A stretch of DNA of 64,000 nucleotides from Candidatus Bathyarchaeota archaeon (GCA_963706285.1 CAVPLU010000010.1:196087-260086), one strand, 5' to 3'; positions 1 through 64,000 are shown, counted from the stretch's first letter. The notes: generated by a model not told the origin, from the sequence alone. A program made the numbers and translations.

Positions 1-106
1 GCAGAATCACAAGTGAGATCATTATTGCCGTGCGATTGCGTCTTAAGAGACGGAATTCGTTGATCATTACCGCTAGAACATCGTTGACGTGACTCCGGAT
101 AGACAT
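1..106 (-). CDS. ABC-2 type permease, N-terminal part (runs off window edge)
   Basis: My translation: MSIRSHVNDVLAVMINEFRLLRRNRTAIMISLVIL, with GGTGGAGG upstream. It lies directly downstream of the ABC ATPase gene. Confidence 0.75.
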   Translation of the reverse strand, partial: MSIRSHVNDVLAVMINEFRLLRRNRTAIMISLVIL

Positions 107-148
107 CGCCCTCCACCTGCTTGATGAGTCGCAGCTCACCTGTTCAGT

Positions 149-1174
149 CTACTCTGTTCGGGCTTTCTCGAGAAAACGGTCGATCTCTTCTTCGCCGCCT
201 GTCAGCTTGATGAAAGCTTCCTCAAGAGTAGGTCCTTTCGTGTTTATCGATCTGATCTTCGCTCCCTGAGATAGAAGAATTCTCGTGACATCTTCCGCAA
301 GGGCGTGACCATGCATACATGTGATCCGCAGGATTGGGTCATTATATGAGATGTTGCACACATCTCCGATTTCCCTGACTTTCTCAACCTGTAACGCTGA
401 CAATCCCGGTGTTTCCACTTCCATGGTGGAGAGTTCGCTGACCTTGCGCTTCAGCTCATTCGGGGAGCCCACTTGGATGAGTCTCCCTGCGAAGACGATC
501 CCGACTCGATCGCAGATTTTCTCCGGTTCTGCCATGTAGTGTGTGGTCCAGATGACCGTGACGCCCTTCTTGCAGAGGTTTCTGGTGAAATCTTGAAGGG
601 CAGCCGCGGATTGCGGGTCCAGGCCAGAAGTCACTTCGTCCAAGAATAGGATCTTCGGGTCGTGAAGGAGAGCTGCACAAATCAATGCTTTCTTAGTCCA
701 GCCTGACGAAAGGGCTCCTACCGTTCGTTTTGCTTTGTCTTCGAACCTAAACATCTCAAGCAAATGCGCTATCCTGTTTTCAGCTTGTCCATTCGGGAGA
801 TTGTACAGTCTGCCAAGAAACTTCAGGTTCTCTTCTATCGTGAGCTCCTTGTAGAGCATGACACCTTCCGAAACAACGCCGATTTCGCGTCTGACTTTTG
901 CCGCTTCGCGCAGGAGGTCGTGACCCGCTACCGTCGCCGTGCCGCTTGTCGGTTCGATCAGGGTGCAGAGCATGCGCACAGTTGTGGTCTTCCCAGCGCC
1001 GTTTGGACCAAGTAATCCAAACAATTCGCCTTGTTTGACATCTAGGTTCAAGCCGTCTACAGCCGTGAATTTTCCAAAGACCTTTGTCAGCCCTCTTGTC
1101 GTAATCACGTATTCCGACGTGCGAGCTACCTCCTGTTCCATTCTGTTGAGTTGCAGCGTTAGACCTCTGCACAT
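149..1174 (-). CDS. ABC transporter ATP-binding protein (DrrA/NodI-like)
   Basis: Walker A GPNGAGKTT, signature LSSGW, Walker B ILFLDE, H-loop TTHY. True start is probably MEQEV near 1141. Confidence 0.93.
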   Translation of the reverse strand: MCRGLTLQLNRMEQEVARTSEYVITTRGLTKVFGKFTAVDGLNLDVKQGELFGLLGPNGAGKTTTVRMLCTLIEPTSGTATVAGHDLLREAAKVRREIGVVSEGVMLYKELTIEENLKFLGRLYNLPNGQAENRIAHLLEMFRFEDKAKRTVGALSSGWTKKALICAALLHDPKILFLDEVTSGLDPQSAAALQDFTRNLCKKGVTVIWTTHYMAEPEKICDRVGIVFAGRLIQVGSPNELKRKVSELSTMEVETPGLSALQVEKVREIGDVCNISYNDPILRITCMHGHALAEDVTRILLSQGAKIRSINTKGPTLEEAFIKLTGGEEEIDRFLEKARTE

Positions 1175-1217
1175 TGTCTAATAAGTGAAGTCACTGTTAA
1201 ACGGAGTTTATTGGATT

Positions 1218-2102
1218 CTAGTGTTCGTGAGCTGCCTTCGGGTAGTTTTCATCTTCTATTTGGATCGTTGTATGGTCAATCCCGAACTCCTTGTTTAGGA
1301 TATCAATGAGTTTCGTTACCAATTCTCTTCCGTTCGTTTCGTCTTCCACGACCACGTGACTACTCATGCAGCAGGTGTTGGTGTCAGCAATAGACCACAC
1401 ATGGAGGTCGTGGAGATTCTTGACTCCCTTCATTCCACGTATCCTGCGCTCCACCGCAGATAGATCGATGTTACCTGGGACTCCTTCGAGGAGAACATTC
1501 ACAGAGTCGCGAACTATCTTTCCGGAGCTGTAGAAGACTAGCACGCCTATCATGATGCTGGCTATAGGGTCCGCTTGGTACCAGCCTGTGAAGAACATGA
1601 CAAGTCCAGCCGATATTGCTCCTACGGAGCCGAGAGCATCGGCGACCACGTGTAGGAAGGCGCCTTTGAGATTCAAGCTATGATTTCTGGATCGTGAGAG
1701 GACTGCGGCAACAAGCCCGTTCGATACTAGCCCAAAAACTGCTATAACAAGCATGTTTAGGCTTTGCACGTTCGCGGGTTGCTGGATGCGTTGAATGGCC
1801 TCGTAGAACACGAAGATAACAACGGCCCACAGCAGAATTCCATTCAGGAAGGCTGACAAGATCTCAACGCGATAGTATCCATAGGTTTTCTTCAAGCTGA
1901 CAGGTCGCTGTGAAAGCCAAACGGCGACCAACGCGTATGCTAGAGAGACAACATCGGTCAGCATGTGGAATGCGTCAGTCTGCAGAGCTAGACTGTTTGT
2001 GAGGATTCCTCCGACCAATTCGACAACAAAGAAAGCCGCTGTGATGCCCATTGCCACTGACAAGACTCTAGTGGTGGAGGAAAGGGAATGCATGTGCAGC
2101 AT
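1218..2102 (-). CDS. czcD: Cation diffusion facilitator (Zn/Co/Cd exporter, CzcD-like)
   Basis: SLALQTDAFHMLTD, TYGYYRVEIL, HVVADALGS, HDLHVWSI and HTTIQIE motifs. Confidence 0.92.
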   Translation of the reverse strand: MLHMHSLSSTTRVLSVAMGITAAFFVVELVGGILTNSLALQTDAFHMLTDVVSLAYALVAVWLSQRPVSLKKTYGYYRVEILSAFLNGILLWAVVIFVFYEAIQRIQQPANVQSLNMLVIAVFGLVSNGLVAAVLSRSRNHSLNLKGAFLHVVADALGSVGAISAGLVMFFTGWYQADPIASIMIGVLVFYSSGKIVRDSVNVLLEGVPGNIDLSAVERRIRGMKGVKNLHDLHVWSIADTNTCCMSSHVVVEDETNGRELVTKLIDILNKEFGIDHTTIQIEDENYPKAAHEH

Positions 2103-2183
2103 GGACCTTGGTTGGAATGGATAAACGACCGGGAATTGTTGTCAAGCTCTTATACCTTGACGTTGTCACGGATAAAGTTGTCA

Positions 2184-3020
2184 ATGGGTGCACGGATCAA
2201 ACTAGGAAGCTTGATGCAGATGACCAATGGCAAAACTGCGAAGCCGTTCTTCGACATGGGCTCACTACGAATCTACAATACAGACATCCTGCAGATCGAT
2301 GCGATTGAAGAGGAAAGCATAGATCTGATTGTGACCTCCCCGCCCTATGATATCGACGTGAAGTATCAGAACTATGACGACAATCTGCCGTATGATCAAT
2401 ACTTGGATTTCACCAAGAATTGGTTGTCGAGAGTTCGCAATCTGGCGAGACCCGATGGACGTTTGTGTCTGAACATTCCACTGGACAAGAACAAAGGTGG
2501 TCAACAGAGCGTCTGCGCCGACATCACAACCATTGCCAAGGAGGTCGGATGGAAGTATCACTCAACGGTCATCTGGAATGAACAAAACATCTCTAGGCGT
2601 ACGGCATGGGGATCATGGATGAGCGCTTCCGCACCGTATGTGATCACTCCGGTTGAGACAATACTGGTCATGTACAAGACCAGATGGGAGAAGATACAAA
2701 AAGGAAAATCGGGCATCACTCGAGATGAGTTTATCCAATGGACATAACGCGAGATGAGTTATTCAATGGACAACGGTGTCTGGAACTTCAGCGGCGAGAG
2801 CAAGACTAAGATCGGGCATCCAGCACCGTTCCCGATCGAACTCCCGAAACGGTGCATCAAACTGTTCAGCTTCCAAGGAGAAACCGTGTTGGACCCATTC
2901 CTTGGTAGCGGAACCACGCTGATCGCCTGCCTTCAGACAAACAGAATTGGGATAGGCGTTGAAATCAACAGAGAGTACTGTCAACTAGCAGTAGAGAGGT
3001 TGAAGCAACAAAGAACATGA
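2184..3020 (+). pseudogene. Orphan site-specific DNA methyltransferase (beta class, N4-C/N6-A), split by a stop inside a short duplication
   Basis: VTSPPY catalytic motif in the first ORF; HPAPFP and DPFLGSGTT SAM-binding motif in the second ORF (2754-3020). The break may be an artefact. Confidence 0.85.
2721..2772 (+). repeat. Imperfect ~24-bp tandem duplication inside the methyltransferase gene
   Basis: CGAGATGAGTTTATCCAATGGACA (2721-2744) and CGAGATGAGTTATTCAATGGACA (2750-2772). Confidence 0.85.
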
Positions 3021-3153
3021 CCGATCTTCACGAGGGCTGCCATTATGTGTGAGGTTGGGCTGATGCAACACGTTGCCAGCAGGGATGGGCGAAGGTGCGA
3101 CCTCACCAAAGCTTAAGTGTGAATGAATCAAGGGCGTTGTGAGTCGATAACAG

Positions 3154-3567
3154 TTGGGTTTCTTGGGGAACAGTGCGCCCGACGCGGCTGATCTCAATCT
3201 GATTCTCCAGCTAAGCATACTTTTTCTCTTATTGACTGGGGCACTACTCGCGAAGGTCTCGTTACTCAAGGCTCATGGTTGGTTTATGATCTCGCTGATC
3301 GCTTTTCAGTTTGGCGCGGTTTTCATCTGGATGTTGCCGTCCTTCCTTCGTAATCTTGGAGCATTAGGCTCAAGCGGAATTGGAACGGGAGTCACTCTAG
3401 TGCATGTTTTCGCGGGAAGCTTCGCATTCGCTGCAACGATCAGCGCTGCCGCTCATTGGACGGAAAGTCAGCTTAAGATGACTATGAGGTTAGCTCTTTC
3501 GGCATGGTTCTTGGTGGCAATTCTTGGAATCGCGTTCTATGCACACTTCTACCTCGGACTCTTCTGA
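3154..3567 (+). CDS. Four-TM membrane protein (DUF420 / cytochrome b561-like)
   Basis: Four hydrophobic segments with His residues in helices (KAHGWFM, LVHVFAG). Confidence 0.65.
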   Translation: MGFLGNSAPDAADLNLILQLSILFLLLTGALLAKVSLLKAHGWFMISLIAFQFGAVFIWMLPSFLRNLGALGSSGIGTGVTLVHVFAGSFAFAATISAAAHWTESQLKMTMRLALSAWFLVAILGIAFYAHFYLGLF

Positions 3568-3676
3568 ATGTTGATGCGTCGCTATTCTTCAAGATCTGCG
3601 AGGGCTTCGTGACTCGACGAGAAGCAAGACGGTCATGGAGTTCAGGTCATCATCATAGATGTCGCGTTGGAAACTG

Positions 3677-4123
3677 TCAGGTCTTGGTAATGATGGAACG
3701 TCCCTTCATTGTCATCCATATCACCACGATTTCCAACACTAGAATGACGTCGATTAGTGCTCCGGGAATCCCTGTAAGGTTTGGCGGATTGTTCGCGAAC
3801 GGGTTGAATAGGTAGTCGGCGAACTGAGCGGACGTCAACCCGAATGAAGGACCGAGTGCGACGTCACCTATCTGAATGACAATGCGAAGCAGACACCAAA
3901 CCCCTACCAAAGTGAAGCCTACCTTGGAGGGTCTCGCAAACACAAACACACAGAGGCCAAAATCTACAATCACAAAAACGATCAGACCATAAGCATGCAA
4001 GGGGGCGATCTGCCAAAGCAGATGATCAGCTCCCAGAATCAGGACTCCCAGCAATCCGATTACTGCAAGCAGCCCGCCTGTAACTTTTTGAAAAGCAGCC
4101 GATCTCATCGCAGACACCAACAA
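3677..4123 (-). CDS. Hypothetical membrane protein
   Basis: 148-aa ORF with about four TM segments. Confidence 0.7.
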   Translation of the reverse strand: MLVSAMRSAAFQKVTGGLLAVIGLLGVLILGADHLLWQIAPLHAYGLIVFVIVDFGLCVFVFARPSKVGFTLVGVWCLLRIVIQIGDVALGPSFGLTSAQFADYLFNPFANNPPNLTGIPGALIDVILVLEIVVIWMTMKGRSIITKT

Positions 4124-4243
4124 TTCCTAGCTTCCTTTCGAGAATTAAGTATTCCTAGTTGAAGTGTGCGGAGCCTCTCTTCCAATTCAAAGACTAACCG
4201 GTTAATCGAAGAGTGTTTTTCCGAGTACTTCTATCCGCAAATC

Positions 4244-5522
4244 TCAGAGAGAAAGGGCACCAACCTCACAGATCGCCTTTCTCAGAAGCGTAACTCCAAC
4301 GACAACCCAAGCAACTATAATGACTGTTAGTACCGCGCCAGAGATGTCAGACTGCAACATGCCAAATGAGGCTGCAACCAAAAACAAGTGTAGCTGAGTC
4401 GTATGTTCGATCTATGAGTTGTTGAGGCATCACAAGAAAGAACATTTCCAAAGGCTTACTGTGAAAGATAGCAAACACTAGTGGAAGCAGCCATGTCGCA
4501 GTAACCCATTTCCTAGACCAACCTTGACTGATTGAAGCTAGGAGTACAAGAGGCAACACGAAGTTCAGGTTTTGTTCAGAAACCCACGATCTAGACAGTG
4601 AAAGCCCCAACATTATGGCAAGAGCCGAAAGCACGAGATCCGATGATTTGACGCCACGTTTTCTCATGAGTAAGTAATAGATCAAAGCCAGAATAGGAAG
4701 CCAAACGTAACCCAAGAGGCTGAACTCATTCGTGGAACTGCTGACCCCGAAAAGAGCCAAGAGATACATTGGAGAGAAGGCTCCGACGCGGACGAATTGC
4801 ACATTCCAATTGTCAACGATAGGAGTGATGCTCCAACCGAACAAGAACGGAGCAAACGATACTCCAACAATTCCCACTGCACACGCGAAGTATAGGAACG
4901 CACGTTTCCAACCTGCACGCTTTCTCACATAGTAGACCAGAAGGGGAAGCATAACGATCGGAATCAGTTTAAGCGCGATAGCCCCGCCCAGAGCCGCAGC
5001 TGAAAGCCCATGTTTCCCTTGTGTCAGCTCAAAGATGGCGAACAGCATCAGAAACATACTCAGAGTGTCGAATTGTCCCCAGATTGACGTGGTGTAGATC
5101 ACGAACGGGTTGAACAGCATAAGCCTAATCGCGTTCTTTGATAATGCGGCGTTTGAAGTTTCAGACCGAACAATTCTCCCTACGAGTAGTGCAAGGAGTA
5201 TGTTCCCAAGGATAATTGGCACTTTGATGGCAAGGTTGTAGAGGATTACACTTGGGAACAGGTTGTAGCTCAGAAGATATGCCAGCCCCAGCACCAAGCC
5301 CCAGGGCGGAGGATATCCAATCCCCGGGTATGCCTCCGGAAAAAGGGTGTGTCCGAATACAGCGGAAACGTCCGTGGGAGTGTAGGGTGAGTTTCCGTGA
5401 GCTACAGAATACCCGACCGTAAAGAACACGCGTCCATCGTACCAATGAGCTGTGAAAGCTCCAAGTGCCAGCTGGATCCCGACACTTAGAAGGATCGAAT
5501 AGCGGATTCTCGATAAATTCAC
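4244..5522 (-). CDS. GT-C fold membrane glycosyltransferase (GT87 / DUF2029-like), frameshift near the C-terminus
   Basis: YPPPW, FNPFVI..SIWGQFD and AIALKLIP motifs in a polytopic protein. A last TM helix continues in another frame to a stop at 4244. Confidence 0.8.
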
Positions 5523-5550
5523 CCGTTATGCCTGCCAATTCTTGATCTCG

Positions 5551-6927
5551 CTATTTCAGACTCCTGAATGCTAGATCGGTAAGTGCTTCGAAAGGTGTCC
5601 CGAACAATGTGTACGCCCACTTTCCACCATGTTTCCACACTCGATGTTGGACAGCTGCCTTGGCTATCGCGAACTTCAGCTTGAACTCCGAGAACTCTGC
5701 GTCATACAGCAGCGCATGGTCAATTAGTCTCCAAGACGAGTAGCGCCAATCCTGTTCACGAAGTCTGTCCTTGACTTTATCGTAGAGACCGGTTCCGGGG
5801 ATCGGATATGGAAGACTGAACGAAGCATAGTCAAGAGGAAGCTTTGTGGCAAACTTGATCGTCCGCAGTATCGTTGAGTTGGTCTCTCCAGGATAACCGA
5901 TGATAAAGAATCCCGCAGCTTTCAAATCGGCCTTCCTAGCTGCCTCAACGGCTTTCCGTGCTTGATCAACATCGATACGCTTCTTCATTTGTCTGAGAAT
6001 TCCATCGTCACCAGACTCGATTCCGAAGAACACTCGTTCGCATCCAGCCTCTTTCATCTCCTTCGCCATCTCGAAGCTGAAGCCATCTACCCGTGAGAGG
6101 CACTCCCACTTCAATTCAAGACTTCTATCCTTGACTCCTCGACAAATCTGTAGAACTCTGCTAGGAATTAGTGTGAAACAATCGTCCGAGAACCAAACGG
6201 AGTCATATCCGAGTCCAGCTATTTGCTCCAGCTCATCGACCACATTCCTAGCGGATCTAGCTCTGAATTGGTTTGAGAAGATTGGCCTGCTGCAGAAGTC
6301 ACATTCAAAAGGGCATCCTCGAGTTGTGATAATTGAAGTCTCTTTGCGGTCGAAACGGTCCCTATAGTACTCCATGTAGTCGTCGTTGTCAAATAGATCC
6401 CTTGCAGGGAATGGGATAGAATCAATGTCGCGAATCGGAGGGCGAGCAGGCGTTCGAATATTCGACTCGTCCGTAGTGTTCGACTCAAGACTTGTTCTAA
6501 TGCAGATTCCCTTGATGTTCGTCAGTTTCCCCTGCTTCAAATGTGCCTCTGCTAGTTCCAGCATCGTCTCTTCTCCTTCTCCGATACAGACAACATCAAA
6601 CGCTTTCAGGTAGTCTTCCGGGAAGATTGAGGGAAGCGGGCCGCCAGCAACAAGCAGATCGCAGTCCTTTCTCAACAGTCTAGCTAGGCGAAGGGCGGAT
6701 GTACTCATTGAGAACATCGAGTAGATTCCAATGATAGACGGGTGCAAACCCCTAACCGTTTGAACAGCAGAATCTTCTGATCTGAATGTGCAGTCGACGA
6801 GCTTCACTGACAATCCATGATTCCTAAGTTGTGACGCGATGTACCCAAGTCCTAGAGGAGGGAACCTGAACGGCGATCTATCTCTTGATGATCGAAAGTA
6901 CGGATAGATGAGAACCACGTCAGTCAA
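5551..6927 (-). CDS. Cobalamin-binding radical SAM protein
   Basis: N-terminal B12-binding domain (PPLGLGYIA, GGPLPS, GEGE), CxxxCxxC in TRGCPFECDFC, GIESG and GYPGET. Confidence 0.93.
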   Translation of the reverse strand: MTDVVLIYPYFRSSRDRSPFRFPPLGLGYIASQLRNHGLSVKLVDCTFRSEDSAVQTVRGLHPSIIGIYSMFSMSTSALRLARLLRKDCDLLVAGGPLPSIFPEDYLKAFDVVCIGEGEETMLELAEAHLKQGKLTNIKGICIRTSLESNTTDESNIRTPARPPIRDIDSIPFPARDLFDNDDYMEYYRDRFDRKETSIITTRGCPFECDFCSRPIFSNQFRARSARNVVDELEQIAGLGYDSVWFSDDCFTLIPSRVLQICRGVKDRSLELKWECLSRVDGFSFEMAKEMKEAGCERVFFGIESGDDGILRQMKKRIDVDQARKAVEAARKADLKAAGFFIIGYPGETNSTILRTIKFATKLPLDYASFSLPYPIPGTGLYDKVKDRLREQDWRYSSWRLIDHALLYDAEFSEFKLKFAIAKAAVQHRVWKHGGKWAYTLFGTPFEALTDLAFRSLK

Positions 6928-7838
6928 TGCGAAGCGTCTCCGGAAATCTCGACTGAATATTCCAGCGCCTGAGGAAGTCCCTCACAGTATAAGTCTAGCC
7001 CAGACCAAGAAATGCGATTTCTGACTACCTCTCTTCCTCTTACTATGAGCCAAGGGCTCGGCCGACGTAGCGTGAATTCTACGCCTGACGCTTGAGAAAG
7101 TAGGCTCGCCCATTCCGCTTGTGTGACTCGCCAAGGTTCGATCTGGTCGTCATGAAGTCTGGTACCAGTTGAATCCTCGTACTCGTTGAACAGTATCCCA
7201 CCTTGTTCATTTGCAAAGACAATGCTCTGTAGACCTTGACAAGACAGTTCGTCAAGAGTGGCCTTGATCTCCAAACCCATACGGGTCCTGCGATACGAAA
7301 CGGCGATTCGTCCCTTCGAGCTAGACATCGAGTACTCGTTTCTCATCCCGAGCATGCTGAGAATGTCTAGCATGAGAGTTGCTTCGGTCTTGAACCTGGG
7401 CAACCCACGATAACCTTTCTCCAGAATCTTGAGGAAATGTGCGAGGTGGGTTCCGCGTCGTATCAGCATTTCACGGAATCTCTTTGAAGCCATCCCATTC
7501 ATGTCATAGATCTTGACTAATCTTGGATTCTCGTCGGAATCGTCGACAAAGGTGTCTGCACTAAGTGAGAAGCGCGTACCATCTTGATATCTGCACACCG
7601 GAACACCAATTCCTAGACCCTCTTCAACTAATTCCATCCCGTTACACACGACGATGGCCCCTTTCTGGAGTCTTGCTGTCTGATACGCGTGTGGCCGAGA
7701 GTCGGCGTAGAATCGGAGAGCAATTCTCCCGTCAAACACGAGATCGATCTTCTCGTCAAGCCGCAGCCGTCTCGTTCCACCCACTCTCCGAAGGACTTCT
7801 GGAATCCAGGGCGCCATTGGGGTTAAGAGACAATGCAA
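6924..7838 (-). CDS. Hypothetical protein, translationally coupled to the radical SAM gene
   Basis: 304-aa ORF whose stop overlaps the next start by 4 nt. Start position is uncertain. Confidence 0.75.
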   Translation of the reverse strand: MHCLLTPMAPWIPEVLRRVGGTRRLRLDEKIDLVFDGRIALRFYADSRPHAYQTARLQKGAIVVCNGMELVEEGLGIGVPVCRYQDGTRFSLSADTFVDDSDENPRLVKIYDMNGMASKRFREMLIRRGTHLAHFLKILEKGYRGLPRFKTEATLMLDILSMLGMRNEYSMSSSKGRIAVSYRRTRMGLEIKATLDELSCQGLQSIVFANEQGGILFNEYEDSTGTRLHDDQIEPWRVTQAEWASLLSQASGVEFTLRRPSPWLIVRGREVVRNRISWSGLDLYCEGLPQALEYSVEISGDASH

Positions 7839-7901
7839 GAGCCATAGTAGTAGGTACAGAAACTAATTCCGAGGATCGTTGAAAGCCATGGAGGTTTCAC
7901 G

Positions 7902-9003
7902 ATGGACAAAGCGCTAGAGGACAGGGTCGCGCGGCTGAAAGACGTAGGGAAGCAACGAGGTTTTTCTGGATTCATTATCGCCACCCCTCCTAACCTGCGA
8001 TACTTCACAGGCATATCTGTCCTGGCGATAGAAAGGTTCGCGGCAGTCATAATATCAATCGATTCAGAGCCCGTGATCGTGGTTCCTGAATTGGAAGAAG
8101 AGAAGGTCAAATCACTGTCTCCGTTCAAGAGCGTACTGAAGTATGACGACGCGGAGGGTCCCAAGGGTCTGTTAAAGTCTGTGTTGGAAGAGCTGGACCT
8201 AACCCGAGGCAAGTTGGGAGTTGAAGGCTTTTTTCCTTACCGATTCTCCCAGATGGTGAGTGATGCCGCACCGAAAGCACAACTGGAAGAAGCGTCAGAT
8301 ATTTTCATGGAATTCAGAATTATCAAGACCGCAGACGAGCTTGAGCTAATGCGGAAGGCAGGAGAAATCATTACCAAAGGCATCGATGCTGGCATCAATG
8401 CTACACGAGTCGGAGCAACGGAGCTTGAGATAAGCTTCGAGATAGAACGTAGAATAAGAGCAGTTGGGCGGCGATTCGGTGCCCTACTGCATCGTTCTTA
8501 GTGGTGGGAACGCGGCGTTTCCGCATGGTTCTTCTTCAAAGGTTGAAATCCGAAAAGGCGATGCGCTCGTAATGGATGTCAGCGCAACGTATGAAGGCTA
8601 CTTCGCGGATCTAACTAGGACAACGTTTGTCGGGAGCGCTTCCGCCAAACAACGCGAAATCTATGCTACAGTGCTTCAGGCTCAGGAGAATGCAATCGAG
8701 TCGGTAAGGCCAGGAATTCGCGCGGGTGAGATCGATAAAGCTGCCAGGAATGTCATCAAACAGGCAGGCTACGGGGGGCGTTTCATACATAGAACCGGGC
8801 ACGGGCTAGGTCTTGAAGTCCACGAAGACCCGAGCATAACGGAGAATTGCGCGACGATCCTGAAGTCCGGAATGACCTTTACTGTTGAACCGGGAATATA
8901 TCTGCCACAGGAGCTTGGTGTCAGGATAGAAGACAACATCGTAGTCACCGAGAAAGGGAAAGCAACGATTGCTGCCTGTGAAAAGAGTCTGACGATAGTC
9001 TAG
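7902..9003 (+). CDS. pepQ: Xaa-Pro dipeptidase / aminopeptidase P (M24B), frameshift near 8465
   Basis: Creatinase-like N-domain (NLRYFTG, RIIKT..E) followed by DLTRT, HRTGHGLGLEVHE, TVEPGIY and GVRIED. Confidence 0.9.
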
Positions 9004-9153
9004 TAGTTCAGTCACGGGCTGCCAGAAGACGCAATAGTCTTCGAGAATGCAACCTGGCGATGTGAAGGCAACTAAGAAAACACTCTGCGAGGTTAGAGCG
9101 AGGGTAATCGGCAACATTAAACGGATGGTTTACTCAAGTCGAAAGATTCGCAG

Positions 9154-10467
9154 ATGGTCTCGAGTTTGAGCGTACTTGAGCGTGCAAGGGCTGCCCGATC
9201 AGCAGCTCTGAAAATGGCCAACGTCAGTATTGAGATAAGGAACAAGGCCATACTAGCGATTTCTGAGGAGATAGACAGGCAGAAGGTGCAGATCGAGGAA
9301 GTTAACTCTAGAGATGTCAGCGATGCTTCAAAGAACGGCCTTCCAGTGCCCTTGATCAAAAGACTCAGGCTGGATGACTCAAAGATTGGTGATCTAAGGA
9401 AGGGCTTAGAGTTGCTGGCTGAACTCGAAGATCCTGTTGGAAAAACCCTCTATTCCTCTGAGATGGATCATGGACTTGAGCTCTACAAGGTAACTTGTCC
9501 GATAGGAGTCATTGGTGCCATTTTTGAATCCAGACCCGACGTACTGGTCCAGATAGCCACGCTTTGCATAAAGTCAGGCAACGCAGTCATCCTAAAGGGC
9601 GGAGCAGAAACCGCCAGAACCAACCTGTTCTTGACGGGACTGATACGAAAGACTATCGGATTGTTTGCGATTCCAGAAGACTCGGTTCAACTTATTGAAA
9701 CGAGAGATGATGTCTCGGAACTTCTGAAACTTGACGAGTACGTCGATCTACTAGTTCCCAGAGGCTCAAGCTCATTGGTCAAGCACGTCAAAGCAAATAG
9801 TAGAATCCCTGTCCTCGGTCATGCGGAGGGCATCTGCCACGAGTATGTTGATGCTGATGCGGACCTAGACATGGCAGTTGATATCTGCTATGATGCGAAG
9901 GTTCAGTATCCTGCCGTATGCAATGCCATGAATACCCTCCTCGTGCACAAGGATGTGGCTCTTGCATTTCTTCCGAGGATGAACGAAAGATACGGAGAAG
10001 CTCACGTGGAATTGAGAGGAGACGAAAGAACTAGGAAGATCCTTCCACATGCGAAGGAAGCCGGTGACAGAGATTGGTCCACCGAATACCTCGACCTGAT
10101 CCTTAACATACGGATTGTGGACTCACTTGAACAAGCCATAGCGCACATAAACCACTACAGCTCACATCATACAGATGGAATAGTAACAGAAAACGAGGAA
10201 ACCGCAAAGAAGTTCCTCAGCGAAGTTGACTCGTCAGTCGTTGTGCACAATGCATCCACAAGGTTCAGCGATGGTTACAGATTTGGTTTCGGTGCAGAGG
10301 TCGGAATCAGCACAGGAAAAATCCATGCCAGAGGACCGGTTGGCCTGGATGGACTCGTAACATACAAGTACATTGTAGCTGGAACAGGTCAAATCGTATC
10401 TTCCTACGTAGGAGAGAGCGCGAAACCTTTCACTCATAAAGCACTGAACAAGAGCTGGAGCGCCTGA
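9154..10467 (+). CDS. proA: Gamma-glutamyl phosphate reductase
   Basis: PIGVIGAIFESRP, CNAMNTLLVH, NASTRFSDG and GISTGKIHARGPVGL. Confidence 0.97.
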   Translation: MVSSLSVLERARAARSAALKMANVSIEIRNKAILAISEEIDRQKVQIEEVNSRDVSDASKNGLPVPLIKRLRLDDSKIGDLRKGLELLAELEDPVGKTLYSSEMDHGLELYKVTCPIGVIGAIFESRPDVLVQIATLCIKSGNAVILKGGAETARTNLFLTGLIRKTIGLFAIPEDSVQLIETRDDVSELLKLDEYVDLLVPRGSSSLVKHVKANSRIPVLGHAEGICHEYVDADADLDMAVDICYDAKVQYPAVCNAMNTLLVHKDVALAFLPRMNERYGEAHVELRGDERTRKILPHAKEAGDRDWSTEYLDLILNIRIVDSLEQAIAHINHYSSHHTDGIVTENEETAKKFLSEVDSSVVVHNASTRFSDGYRFGFGAEVGISTGKIHARGPVGLDGLVTYKYIVAGTGQIVSSYVGESAKPFTHKALNKSWSA

Positions 10468-10488
10468 CATAGCTCCGAGTGCGATCAC

Positions 10489-11601
10489 ATGAGCAGAGAT
10501 TTCGAGAACGTAAAGCGAATTGTAGTCAAGATTGGGACATCAGTTCTCACGAAGCCAGATGGATCTCTTGACAAGGAGTACATGCAGGAAGTTGCGAGAC
10601 AGTGCTGCGCAATAATGGCGCAGGGTAGAATAGTGACTATTGTAAGTTCAGGCGCTATAGGTTCCGGAGTCAGAGAGTTAGGACTCAAACAACCGCCGAG
10701 GGATATACCAACTAGGCAGGCAGCTGCGGCTGTCGGCCAAAGCATACTCATGGAAAGTTGGCGAGATGCCTTCAGGAAATCCGGAGCGAGAGTCGCGCAG
10801 ATACTTCTAACTTATGAGGGCTTCTCAAACAGAAGAACATACTTGAACTTGAGAAACTCTATGGCAGTTCTAACAAAGTGCGGGACGGTACCAATCATTA
10901 ATGAGAACGATCCGATCTCGGTCCATGAGATCGAGGCGACCTTCGGCGACAACGACCAATTGTCAGCCTTGGTTGCAGCTAACACTGATGCTGAGCTACT
11001 CATACTCCTAACCGATGTGGACGGACTCTACGATAAGAACCCGAGACACAAGGGTGCTAAGCTTGTTCACGAAGTAATCGAGATAACTCCAATAATCGAA
11101 AAGATTGCTGGCGGCCCTGGTTCATGGAGAACGAAAGGTGGCATGAGAACAAAGATTGAGGCAGCAAGAACAGCGACCAGATCGAAATGCGCCATGATAG
11201 TGGCTAACGCCAGAGTAGACGAGATCCTCACAAGAATTCTCAAGGGCGAAGAAATTGGCACGCTCTTCAGAGCCCAAAGAGCAGGATACACAAACAAGGA
11301 GAGATGGATAAGATACTCAAAAACTAACGGGATAATAGGAATCGACAAGAAAGCGAAGGATGCGCTTCTCACAGGTGCGGGTCTCCTGCCATCAGGCATT
11401 CTTAAGGTTCATGGGGATTTCACGCCTGGTGCCATCGTCTCCATAGCTCACCGAAGAGAAGAAATCGCGAAGGGCGTAGTAGAGTACTCATCCGAAGAGC
11501 TGAACAAAATAAAGGGCAAACATACGGACGAGATAGAAACAATTCTCGGATACAAGAACTATGACAATGTGGTCAGAAGAGAGAACATGGCCTTCGCATG
11601 A
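10489..11601 (+). CDS. proB: Glutamate 5-kinase with C-terminal PUA domain
   Basis: VVKIGTS, VSSGA, AAAAVGQ, NEND, FGDNDQLSA and GGMRTK. Confidence 0.97.
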   Translation: MSRDFENVKRIVVKIGTSVLTKPDGSLDKEYMQEVARQCCAIMAQGRIVTIVSSGAIGSGVRELGLKQPPRDIPTRQAAAAVGQSILMESWRDAFRKSGARVAQILLTYEGFSNRRTYLNLRNSMAVLTKCGTVPIINENDPISVHEIEATFGDNDQLSALVAANTDAELLILLTDVDGLYDKNPRHKGAKLVHEVIEITPIIEKIAGGPGSWRTKGGMRTKIEAARTATRSKCAMIVANARVDEILTRILKGEEIGTLFRAQRAGYTNKERWIRYSKTNGIIGIDKKAKDALLTGAGLLPSGILKVHGDFTPGAIVSIAHRREEIAKGVVEYSSEELNKIKGKHTDEIETILGYKNYDNVVRRENMAFA

Positions 11602-11667
11602 GCTGGTTACAGTTGATGGACCACGGGAACCTGCGCTTGGTGCTTGGTGGAAACGGCTCTCTGCCTA

Positions 11668-11982
11668 CTAGTCCTTGATCGCTTCGAGTATGCTCACGGC
11701 GTTCCAGAGCTTCACTCTAGTATACGGCGGCATGTTCGGGTCCTGGCTGATGTCATCAAGCATTGATATCGCGTTCGCCGCTCGAACCCCCAAACTATGG
11801 CCTGGAGTCTGGAGTGAATCCATAGCGGTCTTGGCGGCTCTTCTTATGTTCCTCGGGGTAGTCGTGTCGTTAGAAACCTCGTTTAGTACAGCCATCGCTT
11901 GCTTGGTTCGGTCCTCGTACTCTTCCTTGCGTTTTGCCTTCGACAATACCTGTCGCCCCGCATCGCTAAGTCGCTGACTCAC
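11668..11982 (-). CDS. UPF0147 family archaeal protein
   Basis: DTTTPRNIRRAA and DPNMPPYTRVKLW motifs. Confidence 0.92.
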   Translation of the reverse strand: MSQRLSDAGRQVLSKAKRKEEYEDRTKQAMAVLNEVSNDTTTPRNIRRAAKTAMDSLQTPGHSLGVRAANAISMLDDISQDPNMPPYTRVKLWNAVSILEAIKD

Positions 11983-12032
11983 GCATTTTATAGGTCCCGC
12001 CCAAAAACCTTCCCTTAGTACAGGCGATTCTG

Positions 12033-12377
12033 GTGGGCGCAGAAGTAAAACGAATGGCTGATCTACTCAGATCAGGCGCAACAATGCTGCAGGAGACGTG
12101 TCCAATATGCGCGACTCCTCTCTTTAGGCTCGGAAAAGACACATTCTGTCCAAAGTGTAATCGTCCAGTAGCTATCGTCAGATCAGCTGAGGAAGGGGTA
12201 AAGCTCGCCAGTCAACAAGTGCTTGACAACATCGAACAAGCAATTCTCGAGAAAGTCGCTGAACTTAACACCGCTATAAGGAATGAGCATGGACTCGCAC
12301 CGCTTCGGGAACTCGGAGAAGCAATTAAGACGTATCTTTCTGCCTTGGAACAGGTCAGAAGGCTCAGATCTGCCTAG
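12033..12377 (+). CDS. SSSCA1 / UPF0148 family zinc-ribbon protein
   Basis: MADLLRSGATML..CPIC..PLF...FCPKC. Confidence 0.9.
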   Translation: MGAEVKRMADLLRSGATMLQETCPICATPLFRLGKDTFCPKCNRPVAIVRSAEEGVKLASQQVLDNIEQAILEKVAELNTAIRNEHGLAPLRELGEAIKTYLSALEQVRRLRSA

Positions 12378-12412
12378 CACATGGCCCCAAGCGGGCCTTG
12401 CTCTAGTCGACC

Positions 12413-13363
12413 TCACGGCGCTACACGAGGCGTCAGCATGTTGTTTATCGCCTCAAAGAATTCGTTGAGTTTATCCAGAGGAACTCGTGCGCCGCACGCC
12501 TCAGCATGTCCCCCTCCTGAGGCTCCGAGCTTAGGGGCGACTGTTCGAAGGATCCTGTTCAAATCGACAGATTTGTCTATGACTCGGAACGAAATGTCAG
12601 CCACATCGCGACGTGGGTCCTTGTCGACGTAGGCTCCGATGCCGACTCCCGTGGCAGCGGCGGCGTAAGTTGCCCCCTTTCCGGCCGGACCGTTCAAGTC
12701 GTATGCAACGCCTATTATTCCCAATTTCGTCGCGCTTTTCTCTACGCGTTGTCTGAATGATTCCTCTAGCTCACTCGCCTTGACGGCTGATGCAACGATC
12801 CTGCTGTCTTCGCAAGGTGGCCTACAACTGGCCAGGAGATCAACAATCTGCCTGTGAAACTCGTGGTCAGGTCGTGTGACCTCCAATGCTCCGCATAGGA
12901 AGCCTGCTTGGAGAAAGACGGAGCGTTTATCCCACCTTTGTAGGCGGTCGACGCACAACGGAGTCAGATCCGCATAGTCGCCGATTGCACCCATTAGCAT
13001 CACTCTCTCAGCCTCTCTCTTGAGCCTCGGCGCTAGGTGAGTGAACGTCAGCTCTGAAGCCGATACTGTGCCCGCTATGACTTCAACACTCGATTGTCTA
13101 GGAAAAGAAGTTGCGGTATCAGGATGATGATCAATGTAGAGGACTTTGCCGCGCCATCGCGATAGTCTGCTCACGATCTGCTCCTTCGCAAGCTCGCATA
13201 ATGCTAAATCGAGCACCATGAGGTCTCTTCGACTATCCATCTGATCGAGGTCATGCAACAGGCTACATGGCTTGCTGAAGAAGATCTTTGAGGCTGGATC
13301 ACTCATCCTCACAAGTGCTGCGCTGCAGATTCCATCAGCATCTTCATGCGCTATGATCTGCAT
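12413..13363 (-). CDS. DHH/DHHA1 family phosphoesterase
   Basis: HEDADG, DHH, IGD and GGGHAEACG. Confidence 0.9.
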   Translation of the reverse strand: MQIIAHEDADGICSAALVRMSDPASKIFFSKPCSLLHDLDQMDSRRDLMVLDLALCELAKEQIVSRLSRWRGKVLYIDHHPDTATSFPRQSSVEVIAGTVSASELTFTHLAPRLKREAERVMLMGAIGDYADLTPLCVDRLQRWDKRSVFLQAGFLCGALEVTRPDHEFHRQIVDLLASCRPPCEDSRIVASAVKASELEESFRQRVEKSATKLGIIGVAYDLNGPAGKGATYAAAATGVGIGAYVDKDPRRDVADISFRVIDKSVDLNRILRTVAPKLGASGGGHAEACGARVPLDKLNEFFEAINNMLTPRVAP

Positions 13364-13464
13364 CGTTATTCTCGGATTATGATGGAGGCCTCGAGTATTT
13401 CAGGCAGGATGTTTCCCAAACATCCGCTCGGCAATTCTTAATTCGCTCGCTCTTACGCTCTGAG

Positions 13465-15753
13465 TTGATAACCTTGGCTCCCCCCAGCCTCTATGATCAT
13501 CCTCTGATCAATGCAGAGTCGATCGAGAGGCGAACCTATCAAGAAAGGGTGGCCGAGAATGCACTTCGCGGAAACACTCTCGTCTCCATACCGACTGGAC
13601 TAGGGAAATCCCTGATCGCTGCCTTGGTTGCTGCAAGGAGACTGGATCAGTATCCGGAAAGAAGTGTGGTAGTCTTGGCGCCGACACGCCCACTGGTAGA
13701 ACAACACTACAATACATTCAAGCGATTGCTACGACTCGATCCCAGAGAATTTTCCTGCATAACGGGGCAGATGTCTCCCGATGATAGAAACCAGGCCTGG
13801 GCGAAGCGGCTGATCGTTTCCACGCCTCAAGTCTTTGTCAACGACCTAATCTCCGGAAAGATTAACCTCGCTCGGATCTCTCTCCTCGTGTTCGATGAAG
13901 CCCATAGGGCTGTGGGCGACTACGCTTACACCTACATCGGAGAAAGGTACGCCAAAATTATGCATGGTCTTGTGTTAGGACTGACAGCATCTCCAGGATC
14001 AAGCAAAGAGGCAATACAGGAAGTCTGCAACAACCTCAACATCAAACGCGTCGAAGCTCGGACGATCTCAGATCAAGACGTGAAACCGTTCGTTGGAGGA
14101 ATCAAGGTTGACTGGATCGCTGTGGAACTGCCCCCTGTTTTCCGAGAAGTGAAGCGGTTGCTCGGTGACTATGCGAAGGATGTTCTGAAGGGAGCCAGAG
14201 ACTACGGTTATCTGCCAACCGCAGATGCCGACAGAATTCGACTACGCGACATCCTTGCAGCGAGGGAGAAGATCCGTCATGACATGATTCATGAGCCAGC
14301 TGCCAAAGAGTTGCTTCGAAGAATATCGTTCGGTCTCTATTCATCCATACATGCGCTTAAGGCCACGGAGCTCCTTGAGACACAAGGATTCTCGCCACTG
14401 AAGGCTTACCTTGATGGCCTTCAGGAACGTGCGCAGAAGCGAGCTATGCCTTGGCTTAGGGCATTCCTTGAAGATCCTAGAATCGTGAATATTTCAGGCA
14501 TTGCATCGCAGGAAGTAGAGAAGGGTAACGAACATCCAAAATTGCAGGTCCTCATCGCAAGGGTCAAGGAAACATTCGCGCTTGGTTCTAGGCGCGTCAT
14601 GGTATTCACCAACTATAGGGCAACCGCGGCTAGGCTAGTTGAAGAACTAAGCAAGGAGCCCGGGGTCTCAGCCGTTCGACTTGTGGGGCAGCAAACGAAG
14701 AGCGCCGACAAGGGCCTCTCTCAGAAACAACAGACGATGCTCCTTGAAGATTTCAAGTCAGGTCAATACAATGTTCTAGTCGCCACCCAGATCGGCGAAG
14801 AAGGTCTTGACATCGTCGAATGTGATGAGGTCATATTCTATGACACGGTCCCGAGCGCAATCAGATTCATTCAGCGGAGAGGAAGGACTGGCAGAAAGGG
14901 GCCTGGGAAAGCAACCGTACTGATGGCTATCGGAACCAGAGATGAGGCATACTATTACATCTCGCGACGACGAGAAAGAATGATGGCTATCGCTCTGAAG
15001 CAGGTCGCTTCCCAGGCGACCGAAATGGAACCCGAGCAGCCTAACTTGGAAGAGTTCCTGAAGGAAGAGCCTATGAAAGAAGCTTCGCAGAAACCCACGA
15101 TCATTGTAGACTCACGTGAACTTGGCTCACCAACGACGAGGGAACTCTCCAAATACGATATCCTCATCACACAAGAGACCCTAAGCATAGGCGACTTCAT
15201 CATATCAGATCGAACGGCGATAGAACGAAAAACCGCCGAGGACTTCGTTGCCTCGATAATTGATGGGCGTCTATTCGAACAAATATCCAATCTCAAGTCC
15301 GCCTATGAAATGCCGATCCTGCTGATTGAAGGCGAGAGTTTCCAGACATCCCGCAACATCGCACCGGAAGCTGTCATGGGAGCAGTTGCAAGCATCATCA
15401 TAGACTTCAGCGTACCTGTGGTGTGGACGAGAAGCCCCTCAGAAACTGCTCTTCTGCTGCTTTCGATCGCAAGACGTGAACAATCAAAGGGAGAACGCCG
15501 GCCCCGGATAAGAATGGAGCGTAGACCCGAGTCGCTTGCGCACGAGCAGGAATTTGTCGTCGCAGGTCTACCGTTAGTTGACAGAATCATCGCTAGGCGG
15601 CTGCTCAAGGCCTTCGGAAGCGTCGAGAAGGTCTTCGTGGCTTCCGAGAAGGAGCTTCAAAACGTGGAGGGAATAGGCAAGAAGATTTCTGATCGGATCA
15701 GAAAACTGCTCACCACCCCATACAAGGAAAGCGACATGACCTCCCATGACTAG
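13465..15753 (+). CDS. hef: Hef helicase-nuclease (SF2 DEAH helicase + ERCC4/XPF nuclease + HhH)
   Basis: PTGLGKS, DEAH, TASPG and QRRGRTGR, then VDSRE...GDF...ERK and a HhH motif (EGIGKK). Confidence 0.95.
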   Translation: MITLAPPSLYDHPLINAESIERRTYQERVAENALRGNTLVSIPTGLGKSLIAALVAARRLDQYPERSVVVLAPTRPLVEQHYNTFKRLLRLDPREFSCITGQMSPDDRNQAWAKRLIVSTPQVFVNDLISGKINLARISLLVFDEAHRAVGDYAYTYIGERYAKIMHGLVLGLTASPGSSKEAIQEVCNNLNIKRVEARTISDQDVKPFVGGIKVDWIAVELPPVFREVKRLLGDYAKDVLKGARDYGYLPTADADRIRLRDILAAREKIRHDMIHEPAAKELLRRISFGLYSSIHALKATELLETQGFSPLKAYLDGLQERAQKRAMPWLRAFLEDPRIVNISGIASQEVEKGNEHPKLQVLIARVKETFALGSRRVMVFTNYRATAARLVEELSKEPGVSAVRLVGQQTKSADKGLSQKQQTMLLEDFKSGQYNVLVATQIGEEGLDIVECDEVIFYDTVPSAIRFIQRRGRTGRKGPGKATVLMAIGTRDEAYYYISRRRERMMAIALKQVASQATEMEPEQPNLEEFLKEEPMKEASQKPTIIVDSRELGSPTTRELSKYDILITQETLSIGDFIISDRTAIERKTAEDFVASIIDGRLFEQISNLKSAYEMPILLIEGESFQTSRNIAPEAVMGAVASIIIDFSVPVVWTRSPSETALLLLSIARREQSKGERRPRIRMERRPESLAHEQEFVVAGLPLVDRIIARRLLKAFGSVEKVFVASEKELQNVEGIGKKISDRIRKLLTTPYKESDMTSHD

Positions 15754-15822
15754 CTGTGGCTTGAGTTACAGCAAAGACCTATTCTATCTGGCGCAGTTAG
15801 CTTATTGCCTCAAAAGTGACGG

Positions 15823-16818
15823 TTGTTCATGAGCGAACTCGATTCTGTGCTCGAAAGATACGCGGCTACGGTGAATCGGCAAATCGAGAAGTATCTTCCT
15901 CGGAGCGGCCGACCAGTCACGCTTCACCAACCGATGTGGGAACTACTCGATCGTGGAGGAAAGAGGTTCAGGCCAGCCTTGACGCTTCTCTTCTGCAAGG
16001 CAGCGGGCGGCAAAGAACGAAGGGCAATTCCAGCCGCTAGCGCCGTTGAAATTCTCCACAACATGACATTGATTCATGATGACATTGAGGATCAGAGTGA
16101 ACTCCGAAGAGGGAAACCGTGCGTTCACATAATGTTCGGGCAGTCCGCAGCAATCAACTCAGGCGACGCGATGCTGATCAAAGTCTTCGAAGCCGCCGCC
16201 GACGGATCACTTGAGGCTGCCACCAAGAACAGCCTCGTTCAACTATTTGCGAAGAGGGCCTTTCAGGTTACGAAGGGTCAAGCGCTAGAATTCGAACTCA
16301 ACAACCGCGAAATCTTCACCGACGAGGATGTTATCGAAGTCTTACGAAACAAGACAAGTGCCCTCGTTGCTTTAGCATGTGAAGCTGGAGTGATCGTAGC
16401 TGGCGCAAAGAAGAGTCAGCTATCTGTCGCAGGCAAGTTTGGCGAAGCCACAGGCGTTGGATTCCAAATCGTTGACGATCTTCTAAACGTCACAGGCGAT
16501 GTTCGAAAGTACGGAAAGGAGATTGGCGGTGACATCAGAGAAGGCAAACGAACCATCATGGCGGCCCACCTAGTCAAATCTGCCTCACCAGAAGACCGAG
16601 AACAATTCATGAAAATGCTTGGGAAATCTGCCATATCACAAGATGAGATCGGGAAAACAATCGAACTATACAAGAAATACGGATCGATTGACTACGCGAG
16701 GAGGCTAGCAGACAGATACATCGAAGAGGGACTGAGCGCCCTCAGGAGATTGCCTAGATCGAATGCAAGAGACACAATTGAGGCTCTTGCTGGATACATG
16801 ATTCGAAGAGAAATCTGA
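15823..16818 (+). CDS. Geranylgeranyl diphosphate synthase (polyprenyl synthetase)
   Basis: GGKRFRP, LIHDDIED..RRG, FQIVDD and GDIREGK. Confidence 0.93.
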   Translation: MFMSELDSVLERYAATVNRQIEKYLPRSGRPVTLHQPMWELLDRGGKRFRPALTLLFCKAAGGKERRAIPAASAVEILHNMTLIHDDIEDQSELRRGKPCVHIMFGQSAAINSGDAMLIKVFEAAADGSLEAATKNSLVQLFAKRAFQVTKGQALEFELNNREIFTDEDVIEVLRNKTSALVALACEAGVIVAGAKKSQLSVAGKFGEATGVGFQIVDDLLNVTGDVRKYGKEIGGDIREGKRTIMAAHLVKSASPEDREQFMKMLGKSAISQDEIGKTIELYKKYGSIDYARRLADRYIEEGLSALRRLPRSNARDTIEALAGYMIRREI

Positions 16819-17253
16819 GAGGTCAAGTCGCCGGTCTGTATGAATTCGTGCGCTTTCTTGACAACTTCCCAGGTGAGCTTTTCAAGTTCGGCGCGTCTCT
16901 CCGAGTACTTCGTGGCACAGAAGGCGTTCGCCTTCCAATCCGGTGTTCCACTAGCGGAATATGTCCCCGGCATGGTATGTGATCGCATCCTCGAAAGAGG
17001 TGCCGGCCTCCGGGAAAGAGGTGCCGCTTTGCGAGCCCTCATTAACGCCCGAAAGACGTGGATCATCGCCTACGATGAATGTGTGGCCATTGCGGGAGCT
17101 CTGCCGGGAAAGGGGGCATCCGTGCCCATAGTCTAGCCCCGAACATGCGAGCACGACCCAACGCTAAACAAATCCATCAGGAGTGCTTGACTCGCAGCTG
17201 CTTCATTCTCGGAAACGGTGGGATAGTCCCCTCGAGTCACCAAGAAAATACTT

Positions 17254-17862
17254 CTAAACTTCAAACTCTCGCAGTTTACTCATGACGAGATTCAAGACGT
17301 TCTCGCCCACTTTCTCGATAGTCTGAGTTGCGTCAACGAGTGTAAGTTCTCCTGACTCTGCCAACTTCAAGTATTCTTCTCTGACTCGCTCTTGAAGAGC
17401 CAGCTTCTCCAGGAGACTCTTCTTTCTCTTTATCCTGCTCATTCCCGTCTTAGCGGGAACATCAAGATACAAAGCAAGGTCCGGCTTCACGGCGAACTGG
17501 TTAATCTCTTGAAGCCATTGTGAATCCACATCTTGTGCACCCTGGTAGGCGAAAGAGGCGTAGACGTAGCGGTCACATACCACAATCCTTCCAACGGCAA
17601 GCGCAGGAAGTATCTCAGATTCAAGGTGCAGAAATCGGTCAGCCGCGAATAGAAGAGCCTCGACTTCCGGGCGCGTCTTCTTTCCGTGGAGAATTCGTCG
17701 TCGAATCAACCTGCCTACTGTGCTCCGGCTTGGCTCGGCTGTGGGATGAACCTTGTACCCCTCGCGTCTCAGCGCAGCGCAGAGCACTCTCGCCTGAGTT
17801 GTCTTTCCGGAGCCATCGCTTCCTTCGAGAACTACGAATGTCCCTTTGAGAGGTCTTCTCAC
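17254..17862 (-). CDS. tmk: Thymidylate kinase
   Basis: LEGSDGSGKTT, LLFAADR and DRYVYASFAYQG. Confidence 0.95.
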   Translation of the reverse strand: MRRPLKGTFVVLEGSDGSGKTTQARVLCAALRREGYKVHPTAEPSRSTVGRLIRRRILHGKKTRPEVEALLFAADRFLHLESEILPALAVGRIVVCDRYVYASFAYQGAQDVDSQWLQEINQFAVKPDLALYLDVPAKTGMSRIKRKKSLLEKLALQERVREEYLKLAESGELTLVDATQTIEKVGENVLNLVMSKLREFEV

Positions 17863-18000
17863 AACTTGTCGCTCCCTGCGTTCCTTCCTTTTCGTTTGGA
17901 GGTCTCCGCCTCCGCCGCATAGAAAATGGTGTCGGTTTGTCTGTCAGTTTTCACGCACAAGAGTTCTACAGATCTTTTCCTTTTAAGGGCACGATAAGTA

Positions 18001-19314
18001 GTGGATGGCAGATGCACTCTGAGAGATAGAGAATCTTTGAACGAGAAAGGTTTCTGGGGGTTCATCAAGGATCCGATTCATGGTTACATTAGGCTCACAG
18101 AAACCGAGAGGAGAATCCTCGATACAGCTCCGGTTCAACGGCTAAGAAGGATCAGACAGCTTTCTGGAGCCGAGTACGCGTATCCTGCGGCAACACACAC
18201 TCGCTTTGAGCACGTACTCGGAACAATGTACTTGGCCGGGGTGGTTGCGGAGAATCTTCCTGCAGATCTCGATGAAGACGAGAAGAAAGCAGTGAAAGTC
18301 GCCGCACTATTGCATGATGTAGGGCATGCACCATTTTCGCATCTCTTCGAGCCGATGCTGCAGAGATACGTCGGGAAAACGCATGAGGATATGTCAACTC
18401 GCATCATTCTCGAGTCAGAACTCTCCGGCGTGCTTCAGCAGGAAGGGCTGGATCCAGAGAAGGTCAGCAGACTGTGCGTTGGGAGATACGGGGACTCGAA
18501 ACGGGCCTATCTGGACCAGATTATTCGAAGCTCTGTGGATGTCGACAAGATGGACTTTGTACTTCGAGACTCGTACCATACTGGCGCCGGGTACGGAGAC
18601 GTTGACATCTTTCGCTTGATCTACACCATGGACATTCTGAACGGCAACTTGGCTGTGGACGTGACTGCACTCTCAACCCTTGAAAGCTTCATTCTAGCGA
18701 GACTGGAATCATTCAGAACGATCTACTTCCACAAAACTTCGCGTGCCGCTCAAATAATGCTGCTAAAGGCCTTGGAATGCGCGAAGGACGACCTAGGCAT
18801 TTCTAAGCTCAGCTCCGTTGATGAGTATCTCATGCTTGATGACAACATCGTCTGGGCGACCCTTCGTAAGAACCCGAAGTCCAGAATGATCATTGAGGAT
18901 ATTGACAGGCGGAAACTGCTGAAATGTGCATACGAAAAGACATTCTTCGTGAAAGACGAGTTCCTTTCAAGCCTTTTCACGAAAGATGCGGTTCGTGACA
19001 AGATGGAGGAAGAGATTGCGTCAAAAGCGAAGGTTGATGTTGGGAATGTCAGCATAGATTTGCCGTCTCTTCCATCTGTGCCCTATCACTCTGCAGCGGA
19101 GCTGGAGCCCATGGATATTCCGGTATTCTACCGGGGATCGAATGGCGAGAAACTACCACAAAAGATCTCTGAGGTGTCAAAGATTGTAGACGTACTGACG
19201 GCCTACATGAACATCATTCGAGTCTACACGGTTGAACAACACAGAGAGCAAGTTCGAAGAGCAGCTGCAAGCGTACTCGGAGAATCCGCGCTATCGAGCC
19301 TCGTCTCATACTAA
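18001..19314 (+). CDS. HD-domain phosphohydrolase (SAMHD1 / dNTP triphosphohydrolase-like)
   Basis: DPIHG, QRLRRIRQL, HTRFEH, LLHDVGHAPFSH and DVDKMDF..RD. Confidence 0.92.
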   Translation: MDGRCTLRDRESLNEKGFWGFIKDPIHGYIRLTETERRILDTAPVQRLRRIRQLSGAEYAYPAATHTRFEHVLGTMYLAGVVAENLPADLDEDEKKAVKVAALLHDVGHAPFSHLFEPMLQRYVGKTHEDMSTRIILESELSGVLQQEGLDPEKVSRLCVGRYGDSKRAYLDQIIRSSVDVDKMDFVLRDSYHTGAGYGDVDIFRLIYTMDILNGNLAVDVTALSTLESFILARLESFRTIYFHKTSRAAQIMLLKALECAKDDLGISKLSSVDEYLMLDDNIVWATLRKNPKSRMIIEDIDRRKLLKCAYEKTFFVKDEFLSSLFTKDAVRDKMEEEIASKAKVDVGNVSIDLPSLPSVPYHSAAELEPMDIPVFYRGSNGEKLPQKISEVSKIVDVLTAYMNIIRVYTVEQHREQVRRAAASVLGESALSSLVSY

Positions 19315-19662
19315 CCGGTCGACTGAAGCTTCTTCAGATCGTCTAAGAGTTTCGCGTAGATTCTAAGCGCCTCAGACTCCTCGATCGACGTGTTTATCGA
19401 CACGACGGCAAGTTTGCCAAAAGACCCAACCGCCCTCTCGGCGAGCGCTCTGCTCGCCATCAGATATTTACCGCCCAGTAGAACTGATGATCGCCCTGCT
19501 TTCTCTTCCAAGATTCCTGGCATGGCTAAGGGCTACTGTGCCAAGCTTGCTCGCGCCTTCGTAGAAGAAAATCAGGACAGCGTTTTCCAACTTGACCAAG
19601 TTCGCTTGGAATACGACCCCATCGCGCTCAAACTTTGCATCTAACGATTCCAACGCAGGCAT
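19311..19662 (-). CDS. Proteasome assembly chaperone 4-like archaeal protein, frameshift near 19525
   Basis: Two ORF pieces join into ...KLGTVALS/MPG...SSVLLG...SRALAER...VVSIN, a pattern recalled from TACK genomes. Confidence 0.6.
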
Positions 19663-19761
19663 GACATATCGTCGCCTTAGGCATAGTCCGGACCCATAAG
19701 CTCAGATTTCAATATGTGCATTGACGATAGATAACGCCAAAGAATCGAGAGGACAAGGAAA

Positions 19762-20452
19762 GTGCGCATCGCAGTAATCTCAGATCTCCACTCTAACTTC
19801 GACGCCCTACAAGCCGTTCTATCAGACATAGGCGATTATGACGCCCTTGTGTGCCTAGGAGATCTCGTCGGGTACGGTGCGCAGCCAAACGAAGTCGTCT
19901 CCGAGATCAGATCGCTGAGACCAGACGCGATTGTGATGGGGAACCATGACTACGCCGTCTCGACTGGTGACACGTCGGGTTTCGTGCGTCATGCAGTACA
20001 AGCGGTAGAGTGGACGCGCAGACAGATATCACCTGAGAATCTCAAGTATATCGCGAGTCTACGTTCAAAAGCAACTTTCGCAGTCGACGAAGTCAATATC
20101 GCTCTGGTTCATGGAAGCCCCAGAGATCCACTTAACGAGTACATCTACCCGGATGTCTCAGACTTCATCCTCAGAAGCCTGATCGAGGAATCCGGAGGAG
20201 ACTCGCTCCTTCTCGGACACACCCATATTCCTTTCACTCACAGCTACGGTTCGAAGACTGATCGGAAATCCAGGCAGTGTAGGTCAGCCCAGAGACGGCG
20301 ACGCTCGAGCAAGCTATGCTATCCTCGAACCATCCGCTGAAGTCGAATTCCAGATACGCAGAATCAGCTACGATATCGATGCGGCCGCGAGCAAGATAGT
20401 TGCAGGAGGGCTTCCAAAGTTGCTTGCGGATCGCTTGTTCAAGGGATTCTAG
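19762..20452 (+). CDS. Metallophosphoesterase (YfcE / calcineurin-like), frameshift near 20260
   Basis: SDLHSN, LGDLVGYG, GNHD, HGSP and GHTH. My translation of the shifted frame gives NPGSVGQPRDGD up to TAG at 20450-20452. Confidence 0.9.
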
Positions 20453-20599
20453 ACCTAGATTCTAGCTTAGCGGAGCTCCAATACAACATGTGGGTTGGCA
20501 ATCATATTTTCGCATAAATGCCCGATTGGCTCTTTGGAGTCCTCCGGAAATACATCAGGCGAAAAGAGACATCACGGTCAGCTAATTTCTCGCGAACGG

Positions 20600-21155
20600 C
20601 TAGAGAATACTCGCAATCAACATCACTATTCCTGCGCCAATTGGAATGGCCAGATTGTCGTCAAGAATTTCAAGAAGCTCGAGCAACATTCCAGCAACCG
20701 AGCCTGCTAACGCAAGATAGGGAGGAACCCACAGTAGCGCAACCGCAAACGAAACAATCACTCCGGCCGCAAAACCCTCCAGTGTCTTCTTCCTCACATG
20801 TATTCGACCAAACCTTCTGCCGAACGTACGCTGCCATTGGGTCGCCCACCGCGACAATTGTGATTGAAGCGTATGCGATGTTCTTCGGAAAAAGGAGCAG
20901 AGACATAATCACGCCGACGGCCAGGTAGATGGGTGCCGTAACCAGACGGGGTGTCTCATTCTCACGACTCATCCTGAGCGTGAATTTCGTGATTAGTGGT
21001 AGTTGTTTGCCTCTAAGACGCAATTCCTCCGAGAGAATGTAGGTGATGGTTACCGCGATGAGAATTGCCAGGATTATGGATTTGGAGGTTGCCTCCGCTA
21101 AGAAAGGGATCAGCAACGCTACGAGATGTACGACTGTTCTGAGTTTGCTCGTCAA
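20600..21155 (-). CDS. Dolichol/phytol kinase-like membrane protein (CTP_transf_1), frameshifted
   Basis: RTVVHL and VGDPMAA in the first piece, then FGR...KKTLEG and DDNLAIP in the second. Confidence 0.85.
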
Positions 21156-21281
21156 TCAAACCGCTCTGCCGACAGCGCTTCTGAGTTCAGCTTGGCTATG
21201 CGCCCTTATCGCTCCTTCGGCAGAGCGCAGCACCGTGCACCGCTCTGGTATGATTCGCCGAGAAGGATCGCTGACATTATT

Positions 21282-21470
21282 TCATGTCTTTCTGTATCTC
21301 TTGTAGCTAAACACTAGAAGTCCCGAAATTGCAGCAATCACAACTATCGACCCGACCATTATCCATGGAGGTGTGAGTGAGAGTTCGATAGGTAATGTTG
21401 TAGCCGTGGTAGTTGTCACCGTTGAAGTTGACCATGGTGTGTGAAGAAGTCACTACAGACACTGTTATGC
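21282..21470 (-). pseudogene. Orphan C-terminal remnant of a cell-surface protein (Thr-rich linker, TM helix, basic tail)
   Basis: My translation: STSTVTTTTATTLPIELSLTPPWIMVGSIVVIAAISGLLVFSYKRYRKT*. No upstream domains. Confidence 0.5.
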
Positions 21471-21475
21471 TCGTT

Positions 21476-22874
21476 CTATAGTCTTCCTCCTCGGGTCATT
21501 CTCTTCAGATCTAGGATTCGATCGACTTCGTCGTTTGGAATGCCCTCTTCCAACATTGCCTCACGAATTGTCTTGTTCTCTTCTTGTGCCCTCTTCACTA
21601 TCTGGGCAGCACGGTCGTATCCAATTGTTGGAGCGATGGCAGTCACCAATGCGTAGCTTCTCTCAGCGAGGTCTTCACATCGACTACGGTTCGCCTTTAT
21701 TCCGTCTATACATTTCTCGGCGAGAACGGTGGCCGCGTTTGCTTCTATCCCTATTGACTGGAGCAAGTTGAAGGCGATGAGCGGCATCATCGTATTGAGC
21801 TCAAGCGTTCCTGACTGGCCGGCGAGCGTGATCGTTAGGTCGTTCCCGATGACTTGTGCACAAACCATGTTCACAGATTCGGGCACCACGGGGTTTACCT
21901 TTCCAGGCATAATACTGGAGCCAGGCTGGATTGCAGGCAGCTCAATCTCGCCAAGTCCAGTTTTTGGGCCGGAACTGAGCAGGCGGAGGTCGTTTGCTAT
22001 CTTCATCAAACTGACAGCCACAGAACGGAGGGCGCCGCTCGTCTCCACCGCGGCATCGCGATTCTGAAGTGCTTCAAACCTGTTCTTGGAAGGACAGAAT
22101 TTCATTCCGGTGATATCATTGATCTTCTTTACTACCAGTTTCCCGAAATCTGGATGCGCATTCAAGCCAGTTCCGATCGCCGTTCCGCCGATTGGGAGTT
22201 CCAGAAGTGAACCTGCTCGACTTCTCGATTCGCTCGATTCCATGGGCGATCATGCTGGCGTATCCGCTGAATTCCTGGCCTAGTGTGATGGGAACTGCGT
22301 CTTGTAGATGCGTTCTTCCCGGCTTCACCACATCAGAGAATTCTCCAGCTTTCTTCTCAAGAGCCAAGGCGAGTTTCTTCAATGCCGGCAGGAGATCGGT
22401 CAAGATCGCTTCTGTGGCTGATACGTGAATAGCGGTTGGGAAGACATCGTTTGAGGATTGGCTCATATTCACGTGGTCGTTTGGGTGAACAACTCCTTTG
22501 TCACCTCTATTGCCACCCAAGAGTTCTATTGCACGGTTGGCAATCACCTCGTTCGCATTCATGTTCGTTGAAGTTCCAGATCCTGTTTGGAAGATCTCAA
22601 CAACAAACTGCTCATCGAACTTTCCGTCCGCAACTTCCTTAGCGGCCTGAACGATTGCCTTTCCCTTGTTTTTATCAAGAAGGCCTAGCTGCATGTTCAC
22701 GTCGGCCGAAGCCTCCTTGACAATTCCAAGGGCTCGGATGAACCTTCTAGGGAAGACCAGCCCAGATATCTGAAAGTTCTCGAGTGCCCTCTGTGTCTGA
22801 GCGCCATAGTATGCGCTCGCCGGAACCTTGACGCTCCCCATAGTATCTTGTTCAATCCTGAATGATTGGCTCAA
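21476..22874 (-). CDS. fumC: Class II fumarate hydratase, frameshift near 22230
   Basis: [43 protein letters not shown] and [11 protein letters not shown]. Confidence 0.93.
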
Positions 22875-23134
22875 GATAACCGACCCTTAGCTCCAATTAG
22901 AGCGATGACCACAATTAACGTTCCCATGAACCAAAGCCCAACGACTGCGGTCCCCTTGGTCAAGACTGCTAAGCCTCCTGCCAGATCCCCACTGACACGT
23001 GAGTGACGATCGTTGTCCTTGCCGTTGCTCAGAGACTGCTTTCTGAGACATGCCACATTTTGGGTACCTGTGATCTGGCCTTAGGACATGGAGACACAGC
23101 AAGGACGCTCGGTGAGTCTTAGCGAGGAATTGAG

Positions 23135-24579
23135 CAAGAAACCCCACAGCTCTTTAGGGGTGGGATGAATTGCGTGTCAGTCTTCAGGCTGACCGATTCC
23201 GCATGATAGTTTCACGCATCTCTTTACGCTTTAAGCAGTCACGGCGAGAAGGGTTGTGAAGTTGCAGGTCATCAAGACCGTTCGCATACCTGTTCACTAC
23301 GCCGTCACGAAGCGTAAACGCTCTATTCTGGATTCGTTGACGGCGCGAACCACATACGGGGTCTGGTTATGGTCGAAGCTGTTCAAGGAGCATAAGCTGA
23401 AGGGCTCCTACGCGGATAGGCGACGATTCTACGAGCAGGTCAAAGCGGACGCGAAGCTTGGCTCGCTCACTCAATGCTGCTTCGATACAGCCTCGTGGAT
23501 GTGGCGGAGCTACCATGAAGCGCACAAGGCTTGGCGTAGGAACGTTGCGATCGCCAGACGTGAAGGCAAGCATAGGTGGCTTCGCAAGCTCCTACGACGC
23601 GAACCACAAGAACCATTCACGAACGGCATGAACGGCAAAGTTCCGATATGGTTTGACAGTCGCTTCGGCACGATTGAACAGTCGAAGCACATCAAAATCT
23701 GTTCATATGTGGCGCGTGTCTCAACGCTCCGTCGAGGAGTCAAGCTGACGATTCCATTGAATCCTGCCAAGCATCATCAGGACATGTTTCAGCATGGCAC
23801 TATGAAGAGCTTTCAAATCATCAAACGGGATGGCAAGTATTGTGTTCATGTGAAGATGGAATCCGTGGTTCCAGATCAGCCCGTCTATGCAGTACGTGGA
23901 ATTGACCTTGGAGTGAAGCGGTCAATCGCATCCGTGATGCTGAAGCCGAATCAGCCTCTAAGGTCCAGTGACTTCACAATCCAGACGGACGGGTTGAAAC
24001 GAGATCGGCTGAACCGCCTAGAGAAACGAGTAGCAGAACTACAGCGTGCAAAGAAGTGGGAACCACTAAAACGTATCCGACACAAGCGACTACACCTAGG
24101 CGAATACTATGACAGACTAGCAGCAAAGCAAATTGCCGTAACATCACAGAACTGTCTCGTCGCAGTCGGCTATCCGAAAGGCATCAAATATGAGAACTTC
24201 AAAGGCAACGATAAGGCAAAGCTTCGCAAAATGCTCGCCCGTTGGACGTATGGACGAGAAATCCGCTACATCCAGGAAGAATGCGCGAAAGTCGGTGTTC
24301 CAATAGAAGCAGCAGACGAACGTTGGTCCAGTCGAACATGTCACCGTTGCGGTTCACGCAATACCGAACGCATCACGCAGAGCATCTTTCACTGCTGGAA
24401 CTGCGAACATATCTACAACGCGGACTTCAACAGTAGCATCAATATCGGGTCGCGTTTCTTGCCAAAGGCCACGACTCGACAGGCCACAGATGATTTGGCC
24501 TATACTGGGAATGAACAGGCAAGAGAAATAGTAGCCTGTGAGCCCAGAAGCCCACACCCATTCATGGGTGGGTAATCAC
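23135..24579 (+). mobile_element. IS200/IS605-family non-autonomous (tnpB-only, IS1341-like) element
   Basis: Left end TTGAG|CAAGAAACCCCACAGCTCTTTAGGGGTGGGATGAATTG and right end GAAGCCCACACCCATTCATGGGTGGGTAATCAC. Both have subterminal hairpins; no tnpA is present. Confidence 0.85.
23256..24575 (+). CDS. tnpB: TnpB RNA-guided endonuclease
   Basis: RuvC-I GIDLG, Zn finger SRTCHRC...CWNC, RuvC-III NADFNSSINI. Confidence 0.93.
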   Translation: MKLQVIKTVRIPVHYAVTKRKRSILDSLTARTTYGVWLWSKLFKEHKLKGSYADRRRFYEQVKADAKLGSLTQCCFDTASWMWRSYHEAHKAWRRNVAIARREGKHRWLRKLLRREPQEPFTNGMNGKVPIWFDSRFGTIEQSKHIKICSYVARVSTLRRGVKLTIPLNPAKHHQDMFQHGTMKSFQIIKRDGKYCVHVKMESVVPDQPVYAVRGIDLGVKRSIASVMLKPNQPLRSSDFTIQTDGLKRDRLNRLEKRVAELQRAKKWEPLKRIRHKRLHLGEYYDRLAAKQIAVTSQNCLVAVGYPKGIKYENFKGNDKAKLRKMLARWTYGREIRYIQEECAKVGVPIEAADERWSSRTCHRCGSRNTERITQSIFHCWNCEHIYNADFNSSINIGSRFLPKATTRQATDDLAYTGNEQAREIVACEPRSPHPFMGG

Positions 24580-24599
24580 GGAAGGTTTAATTCCTAATT
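24400..24599 (+). ncRNA. Predicted omegaRNA/reRNA (scaffold overlapping the tnpB 3' end, guide from the flank)
   Basis: Inferred from established TnpB architecture and the right-end hairpin ending in TCAC. The 5' boundary is a guess. Confidence 0.5.
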
Positions 24600-24631
24600 T
24601 GTTCTGCGATAGCCGCTTGCCGGTTCAAGTG

Positions 24632-25135
24632 ATGTCCAGAGAGTTCAGACACATAGTTCGTGTTTCAGGTACCGACATAGACGGCTCCAAGAAGCTCGTC
24701 TACGGTATTATGAAGATTCGCGGGATAGGTCCGAGCTTTGCCGCTGCGGTTGTTAAAGCGGCAGAGTTGAAGCCTGAGGTGCGGGTTGGAAACCTAACAG
24801 AGGAAGAAGTTGATCGCTTAGAGGATGTCGTGAAGGATCCCGCAAAGTACAGCCTTCCACCGAGACTATTCAACCGTAGGAAGGATTCCGATACTGGGAG
24901 AGATGGCCACTTGATCGGCCCCGACCTAGCCTTGCGAACTAAAGCTGACATTGGCTTCATGATGGAAATACGCACATGGAAGGGCGTGCGCCACTCTCTT
25001 GGCCTGAAGGTTCGAGGGCAACGTACAAAAAGCACGGGCCGGAAGGGCCGAGCAGTCGGAGTCAAGAAGAAGGCTGCGATTGAAGCAGCTAGGGCCGCCA
25101 TAAGAGAAGGAAAGGCTGAGGACAAGAAGAAGTAA
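24632..25135 (+). CDS. rps13: 30S ribosomal protein uS13
   Basis: FRHIVRVSGTDIDG, NRRKD and WKGVRHSLGLKVRGQRTKSTGR. Confidence 0.97.
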   Translation: MSREFRHIVRVSGTDIDGSKKLVYGIMKIRGIGPSFAAAVVKAAELKPEVRVGNLTEEEVDRLEDVVKDPAKYSLPPRLFNRRKDSDTGRDGHLIGPDLALRTKADIGFMMEIRTWKGVRHSLGLKVRGQRTKSTGRKGRAVGVKKKAAIEAARAAIREGKAEDKKK

Positions 25136-25158
25136 CAATCAGACGGAGATAGCGTGAT

Positions 25159-25716
25159 TTGGGAGATCCGAAGAAGCAGAGAAAGAAGTACGCGACACCA
25201 CGTCATCCATGGCGTCGAGACCAGCTCGACGTCGAGCTTAGGCTCATGGGTGAATATGGACTCAGGAACAAACGGGAGCTCTGGCGATACAAGACCATGC
25301 TCTCCGAGATGAGAGGAATTGCACGCTCGTTACTTGCCAAGTCTGGCGCAGAACGGGAGAAGTCTGAACGAGACTTCCTCTCGCGCCTGAGAAGGATGGG
25401 ACTAGCTGGGGACACAACAAGCATCGACGACACCCTAGACTTGGACATTCGGGACCTACTTGAGCGAAGACTACAAACAGTGGTCCTCCGCGGCGGACTC
25501 GCCGGTTCAGCCTCACAGTCTAGACAACTGATATCACACGGTCACATTACCGTCAGCGGACGTGTTGTCACAGTTCCCGGATATCTGGTAGCCAAGGCGG
25601 ATGACGAAGGGGTGAGATACGCGGCTGAGAGTCCCATCGCGAAGAGCGATCACCCAGCACGTCAATCCCTCAAAGGGCAACCGACAGAACCAGCCTCACC
25701 AGTGCGCAGCTCTTAG
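25159..25716 (+). CDS. rps4: 30S ribosomal protein uS4
   Basis: MGDPKKQRKKYATPRHPW, YGLRNKRELW, LERRLQT and RQLISHGHI. Confidence 0.97.
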   Translation: MGDPKKQRKKYATPRHPWRRDQLDVELRLMGEYGLRNKRELWRYKTMLSEMRGIARSLLAKSGAEREKSERDFLSRLRRMGLAGDTTSIDDTLDLDIRDLLERRLQTVVLRGGLAGSASQSRQLISHGHITVSGRVVTVPGYLVAKADDEGVRYAAESPIAKSDHPARQSLKGQPTEPASPVRSS

Positions 25717-25792
25717 CCTGGAACCGCGCAGCAGATAAGCTGCGTCGCGTCTCCACAAATCCGCAGAAGGCTGCAAGAGGAAGGTAGGCTGA

Positions 25793-26338
25793 TTGGATCT
25801 TGGATTCTTTGTCCAAAACCTTCCATTCGTGCTCCTAGTTGTCGGGTTCGTCTGTCTTGCTCCCCTGTTCAGGGGTTCATTCAAACCGATCTCTCGCGTC
25901 TTAGTCATAGTGGGATTTTTTCTCGGAATCTTCGTGTTGGTGCTCGTATACGAGGTGTTCTCTAGCGGGCACTATGATGCGTTTAGCCTAGGTGTTCTTG
26001 GGGTCGCTGGTCTGATGCTGTTTCTGCGACCTGTTAGAAATGTCCGCTGGGCTGCGTTGGTAGGTTTGGCTGTGGGTTTGCTGGCATCATATTATGCATA
26101 TAGCGTCGTTCATGTGACGACCACTGTGCTAATCATAGTGTTCGTCGCAGCAACGCTGCTGTTGTATTTGCTGTCCAAGTTCGCTGAGGATCTGCTCGGA
26201 ATCATCGGAGGTATCTTATCATTTCCTCCGATCGCCATCATTATTGGCATAGTATGTATCGTGCAAGCCATTCTCATTCTAATGGGAACGAGCCTGATGG
26301 CTTACGTCCCACAAGTGCATTTCTGGCCGTTTGCGTAG
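25793..26338 (+). CDS. Hypothetical membrane protein
   Basis: 181-aa highly hydrophobic ORF with about six TM segments. Confidence 0.75.
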   Translation: MDLGFFVQNLPFVLLVVGFVCLAPLFRGSFKPISRVLVIVGFFLGIFVLVLVYEVFSSGHYDAFSLGVLGVAGLMLFLRPVRNVRWAALVGLAVGLLASYYAYSVVHVTTTVLIIVFVAATLLLYLLSKFAEDLLGIIGGILSFPPIAIIIGIVCIVQAILILMGTSLMAYVPQVHFWPFA

Positions 26339-26424
26339 GCTCATCTTGTGGTGTTAATCGATCAAGGCCGTAGAAGAATCGTCAACTGGACTCGAATGCA
26401 TTGAGATCTCCAAAGTGATTGATG

Positions 26425-26600
26425 TCACTTCATTTGTGAGAGCAGTTGCTTCCGTATCTTCGCAACGAGAGTGTACAGTGAGTCGACAATCTGTGAGATC
26501 TCAAGATCGCCTGCGACACTGAGTAGCATGTAGGCCTCGTACTCTTCCGCTCCATAATCAGTTACGAGTAGTTTTATCAGCTCTCGAACGCTGTTCAGGC
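26425..26600 (-). pseudogene. Acetamidase/formamidase C-terminal remnant
   Basis: EAYMLLSVAGDLEISQIVD matches the family's C-terminal signature; the N-terminal part is absent. Confidence 0.7.
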
Positions 26601-26616
26601 AGGAGGAGGATTTGAG

Positions 26617-26832
26617 ATGGCTTCCGCAGGAAGCACCACAGTCAAAGATGCTATCCCGAAGTATCAATCCATGCTAGGATTGCATGGCCACATTCATGAG
26701 TCGAAGGGCACATCCAAGATCGGCCGAACGCTATGTCTGAATCCAGGGGCTGAGTACATGGAGGTGCTACGAGGCGTGCTCTTGAACAGCGATGATAACC
26801 GCGTCAAGGATTTCCTATTCACTTCAGGATGA
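26617..26832 (+). pseudogene. Icc-like metallophosphoesterase C-terminal remnant
   Basis: GSTTVKDAI..YQ..LGLHGHIHES..IGRTLCLNPG..DFLFTSG; the N-terminal motifs are absent. Confidence 0.75.
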
Positions 26833-27350
26833 AGAAGTCAAAGGATGCGTTTCGCATGGAGCGATATCACCTTCGCCGCACTGAGAAAGCGATGGACGAC
26901 CAAGGAGAGATCGAGCAGGTCCTTGCATCTGTGAGGATCATGACCGTCGCCTGCTGCTTGGAGAACGAGCCGTACCTTTTCACGGTGGACTTTGCCTGGG
27001 ATCAGCAGGCGCATGAGCTTTGGTTCCACTGCGCTACAGAAGGTCGGAAAATGAAGATCCTTCAAGCTAACCCTCGCGTCTGCGTTACTGTAGTCGAAGA
27101 CCGAGGTTACTTGGAAGGCGAATGCGACCATGCCTATCGTTCATTGATTCTGGAGGGAAAAGCGTGCGTAGTCAGCGATCTTTCCGAGAAGCGACGTGCG
27201 CTCGAACTGCTCTCCCGTAAGCATGAACGCCAGCCAGAGGCTGTTCTCGCTCGACTTGCAGGCAAGGATGAAGAAGTGCAGAAGGTCGCAATAGTAAGGG
27301 TCTCCGTTGACTCTATCAGTGGAAAGCAAGGCCCGGCGCCGAAGGAATGA
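26829..27350 (+). CDS. Pyridoxamine 5'-phosphate oxidase-like flavin-binding protein (NimA-like)
   Basis: PYLFTV, FHCATEGRK, NPRVC, YRSLILEG and ISGK. Confidence 0.88.
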   Translation: MKKSKDAFRMERYHLRRTEKAMDDQGEIEQVLASVRIMTVACCLENEPYLFTVDFAWDQQAHELWFHCATEGRKMKILQANPRVCVTVVEDRGYLEGECDHAYRSLILEGKACVVSDLSEKRRALELLSRKHERQPEAVLARLAGKDEEVQKVAIVRVSVDSISGKQGPAPKE

Positions 27351-27483
27351 AAAAGCAAATCAGCGTGCGAGTATGTGAGACCACGTACTAGTCGTATGAG
27401 CGCACGGGTCGGGTATGGTATGCCGCAAGCTGCAAACCATAAATGAACTGCTTCTAATAGGTAAGGACGTGGATGGTTCGTAC

Positions 27484-27750
27484 ATGAGTGATGACATCCG
27501 GGTCGATGATGCCACAACCGCGGAGTTTGCGGCAAGGCGCTATCTTGAATCGCAGTACCCGGGCAAAGCGATCGATGTCAAATTCAGCAAAATCTGGTTC
27601 GTAGGAGGAAAAGGAAAAGACATCTGGGAGGTCGAAGGGTTCCTATCGATGAGGAAAGCAGCGATCTTGAAGGATCGAAAGTCGTTCAAGTTCCAGATCG
27701 ACGCAGAGACGGGCGACGTGATAGGTTTCGAGAGCGTACGAAAAGGGTAA
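27484..27750 (+). CDS. Small hypothetical protein (PepSY-like tail)
   Basis: WEVEG...FQIDAETGDVIG resembles a PepSY motif. Confidence 0.6.
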   Translation: MSDDIRVDDATTAEFAARRYLESQYPGKAIDVKFSKIWFVGGKGKDIWEVEGFLSMRKAAILKDRKSFKFQIDAETGDVIGFESVRKG

Positions 27751-27902
27751 TTTCAGTTTCCATTAATTCCCCAAATTGTCTGTCTGGTATCTGAAGCCCA
27801 TGTGGACTACGTCGTCAATACCATGAACGTATCCTTCAGAACTCGAAAAAGTCTCGGGAGATCGCTATCCATCTTTGAAGCAGAATTGGCCTAATTCTGA
27901 AC

Positions 27903-28094
27903 TCATTGAAGCATGTTCGGGCAGAAGGGAAAGTCAATTACTTGGTGGCCGAGCCCCCGGTGCTTCTCCACCCAACTAGATATCTCGCCAAGATACTCCT
28001 CGCAACTTTCGCAATACGACATTTCAATACCGTCCTTCATGAGAACCATAGCACCCTCGATGATATCATGTGACATTTCGATATGTACAAGCAA
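27903..28094 (-). CDS. C2H2-like zinc-finger microprotein 1
   Basis: YCESC-x12-HRGLGH; true start probably near 28040. Confidence 0.6.
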   Translation of the reverse strand: MLVHIEMSHDIIEGAMVLMKDGIEMSYCESCEEYLGEISSWVEKHRGLGHQVIDFPFCPNMLQ

Positions 28095-28272
28095 CAGCCA
28101 AGGCTGACCTCACTAATGCTAAGCCTTCTGTCTCCTCATTTTCTAATTCATCCATAGCCGTAACTGTTGTTTTGCTTTTTCGAGGACGCGAACAACGCGC
28201 AACGAGCGTCGTGATGACCTGACAAGGACACTTGGTATAGTCTTCTTTGCTTTCCTTTCGACGGGCCTCTCG

Positions 28273-28428
28273 CTATGCCGTTTGCTCCAACTCATCCTCG
28301 TCGAACTCGTCCGCCAAATCGGGCGCCTCAAGCATCAACGTGACGACTGTATGGCCGAACCTTCGGTGTACATTCGCAGAATTAGTGCTTCCCACCTTGT
28401 GTCCGCAATTCTCACAATAGTAGGCCAT
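28273..28428 (-). CDS. C2H2-like zinc-finger microprotein 2 with acidic tail
   Basis: MAYYCENC-x10-HRRFGH...DEFDEDELE, with a TATA-like CTTAATGTATA upstream. Confidence 0.65.
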   Translation of the reverse strand: MAYYCENCGHKVGSTNSANVHRRFGHTVVTLMLEAPDLADEFDEDELEQTA

Positions 28429-28667
28429 CAACAAGATCCCTGCATGGTCTGTCATCCGCGTATACATTAAGGGCTTGAGAATCGGCGAACCAGAACAAGG
28501 TTCCATTCTGACGTGAGGGAAGCCGTGACAGAGAAGTCACTCAAGCGTGTCGTGGAGCTGTCTGTGCGCCTCCTCGGCTGAAACCTTCCGCATTCGTTTT
28601 CCGCGTTCCTCGTGTCTCACTTGGCCTGCTAGTATCAAGGCGTTGGCGGATGTGCGAAAGTAGCTTT

Positions 28668-29096
28668 CTAGCTCCCGGTCTTCCTACGCGTCAGTAGAAA
28701 GGCCGTCAGCGCGATTGCTGTGATTATCGAAGCCAATAGAATCAGCCAGTTTGATTCAGGTCCGTTTCCTAGGATTATCGGAATCGGCCCTATCAGGATC
28801 ACCGCGCCTCCGCTCGTCGAGCCTTGACCCTGCATAGCGGAAGCGATCATCATAATGACCATACCAAGGAATACCAGTGCAAAACTGGCGAAGAAGATCC
28901 AAGAGAGCCCCGTCAGAGGCACGCTCCTCAATTGTGAGGCATCTGTCTGGATGCCCGGTTCGCAGGCAGCGCAGAGCCATCGTCCCTGCTGAAAGTCTCG
29001 CAGACATACTCGCCTGCCACATCTGCTGCAGACGAACCGAGCTTCTTGACTCCCACAGATCTCGCAGCGTTGAGACAAACCGCTACCTCCACACAA
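28668..29096 (-). CDS. DUF131 membrane protein with N-terminal zinc finger
   Basis: CEIC..CSRC..C..CAAC, then GGAVILIGPIPIILG. Confidence 0.85.
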   Translation of the reverse strand: MCGGSGLSQRCEICGSQEARFVCSRCGRRVCLRDFQQGRWLCAACEPGIQTDASQLRSVPLTGLSWIFFASFALVFLGMVIMMIASAMQGQGSTSGGAVILIGPIPIILGNGPESNWLILLASIITAIALTAFLLTRRKTGS

Positions 29097-29343
29097 TCGG
29101 GAGCAGCGAAAAAAGTAGCAGCACGATCATCAAGACGATGCCGAGGAGTACTAGCATTCGAGCGGATTTCTTGTCTGTTCCGAAGACTATTGGCACAGGA
29201 CCTATCATGATGACTCCTCCACCGCGGACTCGCCCCGTTCCACTTGCTGATTTCAGGATCACGAGAAAAATGGCTAGTATTGCAAGCGCGACTCCGCAGA
29301 CTGCAAGAATTAGCCCGATGTTGAAGAGGAGGTTATCTGCCAA
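29083..29343 (-). CDS. DUF131 / TIGR00304 membrane protein
   Basis: GGGVIMIGPVPIVFGTD; start taken at TTG 29343. Confidence 0.88.
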   Translation of the reverse strand: MADNLLFNIGLILAVCGVALAILAIFLVILKSASGTGRVRGGGVIMIGPVPIVFGTDKKSARMLVLLGIVLMIVLLLFSLLPIVWR

Positions 29344-29404
29344 TTCTGGGTCGCGCTTGACAGTTTCAAGAGATGATATAGGCTTTCCTCGAACCGCTAG
29401 CTCG

Positions 29405-30457
29405 CTATTCGATGATCTCCCATGATGACTGATACTTGTCCAGCTCTGACAGACTGTACTCGTCAAGTGGATGCTCGCGTTCCGGTATTTCAACAGACTT
29501 GGCTTCGCCGCACAGCTCAGTTGAGAAGTATCTTTGACCCGTGTCGTTGATCATTGTCACGATAGCACGAAGCTTTGGATGCCTCCGCCCAATCTTGACA
29601 GCCGCTGCAACATTGCATCCTGAGGAAATTCCGCAGAAGATGCCTTCAGTTCTTGAAAGCCGTCGTGCCATATCTAGAGCTTCTTCTGAGGTCGTAGTCA
29701 CCACACCAGTCAGCAGCTTGAGGTGCAAGTTCCGCGGAACGAAACCGTCACCTATTCCTTCGATCTTGTGAGTTCCCCATCTTCGCTTTGCAAGGATTGG
29801 TGCCTCAGTAGGCTCAACCGCGTACAGTAACACTCTACGGTTCTTCTTCCGCAGAAACTTGCCAACGCCGGTCAGCGTTCCGCCCGTTCCTTGAGACGCC
29901 ACGAAACAGTCTACTTTGCCCTTGGTCTGTTCCCATATTTCGGGTCCAGTTGCCTTGAAGTGGGCGCCAATATTGTCTGGATTTGCGAACTGTGCTGGTT
30001 CCCAATACTTGCCAGGGTTATCTCGTTTCAAGTCCTCGATCTTCTTGATGCAAAGGTCCACATCGCTTTCGGCACCAGGCGTGTTGACTATTCTGGCGTC
30101 GTACGCTCGAATCAGCTTCATCCGCTCTTGACTCATCCCCGACGGAAGGACGATCGTTGCCGGATAGCCAAGCAATTTCGCGACAAATGCGCATGCAATC
30201 CCCGCGTTCCCTGTTGATGCCTCAAGGATCTCCATGCCCGGTTTCAGGTCGCCACGTGCGATGGCACGAGTTATCATTTCGTGGTAGATTCTGTCTTTGA
30301 GGCTGCCAGTTGGATTCATGTACTCTAGCTTCACGAGGATCTTAGGTGAGATCCCCTCAGCCCCGCGGATTTTGCGAAGCTCAACGAGAGGCGTCCTCCC
30401 GATACAGCCGAATACGTTTTCTTGCGCAAGTCGCACTCGGTCCCAACGAATAGCCAT
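29405..30457 (-). CDS. cysK: PLP-dependent cysteine synthase family protein
   Basis: IGRTPLV, KLEYMNPTGSLKDR, STGNAG, GTGGT, HKIEGIG and GISSG. Confidence 0.9.
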   Translation of the reverse strand: MAIRWDRVRLAQENVFGCIGRTPLVELRKIRGAEGISPKILVKLEYMNPTGSLKDRIYHEMITRAIARGDLKPGMEILEASTGNAGIACAFVAKLLGYPATIVLPSGMSQERMKLIRAYDARIVNTPGAESDVDLCIKKIEDLKRDNPGKYWEPAQFANPDNIGAHFKATGPEIWEQTKGKVDCFVASQGTGGTLTGVGKFLRKKNRRVLLYAVEPTEAPILAKRRWGTHKIEGIGDGFVPRNLHLKLLTGVVTTTSEEALDMARRLSRTEGIFCGISSGCNVAAAVKIGRRHPKLRAIVTMINDTGQRYFSTELCGEAKSVEIPEREHPLDEYSLSELDKYQSSWEIIE

Positions 30458-30694
30458 CTTCGTAACCAACGAAATGGGGACCCAAATTAGCTGATTAGTC
30501 TTCTGATTATCTTGTACCACAGCGCCGATGTGATTTGAAACACTTATGAGATCAAGTGGACTCGACCAAAGGAATAGTCTGCTAACGTTCTTAGAGGAAA
30601 TACTGATCGAACTGCTGAGAGTAAACTAGGAAATCGAGAGTCGTCTGGCGTCTAGGCTCCGCCAATAATTTGACTTTGTACCTCATCAGGGAGG

Positions 30695-31765
30695 TCATTT
30701 TCTTGATCGGCGTGCACGGTCACCCATGACCAAAGCCATTACAGCTTTCTGCACGTGCAGTCGGTTCTCAGCTTCTTCAAAGTACAGCGAGTAGTGTTTG
30801 TTGTCGATAACGTCGTCAGTCACTTCTTGACCGCGATCTGCTGGTCCACAATGCATGTACTTGCCTTTGTTCGTCAGATCCATGAGCTCCTGCGTGCAGA
30901 TCCAATCCTTAAACTGGTCCTGATAGGCAGCGGCGCCTGCTTTGTCTGGAGAACCGCTGTGTGGCGGAAAGAAGTTCTTTGGCGACCAAGCCTTCGGATA
31001 AACGATATCCGCGCCTTCAAAGGCCTTTTTCATGTCGTTGATGACGGTGAAGTGTCCTCCGTATCTATCTGCATTCGCCTTCGATGCTTCGAGCACCACA
31101 TCTTCTAGTTCGAAACCTTTCGGATGCGCGAGCACGACATCCATTCCGAGTTGCGTTCCTATGAGTACCTCGCTTTGTGGTACAGCTAGCGGTTTCAATC
31201 CTCCGGAATAGGCGTAGGATACTACGAGTTTCTTTCCTTTCAGTTTCGGAATTGCTTGCCTCATTGCTTGAGCGTCTGCCAGCGCTTGGAATGGATGATA
31301 CATGTCGTCTTCCATGTTGAGGACAGGGATCGTTGCGTGTTTCGCGAACTCCTGTACAACCTTGTGACCTCTGCCAATATTCCATTTCGCCGCGTCACCA
31401 TAGATGCGGATCGCAATTGCGTCTCCATACCTGCTTAGAACTCTGCCAACGTCAGAGATGGCCTCAGTCTGATATGCCACCATATCTTCGGGCAACGCAG
31501 GCGTGTAGACGTCCTGCGGGCTTAGAAAGTGCGCGTGCCCGCCCAGTTGATACATTCCCGCCTCGAATGAGTTGCGCGTTCTCAGTGACCTATTGTAGAA
31601 CATCATGAACAGCGTCTTTCCAGGCAGATAATGATGCTTCTTGTGAGCCCAGAACATCCGTCTTAACGCGTCTGCTGCATCTAGAATGCGCTTGATCTCT
31701 TCTTGCGAGAAATCGTTTGTATCGAGGAAATCCTTTCCTTTCCATAAGCCTACGAATGAAACCAA
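30695..31765 (-). CDS. Atypical (knotted-type) carbamoyltransferase, AOTCase/YgeW-related
   Basis: SLRTR, HPFQALAD, KPLAVPQS, YPKAW, HCGPADRG and EAENRLH. Confidence 0.88.
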   Translation of the reverse strand: MVSFVGLWKGKDFLDTNDFSQEEIKRILDAADALRRMFWAHKKHHYLPGKTLFMMFYNRSLRTRNSFEAGMYQLGGHAHFLSPQDVYTPALPEDMVAYQTEAISDVGRVLSRYGDAIAIRIYGDAAKWNIGRGHKVVQEFAKHATIPVLNMEDDMYHPFQALADAQAMRQAIPKLKGKKLVVSYAYSGGLKPLAVPQSEVLIGTQLGMDVVLAHPKGFELEDVVLEASKANADRYGGHFTVINDMKKAFEGADIVYPKAWSPKNFFPPHSGSPDKAGAAAYQDQFKDWICTQELMDLTNKGKYMHCGPADRGQEVTDDVIDNKHYSLYFEEAENRLHVQKAVMALVMGDRARRSRK

Positions 31766-31895
31766 ATTGAATGCAACTCGTGAAACATGCTTGAATTTTG
31801 CGTGTACTTATGGATAGCTCTCAGAGAGATTGCTTTGACACTCTGCAATTGTGAACTGTTGCTTTTGCCGAATCCCATCAAGAACGCATTTTAGT

Positions 31896-32955
31896 CTACT
31901 TGGTCAATCCTCGGTTGATTAGGCGCTCGCGTCCCCACGTTGCGAAGTCAGCCGGAGGATGAACAGCCTCGCTCTCTGGTTTTCGCTCTAGTCTCGCCAC
32001 GTTGTTGGGGCAGCCTGTGACACACAGGCCGCAGCCTATGCAGCGCTTGCGATCTACAACGCTTACCCCATCTTTATCGGAGATTGCGTGCACTTGACAT
32101 CTTTCTATGCAGGTTCCGCATCCTAGACATTCATCAGGATTAATGACTGCAAAGTAGTTGGCTTGGGCTACCGAGTTCTCGATTCCGTATTCGTTGATTC
32201 CTCGAAGGATGCCACAACAACAACCGCAGCAGTTGCACACGTAGCCAACTCCTTTCATGACATTGCTGACGGTATGCACAAGGCCGATCTCTTCGGCCTT
32301 GTCGATGAACTCAAGCGCCTGTTCCCTCGAAACATCAAGCGGACTGGGCGGACGTTCGAACGGTGAGAAGAAGAGGCAAGTTCTCAACGGAAAGTCACAT
32401 CGACGATGATTGATGTTGTCTTGCTGTACTCGACAGATGCAGTCGCGGAGACCGAATGTCTTGGAAGAGAGTAGGATCTTGCGAACATCATCGTATGGGA
32501 GAATCCACTCGGATTTCACAGCCTTCTGGGCAGGGACGACACGGTGCAGGGCAGGTTGGGGTTTCATGATGCCGGCCGCTCCGCCGTTCGCGAGGTACTC
32601 CTCGACGAGATGGGCAAGTTCGTGATCCATCACGTCTACTTGTTCTTCGTAGATGCCGACAATGAATGGAGCCAGTCTGAATCGAGGCTTCTCCGCTCCC
32701 GAATCAAACCATACTAGGCCTCTCTGAGCCATCCTCAGTCAGGCTTTGCCCGGCCTCTTCCACAGGAAGGCCCACGCGTCTCGCTATGGCGTCTAGCGGC
32801 TCCTTATGGCCACTTAGTTGGCTAGCGAGAGACGCCTCGTCGCGCGAGAAGATTTTTCTTAGGATCGCGATCTCAACTTTGGATGCTGTCCTGGGAAAAC
32901 CATTCGGAAGTCTATCCAAAGCATCTGCAAGCTGCTCGTACACATCAGTGGTCAT
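31896..32955 (-). CDS. wHTH + multi-4Fe-4S binding protein, frameshift near 32735
   Basis: CICR, CNCCGCCC, CLGCGTCIERC and CIGCGLCVTGCP. Confidence 0.88.
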
Positions 32956-33185
32956 CCTACGTCGATTCTCCCTCACCTAGACTTCAGAGTCCGCCTGAGT
33001 GTGAATAGAATGTCTTGTCTCAGTAGGAGAAAAGGTCTCCGCAACGACTGAAAAGCAGTTGCTGGCATTTTCACTAGCCGGATCCGCCTTGAACAAATGA
33101 CATCTTCGCGACTAGACCCTTAGTGTAGGTCGTAGGTTCCAGTTCCAGATGTCGATCGAACATCGGGCCGAAAGAGGACGTAAAG

Positions 33186-33623
33186 TCAGTTGAATGACCT
33201 GTAGATCGAAGGGTAATCCTCGATTAGGATTAGGTTGAGTCTGAGGACGTTGACGTATGGTTCGCCGGCAACCCATAAAGTTCTCTCGACGTTTTCATCA
33301 ACAATGTGTTTGATCGCGTCCGAGGAGATTCCAGTTGCCGCTTGTATTCTTGGAATCTGTGAGTAAGCGTCTTGAAGAGTGATGTCCGGATCCACTCCTG
33401 ATGCTGAATCGTTTCGTGGGTGGAAGAACATAGGGGAACTGAAATTTTGTGCGATGAGACTGGAGCCTATGTCACGTCCGTGGAACTGAATTATCTGCCC
33501 ATTTGCTTGGTAGGGCAGCATGATTTGCGCAACCGCTGTCACCACGAGCGGAAAGAATAGCCCGCATAATACGAGTGAGATTACCGCGAGTCTAACGGTG
33601 GGCCCATACTCGTGCTTGTTCAA
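33186..33623 (-). CDS. kdpC: K+-transporting ATPase subunit C
   Basis: PYQANG, GSSLIAQNF, SASGVDPDI and EPYVNVLRLNL. Confidence 0.93.
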   Translation of the reverse strand: MNKHEYGPTVRLAVISLVLCGLFFPLVVTAVAQIMLPYQANGQIIQFHGRDIGSSLIAQNFSSPMFFHPRNDSASGVDPDITLQDAYSQIPRIQAATGISSDAIKHIVDENVERTLWVAGEPYVNVLRLNLILIEDYPSIYRSFN

Positions 33624-33635
33624 TTTGTCGATCTC

Positions 33636-35756
33636 CTAGACATGAATTGCCGATAGGGCGATGTCTATCAGCTTGATTCCCACGAATGGAACTATTACTC
33701 CGCCCCCGCCATAGATGATCGTGTTCTTCAAGAACAGGGTCATCGTGTCCGAAGGTTTGAAGGAGACGCCCTTCATGGCGAGTGGGATCAGGAGCGGAAT
33801 TATGACTGCGTTAAATATTAAGGCCGAGAGCACAGCGCTATGCAGCCCGAGCCCAAGAATGTTCAACGCCCGAAGCTCGGGCACAAATGCAAAAAGGACG
33901 GGTATTATTGCGAAGTATTTTGCGACGTCGTTTGCAATGCTGAATGTGGTTACTGCTCCACGCGTCATGAGAAGCTGTTTTCCAAGCATGACGACTTCAA
34001 TGATCTTTGCAGGATTAGATTCAAGGTCAACCATGTTTGCCGCTTCCTTCGCGGCTTCCGTTCCTGAGTTCATGGCAAGCCCCACATCTGCAACTGCCAA
34101 GGCGGGTGCATCATTGGTTCCATCACCGATCATCGCAACAATCCTAGTGTTGGCTTGTTCTCGGAGCACTATCTCATGCTTGTCCTCAGGCTTCGCCTGA
34201 GGCACATATTCGTCGATGCCAACTTCTGATGCAATGCTCTTGGCGGTGAGTGGATGGTCTCCGGTTATCATCACTGGGCGTATGCCCATTGCTTTGACAT
34301 CTCGGATTTTCTCCTTGATGCCGGTCTTCAAGACGTCTCTCAGTCGAATTATTCCGATTATTTCACGATTCTTAGTGATGGCAACCGGGCTGTCACCTGC
34401 TTCTGAGATTCTGGTGATGACATTGTCGAAATCGGCGGAGCAAGAGTCAACGATCTTCCTTATTGCGTCTGGGGCTCCTTTGATTATCTCAGTCTCGCCT
34501 GCGCCGATGGCCCCGTTCAGGGAGTCCGCGAATTTTCGCCTGAATCTTGCTCTATCGGGGGAGCCTTTTGGTAGCATGAAGCCAGAGCCGACTGTCAACT
34601 TCACACCGCTTGTTCTGGTTGTTGCGGAGAACTCGTAGGCTTCCGAGAGAGCTAGATCGTTCAACTCTCTTGGTATCAAGCCAAGACTGTAAGCTAGCCT
34701 GATTATGCTGCGTCCTTCTGGAGTGTCGTCGTGCCATGATGCGAGAAACGCTGCTTCTCCAACTTCTCGTTCGGAATGACCTTCGAAAGGTACGAACTCT
34801 ATCGCTTGTCTGCTTCCAACAGTAATTGTACCAGTCTTGTCGAGAAGGATTGTATCCGTGTCGCCAGCAGTTTCGATTGCTCTGCCTGATTTTGCAACAA
34901 TTCTCCTCGCATACAGTCTAGACATTCCGGAGAGGCCGATGGCTGGAAGAAGCGCCCCTATCGTAGTTGGAAGAAGACAAACGTACAGGGCAATTATGAC
35001 TGAAAGGTCTGCTCCGAGGCTGAGCTGCACTGCAATTCCTAGAAGTGCGAGAATGATTATGGTGAAGATGGCAGTTAGCCCTATTAGGACTATTACTACT
35101 GCTTGCTCGTTTGGAGTCTTTGGTCTCTTTGATGATTCTACCAATCGGATCATTTGGTTGATGTAGCTGTCTTCAGGATCTATTGTGACTCTGGCGGTTA
35201 ATGTATCGCTGATCAGTTTTGAGCCTCCGATCAAAGGGTCACTAGGTGCTTTTCTGACAGGGGTTGATTCGCCTGTGAGAAGGGATTCATCAACCATTGC
35301 AATGCCTTCGGTGACTTCGGCGTCTATCGGAATCATGTCGCCCTTCTCAAGCAGAATCATGTCTCCTCGGCGCAACTGAGTGGAGGGAGTAAGAACGACT
35401 GACCCCTCTGTCACTAGCTTCTTCGTCATGGCCTCAGTTTCGAGCTTCCTGAGACTGCTAGCAGTGTTCTTCGCTTGAGTCTCAGCAAGAGAATCCGAGA
35501 GTGTACTAAACCAGACTGTGATGAGCAATATGGCTGCAACTTCGATGTAGAAGATACGGTCATTTGGGCTAGCTACGGGAAGGAAACCCTGGGGGTAGAT
35601 GGCCATCGCTGTCACGACGAAGAATGTGACTTCAACAATGAACATGACTGGATTTGCCATCAATGAGATCGGGTTGAGTCTCACCACTGAGTCGACAAGT
35701 GTCTTGTTGGAAATCGCTCCTGACCGCAAACTGGCCCGATGATCGTTGGCTGGCAA
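33636..35756 (-). CDS. kdpB: K+-transporting ATPase subunit B
   Basis: NPVMF, TGES, CLLPTTIG, DKTGT, TGD, GDGTNDAPAL and TTFSIANDVAKYF. Confidence 0.97.
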   Translation of the reverse strand: MPANDHRASLRSGAISNKTLVDSVVRLNPISLMANPVMFIVEVTFFVVTAMAIYPQGFLPVASPNDRIFYIEVAAILLITVWFSTLSDSLAETQAKNTASSLRKLETEAMTKKLVTEGSVVLTPSTQLRRGDMILLEKGDMIPIDAEVTEGIAMVDESLLTGESTPVRKAPSDPLIGGSKLISDTLTARVTIDPEDSYINQMIRLVESSKRPKTPNEQAVVIVLIGLTAIFTIIILALLGIAVQLSLGADLSVIIALYVCLLPTTIGALLPAIGLSGMSRLYARRIVAKSGRAIETAGDTDTILLDKTGTITVGSRQAIEFVPFEGHSEREVGEAAFLASWHDDTPEGRSIIRLAYSLGLIPRELNDLALSEAYEFSATTRTSGVKLTVGSGFMLPKGSPDRARFRRKFADSLNGAIGAGETEIIKGAPDAIRKIVDSCSADFDNVITRISEAGDSPVAITKNREIIGIIRLRDVLKTGIKEKIRDVKAMGIRPVMITGDHPLTAKSIASEVGIDEYVPQAKPEDKHEIVLREQANTRIVAMIGDGTNDAPALAVADVGLAMNSGTEAAKEAANMVDLESNPAKIIEVVMLGKQLLMTRGAVTTFSIANDVAKYFAIIPVLFAFVPELRALNILGLGLHSAVLSALIFNAVIIPLLIPLAMKGVSFKPSDTMTLFLKNTIIYGGGGVIVPFVGIKLIDIALSAIHV

Positions 35757-35775
35757 GTCTTTTCGCCTTACATAG

Positions 35776-37433
35776 CTAGCCGAAACCGTTCACATGTCCT
35801 TGGAAGTAGGATAGGATTGGACCGAGTGCAAGGAATGGAAAGAACGTTAACGCAACAAGGATCAACGTGGCACCTATGAGAACAATGGAGAATGTTATGC
35901 TGTCAGTTCGTAGTGCAACCTCGGCGCTTCTCTTTCTCCCGATCATTGAGCCCGCGAGTGCAAGCAACAAACCCATCGGGGCATATCGGCCCGCGAACAT
36001 CACAAGGGCAGTTGACACGTTGAAGAAAGGTGTATTCGCGGATGCACCTAGGAAGTCCGATCCGTTGTTTGCTGCGGCGGTCGTGAACTCGTATAGGATT
36101 TGAGTGAAGCCAATCGAGTTGCTTGCCACTCCGATTGCGTTTGCGGCTCCGGTCGCGTATGCAAGCACCGTTGGAATCAGAATTATGATGGGGTGGACTA
36201 GGAAGGCAACCATTACTAGCGTAACGTCTCTTCCGTTGATCTTCATTCCCAAATATTCAGGAGTTCTTCCTGACATGAGACCAACAATGAATACTGTGAT
36301 TACGACATACATGACCATGTACATCAATCCCACACCCTTTCCTCCTGGCGTTGCCTGAATCAGCATCCCCATGAAACCAGAGAGTATGACGAGTGGGTGC
36401 ATCGCGGAGAGCGAAGCGTTGACTGAACCTGTGGTTACGGCTGTCGTGACAACGGTCCAGAAGGCTGAGAAGAATCCTCCAAACCGAACCTCCATACCCG
36501 GACCCAAAACAGGATTGGGAACAAATGCGATGATGAGATCAATTACGAAGAGTCCGTACGAGGCCCAGAGTATGGGTCTGCTCTCTTTCCTCTTTCCAAG
36601 GATCTCTCCATACACAAAGCACAGCACTGTTGGCATGAGTAGCATTAAGATGATTTCAAGAACATTCGATGCAGGATTCGGATTTTGGAACGGATAGGCG
36701 GAATTGGCCCCGTAGTATCCTCCGCCGTTAGTTCCAATCTGCATGATGGAGACTAGGGAGGCGACAGGGCCGACCAAGATCAGCTGTGTCGCGCCTTCTA
36801 CTGTCTTCACAACTGAATATCCGCTGAGAGTCTGAGGCACGCCGAGCCAAACAAAGCACAAGGACGCTACAAAACATAATGGGAACAGTATCCTAGTCAG
36901 GGATTTCACGAAGTCAACGTAGAAATTGCCCAAGTCTTTAGAGCCGGTCTTGAAACCTCGTACCATCGCTATCGCTGCGCAGAGTCCGGAACCGGCTGAC
37001 GTGAATTGGAGAAACTGAATTGCCGTCATCTGGCTCAAATACGAAAGGGTACTCTCGCCGATTGTAATGCTGAAGATTCGTATTGGTACCGAAGGAGATG
37101 ACTGTATTGAATGCAAGATCCCACGTCAGACCAGGAAACCCTTGAGGATTAAGCGGAAGTCTATCTTGGAAAATGAGTACTCGAAAGGCGAGGATCATTT
37201 GGAGCATGTTGAGCATGATCAACGAGAGGAAGTATTCCTTCCAATCCATTGAGCGGTTTGGATTCACGCCACCGAGCTTGTAGATCCAGCTCTCGAGTGG
37301 ATTCAAAACTCGGTCAAGGCGGCTTGGAGCCACGAGCAAAGACCCTTGTGACATATGGCGCCAGAAGGCGGCCCAAAGCAAGCACTAAGGCCAAGATCAG
37401 AATTATGACCGACGCTTGAATGAGATCTATCAA
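35776..37433 (-). CDS. kdpA: K+-transporting ATPase subunit A (two frameshifts, near 37330 and 37060)
   Basis: ISFGTNTNLQHY, GNFYVD, GTNGGG, GRTPEYLG and AANNGS. The N-terminus LIDLIQASV...LAPY is read from TTG 37433. Confidence 0.93.
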
Positions 37434-37518
37434 TGCGATTCAGCACCATCAAGCTCTTCCAGAATTCTCACGATGTGAATTGACAGAATCAAACCTCACT
37501 AAGGAGGCGGGGAGGTCG

Positions 37519-37812
37519 TTACTGCGGGGTCGGTTGTGATACCGTCTTCTTTGTGTTGTTTCTAGGACCTTTTGGAGCGTTTAACACTATAGAAGTTACT
37601 GTGCTCTTCACACCCTTTATTTTGAGAATCTTGTTGTTCAGGAGGTCCCGGAATTCCTCTATATCCGCTACTGAGACAAGCGTGACAATGTCGAACTCCC
37701 CTGTTACCTCGAAGAGTTCTTCTACGTTAGGCAATTGGGCGAGGGCGTCGAGGACATCTACCAAACTAGGTGACTCGACAAAAATGTTCACAAAAGCCAA
37801 AAGACGTGCCAA
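37519..37812 (-). CDS. Stand-alone Lrp/AsnC ligand-binding (RAM) domain protein
   Basis: AFVNI, EVTGEFDIV and IKGVKSTVTSIVL; no HTH domain. Confidence 0.88.
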   Translation of the reverse strand: MARLLAFVNIFVESPSLVDVLDALAQLPNVEELFEVTGEFDIVTLVSVADIEEFRDLLNNKILKIKGVKSTVTSIVLNAPKGPRNNTKKTVSQPTPQ

Positions 37813-37947
37813 AGTCAGTCATCGATCCTGGACTCCGCTGCTAGAGTTGAAACGCCAGCACCGTTCAGCAGCATATTAAGCGTTACTCTCCTTTTGCAGT
37901 CATTCTCGGTTCAATCGGCCGTCAATGCGAGAATGAAGATCGTTGTG

Positions 37948-39133
37948 TCAATAGCGGACCATTGCTTTCTCGCTGTTGAATATCTTGACCGCAACTGCGA
38001 GTGCAAGGATCATGTACGCGAATGCGGACAGCAGCTCAATTGTCAAGCTTGCAGGTGATACCCTGTTTAGCAGCGCGTCCCTAATGATGAGCATGGCATT
38101 GAATATCGGCGCGACCGCAAAAGATCGGAGCGTTTGATCGCTCATATACTGCATAGCTAACGCCGGAACAATCACAACTATCGAGAGAGGAGAAAGGAAG
38201 TTCTGTGCCTCCTTGAAGCTTCGTGCAAAGATCGCGACCATCATTTCAAGCGAGGCACTTGTCATGGCAAGCACAAGAGTCGCCAAACCAATGAGGAAGA
38301 GGTTAACCGGCGAAATGGTAAGGCCTAGAGCTGAAGTCTCACCGATTGCTCCTGAGAGAAAGAGAGCTCCTGAAGTCATTCCGAGAATTGCCAGCACAGA
38401 CGAGAGGAGCGCTATCAGGACAGCGATTAGGAACTTTCCCAAGATGATTTCTGTGCGAGTTACAGGCATGGTCAATAATGTCTCCAAAGTCTTGCGTTCT
38501 TTCTCGCCCGCGGTAGTATCAATGACAAAGTACATGGCTCCAGTAACGGCGTAGACTCCGAGAAACAATGGCAGGAGTATTGCGAGGAATATTGCTCCGG
38601 TACTTGAGACCGTGACCGACCGGAGGTCGGTTACAATAGGGACTAGCGCTTCGGGAGGGAGTCCCTTGTTTGCCAGCCTCGCCGTGACTATCTTGTCAGC
38701 ATAGGTTGTGATTGCGTCTCGGACCAGTGCGAGCGCGATTGTGCCTCGTGTACTACTTTGATCGACATAGACTGTGATCATTGCCTGCTGGTCTGGTGCT
38801 TCAAGTATTCGAGAGAAGTCTGGCGGAAGCACCATGCCGAGTTCGTAGTCCCCGTTCTGGATGAGTCTCGTCATGTTCTCCGTGGACTCCAATTCGGACT
38901 ATGTGGATTTGATCTGATGAGAGGCTCGCGAGGAAATCATCAGACGTGCTGTCGCTTTGGATAACTGCCATTGTTACTGGGTTCCTTTGGGGGCTCGCCA
39001 GAAACGCTGGCAAGAACATGAGGACTGGGAGCACTAGTATGGGAATCACTATCATTGCGAGTATTGTACGCCGGTCTCTCAACGCGTCTTTGAGTTCTTT
39101 ACCGGCGATCGCTGCAATTCTACTTGGATTCAT
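37948..39133 (-). CDS. natB: ABC-2 permease, NatB-like, frameshift near 38890
   Basis: KELKDALRDRRT, AGEKERKTLETLL and ARSFKEAQ. Confidence 0.85.
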
Positions 39134-39143
39134 TCTCCATCCC

Positions 39144-39893
39144 TTATTCCGTTACTAACTGTACGAAGACGCTCTCCAAGTCTTTCTGGGAGGTCTTCTT
39201 CTCCAGTTCCGCCACTGTTCCGACTCCAGCGATTCCTCCGTGATCAATGATCGCTACTCTATCGCAGAGTTTCTGAGCTTCAGTCATGTTATGCGTTGAA
39301 ATCAGGATGGCTTTTCCCTCTTTCCGGAAACGGTCCACGAATGCATGAATGGAGCGAGCACTCATCACATCCAAACCCGCTGTAGGCTCATCGAGCAATA
39401 AGACGGCAGGATCATGAACGAAAGCCCGAAGCAGGGCAACTTTCTGTTTCATACCTTTCGAGAAATCCCCAACCTTCGTGTTCGCTCTGTCCCCCAACTC
39501 CATGATTTCAAGGAGTTCGTCCGTTCGCTTCCTCAGCAGATCTGCCGGCATTCCGTGCAGCTTTCCATAGTAGAGTAGGTGCTCTCTTGGTGTCAAACGG
39601 TCGTAGAGTCCTGAATCCTCAGGCAATACGCCGATCGAGGCACGCACCTTCTGAGGTTCGCGAATCAGATCATAACCTGCAACTGTGGCTGTCCCACTCG
39701 TCGGTTTCAACACGGTGCTCAGAAGTCGCATCGTGGTTGTCTTTCCAGCGCCGTTCGGGCCAAGAAGGCCGAAGACCTCACCGTCAGAAACCACAAAACT
39801 AACCTGGTCTACGGCCGTGAACTTTCCAAAATTCTTGGTCAGTGAAGTGCATTCTATCAATGCTTGCTCGCCAACAATGGAACTGAACGCCAT
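39144..39893 (-). CDS. natA: ABC ATP-binding protein, NatA-like
   Basis: GPNGAGKTT, GLYDRLTPRE, FSKGMKQK and LDEPTAGLD. Confidence 0.88.
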   Translation of the reverse strand: MAFSSIVGEQALIECTSLTKNFGKFTAVDQVSFVVSDGEVFGLLGPNGAGKTTTMRLLSTVLKPTSGTATVAGYDLIREPQKVRASIGVLPEDSGLYDRLTPREHLLYYGKLHGMPADLLRKRTDELLEIMELGDRANTKVGDFSKGMKQKVALLRAFVHDPAVLLLDEPTAGLDVMSARSIHAFVDRFRKEGKAILISTHNMTEAQKLCDRVAIIDHGGIAGVGTVAELEKKTSQKDLESVFVQLVTE

Positions 39894-39982
39894 GTCAGAG
39901 TTGACATAGGTAAACCAAACGGTTGTCTGGCCGTAGATGAGTTAAATGAGAGTCCTTATGAGCGCGAGAAAGTTCTTCCGGC

Positions 39983-41026
39983 ATGTCAACTGATGTTGCA
40001 GAATCCGGGGACCTGTTACTCTCGATGAATATTCTGAATTCCCTAGAAGCACGCGTTCACATTCCGCCAAGCTCAAGGGTTTTCTGCATATCCCACAACG
40101 ACGATGCTGATGGACTTGCGAGCGCCGCTCTTGTCCATCGTGCGACACGTTGTTCCTTCGGTCTGACGGGTTACGAGGATCTTGAGCAGGTTCTAGCGAA
40201 AGCGCCACGCGATCTAGATTGGCTCGTCTTGGCTGACCTAGGCCTTAGCGAGAAGGAAGAACTAATCAGGAGTCTCCCAGGTTTTGCAGAACACGTATTG
40301 TATCTGGATCATCATTTGCTCTCAGCAGGTTCTAGGAGATCGCTTCAGAGAGCAAAGGTGATCGTTCGCCATTCATTGGACAACTGCACGAGTGTGCTGG
40401 CATGGGCCGTGCTTAGGGATCAGCTTCCCGAAGCCGCGATCAATCTGGCCGCATATGGCGCAGTGACCGATCCGCCTGTGTCTGGTAGTCTAACCCGCGA
40501 AGTCCTCGCGAAGACGAACTGGAACCTCAATGGATACGAGGGCCACATGCTCGCGCTCGCTCTCTCTTCCAAGAAATGTACTGAAGTACTGAGACGGAGG
40601 ATCGTGAGAGATCTCGCGGCACTTCGAATGCCTCATGAGACCGCCGCAGTGCATCGACTCGCTGATCAGCAAGCAGCAGCGATGTTGAGAATTCGGAAGC
40701 AGCTGCATGATCGAGCAAAAGTGAGAGGACGAGTTGCTATCGCTCAAGCGGGTCGATTGGCACTCGGAACATCAGCTGAATTACTCTTAGACGTTCCAAA
40801 TGTAACTGTGACCTTGGTCTATAACACCACAGGGATACCTGGACAATCACGCGTATCAGTGCGAGGCACCGACGAATGCACTCAACACCTCGGAAAGATT
40901 CTCTCCAAGCTCTCCCGAAAGGTCGGCGGCGAAGGCGGAGGACACATGCTTGCCGCTGGAGCAATGGTGCCGACAAAACGATTGCATGAGTTCCTACGAT
41001 TATTCGTCAAAGAAGTGGGACGTTGA
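39983..41026 (+). CDS. DHH/DHHA1 family phosphoesterase (second paralog)
   Basis: HNDDADG, DLG, DHH and GGGHMLAAG. Confidence 0.88.
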   Translation: MSTDVAESGDLLLSMNILNSLEARVHIPPSSRVFCISHNDDADGLASAALVHRATRCSFGLTGYEDLEQVLAKAPRDLDWLVLADLGLSEKEELIRSLPGFAEHVLYLDHHLLSAGSRRSLQRAKVIVRHSLDNCTSVLAWAVLRDQLPEAAINLAAYGAVTDPPVSGSLTREVLAKTNWNLNGYEGHMLALALSSKKCTEVLRRRIVRDLAALRMPHETAAVHRLADQQAAAMLRIRKQLHDRAKVRGRVAIAQAGRLALGTSAELLLDVPNVTVTLVYNTTGIPGQSRVSVRGTDECTQHLGKILSKLSRKVGGEGGGHMLAAGAMVPTKRLHEFLRLFVKEVGR

Positions 41027-41031
41027 CTTTC

Positions 41032-41289
41032 TTACGCGACGCCAAGTCTGAAGTTTGCTTGGGAGCCGCACTTGTTGCACTTACAGTAGCCTAAGCCGTC
41101 AACCGCGAATAATGTATGTTGGCCGCATGATGTGCAGTTGCCCTCGAAAGTTCTCAGCATGGTGGCGCTTGAGAGGCCTTGCTCGCTATGCCTTTGCTGT
41201 CTCTCTTCGGTCTTCTTCTTGATGACCGAGGCGTGTATTTGCTGTTCTTTGAGCTTCACGAGGTACGATCTCGGCAACTTACGAGGCAT
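41032..41289 (-). CDS. Small zinc-ribbon protein
   Basis: CTSCG...CKCNKCG at the C-terminus of an 85-aa ORF. Confidence 0.65.
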   Translation of the reverse strand: MPRKLPRSYLVKLKEQQIHASVIKKKTEERQQRHSEQGLSSATMLRTFEGNCTSCGQHTLFAVDGLGYCKCNKCGSQANFRLGVA

Positions 41290-41493
41290 GAACCGTTCTG
41301 AGCTAAGATAGGAGAGACTGGCGTATAAGCCTGAACCAAGTCATCTCTCGAAACCAAGTCTCGTTTGGTCTGTCGACAGTCAATTCGTCGCCGCTCCCCT
41401 TGGTGCAGGCATAGTACTTTGATCCGTCGTGAGGGATGCCGCTCGTGCTTCGAGAGAAGTGTCCTTATGCTTCCTGGCGGCGTGATTGGTGAG

Positions 41494-42042
41494 ATGGCGC
41501 GTCATATGAACAGTGCCGCCGCTGTTGGGAGCCGGAGATCGCGACGACTCACGTTGGCAGTGCTGTTTGCTGTACTGATATTCATCTCGAAGGTCTTGCT
41601 GCCGACGCCATTTGATAAGATGGTTGTCGTGGTTCAAGCGCTCTTTCTCGGCTTGGGTGCAATAATGCTAGCTCCCTTCGGAGCAACCTTAGTCTCTGTG
41701 ATTGCTGGTTTGTTGACTTCTTCTTGGAGGGCCCCATTTGCTCCTTTGACCTTGGGATTTTCCGTACTCTATGGTCTCCTAGTGGATGCGTTTCTGGTGC
41801 TCTTCAAGGTCAGAGTTGAGGATGGAATCGTTCGGATGAAGAGACTTGTCGCCGGGGTTGCCTTAGCCACGGCCGCAACGGGCATGGCGAGCTACTATGT
41901 CACTGTTCACGTTCTATCACTTCTTCCGCGGAACATTGTACTTGAAGTTCTGATCTTACTCGTCGGGATTGTCAATGGTCTAGCTGGAGGTTACTTGGCA
42001 GCAGTGCTATGGAGGAAGGCTTTGCGACACCTCCTCTCCTAG
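41494..42042 (+). CDS. Membrane protein, ECF S-component-like
   Basis: About 180 aa with roughly six TM segments and a GGTGA upstream. The family assignment is by size and topology only. Confidence 0.65.
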   Translation: MARHMNSAAAVGSRRSRRLTLAVLFAVLIFISKVLLPTPFDKMVVVVQALFLGLGAIMLAPFGATLVSVIAGLLTSSWRAPFAPLTLGFSVLYGLLVDAFLVLFKVRVEDGIVRMKRLVAGVALATAATGMASYYVTVHVLSLLPRNIVLEVLILLVGIVNGLAGGYLAAVLWRKALRHLLS

Positions 42043-42351
42043 CTCGACGCAAGATTCGGTTCTGGTTTTCCCAGTTGCTCCCCGCAAATTATTCATGTGT
42101 TCGTGCCGAATCTTGTCTGTGCTTGCCGTTCCACGTGACACACGCCGATTCAATCCTTGATAACAAATCCTCGACTGCCCAATTGAACAATTCCCAGCAT
42201 CTGGAATTTCGATTGCCTGTGGAGCTTACATGTGAAAAATAACGCCGCTGGTTTACGCGTGCTTTCAACATTAACTCCACGCATTATGATGTGTGTAAAG
42301 TGTAACGCGTATGCTGTACTCCTCGTAAGGACATCATGCTGAGGTCTCAAT

Positions 42352-42621
42352 ATGAGCGTGATGTATGCTGGATCGAGTGCGTGGCCAGATTTCGTCTACT
42401 GTCCTGGACATCAAGCGTACGAATACCATGATTACGGATATCCCCATCAGCATTGGTACGTCTATCCTTCTCTTGCTCAATACCCAATGGTTGCTGAGGG
42501 CTGGTCTAGGGTAGAGATGGCTGATAATTGTCAGTACTGCCTTCGACGACTTGACGAGACTTCTGATCCACAGGTGCACTATTGTCCAAACTGTCATACA
42601 TTTCAGTGGCACCGCGCCTGA
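42352..42621 (+). CDS. Small Tyr/His-rich protein with C-terminal zinc ribbon
   Basis: GAGGT upstream of the ATG; CQYC...YCPNC. Confidence 0.6.
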   Translation: MSVMYAGSSAWPDFVYCPGHQAYEYHDYGYPHQHWYVYPSLAQYPMVAEGWSRVEMADNCQYCLRRLDETSDPQVHYCPNCHTFQWHRA

Positions 42622-42977
42622 TCTGCGCCACAGTTGACGGAAAGTTCGAATCGCGACGTTTGACTAGGTTGACCTGTAACCGAGTATGCTCGACCTGACT
42701 AAGCGCAAGATTTGGAGGTCGAATTTGGCGAGCTAATAGTGAAGGAGCTAGCTCGGCATGCGATCAATAAGCCGAATGGGCCTCTGAGTTATGAGAGGTA
42801 TTCGTCCGAGCCATGTCTGACGGTCAATTCTCTTTTTCACAATCTGGCAGGATGACTGCGATTGCCATTATCATAGCGAACTCTGTCAAACCTTGCACCA
42901 CAGTAATTGCTGTGAGTTCGTTGGCTCCTGCAATAGTTCTGTACGCAGATCAACGGACGGTGAGTGGCGTTCGCCCG

Positions 42978-43409
42978 TCACGGTTCACTCACCACTTTCG
43001 GCTCAACTGTAACTTGAGACCTGATTGAGTTCGCAATCAAGCTGTATTTCCGAGCCCAATCCAACGCTTTAGCCACTCGTTCCAGTGACTCACTCTTGAC
43101 CTTGATCACCGGTCGCAGAATCGTTTGTTCGAACGTTGAAGTCCGATCCAGACGCTCAACCACACGACCTTCAGCTTCGCATTCGTAGGAAACCAACTGA
43201 ATCTTCAGTCGTTCAGATGCCCAAATGAACATCAAATGGAAGCACATGTTCAACGCAGCGACAAAGGCATCCTCAGGCGTCATGACGCCGGATTTCCCTT
43301 GTAAAGCAGGTGGCGCCGAGAAAGTCATCCGTGGGCCGTTGCTGCATGTCAACTCGCCGTCATGGCCGCCCGTCCAAACAACCTTCGTCTTGTGTATGCG
43401 GCACTTCAC
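42978..43409 (-). CDS. OsmC/Ohr family protein
   Basis: VVWTGG, APP..G, TPEDAFVAALNMC, and KYSLIANSI where the second Cys is replaced by Ser. Confidence 0.88.
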   Translation of the reverse strand: MKCRIHKTKVVWTGGHDGELTCSNGPRMTFSAPPALQGKSGVMTPEDAFVAALNMCFHLMFIWASERLKIQLVSYECEAEGRVVERLDRTSTFEQTILRPVIKVKSESLERVAKALDWARKYSLIANSIRSQVTVEPKVVSEP

Positions 43410-43822
43410 TTACCTCCAGTGCTCTAGACTCTGGTCGACTTCTTGCGCGATCCTTTCAGCCACCTTCTCAGCCAAGACTAGAGCGTCACTATCCAGCTTT
43501 CGGCGAGCCAGATCTCGAGCAACCGGGACTTCTTTGTCAGGTCGGTTACGACTATTGATGATGCCGGTTTGCCGCTGTAACGTTCGGTGGCGATCTTTGC
43601 ACATTGCTTCTCGCAGCCGTCAACCGTAATGGTCGGATAGCATTTTGCGAATGCTCTCTCTTCTTTGCCGCCTGCAAGAAAAAGTGGAAGGCAGATCGTC
43701 ACGGTCTGGTCAGGCCTGAGTTGCTCCAGGAGCATCCGTGTGGCCACTCGTGAGATGGTTCCCTCAACGCATCCTTCGCCACTGCAAGATATGACGCCAA
43801 CCTTCTTCTCCGGTAGATTCAA
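43410..43822 (-). CDS. DGC-domain putative zinc-binding protein, frameshift near 43530
   Basis: SCSG, ICLP and VDGCEKQCA; the C-terminal helix lies in ORF 43410-43604. Confidence 0.85.
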
Positions 43823-43832
43823 CCATCACCAT

Positions 43833-44246
43833 TCACTTCTCAAGTAACTCGTCCACCTTCTTCGCGATGTCCCTAGCAAGAATTGCCGAGAGTTGCTGAC
43901 CATCGTGATCCAGGAAAGTGACGGTCTTCGGTTTCAGTTTCCTGTTCTCCCTGAGCGCATCAACCACTCTGAAGCTGGCTGCTAGGTCGCCACCTGCAAG
44001 CTTCACGTTCTTCTGTGCACATTGAAGCGGGCACCCGTCAACTGTGATGCATCTATTGTCGTGTATGAGTCGAAGCGTCTCCTCGTCCCCGCTAACGATG
44101 AGGGCAAGACAGGTGGTTTCAGTCACTCCTTTCCTCAGATTGTCGACAACTTCGTAGGTTGCGTCTCTGCCTATGCTGCCCAGCGCCTTGCCGATTCCAC
44201 TGCAGGAGATCACAACTACTTTCTTCTGCGCTGTCGCGGCTTCCAT
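43833..44246 (-). CDS. DGC-domain putative zinc-binding protein
   Basis: SCSG, TCL and VDGCPLQCA. Confidence 0.9.
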   Translation of the reverse strand: MEAATAQKKVVVISCSGIGKALGSIGRDATYEVVDNLRKGVTETTCLALIVSGDEETLRLIHDNRCITVDGCPLQCAQKNVKLAGGDLAASFRVVDALRENRKLKPKTVTFLDHDGQQLSAILARDIAKKVDELLEK

Positions 44247-44248
44247 TT

Positions 44249-44710
44249 CTACCTAGACTCCAGCTTCTTACTCTCGGTCTCCAGTTTCTTGAGCATCAGT
44301 TTGAAGTAGTCGTCAGCGCTCATCAGCGACTTCAGGTCGCCCTCAAGGCTGTGAGGTGTGAGGATGATCAACCAGCCTTCGCCGTAGGGATCTGAATTCA
44401 CCAGCTCTGGCTTGTCGAGGAGCATGTCATTCGCTTTCTCAACCGTCCCTGATATGGGAGAGAGCAGTGAGATGGTTGTTTTCGCAGTTTCCAGAGTCCC
44501 AATCTCCATTTGCATCTGAACAGTTGACCCCGGTTTCACGACGAGATCGACAAATGCAGCATCTCCTCCGGTCCTCTGCAAATAGTCGGTAACGCCAACC
44601 CTGACTTTGGCACCCTCCACACTTGCCCAGAGCCCGTCTTCAGTGTAGTAGTATTCCTTGCGGACTCGAAGCTCGAATTTGTCGAAGACAGTCTGCAGGT
44701 ATTCGCTCAA
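44249..44710 (-). CDS. gcvH: Glycine cleavage H-like lipoyl carrier protein
   Basis: YYYTEDGLW, RVGVTDY, GTLETAK (lipoyl-Lys kept), SPISG and PELVNSDPYGEGW. Confidence 0.93.
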   Translation of the reverse strand: MSEYLQTVFDKFELRVRKEYYYTEDGLWASVEGAKVRVGVTDYLQRTGGDAAFVDLVVKPGSTVQMQMEIGTLETAKTTISLLSPISGTVEKANDMLLDKPELVNSDPYGEGWLIILTPHSLEGDLKSLMSADDYFKLMLKKLETESKKLESR

Positions 44711-44907
44711 GCCATGTCAGCCTCGGTTGAGCGATGTGATTTGCAGGAGAAGCAGTAATCAGTCTCTCTGTTGGTCCAGTACTCCTTATTGCAGTTCGGA
44801 CATGTCGTCTTTCGGAACGGGTCTCTCTTCGGACGAGTCGCACGTAACAGGTCGGTCATTCTCGAAGCGCAAGCACACTGCTTCAGGCTCGGTTCATCCT
44901 TGGACAT
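44707..44907 (-). CDS. Small Cys-rich protein (CxC + CxxC/CxxC)
   Basis: CACA...CPNC...WTNR..YCFSC; its stop overlaps the gcvH start. Confidence 0.75.
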   Translation of the reverse strand: MSKDEPSLKQCACASRMTDLLRATRPKRDPFRKTTCPNCNKEYWTNRETDYCFSCKSHRSTEADMA

Positions 44908-44937
44908 TCCATACCCCTCTTTCCCAGTTCAGGTAAG

Positions 44938-46011
44938 CTAACAGATCCCGCCTTTGCCAACCTTCTGTGCCGGTTTCGCTTCCACCTCGATAACTTGAAG
45001 GTGGTTTCTTCTTCGAAGAGCCATCCAAACTATAGTGAGCATGACAGGAATCTCAATGAGAGGACCCACAACAGTTGAGACAGCTACCATGGGCATCGAT
45101 GCGAAAGCTGTCAATGCTATGGCTATGGCTAACTCGAAGTTACGGCCCGTGCAGTGGAATCCCATCGTTGATGCGTCTTCATAGTTGTAACCCATTCGCC
45201 TCGTTGTATAGTATACTAGGTTGTAGAGCAGAAAGAAGAAGAGTACCACTGGAATGGCCATCTGCCAGATGAGGTTCGGATTATCAATTATGACGCCTCC
45301 TCTCAGAGAGAACATCACCACCATGGTGAATAGAAGCGCCACAAGTTGCATTGCATTATAGTAAGGAATCAGCTTCTTGTTCAGCCACTCCTCAGACTTT
45401 CGCTTTATGACTTCTCTTCGAGTAATCACTCCGAACAGCAAAGGTAAGCCAAGATACAGAAGTACACTCTGACCAATCAGCACGATGTCTATGGCAATGT
45501 AGGTTCCAACAAGCAACGCAATGTACAGAGGCGTCGTGAAGATTTGGATTATTGAGTTCCAAGCCATTAGCACTATTCCAAGCGGTCCGTTGCCCTTGGC
45601 CAAATCAGTCCATACGAGAACCATCGCAATGCAAGGCGCAACACCCAGCAGAATCAGCCCAGTCCAAAGGTACCGCGCGGTCTCAGCAGTAATCAAACCG
45701 AAGTATGGGAGAACCTGTTCAAAGAATATGAAACCGAGAAAGTACAGCAGGAACGGATTAACTGCATAGTTGAAGAATACAATAACGCCGACCTGTCTCT
45801 TACTCTTCAAAGCGTCTTTGAGTTCGCCCAACTCGATCTTGGTCATTGCCGGGTAGATCATGAGAAAGAGTCCAATTGGAATGCCAACCTCAAGATGTCC
45901 TGCAATCTGAGGTGCATATTTTCCAAGAGAGAGGCCAATGATTATGCAAAGGACAATCCACACCGCTAGAAGCTTCTCTATCCAACCAAGACCGCCACGG
46001 CTTTCGCTCAT
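44938..46011 (-). CDS. acr3: Acr3-family arsenite efflux transporter
   Basis: MIYPAM, APCIAMVLVW, NFELAIAIA and VVGPLIEIPVML; start taken at MSESR. Confidence 0.95.
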   Translation of the reverse strand: MSESRGGLGWIEKLLAVWIVLCIIIGLSLGKYAPQIAGHLEVGIPIGLFLMIYPAMTKIELGELKDALKSKRQVGVIVFFNYAVNPFLLYFLGFIFFEQVLPYFGLITAETARYLWTGLILLGVAPCIAMVLVWTDLAKGNGPLGIVLMAWNSIIQIFTTPLYIALLVGTYIAIDIVLIGQSVLLYLGLPLLFGVITRREVIKRKSEEWLNKKLIPYYNAMQLVALLFTMVVMFSLRGGVIIDNPNLIWQMAIPVVLFFFLLYNLVYYTTRRMGYNYEDASTMGFHCTGRNFELAIAIALTAFASMPMVAVSTVVGPLIEIPVMLTIVWMALRRRNHLQVIEVEAKPAQKVGKGGIC

Positions 46012-46016
46012 CGTGA

Positions 46017-46415
46017 TCACGACGTCTCCGTAACCAACGAGATGGTCTTCGTCAGCAACTCTGCAACTTTGGGATTGGACAGTTTGTAGAAGACCCATTT
46101 TCCTTCCTTGCGAGAAGTAACCAGGCTTGATCTCTCGAGAATTCCCAGGTGATGCGATGTGGTCGGCTGCGTCAAGTCTAGTGCAGCCATCACTTCGCAT
46201 GCGCAAAGCTCTTCCTTTGCAAGAAGTTTCAGAATCTTCACGCGGGTACTATCTGCAAGCCCAAAGAATGCTGATTCCAATCGTTTGAGGGTCAGGTCAT
46301 CGATTTCTTTGGCTCTCTTCTTCAGCTGAGAAATTCGTTCGTTAGGTCGACAGGATCCCCGAAGGCCTGAGTCGACTAATCGTCTCAACCTATCCTCGGT
46401 AAGTACCACGCTCAT
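46017..46415 (-). CDS. arsR: ArsR/SmtB family metalloregulator
   Basis: LADSTRVKIL, ELCACE (As(III)-binding-type box), SHHL and RKEGKWVFY. Confidence 0.93.
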   Translation of the reverse strand: MSVVLTEDRLRRLVDSGLRGSCRPNERISQLKKRAKEIDDLTLKRLESAFFGLADSTRVKILKLLAKEELCACEVMAALDLTQPTTSHHLGILERSSLVTSRKEGKWVFYKLSNPKVAELLTKTISLVTETS

Positions 46416-46442
46416 CTGAAATCTTGGTGCAAGACTCAGATT

Positions 46443-46458
46443 CATAGTATTAAATATG
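46443..46458 (-). promoter_or_regulatory. TATA box with overlapping inverted repeat (putative ArsR operator)
   Basis: Minus strand CATA-TTTAATAC-TATG about 30 nt upstream of arsR. Confidence 0.45.
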
Positions 46459-46489
46459 TGGTTTTGGGAACTCCGCGCATCTAATCAGA

Positions 46490-47338
46490 ATGTCTAAGGC
46501 TTATATGCCGACCGATCAAGGCATGATCGCGATCTTCATGACTCAATGTCCGAAATGCGGAAAAGAAATCCCATCTGGTTCACAGTTCTGCGTGAACTGT
46601 GGGGCACCGATTTCCAGTCCCAGTCTTGTTCAGGTGCCGTACAAGTTTGAGATCAAGTATCAGCCCTCCTATTCGATGCTAGTTCTCTCCCTCAATGAAG
46701 GGCAAGTGGTTGTCGCTGAGGCAGGTGCGATGACGTACATGACACCGAATATGCAGGTCAAGACTCGTGCGCGTGAAAAGAGCATTCTTGGCACACTTGG
46801 AATTTCGATTCTTGGCGGCCAATCACTTTTCGTGAACGAGTACTGGCCGAATCAGGGGCAAGGAGAGATCGGACTCGTTTCAGCTCCAGTTGGTGACATC
46901 ATGAAGATCAATGTTGCACGAGATAGAGGCTACATAATTCAGAAATCGGCTTACATTGCCTCCTCGCCGAACGTCAGTCTTGACATACAATGGCAGGGAT
47001 TCACGAAGGGCCTGTTCGGACAAGGATTATTCATGATCAAGACCACGGGAGAGGGAGAACTCTTCATAAATTGTTTCGGCGCGATCGACAAACACGTCTT
47101 GCAGCCAGGCGAGTCACTTGTGGTGGACAACTTCCACCTCGTCGGATTTAGCGACTCATGCCAATATCAGGTCCAGAAGTTTGGAGGATGGAAAGAAACC
47201 CTCCTCAGCGGCGAGGGCTTGGTCACGCAAATCACTGGTCCAGGCGAGGTTCTGATACAAACCAAGAACATACGCGAACTCGTTGAATGGCTCTGGGTAC
47301 TGCTTGAACCAAAAGTACGCTCTACTGCCGCCCGCTGA
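46490..47338 (+). CDS. AIM24 / TIGR00266 family protein with N-terminal zinc ribbon
   Basis: CPKCG...FCVNCG, then AEAGAM, GGQSLFVN, VDNFHLV and SGEGLV...GPG. Confidence 0.9.
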   Translation: MSKAYMPTDQGMIAIFMTQCPKCGKEIPSGSQFCVNCGAPISSPSLVQVPYKFEIKYQPSYSMLVLSLNEGQVVVAEAGAMTYMTPNMQVKTRAREKSILGTLGISILGGQSLFVNEYWPNQGQGEIGLVSAPVGDIMKINVARDRGYIIQKSAYIASSPNVSLDIQWQGFTKGLFGQGLFMIKTTGEGELFINCFGAIDKHVLQPGESLVVDNFHLVGFSDSCQYQVQKFGGWKETLLSGEGLVTQITGPGEVLIQTKNIRELVEWLWVLLEPKVRSTAAR

Positions 47339-47487
47339 CCAAGTGCTGTGCTTTCTCGATTGATGGAATCCGCATGCATTGGACACACTGGCATGTATAA
47401 ACAGAAACATTCGGCCCCTTTCGATTTCAAAAGAAAACCTGCATCTTAATGGATTTCAAATGCGCTATCTTGGGTTCGATGAGTTGA

Positions 47488-47874
47488 TTGTCTATGGGTA
47501 AGGTTGTGCACTTCGAAATACCTGCCGACGATCTATCACGCGCGAAGAAATTCTACAGCACCGTATTTGGCTGGAGGGCGGACGAGATGCCTGAGATGGA
47601 GTATGTAATGATCGGAACCACGGAATCCGATGAAAACGGAATGCCGAAACAGCCAGGCGCCATAAACGGCGGCATGCTCAAACGGCAAGACCCAGTCAGA
47701 CACCCAGTTGTCACAATAGACGTCGAGAACATGGATGACGCACTTGCAAAAGTGAAAAAGAACGGCGGACAGATAGTCCGAGAGAAACTCCCAGTCGGCG
47801 AGATGGGCTTCGCCGCGTATTTCAAGGACTCCGAAGGAAACGTACTCGGCCTCTGGCAAAATTCAGGTAAGTAA
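47488..47874 (+). CDS. VOC / glyoxalase family protein
   Basis: VVHFEIPADD, FYSTVFGW, INGG and FKDSEGN. Confidence 0.92.
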   Translation: MSMGKVVHFEIPADDLSRAKKFYSTVFGWRADEMPEMEYVMIGTTESDENGMPKQPGAINGGMLKRQDPVRHPVVTIDVENMDDALAKVKKNGGQIVREKLPVGEMGFAAYFKDSEGNVLGLWQNSGK

Positions 47875-47957
47875 GCAAGGAACCCGTCGTTCCTTGCACC
47901 GTGGAGCTCCAGGTTTTTCCATGAAATGTAGACTTGTGAACTAGGCCAACGATGAAC

Positions 47958-48788
47958 TCAAGATCGTGGTTTGACACCGCAAACGCTTATGCTCAAGACT
48001 GACCCTGCGAGGTCTTCTATCTCGTCGTGTCGCAGTCCTGACTTCTCAATGATCTCTTTCGCGGCTGGATCGTTACCTATGATTTCCGTGGGAAAAGGTG
48101 TCTCATCAACCGTCCTTATTTCATGAAATCCTGCTAGTCTTATGGTCTCAAGGTATTCTTCTTTCTTGATTGCTCCAGCGATACAACCCACGTATGCTTC
48201 CACCGACTCCCTAACAGCGCTCGGAAGCTCCTTCGTCAAGACCATGTCTGAAATCATGAACCTGCCACCTGGCCTTAGCACTCTGAATGCTTCATTGAAC
48301 ACTCTATTCTTGTTCGGAGCTAGGTTGATGACACAGTTTGAGATAACAACATCAACAGAATTATCTGCCGCTGGAAGGTTTTCGATCTCTCCAAGCCTGA
48401 ATTCAACATTCGCATAGCTTCCTTTCTTGGCATTCTGTCGGGCTTTTTCTATCATGTCAGGGGTCATGTCTACGCCGATGACTCTGCCGTTCTTGCCGAC
48501 TTTGTTGGCAGCAAGGAAGCAGTCGAACCCGGCTCCTGATCCGAGGTCTAGAATAGTTTCTCCTTCTTTCAGTGATGCGATGGCGACAGGGTTCCCACAG
48601 CCCAAACCGAGATTTGCGCCTTGAGGTACCGCTTTGAGATCATCATCTTTGTATCCTATTTCCTTGCTCACATTCTCTGGGCTGCAAGAACAGGCAGTAC
48701 CAGCAGCACAGCAAGACTTCTCCGTTCTAGCTAGTTCTCCGTACTTCTCTCGCACAATCTCTCTAATCTTATCCTCTTTCATTTTCAA
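47958..48788 (-). CDS. arsM: Arsenite S-adenosylmethionine methyltransferase
   Basis: N-terminal SCC, GLGCGNP, LDLGSGAGFD, SNCVINL and GCIAGA. Confidence 0.93.
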   Translation of the reverse strand: MKMKEDKIREIVREKYGELARTEKSCCAAGTACSCSPENVSKEIGYKDDDLKAVPQGANLGLGCGNPVAIASLKEGETILDLGSGAGFDCFLAANKVGKNGRVIGVDMTPDMIEKARQNAKKGSYANVEFRLGEIENLPAADNSVDVVISNCVINLAPNKNRVFNEAFRVLRPGGRFMISDMVLTKELPSAVRESVEAYVGCIAGAIKKEEYLETIRLAGFHEIRTVDETPFPTEIIGNDPAAKEIIEKSGLRHDEIEDLAGSVLSISVCGVKPRS

Positions 48789-48800
48789 ACACTTCTGATC

Positions 48801-49082
48801 CTATTTCTGTAGTATCCCGTTCATCATAGGCCCGAGCATATCTCGCATCATGACTGCCATGTCTTCAACCTTGACCAGCGAGATACAGCAGACTCTTCCT
48901 TGCTTCTCCCAACTCACGACGGCAAACTTGTCTCCAACGCGAACTCCCGCCTTGTCCCTCACGTCCTTCGGAAGCACCATTTGCCCTCTCTCGTCGACAC
49001 TAACTACAGATTCCACCTTGCAGCAACCGAATTCTCCGCCTGATACTGAGCGAGAAGACCTATTCGCGCCTTTCTTAACCAT
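48801..49082 (-). CDS. AbrB-fold HgcAB-associated protein (HgcC-like)
   Basis: CCKVESVVSVDERGQMVLPKDVR...GDKFAVV...CCISLVK. Confidence 0.75.
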   Translation of the reverse strand: MVKKGANRSSRSVSGGEFGCCKVESVVSVDERGQMVLPKDVRDKAGVRVGDKFAVVSWEKQGRVCCISLVKVEDMAVMMRDMLGPMMNGILQK

Positions 49083-49123
49083 CGCCAATCTGGCCCGAAG
49101 AACCACGGCTTGGCAGATAAGGT

Positions 49124-49148
49124 TTCTGATTTTTCAGAATAATCAGAA
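49124..49148. promoter_or_regulatory. Inverted plus direct TCAGAA repeats upstream of hgcC-like/arsM (putative operator)
   Basis: TTCTGA-tttt-TCAGAA-taa-TCAGAA next to a minus-strand BRE/TATA-like GAAACCTTAT. Confidence 0.5.
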
Positions 49149-49334
49149 TCACGGCAGCTGTGTACGTACCAACCGCCATACATAGAACCAAGGAAACTCA
49201 CATCGTATTCGAGCGCAACGCTGGAGCGTTGACTTAGTTCCTCGGATTGAAAGCAGTATAACACTTTATGAATAGTTGCCACCTTGACATCAAATGTGTA
49301 AACGAGGGCGCAGAAGTTAGGAGCTGAACTTGGT

Positions 49335-50090
49335 TTGGATATTGGTGGAAATACGGTCCTCATTACTGGAGGCGCAACTGGCATAGGATTTGCCTTGGCT
49401 GAAAAGTTCGTCAAAGCAGGAAGCGAGGTAATTATCTGCGGGCGACGTGAGACTAAGCTTCAGGCAGCAAAACATGAACTGCCAACGCTTCATATCAGAA
49501 AGTGTGACGTCTCCGTAGAATCAGAGAGGAGAAGCCTGCTCCGTTGGACAAAAACGCGTCTTCCCGACCTCAATATATTGATCAATAATGCGGGAATCCA
49601 GCGGCAGATCGACTTCACATCACCAACAGTGGCCAAGCCGATATCTCGAAAGGACGATGAAGTGGCCATAAACCTCGGGGCGCTTGTACGCCTATGTGCA
49701 CTCTTCACACCAATACTTCTGAAGAGAAAGAAGGCAGCCATCGTGAACGTCTCGTCAGGGCTAGCATTCGTTCCGATGGCAATGACCCCTGTCTACTGCG
49801 CAACCAAGGCCGCCACTCATTCCTTCACAATGTCACTACGCCACCAACTCCGGAACACATCTGTTCGAGTGTTTGAGGCTGCGCCGCCAACAACTGACAC
49901 CGAACTTGACAAAATCTTCGCAGGCGAGGAGGAAGAAGCATACCGAGGAATCAGTTCACGGGAAGTTGCGGCGACAATTATTGAAGGCATGAAGGATGGC
50001 AAGGAACAGATACTTGTCGGTCAAGCGCAGGGCCTCTATCAGGCATCGCTACGGGATCCCGAAGCCATATTCAAACAGTTGAACGACTAG
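49335..50090 (+). CDS. Short-chain dehydrogenase/reductase (DltE-like)
   Basis: TGGATGIG, NNAG, NVSSG and YCATK. Confidence 0.93.
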   Translation: MDIGGNTVLITGGATGIGFALAEKFVKAGSEVIICGRRETKLQAAKHELPTLHIRKCDVSVESERRSLLRWTKTRLPDLNILINNAGIQRQIDFTSPTVAKPISRKDDEVAINLGALVRLCALFTPILLKRKKAAIVNVSSGLAFVPMAMTPVYCATKAATHSFTMSLRHQLRNTSVRVFEAAPPTTDTELDKIFAGEEEEAYRGISSREVAATIIEGMKDGKEQILVGQAQGLYQASLRDPEAIFKQLND

Positions 50091-50154
50091 CCGCTACCTC
50101 TTGTATTATTGCTGCTTCCATTACGGTCACGGATTAAATTGGAGGAATGTTCTC

Positions 50155-50517
50155 ATGTCCACGTTCAAGATTGCGTCGGACAAGCCCATGATTTCGTCTG
50201 AGATACTTGACAAGATCGACATCCGCGTTGGAACAATCGAACGTGTTGAAGACGTGAAGGATTCAGACAAGCTGGTCAAGCTTACCGTTGATTTCGGTGA
50301 TCGCAAGAGAACGATACTAGTCGGGATGAAACAAGAACGCGAGAACCCGAAAGAGATCGAAGGCAGACAAGCATTATTCGTTGTTAATCTTGAGCCGAAG
50401 AAGATGATGGGTCAGATTTCTGAAGGTATGCTATTCGACATCGGATACGCTGACGGCATCAAACCCGTGCTCGCAGTGCCAGAACGCCCTGTACCGAACG
50501 GCGTTCGAGTTGGATGA
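50155..50517 (+). CDS. tRNA-binding domain protein (CsaA / Trbp111-like)
   Basis: DIRVGTI, KL.VDFG and VVNLEPKKMMG..SEGM. Confidence 0.88.
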   Translation: MSTFKIASDKPMISSEILDKIDIRVGTIERVEDVKDSDKLVKLTVDFGDRKRTILVGMKQERENPKEIEGRQALFVVNLEPKKMMGQISEGMLFDIGYADGIKPVLAVPERPVPNGVRVG

Positions 50518-50688
50518 TCGAGAAGAGTAGAGACGTGGGATTGGTCACGCTACTCAGTTCCCAAGAATGATGAGTTAGATGGCGTGCTGAACCCGGAGTT
50601 CTTCGATATGGTACATGAACGTACCATTAACGGAACGCTAATATACCCAACTTCCATGCCATTTACAGACAAGGAAAGTGGAAGCAAA

Positions 50689-51291
50689 ATGAACACACAG
50701 AAACGACAATTCGGACTTGCTCTGATGCTATTGACCTCATCAGTGCTAGCCCTCTACCCGACTCTAACGCTCGAGAAACCCCATCACGGATCCGCAGTTG
50801 TATCAATCAAAACCGGGGGCAAAGCATCCCCGGACGCGAAAGCCAAACCAAGCAGCACCCCACCCAGGAGCGCCCTCACACTATACGGAACAGTCGAAAC
50901 CGAAGGCAACGGAGCACTCAAGCTAGACAATCTTGCTGGCAGTCTACAAATTGGAATCACATACTACCCAATAACAAGCGGCAAAGGAGAAGTTGACAAG
51001 AAAGGCAAAATCGAAATCAACGCCAAAACTACAAGTGACTCAAACAAGAAGCTCGAACTCATCCTCCACGGCGACTCAAAGGGCAAAAATGTAGCCTTCA
51101 ACTCCAAGGAAAGCAAACTATCCTCACTATACTCGCTCTCCCTCAAAGGCCAAGCAACAGTCACCATGCCATCCACGACAAACACAAGCTCAACAAGAAC
51201 CGACACAGAATCAACAAGTAGTACATGGCAAATTCCGCTATGGAATCTGGAACAGAGACAAGCTCCAACGCTGACAGCACCTCAACTGTGA
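50689..51291 (+). CDS. Hypothetical secreted protein
   Basis: Signal-peptide-like N-terminus, beta-rich body and Ser/Thr-rich tail. Confidence 0.6.
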   Translation: MNTQKRQFGLALMLLTSSVLALYPTLTLEKPHHGSAVVSIKTGGKASPDAKAKPSSTPPRSALTLYGTVETEGNGALKLDNLAGSLQIGITYYPITSGKGEVDKKGKIEINAKTTSDSNKKLELILHGDSKGKNVAFNSKESKLSSLYSLSLKGQATVTMPSTTNTSSTRTDTESTSSTWQIPLWNLEQRQAPTLTAPQL

Positions 51292-51412
51292 AGAGAGCAA
51301 GCCCCTTCCACCTTTCCCACCTTTTTCTATCCCACGCCTAGCCGGCGACGCGGTCTTCGCCGGAGTGAGTTGCCAAAGGTGTTAAGGACATCAAACGCGC
51401 CACTCACTCCAC

Positions 51413-52573
51413 ATGCTCGCGTCATGGGAAATCAAGTTCAAGCCTGAGACTGAAGCCATTCGAAAGATGACGAAGGAGTTCGCTGAGAAGGAGATCGCTC
51501 CGATCGCGGATCGGATCGATCGCGAGAACAAGTACCCGATGGATCTCTTCGAGAAAATGGCGGAGCAGGGCCTGTTCGGCATGTGCACCCCGCCAGAATA
51601 CGGAGGATCCGGCCTAGACCTGTTATCGTCAGCAGTCGCAGGAGAAGAGATTGCGAAAGTCAGTATGTCCGCGTCTTTAATGATCGATATTCAAACCGCC
51701 GTCACTGCAGCTCCAATCGCAAGATTTGGCAACGAGAAACAGAAGAACACGTACCTACCCGGCTTGGCGGCGGGGAAACGAATTGGAGCATTCTGCCTCA
51801 CCGAACCTGTAGCAGGCTCGGACGTCGCTTCAATTGAAACGAAAGCCACCAAAGAGGGAGATGACTACGTTCTGGATGGAACGAAGACCTTCATCTCTCA
51901 AGGAGAAGTTGCTGATACCGCACTTGTCTTCGCGAAAACTCAGGTTTCGTCTGGAAAGGAAAGTGGAGAAATCACAGCATTCTTGGTCGATAAGAAGGTG
52001 TCACCCTTCAGGGTCGGCTCGAAGATTGAAGTGATGGGATGCAGAGGAACCGGAACCGCCGAACTAGTCTTCGAGAACTGTAAGGTTCCGAAAGAGAACG
52101 TGTTGGGCAAGGAAGGCGATGGGTTTCTGATCGCGATGACGATACTGAACGAGTCTAGGATCGGCGTGGCGGCGGGCGGGGTTGGGCTCGCGCAAGCCGC
52201 ATTTGATATCGCGGTCAATTATGCAAAACAGCGGAAAGCGTTCGGCCGCCCGATCGGAAAATTCCAAGCTATACAGTGGATGCTCGCGGACATGTTGACT
52301 CAGATCCACTCAGCGCGACTGCTCACATACCACGCCGCCTACCTTAGGGATCAGCAACAGGATTTCGTGAAGGAAGCGTCGATGGCGAAAGTCTTCGCAA
52401 GCGAAGTCGCCGCTGAAGCCACACGGCGAGCAATTCAGATCCTAGGCGGTTACGGGTATTCGAAGGACTATCCGCTCGAACGGTTCTATCGCGATGCAAA
52501 ATTGCTTGAGATCGGTGAGGGGACCTCGGAGATCCAAAGACTCATCCTAGCCAGAGAAATACTCCAACTCTAG
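51413..52573 (+). CDS. Acyl-CoA dehydrogenase
   Basis: [36 protein letters not shown] and [11 protein letters not shown]. Confidence 0.96.
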
Positions 52574-52597
52574 GCAAACCGCGAAACATGATCCGAT

Positions 52598-52760
52598 ATG
52601 CCTAATGACTTACCTGTACTGGAAGGCGAGTGTCGAGCAACAATCAACACCGTAGGTTTAGAGCCGTCTGTAGGTTTCTTGCATGAGATGAGTGATTATC
52701 AGACGAAGCAGTCGCTTGTGTGACTTGCAGGTGCCGTTCAGCTAGATGGCGAAACAACAG
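52598..52760 (+). pseudogene. cas1: Degenerate cas1 remnant (casposase / solo-Cas1 type)
   Basis: My translation: ..VLEGECRATINTVGLEPSVGFLHEMSDYQTKQSLV, then after a frameshift DLQVPFS*MA. This matches the Cas1 catalytic region GLdP..GfLH...sLvyDLqEpfR. Confidence 0.75.
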
Positions 52761-52940
52761 ATCCGCCCTTTGGAAGGATTGCAGTTGGACAGTTGCGTTA
52801 GGTTGGAATTTGCTTCTTGTTTCTCACGGTATCAATAGGAGCGCTGCAAAAAGCCATCAGGCTTGTTGGTTACCCCTAGTTGTCGCAGTATCCGAAAGCA
52901 ACGTTTTTTATTCCAGTCTTTCCATCGGCTTCTGTTGCCT

Positions 52941-53750
52941 TTGAATGCAGCAAAAGATCACGAACCGAAGGTTGAGATAGGGATTATCGGCGGCACAGGA
53001 ATATACGATCCTTTCCTTCTTGAAGACACAGAAGCGATCAGCATTAGCACACCGTATGGCCCCACGTCCGACGCGGTATACACTGGGTACTTCAAGGGTC
53101 GCAGAATCGCCTTCTTGGCTCGACATGGAAAGGGGCATTCCATTCCGCCTCACAAAGTCAACTACAGAGCGAACATTGATGCACTGAGACAGATTGGTGT
53201 TCATAGAATCATCGGTGCTTCCGCGGTCGGTAGCCTCCTGGAAAGCTACAGGCCGGGAGAGTTCGCAATTCCAGACCAGTTTGTGGACAGGACAAAGGGG
53301 AGACGCGACACCTACTATGATGGAGATCAGGTCTGCCACGTATCCTCTGCGGACCCATTCTGCCCAGAGTTGCGCAGTATCCTCATAGGCTCAGGCAGAG
53401 ATCTTGGACTAAGCTTGCATGAGAATGGAACGTATGTATGTATAGAGGGCCCGAGGTTCTCCACTCGTGCAGAATCAAGACTTTTTCGCGAATGGAAGGC
53501 AAACGTGATCGGAATGACATTGTATCCTGAATGCATGCTGGCAAGAGAATTACAGTTGTGCTACGCCTCCGTAGCCATGATAACCGACTATGACGTTTGG
53601 GCCGAGAAGCCTGTCTCTGTTGCTGAAGTCAAAGAAACAATGAGCGGAAACGTCGCGAATCTCAAGAAGCTAATACTAGCCTCGGTGCCAAAAGTTCCTG
53701 TAACGAGAGGCTGTGCCTGTGCACATTCCCTAGATGAGGCACTAGTCTAG
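52941..53750 (+). CDS. mtnP: S-methyl-5'-thioadenosine phosphorylase
   Basis: IGIIGGTG, LARHG.GH, NYRANI, EGPRFSTRAES and TDYD. Confidence 0.95.
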   Translation: MNAAKDHEPKVEIGIIGGTGIYDPFLLEDTEAISISTPYGPTSDAVYTGYFKGRRIAFLARHGKGHSIPPHKVNYRANIDALRQIGVHRIIGASAVGSLLESYRPGEFAIPDQFVDRTKGRRDTYYDGDQVCHVSSADPFCPELRSILIGSGRDLGLSLHENGTYVCIEGPRFSTRAESRLFREWKANVIGMTLYPECMLARELQLCYASVAMITDYDVWAEKPVSVAEVKETMSGNVANLKKLILASVPKVPVTRGCACAHSLDEALV

Positions 53751-53753
53751 ATC

Positions 53754-54029
53754 TCATCTTGAGAAGCGTCTAACCGTCTCGAGCAAAATGTCAACGACGT
53801 TATCAGCATCAAGATGAAATCTCTGCGCAATGCTCTCTGAGCCCAGCTTCAAGGCATGCCCAACGCCTACTCCTGCGCTCTCGCAAAGTGGGATATTGAC
53901 CAACTTCTCTGCGACAAGACTAGTCTCATGAGAGGCCCCGTCAATATCGCTGTCTGAAGCGGAAGGATAGCCTCTGCGGAGTTTATCATACAAATAGGTG
54001 TGGATCTCTCGCCTGGACTCAGGTTCCAA
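53754..54029 (-). CDS. Hypothetical protein
   Basis: 91-aa ORF with plausible composition and no recognised motif. Confidence 0.5.
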   Translation of the reverse strand: MEPESRREIHTYLYDKLRRGYPSASDSDIDGASHETSLVAEKLVNIPLCESAGVGVGHALKLGSESIAQRFHLDADNVVDILLETVRRFSR

Positions 54030-54585
54030 TCGAATTCGTCATCTGGATTCGGGAGTTCCAGTTAAAAGGCTTTCAGGAGCGCCTTCAGGATAAACGCAGC
54101 ACGGCAATGACTTTCCATTTGCGTGATTCATCCGACGATAGGAGCTTTGATGCTTGATCATTCAATCACGTTGTGACAATGACTTGGTGCTGACTGCCCC
54201 TCTAGGCGAATCAATGATCTATCGCAGATGTTTCTAAGTCTATCAACAGAGACTGAGAGAGACCATGGCATAAGTGCTTCCGAGTCGGTCCCTTAATACC
54301 CGGTGGGAGGAACTCATGATAGAACAAGATACGCTTCTTCAAGCACCTCGTACTATTCATCTCTACTTGAATTGAATAGGATATTGCGTAGTGCACTGAC
54401 ATTACTATCAGAGAGACTTCTGAGACAGAGATCCACGTTGGCCGGTGATATTCCCTTGCTGGCATGCAATTCAGAAACTCGAAGAAAAAGTATTGAGTTC
54501 AGGAAACGGAATCTTGCAGGTCGCAACTCAGGAGCGATCTGGATTAATAGAGCCCGTTCCATAGCAGTTTCAAACTGGTGATGGA

Positions 54586-55248
54586 ATGGTGCCAGAGGAT
54601 ACGTTCCTTTGCAAGCTTGTGACTTGGAACGAGATCGATTATTGGACGGAGAATGTTGTTAAGAAGATCACGAAGGCTGCCTTCAAACCCGACACCATCA
54701 TCGCCCTCATTCGAGGCGGACTGGTGCCTGCGAGACTTATGTGTGATCATCTGGCACTCAAGAACCTCTTCGCGGTCAAGGTTGAGCACTGGGGCATCAC
54801 GGCACAGCCCGACATGAAGGCAAAACTCATCCAGGGCGTCGGGGTCGATCTCAGCGGTCAGAAGGTGCTCGTGGTTGATGACATCACGGACACGGGCGAG
54901 TCCATGGCCCTGTCGATAGAGCACTTGCGTTCTAGAAACCCGAAAGAGCTGAAGTCGGCGAGTCTGCTGCATATCAGCCACTCAAAGTTCGAACCAGACT
55001 TCTACGATGTGTTCGTACCCAAGGAACAGTGGGCATGGTTCATCTTCCCGTGGAACCTCCATGAGGATATCAGGACCCTTATCCTGAAGACCATCGAGAC
55101 CCCGAAGAACAGCAGAGATGTAGCTGATCATTTGAAGACCCAGTTTCAGATAGTATTCGACCAAGACAAAGTCGAGGAAGCACTCCTCAGGCTCAAGAGT
55201 TGTGGGCAAGTATTCTTCAGGGACGGCAAATGGTGTAAAGCAAAGTGA
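54586..55248 (+). CDS. Purine phosphoribosyltransferase (type I PRTase)
   Basis: RGGLVPARL, VLVVDDITDTGES and WFIFPW. Confidence 0.92.
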   Translation: MVPEDTFLCKLVTWNEIDYWTENVVKKITKAAFKPDTIIALIRGGLVPARLMCDHLALKNLFAVKVEHWGITAQPDMKAKLIQGVGVDLSGQKVLVVDDITDTGESMALSIEHLRSRNPKELKSASLLHISHSKFEPDFYDVFVPKEQWAWFIFPWNLHEDIRTLILKTIETPKNSRDVADHLKTQFQIVFDQDKVEEALLRLKSCGQVFFRDGKWCKAK

Positions 55249-55883
55249 TATGTGCTGGAGTAAGACGACGCATGCAAGCTCGACTGTTTGATCAAGGAGC
55301 TCATAGCCCTACTTTCTTAGCTGCCTGTCGCTGCTGCCAGACTGATCGATGCCGATAAGAAATGTCGCGAAGAGATGGCTTGATTTCTCCTTACCCAAAT
55401 TCAATTCTTCTTTCTCGAGATCTTTTCCTTTTCTGTCAAGGAGTGTTGTGCCGCGACCCTCGTAATAGGCACCGTCGTCGTTTGGAGGTGTGCTGCACGT
55501 GGTTCAGAAGTGCCAGAACGGGTTCAGTGCCACAGAAAGGTCACAATCTTACATTGTTTTTGTAGCTCTGGCTGAGAAGTGGAACTAACATCGTTTGTGT
55601 TGTGTGTGCATTTGCTGATCCGCACATACTATTTGATGGGCGACAACTCACGCCCTTTCCCGGGTTGATGAGTACTCCCAAAGTGGCCCCTCTCTCCCGG
55701 AAAGCGGCCCCTCTTTGGAGGATATGATCAAGCACCTGTCTGTAGAAGGCCATAGACTCAATCCGTAGACAGCTCATCTCTAGTTGAGATGCGGCATGGA
55801 GCGCTCTTGCTTAGGCGTTCATATGGTCGTCGGGACGTTTGGTGCGCACACAAATATCTGTCGAAAGCTCCGCAGCATTAATA

Positions 55884-55914
55884 TTAGGGTGGGCCTAACT
55901 TAGGCTCTAACTAA
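55884..55914 (+). promoter_or_regulatory. Tandem DtxR/MntR-type operator boxes just downstream of the TATA box
   Basis: TTAGG-gtggg-CCTAA (55884-55898) and TTAGG-ctcta-ACTAA (55900-55914), following ATTAATAT. Confidence 0.7.
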
Positions 55915-55929
55915 CTGCGGGGTGATCCT

Positions 55930-56871
55930 ATGAAGCGGCCGTACATCCTACTTATCGGAATAGCAATGGTTGCACTTGTGGCGCTCTCTGGTGTTTACCT
56001 GTATAGTCGGGGGATTCATGTCGTTGAGCCGGCAGGGGGACCAGTCAAGGTGTTGGCGACATTCTATCCGGTGTACGATTTTGCGGCGAATGTTGGGGGT
56101 AATCGGATTTCGCTTTCGCTGCTTGTGCCTAAAACTGTGGATGTCCATGAGTTCGAGCCGACGCCTCAGTCAATACAAGCAGTGGCTAACGCCAACGTGT
56201 TGATCTTCAGCGGAGCTGGGCTTGAGCCTTGGATTCCTCAGATTACCGCTGCAGCAGGCAATCCTGGATTAGTTCTAGTCGATTCTAGTCAAGGGATCCC
56301 ATTGTTGCCGGTTCCCTCGCAATTCCAGAAAGGCAATCGTACAGTGGATCCGCACATATGGTTGGATCCACAACTTGCTAAGCAGCAGGTCACGAACATC
56401 CTTAATGGGCTCATAAAGGCTGACCCTAATGATCAGGAATACTTCGCCTCCAACGCAGAGAAGTATATCGCCAAACTTGACGCGTTGAATTCGGAGATAT
56501 CTGATGTTGCGGCGCACGCGAAGACCCGATACTTCGTCACCTTTCATGAAGCCTTCGCGTACTTCGCGAAACGGTACAATCTCACGCAGATCCCTATTTC
56601 GGGACCATTCGAGGAAGAACCGACGCCAGGCGAGATAAGCAACGTAGTCGCCGCGATAAACGGGCACCACCTCTGCTATGTCGGGTATGAGTCGCTTGAG
56701 AATCCGAGCATATCACAATCAATTGCAGGTCAAACACATGCAACGCTGATATTGATGGATCCGATCGAAGGCCTCAGCCAATCTGATCAAGCGGCCGGTA
56801 AGGACTACCTGACGAAGATGCAGGATAATTTGGGTTCCTTCAAGTTGGCGCTCAACAGTGTCGAATGCTAG
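55930..56871 (+). CDS. znuA: Zn/Mn ABC transporter substrate-binding protein (cluster A-I)
   Basis: HEFEPTP, GAGLEPW, DPHIWLDP and HEAFAYF. Confidence 0.9.
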   Translation: MKRPYILLIGIAMVALVALSGVYLYSRGIHVVEPAGGPVKVLATFYPVYDFAANVGGNRISLSLLVPKTVDVHEFEPTPQSIQAVANANVLIFSGAGLEPWIPQITAAAGNPGLVLVDSSQGIPLLPVPSQFQKGNRTVDPHIWLDPQLAKQQVTNILNGLIKADPNDQEYFASNAEKYIAKLDALNSEISDVAAHAKTRYFVTFHEAFAYFAKRYNLTQIPISGPFEEEPTPGEISNVVAAINGHHLCYVGYESLENPSISQSIAGQTHATLILMDPIEGLSQSDQAAGKDYLTKMQDNLGSFKLALNSVEC

Positions 56872-57610
56872 CCTAATCGAACTCAGCAACGTAGGGGTTC
56901 AGTATCCAAACGGAGTGTGGGCTGTGGACCACATCTCGCTCCAGATCTTCAAGAACGATTTGGTCGGATTCATTGGGCCCAACGGAGCAGGCAAAACCAC
57001 CCTGATCAGCGTAATTCTTGGCTTGATCAGACCTACGTCAGGCGCAGTTACGCTGTTCGGAGAATCAATATCGACGAAGAACCTGCGAAGAGTTGGCTAT
57101 GTTCCACAGGTTCTTGAGTCAACCATCAACGGATTTCCCGCGACGGTTTTTGAGACTGTCATGTTTGGAAGGGTTCCACACGCGGGATTACTCCGTCCTT
57201 TCGGCAAGGATGACAAGGTGAAGACTGAGGAGGCTTTGAGGCTTCTCGAGATCTCGGAGCTACGAAACAGGAAGCTAGATCAACTTTCAGGTGGGCAACT
57301 GCAGCGTGTCCTCGTGGCAAAGGCCCTTGCAACAGAGCCAGAGATCCTAATTCTCGATGAACCTACGAGCGGTGCTGACATTCACTCTAGGACGGAATTC
57401 TACACTCTTCTCGCTGACTTGAATAGGGATCGAGGAATCGCCATTGTCCTGTCTTCGCATGATGTTGTAAGCGTGACAAAATTGGCGAGCAAGATTGTGT
57501 GCATCAATCGGACTCTCTTCTATTACGGACCGAAGTCGGAGTTTACGAATGGAATTCTAGCGAAGACTTATGGTTATCAAATGGAGGTAATTGACGATTC
57601 CCACACTTGA
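56858..57610 (+). CDS. znuC: Zn/Mn ABC transporter ATP-binding protein
   Basis: GPNGAGKTT, GYVPQ, LSGGQLQR and LDEPT. Confidence 0.9.
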   Translation: MSNASLIELSNVGVQYPNGVWAVDHISLQIFKNDLVGFIGPNGAGKTTLISVILGLIRPTSGAVTLFGESISTKNLRRVGYVPQVLESTINGFPATVFETVMFGRVPHAGLLRPFGKDDKVKTEEALRLLEISELRNRKLDQLSGGQLQRVLVAKALATEPEILILDEPTSGADIHSRTEFYTLLADLNRDRGIAIVLSSHDVVSVTKLASKIVCINRTLFYYGPKSEFTNGILAKTYGYQMEVIDDSHT

Positions 57611-58433
57611 CGCCTTTTTCACAATGATGGCTCAGGGATTCATCCAAAGAGCATTCGTGATAGGGATCACAGTGGCTCTTCTAAGCTCGATCCTGAGCGT
57701 GTTCATCGTTCTGAAGAGAATCTCTCTCATCGGTGACGGATTAGCGCACACAGCCTTCGGCGGACTCGCGCTAGGCTACTATATTGGCTTCCTGCCGTTA
57801 TGGGTTGCTGGCAGCATTGTCATACTGGGATCCATTGGAATAACTAAAGCGATGAGATCGAAGGTATCAGGTGACGCCGCAGTCGCGGTTTTCCTCGAGC
57901 TTGGCCTAGCGTCCGGGATCTTTCTACTCAGTCTGGCGCGTGGCTATGGAATAAACTTGGAAAGCCTCCTCTTTGGAAGCATCCTCCTAGTCTCCCTTGA
58001 CCAGATATTCTACGCTCTGCTTGTTCTCGGAGTCACGTTTACGTTTGTGCTCGTCTTCTACAAGGAGCTAGCCTACAGCACGTTCGACGAAGTCCAAGCG
58101 AGAGCTGCCGGAATAAGGACATGGTTCTTCGACTACTCAGTAGGCGTATTTGCTGGAATTGCGATAATAGTATCCATACCAATCGTCGGCGTATTATTGA
58201 TCTCAGCCTTGCTTGTTCTTCCCGCATTGACAAGCGTTCAAATCAGCAAATCGCTACGGCAAACAGTCCTGCTATCTCCAGTATTCGGGATTCTGAGCGT
58301 TGTGCTCGGCTTGATCGCGTCAGTCATTACCGATACAGCGTCAGGCGCAACAATTGTATTAGTAGGGCTGGCAATCTTCATCGTCACGTTAGCCACCACA
58401 CGGATAAGAAAACGGCACGTTTCCCCGCGCTAG
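57591..58433 (+). CDS. znuB: Zn/Mn ABC transporter permease (ABC-3)
   Basis: GDGLAH, LFGSIL, VGVLLISALL and SGATIVL. Confidence 0.9.
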   Translation: MTIPTLDAFFTMMAQGFIQRAFVIGITVALLSSILSVFIVLKRISLIGDGLAHTAFGGLALGYYIGFLPLWVAGSIVILGSIGITKAMRSKVSGDAAVAVFLELGLASGIFLLSLARGYGINLESLLFGSILLVSLDQIFYALLVLGVTFTFVLVFYKELAYSTFDEVQARAAGIRTWFFDYSVGVFAGIAIIVSIPIVGVLLISALLVLPALTSVQISKSLRQTVLLSPVFGILSVVLGLIASVITDTASGATIVLVGLAIFIVTLATTRIRKRHVSPR

Positions 58434-58445
58434 GGTTGCAGTAGT

Positions 58446-58865
58446 TTGAGTGTCCCTGAATTAACCAGATCTGAAGTCGCATACCTACAGACCATGCACC
58501 GTCTCAATGAAACTCGTCGCGCGACATCCGTGTCCACATTAGCGAAGCAATTTGGTGTGAGACTACCGACCGCGATAGGGATCCTAGAAAAGCTTGAGGA
58601 GAAAGGGTTTGTCACGCGCAAACCCTGGAAGGTTCCAAAGTTGAGCAAAAGGGGTGTCGTGTTGGCAGAGTCCATAATGCATCGACACAGAATTCTCGAA
58701 CTCTATTTCAGCAGAATACTGGGCTTGAGTCACGCGGAGTCTTGCAAGGAGGCTTCGAAAGTCGACTACCTATTTGATAAAATCGTCATACAAAGGATGT
58801 GCAAAGCCCTCAATCGCCCCTCCCACTGCAATCATGGAAACCCAATCCAACACCCAAACCACTAG
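58446..58865 (+). CDS. DtxR/MntR family metal-dependent repressor
   Basis: wHTH, HRHRILELYF and C-terminal PSHCNHGNPI. Confidence 0.9.
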   Translation: MSVPELTRSEVAYLQTMHRLNETRRATSVSTLAKQFGVRLPTAIGILEKLEEKGFVTRKPWKVPKLSKRGVVLAESIMHRHRILELYFSRILGLSHAESCKEASKVDYLFDKIVIQRMCKALNRPSHCNHGNPIQHPNH

Positions 58866-59170
58866 TCTGCCACTAAGTGAGAGCGATCATGGGTTTGCAC
58901 AACACAGACCCCCAAGACATAACTGGCTCACACTGCTTGTGGGCACTTTCTCTCTAATCGTAGCCGTTGCAGTCATCGTGTATGCGCTTTCTGGACGGAC
59001 TTGGTTCTCTTCCGCGCCGCATCTTCATGCATGGGTCTCTTCGAATTGGCAGCGCCGGCTGGTGATGCGAACTCTTCAGGCCCAAGAACGTATACCTAGC
59101 ATAGGTTATCAGCAAAACCGATAAGGTTCAAGCGCTGATGCTCATCAGACACAATAGGAGGTGAGAACTG

Positions 59171-59311
59171 TTGGAACGTTACAAGAAGGGCGACGTATAC
59201 GGCTGCGCCGAGCCTAAATGCGATCTTGAGGTGGCCGTGACAAAGGCATGCGTGTGCGAGGGCTGCAGCCCCCTGACCTGCTGTGGCAAGCCCATGGTCA
59301 AGAAGAAGTAG
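59171..59311 (+). CDS. 46-aa Cys-rich desulforedoxin-like microprotein (missing from the ORF track)
   Basis: AGGAGGTGA SD upstream; MERYKKGDVYGCAEPKCDLEVAVTKACVCEGCSPLTCCGKPMVKKK*. Confidence 0.8.
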   Translation: MERYKKGDVYGCAEPKCDLEVAVTKACVCEGCSPLTCCGKPMVKKK

Positions 59312-59658
59312 GCAAACCCCTCAGATTCCTTGTTTCTTTCTCTCATCATCGATTCTCGTAGCCGGCCAATCGGGTCATGATACTCACTGGAATTATCAGC
59401 TGAACCTTTGTTTAGAACTCTCTCTGCGACAAGCTCTGTGGCTATGACAGATTTGCTACTGTGGTGTGTGTGCGCACTAGCTGACGCACACACAATTCCC
59501 CGTTCTTCTCCCACCGCCTATGCTCTGTGATAATCCGAAGGGGTTGCATACTGTCTACTGACTTGTCAATTGACTATTAGAGAAGAATCGAGAGTGATGT
59601 GTACGCTAACTGAGAGTCCCAATAGTCTAAAATCGTCAGGCATCCGATGTCGAGCGGC

Positions 59659-59843
59659 ATGCGAAATGTTGCAATTTCGTGGACTGGTGGAAAAGACTCT
59701 ACATTAGCCCTTCATGAAGTAGAAGCGTCAGGTTGCAGGATCAACTGTCTTGTCACTTTCGCTCCGAGTAACGAGAAGTTTCTCGCCCATCCCGTCGCGT
59801 TCATGAAGTTACAGGCGCAAGCGTTGGGCATCCCGCATCGTGT
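59659..59843 (+). pseudogene. Diphthine-ammonia ligase (Dph6, PP-loop ATPase), N-terminus only, cut by the junction
   Basis: VAISWTGGKDS...QAQALGIP, after which unrelated high-GC sequence begins. Confidence 0.8.
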
Positions 59844-60076
59844 AGCGGCCGCGCTCTACGGCCTTTACGGGCTCGCCGCGGGCAGTCGTGGTGCGCTTCG
59901 ACCCCCGCCGGGCGCTCGCAGCCGGGATCGCGCTCGGGCTGCTCCAGGCAGCCGTCACGTCCGCGCACTGGAGCGGCGCACGACTGCGGTACCTCCTACC
60001 GCGACGCGCTCCCGCTGCTGGCGGGCTCGGGATCGTCGCCTGGCATGCCCGCACGACCCGGGCAGCGGTCGAGTGA
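59844..60076 (+). CDS. Branched-chain amino acid ABC permease (LivH-like), C-terminal fragment
   Basis: GLAA/VVRFDPRRALAAGIALGLLQAAV; its stop overlaps the next GTG. Confidence 0.55.
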
Positions 60077-61790
60077 CGACGCTCGATGCCCTCGCCGGGG
60101 CCGCCCGCGACGTCCGCGCCGCGTGGCGCCCACGTTCCTCCGCTGCCGTCGCGGCGTTCGCGCTCGCCGCGGTCGCACCGCTCGTGTTCGGCACGGCGCG
60201 CACGGCCGACCTGGCAGGCGGCCTCTACCTCGCGGCGGCCGCGGTCGGCCTTGCTTTCGTGGTCGGCATCGCGGGGCTGCCGCTGCTCGCGCAAGGCGGG
60301 CTGGTTGCGGTCGGCGCGGTCGTTTGCGCGCGACTGCTGCAGCACGGCGTGCCGCTCGCGCCGGCGATCGTCTGCGGCGGCGTCGCCGGCGCGCTCGCCG
60401 GCGGGCTGATCGGCCTCGCGTTCGCCAGGCTGCCACGAGTCGTCTTCGCCGCCGCCACGTGGATCGTCGCATGGGCGATCGCCCTCGGCCTGCAGTCGCT
60501 TCCCTGGCTCGTCGGGGTGACGCAGGGCCTTGTCGTCGACGCGCACGGACCGACACCTCGGCGGCGGTTCGGCTGCCGCGCTGGCCCTCACCGCGCTCGC
60601 CGCGCTCGCGTTCACGGCCCTCGCGCGCTCCCCGTTCGGCCTCGTGCTCGCCGCGGCGCGTGAGCGGGAACCGGCGGCGCGCGCACTCGGCCTCCCGGTC
60701 GCGCGGCTCGCGCGCAGGCGATCGCAACGGCAGGCGCGGTCGCGGGGGTCGCGGGGGCGCTTGCGGTCCACCTCGCCGCGGTCGCCGACCCCGCGAGCTT
60801 CGGCCCGTACCTCTCCTTCCGGCTCTTCGTCGTCGTCCTGATCGGCGGGCCGCTCGCCGCACTCGGCGCACCGCTCGGGATGCTCGTGCTCGGCCTGCTT
60901 TCGCTCGCCGCAGACACGATCGGATCGCTCGAGGGCGTCTCCGCGGCGAGGACGCACACGCTCCTCACGTCGGGCTGCTGCTGCTCGCCGTCGTGTCGCT
61001 CGGCTGGGAGGGGATCCTGCGCCCAGCGAGGCGGGGCGCCACCCGGGCCCGGGCGACAGAGCCCTCGCCCCGCACGCACAAGCGTCGCTCACGGCGGCCG
61101 GGCTGCAGAAGCGCTTCGGGGAGGTCACCGCCGCGCGCGACGTGTCGCTCGACGTGGAGCCGGGCAAGATCACCGCGCTCGTCGGGCCGAACGGCTCCGG
61201 TAAGACCACCGTGCTGCGCCTGCTCGCCGGCGTGATCGAGCCCGACGCCGGCCGGATCGACGGCACCGCCGGCGTCACACGCACGTTGCAGGGCAGCGGG
61301 ATCTTTCCGTCCCTCACGCCGCTCGAGCACGTCCTGGCCGCGTCCGCCCGACGACGCCGTTCCGCCGGCTTCTTGCGCTCGCTGCTGTCGACGCCGCGCT
61401 TCCGCGCCGAGGAAACCGTGTTCGACGCCGAGGCCGGGCACGTGCTGACGCGATTCGGCGTGCTCCGCGACGTGCCGGCCGGAGAGCTGCCCGCCGGCGC
61501 CCAACGGCGGCTGATGCTGGCCGCCGCCTACGCGACCGGTGCGCCGGTGCTCCTCGTCGACGAGCCCACCGCCGGCTCGTAGCGCGACGCGCCCGCGGCA
61601 TGGTCGAGTTGCTGGCCGCGCTCCGCGCGGAGGGGCTTGCACTGCTCGTCGTCGAGCACGATCTCCCCGTGGTGCGGAAGCTCGCGGTGGGCGTGGTCGT
61701 CGCTGGACGCCGCTCGGTGATCGCCGACGGCCCGGCGACGCCGTCGCCGACGACCCGGACGTGCGGGCCGCCTACCTCGGCAGGCACGGT
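60073..61790 (+). CDS. LivM-like permease plus LivG-like ATPase (apparently fused), multiply frameshifted
   Basis: GLPLLAQGG.VAVGA, RSPFG..AAREREPAARALG, GPNGSGKTT, LLVDEPTAG, VVEHDL and VRAAYLG. Confidence 0.7.
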
Positions 61791-61798
61791 CTCCGCCG

Positions 61799-63030
61799 AT
61801 GTGCCGCCACATCCTCACGCTCGGTCTCGCCGCGTCGACGCTGCTCCTCTCCGCCTGCGGCGGCCACCCAGAGCGCGCCAAGCCGACCGACGCTCCTGGT
61901 CGTCGTCAACGCGCCGTTCACGCGAACGCCGTACCTCGGGCAGGCGATCGAGAGCGGCGTCCGACTCGCGGCCTCGGAGCAGAACCACTCCGGTGTGCCG
62001 GTCGGCAAGCGACCTACAACCTGCGCGTGCAGACGATGGACAGCGCGCTCTCACCGGCGCAGGCCGTCGCCAACATGCGCCGCGCCATCGGCGAGCACGC
62101 CGTCGCCGTGGTCGACGAGGGCACCGGGATCGACGCGTCGTGGCGCGTCGCCGCGCCGTCGCACACGCCGATCGGCGTCGTCTTCGAAGGCGGACAGGGA
62201 GGTCGTCGACCCGGTCAGCGGCCGAACGTCTACCGCATCGCCCCGACCGACCACGGCGTCGCATTTCGGCTCGCCGAGTAACCTGATCCCGAAGCGCCTC
62301 CGGCTCGGCCTGCTGCACGACGACTCGGACTACGGCACGGCCGGCGCGGCGGCGCTGCGGAGGCGTTCGCAGAGAACGGTCGTCCGTCGCGATCGACGAG
62401 ACCCTCCCCGCGAATGCGCTCGACCTCTCACCGCAGATCCTGCGCGCGCGCCAGCGCGCACGCCAGCGCTGATCGTCTGGGGGCGCCCCGCGACGATCGC
62501 GGCGGCGATCACCGCCGCACGCACCGCCGGCTGGCAGGTGCCCTTCTACACACCGCCGACCGGCAGCGATCCGTTCATCCGCCAGCGGCTCGCCAACCAT
62601 CCGGCCTGGGTCGACGGGCTGACCTTCGCGAGCGGCAGGCTCACAGCCGAGGTCGGCGTCAAGCCGTTCCAGTTCGTCGAGCACCGGCTGCAGAGTGCGT
62701 TCGGCCCCGTGCTCGTCGGCGTGAAGACGAAAGCCGGGCTCGAGGTCGTGCAGCCGCCCGAGACGGCGATGTACGCGTATGACTTCGTCAACGTGCTCGC
62801 GGCCGCGTTGCGAAAAGCGTCCACGCCCGACCGCGCGCAGATCACGAAGGCCCTGAACGAGGTGGTCGTCGAGGGCGCGAACGGCGACTCGCGCGGCTTC
62901 AACCAGCACAACCACGACGGCGTCGTCGACGACGACGTGTACTTCGCGCGCTTCCACGAGATGACATACGCTCCGGCGTACCGACGACCCGCTGTCCGCG
63001 ACTCTCCCGAAGGTTCCACAGACACGATGA
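61799..63030 (+). CDS. LivK-like ABC substrate-binding lipoprotein, frameshifted
   Basis: LLLSACGG lipobox, YRIAPTD, LHDDSDYG and AYDFVNVLAAA. Confidence 0.75.
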
Positions 63031-63445
63031 GAAGGCTCTTGACGCTCGCGCTCGCATCGACGCTCCTTGCCTTTGCGCTCGCAGCCTGCGGCGAGGACGA
63101 GGACAAGGACGCGGTCAACAAGGACTGCCCGGCGGCGCCGGCCGCGATGACCGATCACACGCGCTCCCGGGCGACTTCCCGGCTCCTGCCGACATGGTGT
63201 TCACCAGCGTCGAGAAGGACAAGTTCCAGTCGATCGCCGAGGGCTACCTGAACGGCGACATCTCGGAGGCGCACACGGCCGTCGCCGATGCCGTGAAGGG
63301 CGCATCCGGTCGACGTCACCAAGGAGGAGCAGGACGTCGCCGACTCGGAGGTCAACTTCTCTGGCGCGGGGAACTCGGGCCAGGTGAAGATGAACCAGAC
63401 GTGCCGCGACCACACGGACGTCAAGATCACGATCCGGCCCGCATC
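63027..63445 (+). CDS. Hypothetical lipoprotein, frameshifted
   Basis: MRRLLTLALASTLLAFALAAC lipobox; the end is approximate. Confidence 0.6.
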
Positions 63446-63449
63446 GCCC

Positions 63450-64000
63450 GCGGGCTCTGCTCGCTTGCCGCAGGCGCGGCCGTGCTGCTCGCGGCCACGC
63501 CGGCCGCTGCGGCGCCCGGGTCGATCGCGCTTCCGTCTCCGCTGACGCGGCTCAGCCCCGAGCCGCCGCTCGGGGGCGGTGCGTCGTCGTCCTTCGAGAC
63601 GCGGCGACATCGCGTCGATTCGACGGTCCGCGTCCGTGTGTCGGTCGCCCCGTCGGGCGCGCCCTTCGCGGTCGTCGCCGTGCAGCGGCTCGTCGTCCGC
63701 GACCGCGGCGACTACGTGTTCACGATCGCTGCGCCGCTCGTCGACGTCGCGGCCGCGCCGGGCTCGCAGTCGACGCCGGGGTTCCGCGACACCGCCATCC
63801 TCTGGACGGGGTTCAACCCGGGACGGCGGCTGCTCGCCGCCCGCGCGACGCTCCGCCGGCGCCGCGCACGCCGCTGCTGCCGCTGCGGATCGAACGACAC
63901 GGCGCGCGCACGACCCTGATCGACCGGACGCAGGTCTCTGCCACCGCGCTGGCGGCGGACGCGAAACCCGAGCCGCTGCGCACGAGGGACTCGAGCGCCT
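63450..64000 (+). CDS. Hypothetical secreted protein, partial
   Basis: Ala-rich signal peptide (AAVLLAATPAAAA) then a beta-rich region; boundaries are approximate. Confidence 0.45.

Follow-up and report, generated by a model that had tools for sequence, protein, structure and literature searches.

The window analysed here, a 64,000-nucleotide stretch of DNA, comes from an uncultured Bathyarchaeia archaeon in which the genes for an ArsR repressor and an Acr3-like pump precede a set of genes for a lipoyl carrier and cysteine-rich proteins (Table 1). As the first-pass annotation had described, the seven genes share one orientation; all ORFs lie on the minus strand, and Pfam assigns every one of them except the 66-aa protein. 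The reported gaps of 5, 30, -4, 2 and 10 nt likewise agree with our reading of the sequence, whereas the final gap of 0 nt, between DGC-B and the OsmC-like gene, does not hold in the DNA as it stands. Because DGC-B is broken in the assembly, this figure is true solely if the gene is read through. Its open frame spans 43478 to 43822 and ends 68 nt short of the GTG of the OsmC-like gene; a different frame, up to 43410, encodes the conserved C-terminal helix. DGC-B carries two extra bases in the assembly, one at 43529 and one at 43506/43507, that are absent from the contigs of close relatives, and the gene is intact at 137 aa in five of the seven orthologues compared. If the disruption is real, this copy of the cassette may be impaired.

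Table 1 Features of the arsenic cassette and its surroundings (positions counted from the first base of the window)
Feature	Position	Strand	Evidence
Whole cassette (ArsR, Acr3-like, Cys microprotein, H-like, DGC, DGC, OsmC-like)	42978..46415	-	
Atypical OsmC-fold protein, 143 aa	42978..43409	-	Pfam OsmC (PF02566) 46.6 bits
DGC-B (DGC2), disrupted	43410..43822	-	Pfam DGC 68.1 bits, cut-off 27
DGC-A, 137 aa	43833..44246	-	Pfam DGC (PF08859) 54.2 bits, cut-off 27
GcvH-like lipoyl-carrier paralogue (H-like), 153 aa	44249..44710	-	Pfam GCV_H (PF01597) 96 bits
66-aa microprotein	44707..44907	-	Six conserved Cys, CxC + CPxC...CFxC
Acr3-like arsenite efflux permease, 357 aa	44938..46011	-	Pfam SBF 138 bits
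arsR, ArsR/SmtB repressor	46017..46415	-	Pfam HTH_5 61 bits; ELCACE metalloid-site motif
TTTAATA, possible archaeal TATA box	46448..46454	-	Sequence reading; inference
arsM, arsenite methyltransferase	47958..48788	-	NCBIfam PRK11873/NF008823 359.1 bits, cut-off 263
AbrB-type small protein, HgcC family	48801..49106	-	NCBIfam NF040962 117 bits, cut-off 70

The start of arsR at 46415 agrees with the orthologue alignment, and its product scores 92.9 bits against NCBIfam HTH_metalloreg (cut-off 55). The CxC within ELCACE, which we take to be the As(III)-sensing site in the first helix of the DNA-binding region, is kept in every full-length orthologue row. The putative TATA box precedes the arsR ATG by about 33 nt, within a 74-nt divergent intergenic region; no inverted repeat was found between 46400 and 46500. 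The pump reaches 265.6 bits against TIGR00832 acr3 (cut-off 282.8), covering model positions 1-327, and is 94-96% identical to the pumps of two related loci (L010 and L013). Other loci have in this slot a second type of Acr3 with about 32% identity, which reaches 413.9 bits against TIGR00832 in L012.

In the DGC proteins, three cysteines (Cys15, Cys72 and Cys76 of DGC-A) do not vary across 40 aligned DGC sequences, and a fourth is present in the window proteins and variable elsewhere. The AF2 model of DGC-A (pLDDT 92.5) has a flavodoxin-like alpha/beta fold, for which we found no clear relative among solved structures. Three-sulfur sites are the usual ligand set of As(III); the four-cysteine DGC site could equally hold zinc or an Fe-S cluster. 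At six loci, DGC lies beside ArsR with no H-like gene within 1.5 kb (L103, L105, L117, L120, L123 and L127).

Between the Acr3-like and DGC genes, with neither gcvT nor gcvP adjoining, lies the gene for the H-like protein, which bears an N-terminal DKFxLRV extension. The lipoyl lysine that had been placed in its ETAK motif is present as Lys77 and aligns with the lipoyl lysine of the solved GcvH 1onl. It is retained in 25 of 25 close relatives, in at least 90% of 32 rows and in 19 of 19 fusions of DGC with GCV_H. The Pfam GCV_H match and the conserved lysine would also be expected of a plain glycine-cleavage H protein that merely adjoins the ars operon. Against this, a canonical gcvH is encoded separately beside gcvT (C10:182464-186415), on the same contig and 10-14 kb before the first base of the window, and two gcvP sets lie on C3 and C4; LplA-type ligases and Lpd (554 bits) are encoded elsewhere in the genome. 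This other H protein passes the NCBIfam GcvH cut-offs with 165.1 bits (TIGR00527) and 169.6 bits (NF002270), while the H-like protein, 38% identical to it, stays below them (97.6 vs 115.85 and 105.6 vs 117, respectively).

The same separation appears in a quick IQ-TREE of 151 rows with moderate support, where the H-like protein falls into a 79-row group (SH-aLRT 80) together with all 20 DGC fusions, and the canonical paralogue into a separate 52-row group (support 91). Such fusions, found in other organisms, make up 19 of the 20 representative matches of 280-320 aa, to which the 200-aa P0264 is added; in these 19, the lipoyl lysine and the three DGC cysteines are invariant. The expectation that the H protein would group apart from canonical H proteins is borne out, and the tree and scores indicate that it descends separately, outside glycine cleavage.

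The gene neighborhood separates the two kinds of H protein as well. On metagenome contigs, loci of the H-like type have DGC in 17 of 19 cases, OsmC-like genes in 10 and ArsR in 9, whereas DGC, OsmC-like, ArsR and Acr3 genes each occur at none of the 61 canonical-H loci. Because DGC accompanies 17 of 19 H-like loci and no canonical one, the arrangement lies far outside what chance would produce. These results contradict the idea of an ordinary glycine-cleavage H protein lying beside the ars operon by accident, which we consider extremely improbable.

In a class sample of 301 Bathyarchaeia genomes, an H-like gene lies beside DGC at 35 loci in 32 other genomes. Acr3 is present at 28 of these loci, commonly abutting or overlapping the H-like gene, ArsR at 27, either of the two at 31, and ArsM at 7. 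The cassette was found in eight of the ten Bathyarchaeia arsR-acr3 loci compared (L009-L016); the other two (L017 and L018) retain arsR-acr3 with the cassette reduced to remnants. Since such remnants occur, and since just 33 of the 301 class genomes, including that of the window, have the cassette, it appears to be dispensable. The six-cysteine microprotein, which has no family match in Pfam or NCBIfam, is conserved in L009-L012 and L016 and found at 50 bits or more in 11 of the 35 class loci. As a lead only, unnamed Bathyarchaeota and Chloroflexota clusters in the Atlas match the microprotein at a score of 0.97.

Among the metagenome cassette loci, 15 of the 19 are covered by annotation, and their neighbors include LMWP ArsC-like, Thioredoxin_3, ArsP and Acr3 proteins. 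The seven annotated Bacillota fusion loci include four with ArsR, two with ArsM-like, two with Lpd-like and one with LplA genes; of the four unfused Bacillota loci, three (L141, L143 and L145) have two DGC genes and Acr3. Both in Bathyarchaeia and in several kinds of bacteria, the module is conserved beside genes for arsenic sensing and export, as a search across genomes should have found if the proposed linkage was real. Together with the separate grouping of the H protein, this conserved linkage backs the earlier proposal that a lipoate-based module is linked with the arsenic operon, and in our view the genes very probably form a lipoyl/cysteine module dedicated to the arsenic response. The conserved gene set behind an arsenite sensor and pump suggests that lipoic acid is used here for handling arsenic.

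For the last protein of the cassette, the first-pass annotation had invoked Ohr/OsmC enzymes that draw electrons from lipoylated proteins, some hallmarks of which are missing here. Its nearest solved chains are 2onf and 2d7v, and Cys56 and Cys77 are conserved. Cys56 aligns with the first cysteine of both chains and of Ohr 1zb8 and is present in 12 of 12 rows, and the PE motif retains its Glu. The position of the resolving cysteine (Cys in 2onf and 2d7v) is occupied by Ser or Gly in each of the 11 evaluable rows, as in 9 of 9 rows of a second alignment, and that of the catalytic Arg of Ohr 1zb8 is His in the window and in 10 of 12 rows (Arg in 2). Ohr/OsmC peroxidases typically rely on a peroxidatic and a resolving cysteine, the catalytic Arg (GGRDG in Ohr) and the Glu.

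These residues bear on a peroxide defence in which the dihydrolipoyl H-like protein would reduce an OsmC/Ohr-type peroxidase, induced because arsenic brings oxidative stress. The OsmC fold and the kept cysteine at the peroxidatic position would suit this scheme, and lipoyl-dependent Ohr as well as a relay of H protein, L protein and OsmC in Trichomonas vaginalis do exist (works cited in PMC12440151). With those systems the window shares a stand-alone H-type carrier, an OsmC-fold thiol protein and an Lpd in the genome; it differs by the loss of the resolving cysteine and, in most of the family, of the catalytic Arg, by two DGC proteins as obligate neighbors and by control through ArsR. Peroxide defence has no place for the two DGC proteins, and at nine Bathyarchaeia loci, where three to five DGC genes precede the H-like gene, the OsmC-like gene is missing altogether, from which we conclude that it is not obligate in the module. 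The cassette hosts, which we take to be anaerobes by lineage, also count against it. Taken together, a peroxide defence appears very unlikely.

The first-pass annotation had inferred that the H-like protein could serve as a decoy for As(III) or as a chaperone that feeds Acr3, or else as a redox hub between DGC and OsmC. We tentatively favor, at somewhat less than even chances, capture and hand-off of trivalent arsenic through a relay of lipoyl dithiol and cysteines. As(III) would release ArsR, and the gene run would be transcribed as a single unit. The H-like protein would be lipoylated by LplA and reduced by Lpd, both supplied from elsewhere in the genome. Its dihydrolipoyl arm and the three invariant DGC cysteines could then capture As(III), perhaps also methyl-As(III), and thiol exchange would transfer the bound arsenic either to Acr3, which exports it, or to ArsM, which methylates it. 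The OsmC-like protein, with Cys56 and Cys77, may act as a thiol-exchange or recycling partner. Such capture would spare the essential lipoyl enzymes in a host that we presume to have no glutathione. Arsenite toxicity has a textbook link to the binding of dihydrolipoyl groups; if capture is true, the classic target of arsenic would have been turned into a defence.

Alternatively, the proteins might form an electron relay that runs from NAD(P)H through Lpd, or through ferredoxin or Fe-S partners in other phyla, and the lipoylated H-like protein to the cysteine or metal centres of DGC as well as to the OsmC-like protein. Instead of thioredoxin or glutathione, it would supply reductant for arsenic chemistry, recycling the ArsM disulfide or reducing arsenate or pentavalent organoarsenicals. 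Lpd-like genes in related clusters (L135, L140 and L145, with LplA in L140) and ferredoxin or Fe-S genes in others (L023, L027, L029, L030, L135 and L139) suit catalytic redox cycling no less than stoichiometric binding. The OsmC-like protein has a fold of thiol-redox enzymes, and ArsM lies adjacent in L134 and L138 in addition to the seven class loci. A search of the 89%-complete genome gave no Pfam ArsC and a single LMWP protein below the arsC cut-offs, which would also fit a relay. On the other hand, no substrate can be named for it, and the clusters of the window and of the Bathyarchaeia loci contain no Lpd-like or Fe-S gene. Moreover, the bacterial loci L023 and L030 hold LMWP ArsC and Thioredoxin_3 proteins as well, and the module is therefore no simple substitute for these. 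We regard the electron relay as possible but rather unlikely.

Less probable still is a role in sulfur or persulfide handling, in which sulfane sulfur would be transported on the lipoyl arm and thio-arsenic species would be made or broken. These species are common in sulfidic, anoxic habitats. The idea draws on sHdr-LbpA sulfur oxidation, whose GcvH-like lipoate-binding proteins act outside glycine cleavage as far as the accessible part of the source describes them (PMC6067878). Our H-like protein is similarly a GcvH paralogue outside glycine cleavage, and a dedicated ligase occurs in some clusters (LplA in L140); the partners here are instead DGC and OsmC-like proteins in an arsenic context. 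Sulfur-transfer neighbors are few, comprising rhodanese and TauE upstream of the cassette in L142, a cysteine desulfurase fragment flanking L132 and NifU_N near L027. Hdr-like (CCG, Fe-S), DsrE, TusA and other sulfur-transferase domains were found neither in the window ORFs nor in the 15 annotated cassette loci out of 19.

With classical ars operons, in which arsR-acr3 is joined by arsC, arsM, arsP or Thioredoxin_3/ArsE, the window has in common the CxC ArsR, the Acr3-type pump and a nearby ArsM. It adds the lipoyl carrier, two DGC proteins, the OsmC-fold protein and the microprotein. In a domain search, no arsC, arsD or arsA was found in the cluster and no gcvT, gcvP, arsC or arsD among the window ORFs scanned, in line with the earlier reading. 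ArsD is a metallochaperone for the ArsA ATPase that binds As(III) with three thiols and passes it to the efflux system. Capture by the lipoyl/cysteine module would resemble ArsD in the idea of three-thiol binding followed by hand-over to efflux. The pump here is, however, the secondary carrier Acr3, the proposed ligand includes a lipoyl dithiol, and no sequence relation is expected. We know of no chaperone for Acr3. In its strongest form, which we consider doubtful, this would be the first system with protein-bound lipoate as a purposeful metalloid ligand: the dihydrolipoyl group of the H-like protein and a DGC cysteine would build a three-sulfur site that removes As(III) or methyl-As(III) from the cytoplasm and delivers it straight to Acr3 or ArsM. 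The module would thereby be a metallochaperone serving a secondary arsenite carrier.

A second H protein outside glycine cleavage that serves stress defence is represented by GcvH-L of Staphylococcus aureus, described for oxidative stress in the accessible part of the source (PMC12440151). GcvH-L differs from the H-like protein in acting in oxidative stress and in having no DGC, OsmC-like or ars genes with it. It is reportedly encoded alongside a macrodomain protein and a sirtuin. A preprint (10.1101/2022.10.17.512643), in the part accessible to us, notes an ars operon that ends in a DGC gene. The literature searched on the cassette genes and arsenic yielded nothing relevant, neither a description of the gene set nor an arsenic-resistance system using lipoate. 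If it is characterised, the module would represent a new class of components for arsenic resistance, provide a first function for the DGC domain and the atypical OsmC subfamily, and account for the handling of trivalent arsenic in glutathione-free anaerobes.

The cassette belongs to a wider arsenic island with arsM and, upstream of arsM, an AbrB-type gene (Table 1). In L012 and L014, arsM directly follows the OsmC-like gene, and the AbrB-type gene adjoins arsM there as well. Better annotation of arsenic-cycling genes in metagenomes of wetland, peat and sediment would be a further benefit; public sequencing runs with parts of this stretch carry these same three labels.

In its frame, the locus is a known ars operon. 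Seven co-oriented genes with gaps of 5, 30, -4, 2 and 10 nt were found as the first-pass annotation had described them, whereas its final gap of 0 nt holds true only for a read-through form of DGC-B. We refer to the genes for the GcvH-like (H-like) protein, DGC-A, DGC-B and the OsmC-like protein as the cassette, which is predicted to be under ArsR control and usually lies directly behind Acr3.

Features of the arsenic gene cluster and its surroundings
Feature	Position	Strand	Basis and remarks
OsmC-fold protein	42978-43409	minus	profile match
DGC-B	43478-43822	minus	profile match; open frame as the DNA stands
DGC-A	43833-44246	minus	profile match
GcvH-like (H-like) protein	44249-44710	minus	profile match
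66-aa six-Cys microprotein	44707-44907	minus	sequence
Acr3-like permease	44938-46011	minus	profile match
arsR	46017-46415	minus	profile match and sequence
AIM24-family protein with N-terminal zinc ribbon	46490-47338	plus	divergent from arsR, 74-nt spacer
Arsenite methyltransferase (arsM)	47958-48788	minus	about 1.5 kb upstream of arsR; 359 bits against a cut-off of 263
AbrB-type protein, HgcC family match	48801-49106	minus	just upstream of arsM; NCBIfam NF040962 'HgcAB-associated protein HgcC', 117 bits, cut-off 70

The arsR promoter region (46400-46500) contained no inverted repeat that could serve as an operator. Among the public runs listed as containing parts of the window, none is an RNA dataset. 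As the AIM24-family gene diverges from arsR over so short a spacer, it may share the ArsR-controlled region. Together with a VOC gene on the opposite strand, it separates arsR from the arsM/AbrB-type pair, which has the orientation of arsR. The VOC protein (47488-47874) was considered as an ArsI-type lyase and dropped: ArsI carries a Cys pair, and this sequence holds no Cys at all. The HgcC family is named for mercury-methylation loci, yet here its member adjoins an arsenic methyltransferase gene, and the same pair also comes after the cassette in two loci from other genomes (L012 and L014).

Judged by its sequence, the ars-linked H-like protein is not a glycine-cleavage H protein. The same genome possesses a canonical gcvH (C10:186059-186415; 150 bits) 3 kb from gcvT, and it also encodes two gcvP sets, LplA-type lipoate ligases and a lipoamide dehydrogenase-type enzyme (Lpd; C16:36633-37994) above the curated cut-off. 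The H-like protein is 38% identical to the genome's canonical H protein, scores below both NCBIfam GcvH cut-offs, which the genome's other H protein exceeds, and carries extra residues at its N-terminus (DKFxLRV) that are absent from canonical H proteins. All 25 close relatives and 19/19 fusion proteins keep the lipoyl lysine; among 32 diverse relatives, the share is at least 90%. In a tree of 151 representatives from a quick search, the H-like protein fell into a group of 79 rows (SH-aLRT 80) apart from a 52-row group (support 91) in which the canonical paralogue is joined by a GcvH-GDC_P protein, a separation with moderate group support.

The proposed co-location of such genes with acr3 and arsR recurs in other Bathyarchaeia genomes. 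Among a first set of ten genome loci with arsR-acr3, found via the H-like protein, eight contained the cassette; one of these eight, L013, ends within DGC-A. Two loci with otherwise intact arsR-acr3 retain traces of it: L017 (6001-6144) has only the first 49 H-like residues left, and in L018 (6001-6159) the first 18 H-like residues run straight into the final 33 of the OsmC-like protein, a junction that on sequence grounds is a deletion scar. These decay remnants indicate that the module is accessory. DGC was present in 72 of 301 sampled genomes of the class. By comparison of coordinates within these 301 genomes, an H-like gene abuts DGC genes at 35 loci in 32 other genomes; six more H-like matches, including the N-terminal extension, occurred in genomes without DGC. 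Scoring with purpose-built HMMs placed Acr3 near the cassette at 28 of the 35 loci, ArsR at 27, either of the two at 31 and ArsM at 7, counts that are descriptive as kin are not independent. Where neither Acr3 nor ArsR was found (4/35), the sequence stops no more than about 1 kb from the cassette or the contig is shorter than 4.5 kb. The loci display two architectures. H-DGC-DGC-OsmC occurs at 26 loci, 25 of them with the OsmC-like gene, and at nine (L169, L170, L172, L173, L175, L180, L182, L190 and L191) the H-like gene comes after a tandem array of three to five DGC genes; none of these nine has an OsmC-like gene, and most have ArsR or Acr3 nearby. The same slot before the cassette is filled by two Acr3 types that are only about 32% identical, which argues for selection on the pairing beyond shared descent alone.

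Beyond the class, metagenome contigs were scanned with a generic H-protein pattern, which provided a built-in control. Splitting the hits by their H-like HMM score yielded 19 H-like loci (≥157 bits) and 61 canonical loci (≤151 bits). Neighbouring genes for DGC (17/19), OsmC-like proteins (10/19), ArsR (9/19) and Acr3 (3/19) were confined to the H-like loci, with 0/61 for each among the canonical ones; at the two H-like loci lacking DGC, the contig ends at the H-like gene. A chance neighbourhood of an H protein and an ars operon is practically excluded. Pfam annotation of neighbours, carried out for 15 of the 19 H-like loci, identified LMWP ArsC-like proteins (L023, L030), Thioredoxin_3 (L027, L030), ArsP_1 (L040), Acr3 (L022, L023, L040) and Fe-S proteins. 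In bacterial cassettes (L023, L026, L029, L030, L031, L040, L044, L071), the second DGC is longer at its C-terminus by about 80-100 aa, which include a conserved CxC(G/S)S motif; the Bathyarchaeia counterpart is without this extension and, in its place, has one Cys in the linker (PGCS).

Genetic coupling becomes physical in DGC-H fusions. In a search of 1.84 billion representative proteins, 19 of the 20 matches listed at 280-320 aa combined an N-terminal DGC with a C-terminal GCV_H domain, the remaining one (P0133) having two GCV_H stretches without DGC; a protein of 200 aa (P0264) has the DGC-GCV_H order, too. All 20 fusions fell inside the tree group of the H-like protein. Full-length fusions occurred in 9 of 401 sampled Bacillota genomes. 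Seven of these loci were annotated, while L133 and L137 were left out as their ORF layouts equal those of L132 and L136. Two further DGC genes were present in 6/7 (one in L136, where the scan covered four ORFs), ArsR in 4/7, an ArsM-like gene in 2/7, an Lpd-like gene in 2/7, LplA in 1/7 and ferredoxin in 2/7; L140 holds both LplA and an Lpd-like gene. Upstream of the fusion, six of the seven loci (L132, L134, L135, L138, L139, L140) encode a conserved CxCxxxC protein of 117-143 aa with the motifs CVCTGKC, HPQLC and AC(A/S)PN. L132:293-622 and L136:298-627 encode a protein of 110 aa that contains the run CSCGCGC, and neither this nor the CxCxxxC protein had a Pfam match. Among four unfused Bacillota loci, three (L141, L143, L145) combine Acr3 with H-DGC-DGC; the fourth, L142, contains rhodanese and TauE genes. 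A role in sulfur or persulfide handling appears improbable to us.

In an alignment of 40 DGC domains from DGC-A, DGC-B and fusions, no more than three Cys are invariant, and the fourth 'DGC' Cys is variable. In the DGC-A model (pLDDT 92.5), a flavodoxin-like alpha/beta fold, the Cys are found either where a strand ends C-terminally or where the following helix begins, a topology suggesting that they may form a cluster. Foldseek (top match E 2e-3, TM 0.44), VIA-align (top Z 9.0 to 3pu6_A, with many flavodoxin-like folds at Z 7-8) and a PDB sequence search without a match returned no clearly related solved structure, and the modelled fold is assignable only as generic flavodoxin-like alpha/beta. 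AF2 modelled both domains of the natural fusion P0138 with confidence (pLDDT 87.8); with a pTM of 0.58 and a low-confidence linker (132-138), no fixed DGC/GCV_H interface is therefore predicted. Complex prediction for the H-like protein with DGC-A, run without controls, scored 0.00, a value that speaks neither for nor against a contact. A tblastn search for DGC-A against plasmids gave no match. At six Bathyarchaeia loci (L103, L105, L117, L120, L123, L127), the DGC genes, which are the best Pfam scorers, lie beside ArsR-family genes, and a stretch of 1.5 kb around them contains no H-like gene; DGC is therefore linked to ArsR in its own right.

The closest solved relatives of the OsmC-like protein, 2onf and 2d7v, are both uncharacterised. 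Cys56 and a second Cys, Cys77, are invariant (12/12 rows each), whereas Ser or Gly replaces the canonical second Cys in all rows that could be evaluated and the position aligned with the Ohr catalytic Arg is His in 10/12. The second Cys and the Arg being defining features of Ohr/OsmC peroxidases, the protein represents a distinct subfamily that fails both. The initial proposal of a lipoate-based ars module is supported in part: the linkage and the non-glycine-cleavage carrier stood, but not a typical Ohr/OsmC peroxidase. That the cassette serves peroxide defence is, in our estimate, highly improbable.

The cassette encodes a dedicated carrier, probably lipoylated, which is tied to DGC cysteine proteins by gene linkage and, in fusions, within one chain. 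We tentatively propose that, upon derepression, the reduced lipoyl arm and the DGC cysteines would bind trivalent arsenic and hand it to Acr3 or ArsM, with the two-Cys OsmC-like protein possibly serving in exchange or recycling. Its main rival, a catalytic relay passing electrons from Lpd or Fe-S partners via lipoate to arsenic enzymes, seems somewhat less likely to us; the Lpd-like, LplA and ferredoxin genes of related clusters fit it at least as well as they fit capture. As working analogies, lipoyl-dependent Ohr/OsmC systems, sHdr-LbpA and the ArsD chaperone come closest to the module, and it belongs to none of them.

The lipoyl/DGC/OsmC-like module is undescribed in the searchable literature. 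Titles and abstract beginnings on DGC or GcvH with arsenic, from sources other than subscription journals, offered nothing relevant bar one preprint, a passage of which describes an ars operon ending with a DGC gene of unknown function (10.1101/2022.10.17.512643). The present locus contributes an instance from Bathyarchaeia together with prevalence figures, direct coupling to Acr3 that extends to two types of pump, a further architecture from which the OsmC-like gene is absent, the six-Cys microprotein and the decay remnants.

The original reading of the locus was borne out except for an intact DGC-B, which is broken in this assembly (2.13 Mb, 21 contigs, 89% complete). The window covers C10:196087-260086 of it, and close relatives of the encoded proteins are assigned to Bathyarchaeia. 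The DGC-B frame ends at 43478, and the conserved C-terminal helix continues in another frame to 43410, immediately before the OsmC GTG. An uninterrupted 137-aa frame is present in five of seven orthologues; the one in L016 is also disrupted. Close relatives' contigs in public runs are shorter by one base at 43529 and by another at 43506/43507, and the window therefore has two extra bases in DGC-B. Fumarase (21476-22874) and an M24 peptidase (7902-9003) are likewise split into two overlapping frames, gcvT outside the window (G000:C10:182464-183229) is split between frames, too, and the KdpA match (35776-37116) begins only at profile position 115, which suggests indel errors in the assembly. We consider such indels a likelier cause of the DGC-B break than a real defect. 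Elsewhere in the window, a 439-aa ORF with a Cas12f1-like/TnpB TNB domain (23256-24575, plus strand) lies directly upstream of the ribosomal protein S13/S4 genes.
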